In this document: in pieces, positions 1-12,484 of the stretch
How the letters are laid out: each line of letters opens with the position of its first letter
Numbering within the stretch: the first letter of the stretch is position 1
Translations under genes and position numbers: made by a program
From: Planctomycetota bacterium
Lineage (GTDB): Bacteria; Planctomycetota; SZUA-567; H5-PLA8
NCBI GenBank assembly: GCA_045863855.1
Contig: BTVV01000160.1
Location: 1 to 12,484 of the forward strand
Direction of reading: 5' to 3'
Length of the DNA stretch: 12,484 nucleotides
The notes under the pieces: generated by a model
Seen by the model: only the letters and a program-made list of their open reading frames with translations
What the model was told of the DNA's origin: nothing
Databases searched by the model: none

Positions 1-34
1 CGGGCCGCGGAAGCAGGGACGCCTCCGCGGCCCG
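1..34 (-). terminator. Putative intrinsic terminator or stabilising hairpin downstream of the ECF sigma/anti-sigma operon
   Basis: CGGGCCGCGGA (1-11) is the exact reverse complement of TCCGCGGCCCG (24-34). The stem extends with a G-U pair on the minus strand and lies 27 nt after the stop codon at 62. Any U-tract would fall outside the window. Confidence 0.5.
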
Positions 35-61
35 CGGGCCGGTCCATGGAATGGGCGGATT

Positions 62-1978
62 CTACTTCTTATAGAGCGGCATGTAGCGGTAGTAGACTTC
101 CAGGCACATCACGGCGAGCGCGGTGCTCATGACGCGGCTGTCGTCCGCGCCGGCGCCCGTCGGATCCCAGCTTCCGTCTTCGGCGCCGCCCACGCGTTGG
201 CCGGGCAGCAGCGCGCCCTTCATGCCATCGTTCCAAAGCTTCCAGTGTTCGCCGCCGCCTTGGAACATGCCCAGGGTGGCGTAGTAGCCGAAGTACAGAT
301 TGAAGGGGTACTTCTTGGGCACCAGCTTATTCTTCATGATGTTCAACGGTCCGGCGACGCCGACCTGATCGAGCGTCGCGCCGGCGATGTGCATGCGGCA
401 CAGCGCGCAGGCGGCCATCACGGCGTACGAGCCCTTGCCCTTTTCCACGGCTCCGGGGCTGCCGCGGTAGGCCATGCGCCCGCCTTCCCAATCGTAGTCG
501 GGAACCGGATCGGTGGCCTTGAACGCGCCAAGGTCCTGCCCGATGTTGAGCCAGTTGATGGTGCCTTCGAAGGCCGCCGGATCGACCATCAGGCCCGCGA
601 CCTTGCCCGACTTCAGGGCCATCACGTTCCAGGCCATGACCGAAGAGTCGTTGGTCTTGCCGCCGGGGCCGTAGTCCCAAGCGAGGCGGTCGGACTCGCC
701 GTCGAGATGAATCTGGCCGAACTCGACGCCCTTGATGGCCTTCTGCGCGGCGTCTTTGGTGCGCGGGATGCGGCCCATGCCGGCGGCTTCGCACAGCGCC
801 ATGGTGGCGATGCCTTGAGTGTAGTTGCTGGCGACCCAGCGCCCTTCATGCGCGCGCGCGCCCTGCTCCTTGCCCATGTTCTCGATCAGCCAGTCCACGC
901 CCCTGCGAACGTTATCCTTATACTTGCCGACTTTTTCCGTGTGCCCCGCACCGAGAAATGCCAGCAGCGCGAAGCCGGTCATGGCCACATCGCCCTGCAT
1001 CCCGGTGTGCTTGCCGCCGTGGCGCGCGTTGTCCCAGCGCCCGTCGGCTTCCTGGTTGCGGGCGAGCCATTCGAGGCCCTTGTCGACGGCCGACTCGGTA
1101 TCGCGTCCACCGCCGTTGATGATGGAAAGCTTGCGCCGGCCGCCGCCCATGCGGTGCCCGAAAGCTCCGCCGCCGCCGCCGCCCATGCCCAGCGCGGCGA
1201 CCGTACCGACGCCGCCCAGTTGCACGTCGCTGATCGCGTTCTCGTCGCCGGTGGCCGTGGCATCCTGCATTTCATCGGCCGTCTCGACGTGGTCGGCCAC
1301 CTCGACTTCTTCGTGGACGACAACCACTTGGTCGCTGACCTGCTCGGTCGGCGCTTCCACCTTGACCTGCTTGAAGATGTCGCGGGGCTTCTGCTCTTCC
1401 TTCTCTTCTTCCTGTTCGGGCGCGCGGGCCAGATCGGTCACGATCACGGTGTCGTTGACTTTGGCGCGGAGCACGGCCATGCCGATCAAGGTAATCAGCA
1501 TCAGCAGGAGCGCGTGAAAGGCTCCGCTGATGACCCACCACGGCGCGGCGCCCAGTGCGCCGGCCAGCCGCGAGGAGCCGTCCCCTTCGCCGGCTTCGGC
1601 GCCGACCAATTCCCCTTCGCCTTCGGGAGCTTCGCCCTCGGCCCACGGCAGCGGAACCTGATCGACGGAAACGTCCTCGGGCGCGAGGACTTCCTGCCCG
1701 CGGCCGGGCGTGCTGAGGCGTTCCATCTGCTGGTCGATGTCGGAGAGGCGCTGCGAAGCGCGCTCGTCGAAGCCGGGATTGATCTGCAGCGTCCCAATGG
1801 TGCGGTCCATCAGGCCGACGAGCTGCTGGCGGCGGTCGTAGGCCGCGCGGCAGTGCGGATTCGACTTGACCAGATGCTTCATGTACTGCGCTTCGGTGGC
1901 CGAGAGGTTGCCCTCGACGAAGTCCCGCAGCTTTTCCTGAAAGAGGGCCAGTTCCATCTGGGCGTTCGAACCGCTCAT
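62..1978 (-). CDS. Membrane-anchored anti-sigma-like protein with C-terminal prenyltransferase/squalene-oxidase-repeat (alpha/alpha barrel) domain, 638 aa
   Basis: RBS AAAGGAG at 1992-1986 and an ATGA overlap with the ECF sigma stop. The N-terminus LRDFVEGNLSATEAQYMKHLVKSNPHCRAAYD resembles a zf-HC2/ZAS anti-sigma domain. TM helix APWWVISGAFHALLLMLITLIGM, then acidic and Gly-rich linkers. QW-type repeats (AVDKGLEWLARNQEADGRW, GQRVGGAEDGSWDP) and the ending STALAVMCLEVYYRY are typical of planctomycete prenyltransferase-repeat proteins. Confidence 0.8.
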   Translation of the reverse strand: MSGSNAQMELALFQEKLRDFVEGNLSATEAQYMKHLVKSNPHCRAAYDRRQQLVGLMDRTIGTLQINPGFDERASQRLSDIDQQMERLSTPGRGQEVLAPEDVSVDQVPLPWAEGEAPEGEGELVGAEAGEGDGSSRLAGALGAAPWWVISGAFHALLLMLITLIGMAVLRAKVNDTVIVTDLARAPEQEEEKEEQKPRDIFKQVKVEAPTEQVSDQVVVVHEEVEVADHVETADEMQDATATGDENAISDVQLGGVGTVAALGMGGGGGGAFGHRMGGGRRKLSIINGGGRDTESAVDKGLEWLARNQEADGRWDNARHGGKHTGMQGDVAMTGFALLAFLGAGHTEKVGKYKDNVRRGVDWLIENMGKEQGARAHEGRWVASNYTQGIATMALCEAAGMGRIPRTKDAAQKAIKGVEFGQIHLDGESDRLAWDYGPGGKTNDSSVMAWNVMALKSGKVAGLMVDPAAFEGTINWLNIGQDLGAFKATDPVPDYDWEGGRMAYRGSPGAVEKGKGSYAVMAACALCRMHIAGATLDQVGVAGPLNIMKNKLVPKKYPFNLYFGYYATLGMFQGGGEHWKLWNDGMKGALLPGQRVGGAEDGSWDPTGAGADDSRVMSTALAVMCLEVYYRYMPLYKK

Positions 1979-2589
1979 GCTTCGGCTCCTTTAGTGTGGC
2001 TTTCCTGGGCGCGGGCCTTGACGGCATCGGCGGGCGCGGCGCTGGTGATGATCGACGCCAAGCGCTGCTCCAGCAGATGGTCGGCCCTCGACAACTGGCT
2101 CTTCACGGTGCCCAAGGGGATGCCGAGCTTGTCGGCGATATCCTGATAGGGGAGGTGTTCCCAGTAGCGGAAGACGACCACGGTGCGCAGGTCTTCGGGC
2201 AGGCTGTCGACGGCGCGCGCGACGACCTCGCGCATGTCGACCCGGTCGAAACCGCCCGTGGCGGCGCCCGGATCCTGCGTCTGTTCCTTGGCCGACTTCT
2301 CGCGTACCCGCCGCCGCCGCAAATCCAGCGCGTTGCAGCGATTGATCTGGCGGATCCAGATTCCAAGCTTCAGCGGATCCTGAAGCCGGTTCAGATCCCG
2401 GTACGCGCGGCACAAGGACTCCTGCGCCACGTCTTCGGCGTCCTGGAGGTTGCCCAGAACGGCGAAACCCTGGTTCACCAAGTCGGCCCGGAAACGTTCG
2501 ACCAACAACCAGAACTGATCGAGCGGCACACCGGCCGGATCGGCGCGGTGCCGGATCAACTGCTCGATCATCAGGTCCGTGGTCGGCAT
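1975..2589 (-). CDS. ECF (sigma-70 group IV) RNA polymerase sigma factor, about 204 aa
   Basis: Region 2 motif DAEDVAQESLCRAY...WIRQINRCNALDLRRRR and region 4 motif LPEDLRTVVVFRYWEHLPYQDIADKLGIPLGTVKSQLSRA. Start placed at ATG 2589 because GAGGGG lies 7 nt upstream (ORF track starts at 2667). Confidence 0.93.
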   Translation of the reverse strand: MPTTDLMIEQLIRHRADPAGVPLDQFWLLVERFRADLVNQGFAVLGNLQDAEDVAQESLCRAYRDLNRLQDPLKLGIWIRQINRCNALDLRRRRVREKSAKEQTQDPGAATGGFDRVDMREVVARAVDSLPEDLRTVVVFRYWEHLPYQDIADKLGIPLGTVKSQLSRADHLLEQRLASIITSAAPADAVKARAQESHTKGAEA

Positions 2590-2656
2590 GTCCGGTCCCC
2601 TCGGGCATTCACTCACCAAGCCGTCTGAAGAGTGCGCCGAGTTCTCGATATTTTGG

Positions 2657-2682
2657 AACGAACCCACAATTCCAGAAGTTCA
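2657..2682 (-). promoter_or_regulatory. Candidate ECF-dependent (autoregulatory) promoter
   Basis: Minus strand reads TGAAC-N17-CGTT, matching the AAC (-35)/CGT (-10) pattern of ECF promoters, about 70 nt upstream of the sigma start. Confidence 0.45.
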
Positions 2683-2819
2683 CATTGTGCAGGATTCGGG
2701 AAGGCATGGCAAGAGATGCTTGTGCGGAAAGATACGGTCCCAAGTCGGCGGCTGAGCGCATCGTCCCTATAGAAGGTAGAGGATCGAGGCATGCACTGGT
2801 GCGAAAAATGTTTGCTGCC

Positions 2820-2848
2820 TTGACACTTCCGAGAGGGCGACCTAGGAT
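2820..2848 (+). promoter_or_regulatory. Sigma-70-type promoter for the coiled-coil/BRCT gene pair
   Basis: TTGACA (2820-2825), 17 nt spacer, TAGGAT (2843-2848), upstream of RBS GGAGG (2912-2916). Confidence 0.65.
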
Positions 2849-2923
2849 CGCTAAGTCTTAATTTACCATGATTTTGGTGCGAAGCGCCCACGTGCTTTCG
2901 TGGGGCTGCTTGGAGGCTTGCCG

Positions 2924-4222
2924 ATGCAAGATAACGGCCCGCTGATCGCGTTGATTTTCCTGATTCTACTGACCGCCGTATTCGGTCTCTTCGCGCATCA
3001 GGCATACAACGAACTGATGGGCGACGACCCGGAGGGGTTGCAGGGCGAGAGCACCAAGCTGGAGGCCGAGATCAAGCGCCAGCGCGAAGATCATCTCGTG
3101 GTGGAAGACGAGATCCGCAAAGTACAGATCGAGATTGAACAGAAGAAGGTGGAGATTCAGACCCAGCTGAACCGCCGCGACCGCTTCACGCGCTTGGCGG
3201 AAGACTACGATTCCGCACTGAAAGGCCGGCAGGCGATCGTGAACTCGGGGCGCTTGAGCCGCGGCGCCGCCACCGAACTCGGCGTGAAGGTGGCCGAAAA
3301 GAAGGACGAGACGCGCGCTTCGATCCGGCGCGACGAGAACGACACGCGCGAACGCGCGGATGCGCAGGTTCGCGAAATGGAAACGGCTCGCGAAAACGCC
3401 GTGAATCGCGCGGTCGAAGAACGCAAGAAGCATGAGCAGGGACAGAAGACGTTCCGGATGCAGAAGAATCTGGAGCAGACGGAAGTCGACGAATACAAGC
3501 GCCAACTCGACGCGCTGACGCAGCGCGAGGTGGAGCGCGCGACGGTGATGACGGAGATCGACGGCAAGGTCATCCTGTCGGATCCGGTGAACAATACGAT
3601 CGTGGTGAGCTTGGGAACGGTGCACGGGGTTCAGAACGGCTTCCGCTTCGAGTGCTTCACCATCCGCCCAGGCAATCAGAAGGTCCACAAGGCGTTCTTG
3701 GAAGTGCGCAAGGCGCTGCCGAGCGTCTCGGAATGCATGGTGGTGGAGAAGAAGGTCGAGTTGCCGCGCGATCCGCTTTCGGATTACGTCGCGCCGGAGC
3801 CGGAGTACAAGTTCAGCCCGTATCACGAATCGGGCCGCACCGGCAGCCCGCTGCTGCCGCTTTCCGCGCGCCCCAAGGAAGCCATGCTGGGCATGAACAA
3901 GCTGGATCCCGTCGTCGAAGGCGACTTCATCCAGAACCCCTTCTACGCGCCGGGCAAGAAGTTCACCTACTACATCAGCGGCAGCAAGGCGATCGTACAG
4001 GGCGTGCAGAAGGGCGCGATCCACTACACCTGGCCGCACATCCAGCGCACGATCGAGTTCTACGGCGGCAAGGTGGTCGAGAACGTCGATCTGGGCGTCA
4101 ACTACATCATCGCGCAGAAGAACGCGAAAGACGACGACGCCGATCAGTTCTCGCGCGCCGTGACGCTGGGGCTGCCGGTGATCTACGAGTGGGAACTGTT
4201 CCGTTTCCTGGATCAGCGTTAA
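2924..4222 (+). CDS. Membrane-anchored coiled-coil protein with FlgT-C-like beta-barrel and C-terminal BRCT-like domain, 432 aa
   Basis: GGAGG lies 7 nt before ATG 2924. N-terminal hydrophobic helix PLIALIFLILLTAVFGLFA, then about 170 aa of E/K/R/Q heptad-rich sequence. EIDGKVILSDPVNNTIVVSLGTVHGVQNGFRFECF is FlgT-C-like. IEFYGGKVVENVDLGVNYII...AVTLGLPVIYEWELFRFL is BRCT-like. Confidence 0.8.
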   Translation: MQDNGPLIALIFLILLTAVFGLFAHQAYNELMGDDPEGLQGESTKLEAEIKRQREDHLVVEDEIRKVQIEIEQKKVEIQTQLNRRDRFTRLAEDYDSALKGRQAIVNSGRLSRGAATELGVKVAEKKDETRASIRRDENDTRERADAQVREMETARENAVNRAVEERKKHEQGQKTFRMQKNLEQTEVDEYKRQLDALTQREVERATVMTEIDGKVILSDPVNNTIVVSLGTVHGVQNGFRFECFTIRPGNQKVHKAFLEVRKALPSVSECMVVEKKVELPRDPLSDYVAPEPEYKFSPYHESGRTGSPLLPLSARPKEAMLGMNKLDPVVEGDFIQNPFYAPGKKFTYYISGSKAIVQGVQKGAIHYTWPHIQRTIEFYGGKVVENVDLGVNYIIAQKNAKDDDADQFSRAVTLGLPVIYEWELFRFLDQR

Positions 4223-4300
4223 GCCGCGCGTTTTCGCGGAACATGCCGGTAACTGGGCGAGCCGGGACATTCGACGGGTAACGGGGAAAGAAGCGCGACC

Positions 4301-6139
4301 ATGTCAACCAAACAAACGGTCATCTTCATCTTCATGCTCATCTTCCTCGCCGGGGCGCTGACGACCCTGGGGATGTGGTTCCACTATCGCCTCGAAGTGG
4401 ACATCAAGAAGAAGACCATGACGCAGATCGGCGCCGATACGACGCTCGCCAAGAAGAAGCGCGACGGCCTGCGCAAGCTGTTGAACAACCCGGAGACGCC
4501 GGACGCCGACCTTTCGGGCCGCCTACAGGCCGTGCAGAAGGAAGCCGACCAGAAGTACGCGGAAGTGTGGGTCGACCAGCTCGCCGTCGAACCCGCCTAC
4601 CGCGCCAAGCTGCCCGAGATCGAAACCGAATGGAAGGCCTCGGGCGGGGAATGGACGAAGATCTACGAAGAGTGGACGAAGAAGAACGGACAGATTCGCG
4701 AAGCGATGGACGCCTTCGTCAAGGTACAGGTCGACGCGATCAAGCGCGTGGACGACGCGAAGGTGACGCTGGCTCAGGAACTGACCACCGAAGAGACGCA
4801 GCGCAAGCAGTTCGTCGAAGAACATCACAAGTGGGAAGACGAATTGGGCGGGATTCGCTACGAAGGCGAGGATCTGCTCGACAAGATCAACCACGTGACG
4901 CGCGAGTTGGAGCGGACGAGCGAGCAGGAAGTGGACGGCCGGATCATTCACTCGACGCCGTCGCTGGCCTTGGTGACGGTGGATTTGGGCTATCAGCAAG
5001 GCGCGCAGAAGGGCATGCGCTTCCAGATCTTCTCGGGCAAGCACACCGCCCCGGTCTTGAAGGGCGAGCTGATGCTGACCGAGATTCACGCGGCGAGCAG
5101 CGAAGCGGTGGTGCTCCCGACGGTAGGCCGACCGAAGTGGGATCCCCAGACGGGCTACGAAGCGGCCGATCCGAGAATGCGCTATTCGCCGTTGAGCGCC
5201 ACGGGCCCCGAAGAATCCGAGCCGATGCCGCTCGAAAAAATGAAGAGCAAAAAGGATCTGGTCGACGAGATCCGGCTGGAACAGATCAAGCGCGAACTGG
5301 GCCCCGAAGAAGTGACCCGGATCCTGGAAGAGCGGGCCGCGCCGACGCAGCCCCCCCTGGCGCTGGGCAAGGGCTTCGATCCGATCATCGAAGGCGACTG
5401 GATCTCGAACACCGAGTTCGTGCGCATCGAGACGGAACGCGAATGGCAGCGCAAGAGCACCGAAGAGTTGATGAGCCTGAAGGAAATCAACCTCGGTTCG
5501 CTCACGCTGTACCTGGCGGAGACGATCCGGCCGTACCGGCGCGAATTCCTGAAGCGCCTGTGCGAACGCAACCGCTGCAAAGCCGTGGACGGCATGTCGC
5601 CGGACGTGGACTTCATCGTCACCACGACGACCACCGGCCGCGAAGACCTGCTGGAACGTGAACTGGAGCCGCTGAAGGAAAAGCAGGACGTCTCGCCCGA
5701 AGTGGCGGCCAAGCGCATCACGCTGGCGGCGCTGAAGGAAGGCCGTAAGTTCGGTTCGCGCGTACTGACCGAAGAGGAACTGGAAGCGTACTTCATCAAG
5801 CGCCAGCGCAAGAACGAGTTGGCCAAGGGTAAAGCGATTCAGCCCGGGCAGTACATCTTCTTCGTAGTGGGCGAAACGAGGCGCCGGTCGGTGCGCGAGA
5901 CCGGCCTGTACATTAAGGAACACGGCGGCGCGATCGCCGAATCGCTCGACGCCGGCGTGGACTACGTCGTCGTGGGCGCCGGCCTGACCGACGCGAAGCT
6001 CGATAAGAAGTCGGGGCGGCTGTACTACCCTGGCCAGGACGCTCCGGAAGGCGCCGTTCCGTTCTACGAAGCGATGAAGCAGATGGGGCTGAAGATCCTG
6101 CGCGAAGAAGAACTGGATCACTTCTTCGGCCAGGACTAA
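4301..6139 (+). CDS. Paralogous membrane-anchored coiled-coil protein with FlgT-C-like barrel and two BRCT-like domains, 612 aa
   Basis: N-terminal TM helix, coiled coil, then EVDGRIIHSTPSLALVTVDLGYQQGAQKGMRFQIF. Two BRCT-like units: CKAVDGMSPDVDFIV...FGSRVLTEEELEAYF and IKEHGGAIAESLDAGVDYVVVG...MGLKILREEELDHFF. Host-like GC-rich codon usage. Confidence 0.8.
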   Translation: MSTKQTVIFIFMLIFLAGALTTLGMWFHYRLEVDIKKKTMTQIGADTTLAKKKRDGLRKLLNNPETPDADLSGRLQAVQKEADQKYAEVWVDQLAVEPAYRAKLPEIETEWKASGGEWTKIYEEWTKKNGQIREAMDAFVKVQVDAIKRVDDAKVTLAQELTTEETQRKQFVEEHHKWEDELGGIRYEGEDLLDKINHVTRELERTSEQEVDGRIIHSTPSLALVTVDLGYQQGAQKGMRFQIFSGKHTAPVLKGELMLTEIHAASSEAVVLPTVGRPKWDPQTGYEAADPRMRYSPLSATGPEESEPMPLEKMKSKKDLVDEIRLEQIKRELGPEEVTRILEERAAPTQPPLALGKGFDPIIEGDWISNTEFVRIETEREWQRKSTEELMSLKEINLGSLTLYLAETIRPYRREFLKRLCERNRCKAVDGMSPDVDFIVTTTTTGREDLLERELEPLKEKQDVSPEVAAKRITLAALKEGRKFGSRVLTEEELEAYFIKRQRKNELAKGKAIQPGQYIFFVVGETRRRSVRETGLYIKEHGGAIAESLDAGVDYVVVGAGLTDAKLDKKSGRLYYPGQDAPEGAVPFYEAMKQMGLKILREEELDHFFGQD

Positions 6140-6158
6140 GCAGGTCCGAAGGAAGCGG

Positions 6159-6194
6159 ATGCACGCGGGCGGCCTTTCAGCCGCCCGCTTGCAT
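6159..6194 (+). terminator. Hairpin/putative terminator after the BRCT-like gene pair
   Basis: ATGCA-C-GCGGGCGGC-[CTTTCA]-GCCGCCCGC-T-TGCAT, 20 nt after the stop at 6139. The U-tract is weak. Confidence 0.5.
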
Positions 6195-6223
6195 TACATG
6201 CGTATCGAATCCCGTGGACTCGC

Positions 6224-6252
6224 TTGCCAGGTGCGAGCGATACCGGCATATT
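6224..6252 (+). promoter_or_regulatory. Sigma-70-type promoter of the tRNA-Gly locus
   Basis: TTGCCA (6224-6229), 17 nt spacer, CATATT (6247-6252), then a GC-rich discriminator-like GGTGCCTC. The -10 ends 14 nt before the tRNA 5' end. Confidence 0.55.
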
Positions 6253-6266
6253 GGTGCCTCTGGAGC

Positions 6267-6305
6267 GCGGGCGTAGCTCAGCGGTAGAGCGTTGGCTTCC
6301 CAAGC
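6267..6305 (+). tRNA. tRNA-Gly(CCC), 5' half only (truncated at integration junction)
   Basis: GCGGGCG-TA-GCTC-AGCGGTA-GAGC-G-TTGGC-TT-CCC-AA-GC gives the acceptor 5' strand, a complete D-arm and an anticodon loop with CCC at 6299-6301. The anticodon stem should continue CAA but reads ACC. No TTCGA T-loop, CGCCCGC acceptor strand or CCA follows. Confidence 0.9.
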
Positions 6306-6333
6306 ACCTGCGCGTATCGCAAAGTCCTTCGCG

Positions 6334-6398
6334 TGTAATAAGTTACATCATCGGCATACTCTTGATTTTGAGGTTTGGCATACTCGTTTGGCATACTC
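6334..6398. repeat. att-site arm region: direct repeats (putative integrase arm-binding sites) and a short palindrome
   Basis: GTTTGGCATACTC occurs twice in tandem (6373-6385, 6386-6398), with a third core GGCATACTC at 6353-6361. Palindrome TGTAA-TAAG-TTACA at 6334-6347. Confidence 0.75.
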
Positions 6399-6406
6399 AC
6401 CGCACC

Positions 6407-8575
6407 TTACTCCAAGTGAATTTCCGTTTTGTAGTTACCGCGATCAACTTTCCAAGAGACCTTTGATATGACTGTGCGGACGGGCATGGGGCGTCGTCCT
6501 TCAATGCCTATAGGTATAAGCTCTTTTACGGCCTGACCGGCACGGTAGCTGTCAACCAACCAGCCATCGATATGCAATACTCCGTTTTTCTGTAGGCGGC
6601 CCAGTTCATATTGGGTGCGTTTTACGTGGTTGGTCAGGAGCTCTTCATCAGTGGCCAATGCGTCTTCGCGGGAAGTTCGATCTACAGCCTGTTCCGTGCC
6701 GGGTAAGCTCTCAGGGTAAGGCCAAGAGTTCTTGCGTAGCCAAAGCCGATAGAGATTCCCAAGATCAAGGATCTGTGTTCGCTTTAGGCTTGGGTCGATA
6801 CGGTCTTGGTCGGGGAGCCCAGTCAAGACTCCTTTAAAATCGTAACCCGCGTGTGTGTGGTGCGGCATTCCGACTGATGCGGACAGGCGATAATCGGCAG
6901 GAATCGCGAGCGTCATGCGCACTTGCTGTTCGACGATATCATACGGGTCAGCCACGCTTGCATCAAAGGGCTCCCCATTCCAGCGCCAGGATCCGGGCCG
7001 TTCGTTCAGGGGTTCCATGCGAAGCTGGGGGATATAAATGGTCCCGTCGTCCCAAACCTCGTACTGATTCCCTTCGAAGGATGTTGTCCAGCCTCCAGCG
7101 GTGAGAACTTCAACGCGAAGAGGTAAACGCATCACGGAAAAGTCCTCGGCTCCCGAAAGCCAGGAAAGCAACTGAGGGAAAATCGGTCGGCTTTTCTGCG
7201 TCCTTGGAAAATTCTCGAAAGACGTGCCCTCAAGAAAATTCCAGGTCGGATTGATACGCCAAGCGCAAAGAACCTTGGGATATTTCATCCCGGCGCGAAT
7301 AAGGCCTAGGGCATCAGGTTCATTCATTTCGCCCCAGAATCGGCGAAACCCTTCAAATTCTTCAAATGTCCAGCATCGTATGATGTCGCCTCCTGCAGAC
7401 GATGCCCTACGCTCGATCATTACTCGGTCACCGCAACCCACGATTTGGGTTGCGATGTTCCGCGCGGATTCGTTGTAGTGGCCTCCCGACACGACGGGCG
7501 TTGCAAAAGTGGTCTTCGCATTCCCTCCCGCGGCAAAGGGAATCGAGATTCCATCGCGCTCGTAGCGCGTCGACACGGCTTCGAGTACGGCCGTCCAGCG
7601 ATCAATGCCGCTCCCGTCTTGGCTCCAGGCCGGACGTACGTTTACTGCCCAACCTCCGGCCGTCTTTAGAATGCGGTCCATCACATCGAGAAGCGCTAGG
7701 CCGTCCACGGCCATGTCACGCCCTTTTCGGGCAAAGCCAACGGTGTGGTTGTACTGGCCTACCGCGGCGTCGAATGTGAAGATGCTATATGTGTCTAGAT
7801 TACTTGCGAAAGTCTCGGGCCATTCTAGGTGCGCGGGGGAATGCGGCAGCCAGGGCCAGACTAAGCCATCTTCGGACTCCGGATTAAAGTCGGGTCCATA
7901 GTGTGTGCGGAAGTATTCGAAGATAAACCCAATCGTCCAATTTGTAGCGACATCGGTCGGCCGGGTGTCAGGATCGGGTACAGGCGCATCGGCGGCGCGG
8001 CCGTAGTCGGGATGAACGCTGAAGCACGGCTTCCCGTTCGCATCGAAGATGCAGTTCGGGCGTCCACCGGGATTGAAATGGGGCATCTCGCCCATTTCGA
8101 ATCGAGCGTAACCCGTCTGCGGATCGCGGACGTACCGGCCCTTGATCCGAACTTCCTCCAGGTCGTACCGATCATCCAACAATCGCACGCTCAGGCCGTC
8201 GTTGTCTTTATCGTGGGCAACGTCCACGATCTTCCCGATGAATGAGTAGTTTTCGAACTTTCCTTTCACGACCTTGGCGATGGCCATTCGGCGACCAAGC
8301 AATAAGTCTTTCATGGGTCCGTCGGGATTGAATGCTACCGTGTTCATACGATGATCTAATTCGCCGGCATTGGTTCGAATCGAGATACGCGCTTCTGCGG
8401 GCTCAGCCCCGTACTTCTCAATCTCGACGTATTGAACCGTCCAATAGTCCGAGGAAATGGTTGTTGTGCCGGAGGACTCGTCTCCTTCAACAACAGGCAC
8501 AATGATCATTGCGCGGAGCTGCGTTGCTCGTTTATCCACAACTCCGGCATTTTCGATGATTACATTTGCAGACAT
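6407..8575 (-). CDS. Phage-related protein, putative baseplate hub/tail-tip protein (Mu gp44/P2 gpD/T4 gp27-like architecture), about 722 aa
   Basis: Long clean ORF with GGAGG (8590-8586) 10 nt before ATG 8575. The N-terminal pattern FIGKIVDVAHDKDNDGLSVRLLDDRYDL and the C-terminal pattern GVLHIDG..YRAGQAV..VRTVISKVSWKVDRGNYKTEIHLE resemble the two ends of baseplate hub proteins. The CDS is well supported; the function is inferred. Confidence 0.55.
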   Translation of the reverse strand: MSANVIIENAGVVDKRATQLRAMIIVPVVEGDESSGTTTISSDYWTVQYVEIEKYGAEPAEARISIRTNAGELDHRMNTVAFNPDGPMKDLLLGRRMAIAKVVKGKFENYSFIGKIVDVAHDKDNDGLSVRLLDDRYDLEEVRIKGRYVRDPQTGYARFEMGEMPHFNPGGRPNCIFDANGKPCFSVHPDYGRAADAPVPDPDTRPTDVATNWTIGFIFEYFRTHYGPDFNPESEDGLVWPWLPHSPAHLEWPETFASNLDTYSIFTFDAAVGQYNHTVGFARKGRDMAVDGLALLDVMDRILKTAGGWAVNVRPAWSQDGSGIDRWTAVLEAVSTRYERDGISIPFAAGGNAKTTFATPVVSGGHYNESARNIATQIVGCGDRVMIERRASSAGGDIIRCWTFEEFEGFRRFWGEMNEPDALGLIRAGMKYPKVLCAWRINPTWNFLEGTSFENFPRTQKSRPIFPQLLSWLSGAEDFSVMRLPLRVEVLTAGGWTTSFEGNQYEVWDDGTIYIPQLRMEPLNERPGSWRWNGEPFDASVADPYDIVEQQVRMTLAIPADYRLSASVGMPHHTHAGYDFKGVLTGLPDQDRIDPSLKRTQILDLGNLYRLWLRKNSWPYPESLPGTEQAVDRTSREDALATDEELLTNHVKRTQYELGRLQKNGVLHIDGWLVDSYRAGQAVKELIPIGIEGRRPMPVRTVISKVSWKVDRGNYKTEIHLE

Positions 8576-8593
8576 AAGAAACATTCCTCCAGC

Positions 8594-8631
8594 CACTGGC
8601 GCCCGGTGTCGTTAATCACCGGGCGCCAGTG
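8594..8631. repeat. Perfect 15-bp inverted repeat immediately upstream of the hub-like gene RBS
   Basis: CACTGGCGCCCGGTG (8594-8608), loop TCGTTAAT, CACCGGGCGCCAGTG (8617-8631). Confidence 0.9.
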
Positions 8632-8789
8632 CAATCCGCTTTACCTCGCGGCTAAGGGCTAGGGCCTTGGTGGAGATTTCCAATCCCAAGCTGCGGGAGT
8701 TATGGGCGCCTGCCATCGCGATTGCTCGCGGGGGGCGCGCCTCACCCAAGCCACGTCCCGCTTGGCTGGGTTCTTGCCCCCGGAAGTTC

Positions 8790-9920
8790 TTACGAATTGA
8801 CTAGCGCGGGCGTCGGTGCAGCGGGCGGCGCTGGTGGCGCTTCCATCATGTGCCCACAGGAAATGCAGATGACTTTTTCGGGATTCTCAACGCTCTTTGC
8901 CAGGTGGCGCGACCAACAAGGCGAACGGGAACAATGCGGCTTGCCGTCCGCTCCGATCAAGACCTTGTTGATATCGGGCTCTGCGTAGGCCGCGCGCCGC
9001 GCTTCGGGCGGCGTGATGGTCTGGTGGGAGATTCCGATATTGGCGAAGGCGCTGGGTGGCGTATTGGGTGGGGCGTCCTGGGACATTCCACAAACGGAGC
9101 ACACCAGGGCTCCGCCCTCTGTATTTCGGCGCTGAAGCTTCCGCGACTGGCAAGATTTCCCCGCACAGCGCAAGGTTCCGTCTGCGTGCATCGTCGCCAG
9201 TTGATGGCTGGAAGGGGTCTCCACTGCGCCAGCGGCTTCCATCGCTCTGGCCTCGATAGCACGGATCCCATGGCGTTCCAGGGCGCTGATTTCGTTCGTA
9301 TGTTCGGAAAGCGCCGCGCGCAGGTCATGCAGCGTGGGCTTGGCCTTCCACATATTTTCGCTGGCGGCCTGCGCAATGAGTGCATGATCGACCGCCCAGG
9401 CATGGGGAACGGTCGCGCTATCTCGAAGCGCGAGCATTTGCAAAGAGAGTGTGGACAGCAGCGGATGGGTGCTCTTCGTCAGAGCCGGTTCGACCAACGC
9501 TTCACAGCCCAGCTTGGCCAGCGCTACAGCCAGGCCGGCAAGGTGAAAGGCTGCCTGCTTGGCCCACTTCGCGCGCTCGGCGGCGAGTTCGGCTCCCCGC
9601 TTTTCGAGCTTCGTGCGTCGGGCGTTCAACTCTTCTTCGGCAGCCTGATGCAGCGCTTGGCGCGTGGCTTCGATGGCGGTTTCGAGCGACTCCAGTTCCT
9701 CTTCCAGGACGGCTTGATCTTTGGCAAGAGCCTTGAGCTGGCTTTCGTCGGCTTTACGCCCCAAGATCGATTCGACGCGCAACGACCTGGCGTCGTCGCG
9801 CAAGGCGTCTAGTGTCTCGGTCTTTTTTCTGCGGATTTCCTCCAGGGACTTCAGCCGCGCAGCAACAGCGGCGGGTGTGGAGGACTCTCCGCGAATTAAG
9901 GAAATGAGTTTGTCGAACAT
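8790..9920 (-). CDS. Coiled-coil protein with two tandem C4 zinc-ribbon-like repeats, 376 aa (hypothetical)
   Basis: RBS AAGGAG (9936-9931) 10 nt before ATG 9920 (ORF track over-extends to 10091). N-terminal ~125 aa are heptad-rich. The C-terminus has two CX4C-X16-CX2C motifs. Confidence 0.75.
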   Translation of the reverse strand: MFDKLISLIRGESSTPAAVAARLKSLEEIRRKKTETLDALRDDARSLRVESILGRKADESQLKALAKDQAVLEEELESLETAIEATRQALHQAAEEELNARRTKLEKRGAELAAERAKWAKQAAFHLAGLAVALAKLGCEALVEPALTKSTHPLLSTLSLQMLALRDSATVPHAWAVDHALIAQAASENMWKAKPTLHDLRAALSEHTNEISALERHGIRAIEARAMEAAGAVETPSSHQLATMHADGTLRCAGKSCQSRKLQRRNTEGGALVCSVCGMSQDAPPNTPPSAFANIGISHQTITPPEARRAAYAEPDINKVLIGADGKPHCSRSPCWSRHLAKSVENPEKVICISCGHMMEAPPAPPAAPTPALVNS

Positions 9921-9974
9921 GGTATCGATTCTCCTTTGCAATGGGCGCCTTATGCGGTGCCTTCTAATACCGCG

Positions 9975-9999
9975 GCCCCGCCGTACTTCTGGGCGGGGC
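9975..9999. repeat. GC-rich hairpin between capsid and coiled-coil genes
   Basis: GCCCCGCC (9975-9982) pairs with GGCGGGGC (9992-9999), 9-nt loop, 24 nt after the capsid stop. No U-tract on the minus strand, so mRNA stabilisation or processing is more likely than termination. Confidence 0.5.
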
Positions 10000-10023
10000 G
10001 ACGGCTCCGAGCATCGGCAGTGC

Positions 10024-11391
10024 TTACGCGCCGGCGTTTTTGTGTATCCGGCGCCAATCCATGGCCTTTGCGGCGCATGCGAGGTGCGCACGGAAATCTA
10101 CCGAGAGCCTTTCGAAGGAGGGCATGGAGTCCATTACCGGTTCCTGCTGCCCGCTCAGGAAACAAACCTCGGCGGCGCCTTCGCCGTTCTCCCCGCCCGT
10201 GGCGAGGTACCAGGCCGTGGTGGAAACGTTCCCATGGAAACCGGTCTGGCTGAGACGCGGCTCCACTTCCACCTGGAACTTGTTTTTGAAAAACTGGTTT
10301 TCCGAGACGAAGAGGTTCGGATTGGCCAGGGTGTTCGCGAGGTATTCCAACTCGGGCGGGACGAGTAAGATTTTCGGCTCCACGTCGAGCGGTTCCGCCG
10401 CGAATTCTGTATCGTTCGGCGCCGGGGTGTTCGCCTGCTTGCGGAAGTCCGAGATGGCCACCGGCAAGCTGGTCGCGCTGAGGACCGAACCGGGGGTACC
10501 GGTGCGTAAGTTGCCGTGGTCGCCATGGAAAAGCGCGGTTCCATCGCTCATCGTCGGGTTGGCCAGTAAATGGGAATAGATCAGCCTGGCCGGGAGCACG
10601 TTTCCCGCTTTGCCGAATGGTCGAATCATGCGCTTCAGGGCTTCCAAGTCATCATTGATCATCATTTGAAGCGTGAAGCTGATCCGGCGCGCATAGACGG
10701 CGAGCGCAAAGGTTTCGGCGCGGTCGCTGAGTTTGGAATCGAAGATTTCCCCGTTCTCGCCCGTCTCGCGCAGCTGCGCGAAGTCCGAAAGCTGAACGCG
10801 TGAATTGGTTTTGAAGTCCTCGGCGCTGGTAACGGTCGCCCAGCTGCGCCAGGTTGGGCGCGAGGCGTTGTAGCCTTCCATCAGCGCCTTGTTGGCCAAT
10901 GCGGAAAGCAGGTTGGGCAGGTCCCCGCTGGCGTTGGCTGCGGCGGCTCGGTATTGAAAATTGGGGCTGAGGACTTCGCGAACGGCGTCGGACGGTGCCA
11001 ATCGCCACGGGGTGTATCCTGCGGAACGAAGCATCTCCTGGCACATTTCGGGGAGACGAAGGCGCATCGGCTCGATGCCGTCGCCGCTGGTGTCGTGCCT
11101 GTAGCCAGCGCGCGCGACAAGGCCACGCTGCATGGCCGTGAATTTCCGCTCGGCGCGGCTGGGTCCTACTTCAAAGTCTCGCATGGGTGGTTCCTTTCTG
11201 AATGCGGTGTTTAAACGCCGCTTTTTGGGTTTCGGATTGTGGTCGCGCATGCGCGCTGGCTTTGGTTCGTCGTCGTCAGGTTCGGCCGGTAAGGGAGTCG
11301 GCGGCACGGCGCCTGGGGGAATGTTTCTCCCGGCGCTGCTTTCTGGCGTGACAACGCGGGTTCGGAGTGGTTTGGGCTGGAACTCTTTCAT
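10024..11391 (-). CDS. Phage major capsid protein (HK97 fold; Mu gpT-like / capsid moiety of ClpP-capsid fusions), 455 aa, or 386 aa from the alternative start at 11184
   Basis: Family motifs SGDLPNLLSALANKALMEGY, TWRSWA...DFK, GENGEI, ETFALAVYARRISFTLQMMINDDL, NPTMSDGTALFHGDHGNL, PKILLVPPELE, VEPRL, TAWYL and AKAMDWR. Confidence 0.9.
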   Translation of the reverse strand: MKEFQPKPLRTRVVTPESSAGRNIPPGAVPPTPLPAEPDDDEPKPARMRDHNPKPKKRRLNTAFRKEPPMRDFEVGPSRAERKFTAMQRGLVARAGYRHDTSGDGIEPMRLRLPEMCQEMLRSAGYTPWRLAPSDAVREVLSPNFQYRAAAANASGDLPNLLSALANKALMEGYNASRPTWRSWATVTSAEDFKTNSRVQLSDFAQLRETGENGEIFDSKLSDRAETFALAVYARRISFTLQMMINDDLEALKRMIRPFGKAGNVLPARLIYSHLLANPTMSDGTALFHGDHGNLRTGTPGSVLSATSLPVAISDFRKQANTPAPNDTEFAAEPLDVEPKILLVPPELEYLANTLANPNLFVSENQFFKNKFQVEVEPRLSQTGFHGNVSTTAWYLATGGENGEGAAEVCFLSGQQEPVMDSMPSFERLSVDFRAHLACAAKAMDWRRIHKNAGA

Positions 11392-11942
11392 GGAATCGAC
11401 TCTACGTTCGTTTTTGTGGGGTGATGCAAAAGGCTGCGCGAAGGCTGCAAAATGCCGCGGTCGGGCTCTTCGATTTCGTCAACGAGGTACCATTTACCGC
11501 CGGGGGCCGGCAGGGCAGGAAGCGTTTTGTCTCGGAGCGCTCGCGCGACGGTTCGTTCGTGCTGTCCCCGCTCCCTGGCAATTTGCTTGATGCTTTTGGC
11601 CTGCCTATTCGCGCGATCTACGGTGGCAGCAGTGGCGCCGGCGTCGGTTACCTGGATGTAGTGTGGCTCCTTCTCGCCTATGCGCTCAAGCCATCGCATT
11701 CTGAAGGCGAGTTCCCAGGCTTCGGCGAGCAGCATTTCGTAGGCTGCACGGGTGTTGGGCTCGGCGAGGCGAAAATAGTTTTCCAGCCATTCCTTGACGA
11801 ACTCTTCCCGCGGCGGGTCCAGAACGGCGCGGCCCTCCAGCTTCGCATTGATAGGCAGGAAGAGCACGTTACGAACGATCCGGCGCGCGCGGTCCAGGAC
11901 GGGCGCGCGAAGCCATTCAAAGTAAGCTCGGTCTGTATCCAT
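11388..11942 (-). CDS. DNA-binding protein with C-terminal excisionase/MerR-like (HTH_17-type) winged helix, 184 aa
   Basis: KSIKQIARERGQHERTVARALRDKTLPALPAPGGKWYLV fits the Xis/AlpA-like HTH plus wing pattern. Starts 6 nt after the upstream stop; its stop overlaps the capsid ATG (ATGA). Confidence 0.6.
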   Translation of the reverse strand: MDTDRAYFEWLRAPVLDRARRIVRNVLFLPINAKLEGRAVLDPPREEFVKEWLENYFRLAEPNTRAAYEMLLAEAWELAFRMRWLERIGEKEPHYIQVTDAGATAATVDRANRQAKSIKQIARERGQHERTVARALRDKTLPALPAPGGKWYLVDEIEEPDRGILQPSRSLLHHPTKTNVESIP

Positions 11943-11948
11943 GTTCTG

Positions 11949-12484
11949 CTACTTGCCCAATGCCTTCACTAGGCGTTCGGCTTCGACATGGTTGATCGGT
12001 TGATCTTCCAGCTTGCGTGCGCGCCCTGCCAATAGCTCTGCGTTTTGCCCAGCGGCTATTCGGCGGTGGAATTCTTCATCCACGCATCGCTGGAGCGCCC
12101 GGTTTCCGGGCGCCTCAAAGTTTCCCAGGCGGCTATCAAACGCAATCCAGATTGCCCCGTCCACGAACTGGTAAACCCATTGTGGCGGCGGGCGCCGTCG
12201 CTTCGTAGGCGGTGGCGGTGGTGTTTTCGCGGTACGGCTAGCCAGATTGATCGGCGCTTCGTCCGCGTGGGGGATACCGTCTCGGCGGTGGCTGTGGTGG
12301 TGGATTATTCGCGTGGGTTGGGCGTGAATTTCCATGCTCTGCACGGGCGGCGAGCTATCAACCGGTGGGGCTGGCGCCGGCCGGACCGTCGAGGTGGCAG
12401 CGGAACGGAACGGCATCGGAACGGAAGTGCCGATTTCACGCGGCGTGACTCGCGGAAACGCCGTGAGTTGCACGCCTGCGGACT
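11949..12484 (-). CDS. Hypothetical Pro-rich protein, probably 5'-truncated by the window edge
   Basis: The frame is open from the window edge to the TAG at 11949. It is co-oriented and tightly packed with the downstream gene. A disordered Pro-rich region precedes a ~75 aa folded-looking C-terminus. Confidence 0.55.
   Translation of the reverse strand, partial: SAGVQLTAFPRVTPREIGTSVPMPFRSAATSTVRPAPAPPVDSSPPVQSMEIHAQPTRIIHHHSHRRDGIPHADEAPINLASRTAKTPPPPPTKRRRPPPQWVYQFVDGAIWIAFDSRLGNFEAPGNRALQRCVDEEFHRRIAAGQNAELLAGRARKLEDQPINHVEAERLVKALGK

Follow-up and report, generated by a model that had tools for sequence, protein, structure and literature searches.

The window, the whole 12,484-nt stretch of DNA analysed here, is the entire contig C160 of G000, a 287-contig metagenome-assembled genome (MAG) of an uncultured planctomycete that is 93.9% complete. 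Host chromosome runs to position 6305; past it lie phage-like genes on the minus strand, directed at the junction, and GC content falls from ~62% to 52-55% (Table 1). The same-genus genome G002 has the empty site: its contig C1 joins both flanks through an intact tRNA-Gly(CCC) gene, with the counterpart of window 1-6305 on one side and, on the other, a flank with dnaK that in G000 lies on contig C129.

Table 1. Features on both sides of the tRNA-Gly(CCC) junction in the window
Feature	Position	Strand	Basis or remark
Host BRCT-domain gene, left chromosomal flank	4301..6139	+	PF00533; window 1-6305 aligns 94.4% to G002
Predicted host tRNA promoter, TTGCCA-17 nt-CATATT	6224..6252	+	Score 9/12; hexamers kept in G002
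Stranded 39-nt 5′ part of tRNA-Gly(CCC), host half of the probable attL	6267..6305	+	Identical to the intact gene of G002
Anticodon loop TTCCCAA, presumed 7-bp crossover overlap region	6297..6303	+	Identity ends 2 nt past the loop
Element arm (P′)	6306..6406	+	Palindrome 6334-6347; GGCATACTC direct repeats at 6353, 6377 and 6390
Tail hub-like gene (722 aa), pointing toward the stranded tRNA half	6407..8575	-	Structural look-alikes
376-aa coiled-coil and zinc-ribbon gene	8790..9920	-	Weak phrog_3616, weak PF08271
386-aa major capsid protein without fused protease part	10024..11184	-	phrog_4523, E 7.5e-80; PF25209; NF045541
Two element reading frames, 184 aa and at least 174 aa	11388..12482	-	Element runs off the contig end

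The host side ends in the first 39 nt of the tRNA gene that is intact at the orthologous site of G002. These span the acceptor 5′ strand, the D arm, the 5′ strand of the anticodon stem (TTGGC, 6292-6296) and the loop, followed by GC (6304-6305), and the match to G002 breaks at 6305/6306. The predicted sigma-70-like promoter is the sole site of its kind in 6100-6700 (shuffle mean 0.4), and in G002 its spacer has diverged between unchanged hexamers. A first-pass annotation had read promoter and tRNA as intact through the anticodon loop, with identity ending there, and the comparison with G002 bears this out. ARAGORN calls zero tRNAs in the window and no tRNA-Gly(CCC) across G000. The pattern of this 5′ half followed by a wrong base occurs in one of 401 genomes of the phylum, G000 itself, so the junction is not a chance match. 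Section 18 of PMC8371274 gives the loop as the overlap region for integrase crossover; the end point shared by the loci compared below was selected for by the search pattern.

The end of the hub-like gene lies 101 nt downstream of the stranded half, convergent with it and with no terminator called between, so an antisense transcript from the stranded promoter into this gene is geometrically possible. The predicted read-through RNA (6258-6420) has an unremarkable fold (z +0.99), and RNA runs contain only 0.08-0.11 of the window's words. Upstream, a 9-bp GC hairpin (6165-6188), not called as a terminator, separates the BRCT gene from the tRNA promoter. The two host genes in 2900-6139 share an N-terminal membrane anchor, a coiled coil and a C-terminal BRCT-like domain; an ECF sigma factor gene and a prenyltransferase-like anti-sigma gene are transcribed away from them, and the arrangement is conserved in the family.

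The hub-like protein has no Pfam, PHROG or NCBIfam match. In the Atlas it resembles tail proteins and GPD/VgrG folds (TM 0.40-0.43 by query); it has three homologues at 31-35%, and as a query by itself it retrieves zero viral loci. The capsid gene, the 376-aa gene and the hub stand side by side. Among Atlas clusters with a Pfam label, the one closest to the 376-aa protein is P4 Psu (0.76; 20% of members), a lead only and at most a weak hint of a satellite. The capsid matches cover profile positions 289-644 of phrog_4523 and 278-634 of NF045541. Capsid relatives occur at 10 viral loci (27-34%) and in 23 of 62 genomes of the class, and the 12 capsid-relative loci scanned hold no tRNA. Pfam, PHROG and NCBIfam searches gave no assignment for the last two reading frames, the PF03354 terminase has no match in G000, and ARAGORN calls no tRNA across the element's 6.2 kb in the window (6306-12484). 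The element is proposed to be a compact prophage or a capsid-encoding satellite. An Rfam GlsR6 match at 10607-10656, within the capsid gene, was rejected as far under the cut-off.

Arm repeats and assembly of the junction

The three GGCATACTC repeats sit 48-93 nt beyond the crossover and are putative integrase-binding arm sites. Only 12 triple 9-mer clusters of this sort occur in 6.93 Mb; this is one, and another is the arm of a standard island on contig C83. A group II intron at the junction was rejected: the element starts with ACCTGC at 6306 and has no Rfam intron match.

A metagenome scan for the stranded half of this tRNA returned three loci, one a chance match and two from one metagenome. 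Locus L254 has a host gene, a promoter, the 5′ half and the same crossover, followed by GGCATACTC twice at the 13-nt period seen in the window. At L256, GGCATACTC-type repeats flank the 5′ half on both sides, so the arm family can carry a 5′ half between its arms. With host-like genes upstream (secretin, phosphonate ABC, lspA) and no integrase, L256 may be a relic or else a junction within a stack. L255 and L231 were rejected as stranded-half loci, being chance pattern matches. IMG/VR holds zero matches to the junction pattern, to the 5′ half with this tRNA's stem (zero in GTDB genomes as well) and to the tandem arm pattern; the last is found in 2 of 301 phylum genomes, of which the other match is at control level and has no tRNA nearby.

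The junction was examined in contigs of four sequencing runs from four studies (X1-X4), of which X1 is possibly the source of the assembly. In X2, a single unbranched contig crosses 6267-8408 and the host flank ends on the 39-nt half; the half passes into the element with no exit toward a 3′ half. Contigs of X1 and X4 begin at 6276, one letter under the 31-letter bridging rule, and X3 has no junction contig among the records listed. Element and host contigs have similar depths in three of the four runs (7.1/7.8 in X1, 7.9/6.8 in X2, 8.9/7.2 in X4; depth is not copy number). In the X1 graph, contigs share the half as a node (depth 20.3) that has two entries, the host contig (7.8) and a second upstream contig of 869 nt (7.6), and two exits, the element (7.1) and a 37-nt piece of depth 6 that reaches 7 nt beyond 6305. 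The X4 graph likewise branches at the half. The identical 39 nt are present in four family members, and the extra branches of X1 and X4 could therefore stem from a different organism. The end of the second X1 entry gives the best in-register match to the L256 arm among 136 upstream 30-mers (a 7/8 block, tied with one other), which may lend weak support to its being the far end. The loose end in X1 has no match in G000 at up to 6 mismatches and none in JGI metagenomes. A misassembly at 6305, which the first-pass annotation had named as what would overturn its account, is unlikely, as the X2 contig runs unbranched across the junction.

The far end and parallel sites

G000 contains no far end for this element and no integrase assignable to it. 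None of the 18 PF00589 tyrosine integrase matches in G000 is on C160, the right end of C160 overlaps no other G000 contig, and the genome has no further arm pair of this type with GGCATAC or G[CT]ATACT. An integrase on C158, cut at the contig end, was rejected because it reads as a host Xer-like gene.

Two tRNA-Gly(CCC) 3′ halves are present in G000, at C129:2161-2208, where the host's own 3′ half lies, and at C144:9810-9857. Both are preceded by a common arm with tandem CCGCCAA repeats, which return behind the C144 half near a 418-aa integrase; GGYATACT is in neither. The C129/C144 core is a perfect 8/8 inverted repeat, against 3/8 if their arm is paired with the window arm. By arm motif and core symmetry, both were rejected as the far end of this element and belong to a standard 3′-carrying island family. 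The complementary 3′ half that the first-pass annotation had proposed to look for exists twice and marks another island family, so that check would mislead. The standard layout, in which a 3′ fragment is displaced and the promoter-proximal tRNA is restored, fits the C129 and C144 ends and is not what the window junction displays. The simplest map would run from the host 5′ half through this element and one or two standard islands to the host 3′ half on C129; we infer the position of C144 in this stack. In G002, L261:1798-2035 holds a stray island arm and a loop-mutated 3′ half of Gly(CCC); these lie 250 nt ahead of a stranded Leu(CAA) half, 66 kb from the tRNA-Gly and in the opposite orientation.

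Two further orphan tRNA 5′ halves occur in G000, for Arg(TCT) and Leu(CAA). The Arg(TCT) half and its intact gene are 16.6 kb apart on one contig (C46:17329-33980, L070), and the element between is complete and satellite-like, with an integrase beside the intact gene at its far end, a replication initiator, DnaB, a tape measure, an endonuclease and TerS; the site is unoccupied in G002. The Leu(CAA) half is at C197:3980-4023, and the intact gene stands behind an integrase and matching arm repeats at C83:24659-25374. G002 has the same Leu(CAA) layout within one contig (C1:1456943-1625470), its ends 168 kb apart. A standard island is stacked behind each of the Arg(TCT) and Leu(CAA) sites. The three reverse-type sites of G000 compare with 10 clear and 3-4 doubtful 3′ fragments, though the numbers are small. 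DNA polymerase, ligase and topoisomerase-like genes lie near the Leu(CAA) far end in G000.

An unbroken attP is provided by the IMG/VR phage L028 (L029 is identical), which has a 32% hub homologue: in order, an integrase, arm repeats, a 41-nt 5′ half of tRNA-Ser(GCT), arm repeats and tail genes. In the viral records L225 and L229, an integrase precedes a 5′ half of Gly(CCC). Hub relatives in G003 and G007 have short T-arm-like matches beside the hub instead of a 5′ half, and with relatives so mixed the hub gene is no predictor of orientation.

Several related arrangements were seen along the way. Contig C167 of G006 (L263), another family member, has an Arg(TCT) 5′ half at 2951, the intact gene at 6966 and a displaced 3′ piece at 16090, a reverse-type element stacked on a standard one. 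G000 has a 26-tRNA array at C1:23667-28178, genus-wide, with a hub paralogue ~30 kb away and no Gly(CCC) called in it; the counterpart array in G001 (C2, L059) gives 31 ARAGORN calls. At C140:12264-15140 (L073), an intact tRNA-Ala(CGC) lies 600 nt ahead of a 37% hub paralogue that sits where the contig ends, and a displaced Ala 3′ piece is on C151 near an integrase.

A wider survey looked for Gly(CCC) 5′ halves with a non-pairing base directly after them, a pattern that matched at least 116 GTDB loci and 11 IMG/VR loci. Among the matches listed, 43 of 116 GTDB loci and one variant start with GTGCGA and are group II introns, and all six of those tested match RF02012. These introns (L108:4024-6714 and 42 other GTDB loci among the matches listed) sit just past the anticodon loop, mostly in Beta- and Gammaproteobacteria, and hold an intact tRNA-Gly(CCC) ~750-900 nt inside, ahead of the intron ORF; a literature search on tRNA-carrying group II introns in tRNA-Gly(CCC) found nothing on point. 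From the other 73 loci, 49 genomes were searched (51 with flanks, minus the variant and one duplicate genome); some of these may not be att sites, and L146 resembles a degenerate full tRNA.

Among the matches listed, 16 of the 49 genomes have the intact gene on the contig and strand of the orphan half, 1.4-41 kb downstream of it; none has it upstream, and in eight it is on another contig. One genome has a different full tRNA 104 nt inside the element; eight have a 3′ half only, three of them with a replacement tRNA (one seen in part); and 16 have no 3′ half. By two patterns, 24 of these 49 listed genomes, mostly fragmented MAGs, lack an intact copy, and every resolvable case kept a complete tRNA-Gly(CCC). 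Where attR sites were surveyed, the tRNA is often directly preceded by an AT-rich arm, and in four examined loci an integrase lies just upstream and co-directional, as found with a small home-made profile that misses some. At L239, L242, L243, L244 and L248 an integrase directly follows the stranded 5′ half in the same direction, where the host tRNA promoter could drive it. In G460 (C7:174416-254233, L237) a reverse-type Gly(CCC) element is followed by ten displaced 3′ halves in a very long tandem array.

Readings of the junction

The junction is probably the attL of a phage-like element integrated in reverse orientation at the anticodon loop of tRNA-Gly(CCC), with the tRNA rebuilt at the far end. 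Here attP would consist of arm, 5′ half, loop and arm, and a tyrosine integrase would cross it over with attB within the 7-nt loop, so that attL retains the host promoter and 5′ half. A complete tRNA would be rebuilt at attR and transcribed from an element promoter or by read-through. The element would be stacked upstream of one or two standard 3′-carrying islands, the last ending on C129, and transcription may still start from the stranded promoter. The first proposal made from the window alone, a site-specific integration into the anticodon loop that leaves the host promoter and 5′ half behind, is supported by the empty site in G002, the arm repeats and the host half on C129; the same three observations argue against a simple decayed pseudogene. 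We infer restoration, since the far end and the integrase are absent from the assembly. In its favour stand the Arg(TCT) and Leu(CAA) sites of G000, the L256 repeats on both sides of a 5′ half, the L028 attP and the 16 survey genomes with the full layout; the X1 and X4 graphs would allow a rebuilt tRNA, whereas the X2 contig, with no such path, and the mixed hub relatives speak against it. The first-pass annotation had offered two fates for the tRNA. An element-supplied 5′ half is the one carried into the reading favoured here, and a split restored only on excision is disfavoured by the resolved survey cases, which keep the gene.

A different way of keeping the tRNA has a small chance of being correct: the element may split the gene with a short core and bring a complete replacement tRNA-Gly(CCC) in its unassembled part. 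Four of the 49 genomes among the matches listed point to this strategy (G483, G452, G462 and apparently G471), with ARAGORN calls ~100 nt inside the element in G483 and G452. A precedent is the Rhizobium phage vTRX32-1 at tRNA-Leu, as excerpted from PMC8631192, and the unbranched X2 contig also fits. However, the 6.2 kb of element contain no tRNA and the rest of G000 no tRNA-Gly(CCC), the L256 arm family holds a 5′ half between its arms, and X1 contains a second, identical 5′ half.

It is improbable that the tRNA is truly split without replacement, with GGG read by tRNA-Gly(UCC) and the CCC tRNA back only upon excision. tRNA-Gly(UCC) decodes GGG by wobble, G000 has two plausible UCC genes (C31 and the C1 array), and a MAG of this completeness lacks an intact tRNA-Gly(CCC), as X2 lacks an intact path. 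On the other hand, repeated tRNA halves break short-read contigs, which accounts for the missing copy; no resolved case among the 49 genomes (matches listed) is without a complete gene; and GGG makes up 19.9% of 98,212 Gly codons in long ORFs. Moreover, the C129 arm, with its other motif and its 3/8 rather than 8/8 symmetry, is not this element's end. An extended version, in which excision would switch GGG decoding and the stranded promoter would silence the hub and capsid genes by antisense, is a similarly long shot.

Still less probable is a deletion in a standard prophage, in which the end with the 3′ half and integrase was lost and the 5′ half came to abut DNA from the phage interior. No integrase stands beside the junction, the virion module seems incomplete and the terminase is missing, as a deletion might leave them, but the break falls exactly at the canonical crossover, and the arm repeats are at the usual distance with the same motif in independent metagenome contigs. 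Finally, a misjoin at the repeated 39-nt node, with the element coming from another replicon or a free circle, is hardly credible: short-read graphs cannot phase the branch node of X1 and X4, but X2 and the matching depths speak for continuity, the island ends on C129 show that the G000 site is occupied, and even a misjoined element would still carry a 5′ half.

Comparison with known systems

The reverse-orientation class, to which the element most likely belongs with its defining far end unseen, is already catalogued as a minority layout. Zhao and Williams (J Bacteriol 184:859), as cited in PMC6563490 and PMC1635311, reportedly gave the first description of such an element in 2002. Literature searches on planctomycete examples and on replacement of the promoter found nothing on point, and the excerpts of PMC11476347 and PMC8566455 say nothing of 5′-carrying sites.

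The closest archaeal parallel is provided by pTN3-like integrases, whose att site is the 5′ half (41 bp shared there) and whose tRNA is rebuilt off its original promoter, according to excerpts of PMC8371274 and PMC5495485. Section 18 of PMC8371274 describes such integrases with a 5′-half attB and calls the bacterial case seldom, as does the available part of PMC6563490. In the excerpted accounts the pTN3-like attP lies inside the integrase gene, which splits, whereas the window junction has no integrase piece and has lambda-like arm repeats. The ORF adjoining it is the end of the hub-like gene, and no fragment of a pTN3/SSV-type integrase was found.

The Rhizobium phage vTRX32-1 family likewise interrupts a host tRNA and strands its 5′ part, but uses a 12-bp core and a complete replacement tRNA, in the excerpt of PMC8631192; the window's 6.2 kb of element contain none. 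Group II introns at the same base of tRNA-Gly(CCC) leave an identical stranded 5′ half ending after TTCCCAAGC. Unlike the window element, with its ACCTGC start and no intron match, they have GTGCGA junctions and RF02012/RF00029 matches.

If the favoured reading is true, the sole tRNA-Gly(CCC) gene of this cell is built entirely from mobile DNA, its front from this element and its back from a stacked island, and an element promoter is needed. Annotators of such MAGs should probably read a "missing" tRNA-Gly(CCC) as a gap in the assembly. What the case adds is modest: one integrase family of this class gains its first arm motif, the survey shows three separate routes by which elements at tRNA-Gly(CCC) keep the tRNA, and a host genome has several reverse-type sites.

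The nearest catalogue is Islander (Hudson, Lau and Williams, PMC4383910), in the accessible part of which 2083 of 3919 islands are anticodon-centred and 159 of 3919 have a displaced 5′ tDNA fragment; its island lists may already include Gly(CCC) cases. Like the 5′-fragment islands of that excerpt, the window element has an orphan 5′ fragment on the promoter side, a presumed anticodon-loop crossover, an empty site in a relative and tandem stacking on the simplest map. It differs from the set that Islander requires, as excerpted, in that the regenerated tRNA and the integrase are absent from the assembly. Three reverse-type sites share the genome of its host, an uncultured planctomycete, against about 4% of islands in the accessible part of Islander.

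Follow-up and report, generated by a model that had tools for sequence, protein, structure and literature searches.

The window analysed here is the whole of contig C160 (12,484 nucleotides) from a planctomycete metagenome-assembled genome that is 94% complete (G000, the source genome), and it raises the question of what kind of integrated element would carry a capsid gene and a baseplate hub gene near one of its ends. The visible part of the element (the island) is about 6.2 kb long (positions 6306–12484) and continues past the contig end. We found five minus-strand ORFs, all of them uninterrupted and in the order given by an earlier note: a Pro-rich ORF (11949–12484) that runs off the contig end, a 184-aa HTH DNA-binding protein (11388–11942) with weak matches to HTH_17, phrog_3254 and BcepMu gp16, a stand-alone major capsid protein of 386 aa (10024–11184, within an ORF reaching 11391), a 376-aa coiled-coil protein with two C-terminal zinc ribbons (8790–9920; domain search and predicted structure) and, next to the att end, a 722-aa hub (6407–8575). 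These frames are open as the note had stated, but 'tightly packed' was too strong, given gaps of 103 bp between the capsid and coiled-coil genes and 214 bp between the coiled-coil and hub genes. That the island lacks the remaining virion module, as the note had it, holds for the visible 6.2 kb and was established for that part only. None of the five visible genes matched a small terminase, and promoter and terminator counts were at chance level. The HTH protein, which had no homologue in the 61 other genomes of the class, may by its sequence be either a regulator or a packaging factor.

The att end claimed earlier was confirmed in detail. A displaced 5΄ half of the host tRNA-Gly(CCC) forms the left att site (6267–6305, plus strand) and contains a 12-bp att core, GGCTTCCCAAGC (6294–6305, plus strand). 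Compared with the empty site of a sister species (G002), where the intact tRNA-Gly(CCC) is followed by trx/dnaK, the junction was exact, with identity stopping at 6305. Three integrase arm-type repeats, GGCATACTC, were detected by motif search at 6353–6398 on the plus strand (6353, 6377 and 6390), and no other cluster of this kind occurs in the source genome (6.9 Mb). The island thus has a defined att site complete with core and arms, as is expected of an integrated PICI; the hub gene ends 102 bp from the att site and lies inside the att boundary. The source genome contains 3΄ halves of tRNA-Gly(CCC) on contigs C144 and C129. Its assembly lacks the half of the island that would hold integrase, replication and packaging genes: no other contig overlapped the island contig end (blastn), and neither a second arm-repeat cluster marking the far end nor an integrase of this att family was found there. 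Contigs from two other sequencing runs reach 632 and 1448 bases beyond the window end. Excised or circular joints were not seen in four contig sets, a kind of data that cannot show their absence, and the depths of island and flank contigs were alike, which says nothing of copy number.

The capsid was identified by profile matches to PF25209 (E 7e-35) and phrog_4523 (E 6e-80). It aligned to positions 278–634 of the 634 positions of NF045541, namely the capsid half only of a protease-scaffold-capsid fusion, and it lacks the protease and scaffold domains that its relatives carry. Its identity to the 17 closest relatives was 42–54%, and 13 of these are fusions of 673–793 aa. The start codon is likely Met70, which has its own RBS and gives the 386-aa product. 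The 69 preceding in-frame codons (11185–11391, minus strand) encode a Pro/Lys/Arg-rich extension that begins at an ATGA coupled to the HTH stop, has a negative codon score and is missing from four other short capsids (P0006, P0009, P0018 and P0020); it may or may not be translated. The five protease-less close capsids share one start column and do not form one clade (AU test, P = 0.002; IQ-TREE LG+G4, 21 rows), and at the sequence level protease-less capsids have arisen repeatedly. The other four may nevertheless be split-gene phages or gene-calling artefacts. Close matches in our searches for the genomic contexts of short capsids included fusion forms, and the 26 loci from the context search for these capsids and hub P0123 encoded a capsid in no case. 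Stand-alone PF25209 capsids were also present in two islands with integrase and primase (G427:C18 and G024:C16). Of 112 conserved columns the island capsid retains 92, fewer than any other in the set of 18, and terminal branches were longer in short capsids (0.26–0.93) than in the others (0.06–0.51).

The last gene of the island is, by its predicted structure, a baseplate hub of the gp27/VgrG fold (gp27/VgrG/Tal). It matched no Pfam or NCBIfam family and reached a phrog only at E 0.43. Its AlphaFold model (pLDDT 84), in contrast to these profiles, matched four structures in Foldseek, with E values from 6e-10 to 2e-4: an eCIS VgrG, the Bxb1 tail tip, the MuSo2 43-kDa protein and Mu gp44. Both protein identities proposed earlier, capsid and hub, were therefore upheld. 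We collected 227 relatives of the hub. It keeps 63 of 67 family-conserved columns, its nearest relative is 41% identical, and it shows 36–37% identity to the hubs of phages G062–G064. In a FastTree phylogeny with long branches, in which 54 of 69 rows came without genomic context, it clustered with a lone hub on C140 and with P0123 (support 99), and the hubs of islands required three changes. The 214-bp spacer in front of the hub (8576–8789, minus strand) is non-coding and structured. It contains a perfect 15-bp hairpin (8594–8631) directly upstream of the hub RBS, its predicted fold pairs the RBS, and none of 200 shuffles folded as well (z = –4.77); the contrast with phage controls is weak, as these are coding DNA. 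Rfam returned one snoRNA match, at chance level.

We then asked which phages carry both parent genes. Phages G062 and G063 encode a capsid fusion (46% identity) and a hub (36–37%), the hub being the last virion gene beside attP. Temperate phages of this type, with fused capsid and hub, are candidate helpers on the basis of these genes. In the related phages inspected (G003:C233, G061, G062 and G063), the gene order was constant: terS-terL-gpW-portal-protease/capsid-neck-tube-tape measure-baseplate-hub-fibre. The island could be a complete but rearranged temperate phage with its terminase, portal, protease and tail genes in the unassembled part, given that the contig stops at the window end, that orphan large-terminase fragments occur in the source genome (C201, C212, C249 and C276) and that a tRNA-Lys element in G007 has a capsid fusion on one contig and, across a gap, a tape-measure homologue with a hub on another. 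We consider this the least probable of the readings. The canonical virion order is missing around the island's capsid and hub: upstream of the capsid there is neither portal nor protease, and neck and tube genes are lacking between the two, so that the layout is not that of an intact prophage; moreover, the terminase fragments resemble a different prophage type (G007:C139), and the HTH and coiled-coil proteins have no match in related phages. A co-resident prophage with homologous capsid and hub, which the earlier note had proposed to look for, was not found in the source genome, where we obtained one PF25209 match, no PF05136 portal and no PF05876 terminase.

The coiled-coil protein is predicted to form a helical hairpin at about residues 16–136, with helices continuing to 231. 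In a test against 12 phage and prophage loci nothing matched it, and our searches gave a single homologue (25% identity, E 5e-6), which lies in another small island (G003:C67) in the order HTH-like ORF, coiled-coil homologue, prohead protease (PF04586) and long helical protein. Fold searches gave generic hairpins only, with no specific match. The nearest Atlas family was Psu (0.76), a lead only; BLAST against P4 Sid and Psu gave E values of 1.4 and 49 (no similarity), Pfam Psu matched nothing in the island, and P4-like satellites' Psu-Delta-Sid operon is not present there. Coiled coils in G000 C22, G000 C46, G003:C166 and G007:C22 resemble it in position only.

The closest counterpart of the island lies in another genus. 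Island G003:C166 is situated 5΄ of an intact tRNA-Gly(CCC), in the same 5΄-half configuration, and its arm motif is nearly identical to ours; arm repeats of the form GG(C/T)ATAC(T/C) beside the same att core were found in this island, G003:C33 and G005:C15. It encodes, in this order, an integrase (phrog_216), a ParB-like protein, a primase-helicase (1e-60), a small terminase (phrog_57, 5e-19), an HTH protein, a coiled coil, a Zn finger, an 81-aa ORF and a lone hub, with no adjoining baseplate gene. On this gene content, G003:C166 is a PICI-like island. Its hub and ours were aligned by hhalign (99.9%) at 20% identity and are, as far as their sequences tell, of separate origin. The spacer before its hub is structured as well (z = –6.0, 60 shuffles), and the two spacers could not be aligned (83 of 300 shuffles as good). 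Our island and G003:C166 end in a hub, and captured tail genes also end other islands of the host family: a tape measure in G000 C22 and C46, and both in G007:C183. With the half expected to hold integrase, replication and packaging genes left unassembled, the satellite status of our island rests on these relatives, and it appears satellite-like in view of its att family, the PICI-like sister island with a lone hub, the island of the coiled-coil homologue and the phages with both parent genes. We therefore judge it somewhat probable that the visible part belongs to a PICI-like satellite, as its distal end, with a Ccm-like capsid homologue and a PLE11-like replacement hub. The phage-satellite assignment of the earlier note is borne out to this extent, whereas its 'new type' went too far, since capsid homologues and a satellite hub have each been published already (PMC10085698, PMC8569155, PMC6092414, PMC12987554).

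We compared the island with described satellites. Capsid homologues that stand alone belong to the core components of PICIs (PMC10085698) and occur in SaPIbov5 (Ccm; PMC8569155) and in EcCICFT073 (c1499) and PmCI172 (PMC6092414); our island likewise has a capsid-morphogenesis gene, the PF25209 capsid. It resembles PICI type A of SatelliteFinder in being tRNA-integrated, with one capsid homologue and neither portal nor protease visible (PMC10085698), and, through G003:C166, in having a sister island with integrase, primase-helicase and small terminase. However, it has a hub, and tail genes are 'forbidden' in the SatelliteFinder PICI model (PMC10085698). The scaffold has been lost from its capsid, which descends from a protease-scaffold-capsid fusion, whereas SaPIbov5 Ccm retains an 87-aa delta domain (PMC8569155). 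Satellite control of tail assembly was first shown in 2026, in Vibrio PLEs, with the mechanism left open there; in PLE11, a satellite-encoded hub, 41% identical to that of the helper (36–37% here), is incorporated in chimeric tails, but it is accompanied by a tape measure and a chaperone, and the PLE uses the capsid protein of the helper (PMC12987554). In contrast, our island has its own capsid, its candidate helper family is temperate, and its visible 6.2 kb contains no tape measure (phrog_4704 only at E 0.37) and no chaperone. In PLEs generally, the tail operon consists of a tape measure and a chaperone, with the hub optional. The PLE class is characterized by capR, repA, nixI, lidI, tcaP and a Vibrionaceae host, and the host of our island is not one of the Vibrionaceae. 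EPIPs of Mycolicibacterium aichiense are also small elements with a capsid gene and one tail-assembly gene, but carry a tape measure, scaffold, head-tail adaptor, stopper and serine integrase, with no hub (PMC12822802). Like our island, cf-PICIs have their own capsid gene, but they encode portal, protease, large terminase and head-tail joiners (PMC10085698), none of which is in the visible part of the island, where the capsid is flanked by the HTH and coiled-coil genes and not by a cf-PICI operon. P4 shares a long helical protein beside a morphogenesis gene, but has neither capsid nor hub. In the literature searched we found no description of a capsid and hub paired in the absence of a tape measure, nor of islands like this one in the host group. 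Syntenic elements in Planctomycetota, as the earlier note had envisaged, did not turn up: the exact trio of capsid, coiled coil and hub was seen once, here, among 62 genomes of the class and 401 of the phylum.

If the island is such a satellite, its family would use the tRNA-Gly(CCC) anticodon loop as its integration site, with the tRNA restored at the far, integrase end. An active helper of the phage family might trigger excision and expression of the HTH, capsid, coiled-coil and hub genes. Having neither protease nor scaffold, the capsid should not build heads alone; it might co-assemble with the fused capsid of the helper, by analogy with SaPIbov5 Ccm, while the coiled coil could serve as a scaffold or stabiliser, yielding heads suited to island DNA. 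The island hub might replace that of the helper when tail assembly starts, by analogy with PLE11 BhuB, and the chimeric tails could favour satellite particles or alter tail-tip partners. The helper would supply terminase, portal, tube, tape measure and fibres. We put forward only tentatively the fuller proposal that the particles are doubly chimeric (own scaffold-less capsid, own hub without tape measure), that family members swap a single tail-initiation gene and that a hub alone suffices for tail takeover. Alternatively, the capsid domain and the foreign hub might act as dominant-negative subunits that poison the assembly of helper heads and tails and so protect the host, while playing no part in particles of the island itself. 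This idea is favoured by the capsid's loss of scaffold and protease and its divergence, the greatest in its set, by the longer terminal branches of short capsids and by the existence of satellite-encoded tail-assembly inhibitors (PMC11364771; Rta, PMC12987554). We nonetheless regard it as improbable: Rta is a novel 80-aa protein and no full-length hub (PMC12987554), the island hub is conserved to the same degree as phage hubs, and the small terminase of G003:C166 points to packaging.

A capsid-type PICI might instead hold the hub as an unused passenger, gained together with the att end when the island recombined with a phage of the helper family, or remaining from an earlier prophage at the site, in an element that may be immobile. 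Passive capture is conceivable because the hub lies one or two genes from attP in G003:C233, G062 and G063, and the attP of G063 includes a tRNA 5΄ half, as in the island. The structured spacer, moreover, parts the hub from the operon, and the island sequence showed no difference between copies (four runs compared, 24 listed). Open frames (n = 4) exclude old decay only, the chance of survival being 0.17 at a neutral divergence of 1% and 0.03 at one of 2%. On the other hand, the baseplate gene preceding the hub and the fibre gene following it in phages have left no trace at the island, another island in this att family has, at the corresponding end, a lone hub unrelated to this one, and the arm repeats are of the island family's own type. 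We consequently hold a passenger hub to be unlikely, if well short of negligible.

If the satellite reading is true, tail control would be generalised by islands in an unrelated phylum that have repeatedly captured a hub, a tape measure or the two together, and a hub alone would be its minimal case. Current satellite finders, which forbid tail genes (PMC10085698), would overlook such elements or take them for prophage remnants. Likewise, the repeated trimming of a protease-scaffold-capsid fusion to a bare capsid at one position would offer a testable route to Ccm-like remodellers. As for nucleotide composition, GC3 was 0.59 in the hub gene and 0.76 in the capsid gene; we considered this gap as a sign of separate captures and rejected it, since the phages have the same gap.

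The source genome of the window (G000) is a 6.9-Mb MAG. Positions 1-6266 hold host genes, namely an ECF sigma factor and two BRCT proteins; the latter, at 2900-6139, are membrane-anchored paralogues with a coiled coil and with BRCT domains at the C terminus, and occur in 5/5 family genomes tested. The 5' half of tRNA-Gly(CCC) follows at 6267-6305, and in a sister species of the same genus (G002) this tRNA is intact, the island (6306-12484) is absent and sequence identity with the window ends at 6305. Three GGCATACTC repeats lie beyond the att core of the island and form the sole such cluster in the G000 genome. From the 5'-half site, the empty G002 site and the repeats, we therefore concluded that the island leaves the host tRNA 5' half behind and that its far end should restore the tRNA. 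This far end is unassembled, a search of G000 for an integrase of the same att family found none, and contigs of two other runs continue 632 and 1448 bases past the window end. Two tRNA-Gly(CCC) 3' halves on G000 contigs C144 and C129 are the ends of further tandem islands with a different integrase type. Two integrase families use this tRNA as a hotspot, and the 3' half is duplicated by one of them and the 5' half by the other; the hotspot was seen in G000 at C160 (the window), C240, C144 and C129, with at least three tandem islands, and the contig ends G003:C33 and G005:C15 belong to the same set.

The earlier note described five uninterrupted island ORFs, and all five were found with open frames, which rule out decay beyond a few percent of divergence but not more recent decay. 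Its hub-like protein (722 aa) proved to be a baseplate hub by fold; the nearest Atlas clusters are mostly from Planctomycetota, which suggests a planctomycete-like host, 63 of 67 family-conserved columns are retained (range 0.80-0.99 over 39 rows), and identity to the nearest relative is 41%. The 376-aa coiled-coil protein consists of a helical hairpin and two zinc ribbons, and a search for a specific fold match to it returned none. The similarity of the capsid is confined to the C-terminal half of protease-scaffold-capsid fusions: among the 17 relatives closest to it, 13 are such fusions, 673-793 aa long, and the other four are short forms (382-409 aa) that start at the same alignment column as Met70 of the island capsid. 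This capsid retains 92/112 conserved columns, the lowest of 18 but well above its own 54% overall identity. A single clade of the five short capsids, which have longer end branches, was rejected (AU P = 0.002; 21 rows, 382 columns; genomic context for one of the five). The island and its host flank are identical in the four runs compared (aquaculture, sediment, soil and sludge metagenomes). We consider it unlikely, though deserving of some weight, that the hub is a passenger or the island an immobile mosaic.

Among five phage records representing a candidate helper family, G062 and G063 encode a fused capsid with 46% identity to the island capsid and hubs with 37% and 36% identity to the island hub. 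The hub is present in three of the five (G062, G063 and G064, apparently identical as a phage to G063) and was not found in the phage fragments G061 and G065. Gene order is canonical in these phages and in G003:C233: a baseplate gene of 520-540 aa overlaps the hub, and a fibre-like gene, attP and an integrase come after the hub. The attP of G063 contains a tRNA 5' half. No trace of the baseplate or fibre-like gene was detected beside the island hub, and the island HTH and coiled-coil proteins had no match in these phages. A rearranged phage seems improbable. The earlier note proposed a search for co-resident prophages with homologous capsid and hub genes; the G000 assembly contains no such helper.

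A hub profile search of 62 genomes of the class yielded 16 matches in 10 genomes, corresponding to 15 distinct loci. The upstream baseplate gene is absent at four (the window island, G000:C140, G007:C183 and G003:C166), G003:C151 and G004:C267 are too close to contig ends to classify, and the remaining loci lie inside virion clusters. The key sister island for interpreting the window island is G003:C166, which sits 5' of an intact tRNA-Gly(CCC) with arms GGTATACTC. It encodes an integrase, two small regulators, a ParB-like protein, a primase-helicase, a small terminase and an HTH protein, and then an 84-aa protein, a coiled coil, a zinc finger, an 81-aa protein and the hub before the contig end; its assembled part includes no capsid gene. 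The G003:C166 hub has 20% identity to the hub profile and belongs to a different hub lineage, whereas the window hub groups with the C140 hub and P0123. G011 and G014 also have the G003:C166 integrase family at tRNA-Gly(CCC), and fragments of it occur in G010 and G003:C33. The hub of this PICI-like island (G003:C166:119-3325, L158) carries a 320-residue Ala/Gly/Lys-rich C-terminal extension. At G000:C140:12264-15330, an intact tRNA-Ala(CGC) is followed by repeats, a small zinc-finger gene and a second lone hub, after which the contig ends; this hub is directed away from the tRNA and is the nearest relative of the window hub within G000.

Across 401 genomes, the island coiled coil has a single homologue, encoded in island G003:C67, where an HTH-like ORF precedes it and a prohead protease and a 552-aa protein, tape-measure-like by eye, come next; no capsid match was found in that island, which lies at tRNA-Leu(CAG) (about 28-42 kb; L151, L152) and has, besides the protease, a scaffold-like fragment (by eye). 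Capsid matches numbered 53 in 39/401 genomes, five being open frames of <500 aa: the window island, two islands in which a bare capsid accompanies integrase and primase, one scaffold and capsid island, and one prophage-like cluster. No hub was found beside the other four. Small islands that combine a primase and a single PF25209 capsid with either a serine or a tyrosine recombinase were observed at G024:C16, G024:C56, G427:C18 and G022:C83. The strongest new point, which lies outside positions 6306-12484, is that islands of one host family have repeatedly captured tail-initiation genes. The ends of islands G000:C22 and G000:C46 carry a coiled coil and captured tape-measure genes. In G007, attL and attR of tRNA-Lys share a common core on two contigs with a gap between them; one carries an integrase, a capsid fusion (38%) and a primase, and the other a hub together with a homologue at the tape-measure position (E = 6e-17). 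The PICI-like C22 island (37519-51848) comprises an integrase, primase, Pro-rich, HTH, coiled-coil and acidic proteins and a helper-family tape-measure-position homologue. In an HK97-like prophage, G000:C67:1-32507, the tape measure and the tail gene after it have homologues in the C46 island (E = 4e-9 and 8e-4), which makes this prophage a candidate helper of that island.

The att site, gene identities, sister islands and candidate helper family constitute the established part of the mechanism. By analogy, the scaffold-less capsid should depend on helper head proteins, like Ccm, which sits at pentamers and forms no capsids by itself (PMC8569155), and the hub, 36-37% identical to that of the helper, could take its place, like BhuB of PLE11 (41%), which replaces the helper hub in chimeric tails (PMC12987554). 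The coiled coil, which resembles Psu or Sid in architecture alone, may act as a scaffold or stabiliser, and a structured spacer may gate translation of the hub. On balance, we lean toward a satellite using both capsid and hub; that these proteins serve purely to poison the helper is improbable.

The observation behind the suggestion of a new satellite type is real, and the island is probably a satellite. It would function along known lines, as a PICI of the capsid type that carries a PLE-like hub. The island breaks the PICI model, in which tail genes are banned (PMC10085698), lacks the cf-PICI head operon in its assembled part and is distinct from EPIPs (PMC12822802). Among the matches listed, no published satellite combined a capsid with a lone hub or named Planctomycetota. 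Similar cases may be present in the gene maps of PLE11 Extended Data Fig. 10 and in the SatelliteFinder tables; PMC6092414, PMC12409344, PMC11364771 and PMC9618062 were also consulted.

Elsewhere in G000, a terminase-portal-scaffold-capsid-tail-hub cluster (C1:46283-62598) adjoins tRNA-Leu(TAG). Its codon use is host-like, neither an integrase nor a replication gene is visible nearby, and it resembles a gene transfer agent or a domesticated prophage. It is syntenic in three species (G002:C1, about 2532-2550 kb; G001:C2, about 1270-1284 kb, without portal and scaffold), and similar clusters occur in G007:C106, G005:C58, G024 and G026. The same contig carries an array of about 27 tRNA genes at 24500-28200.
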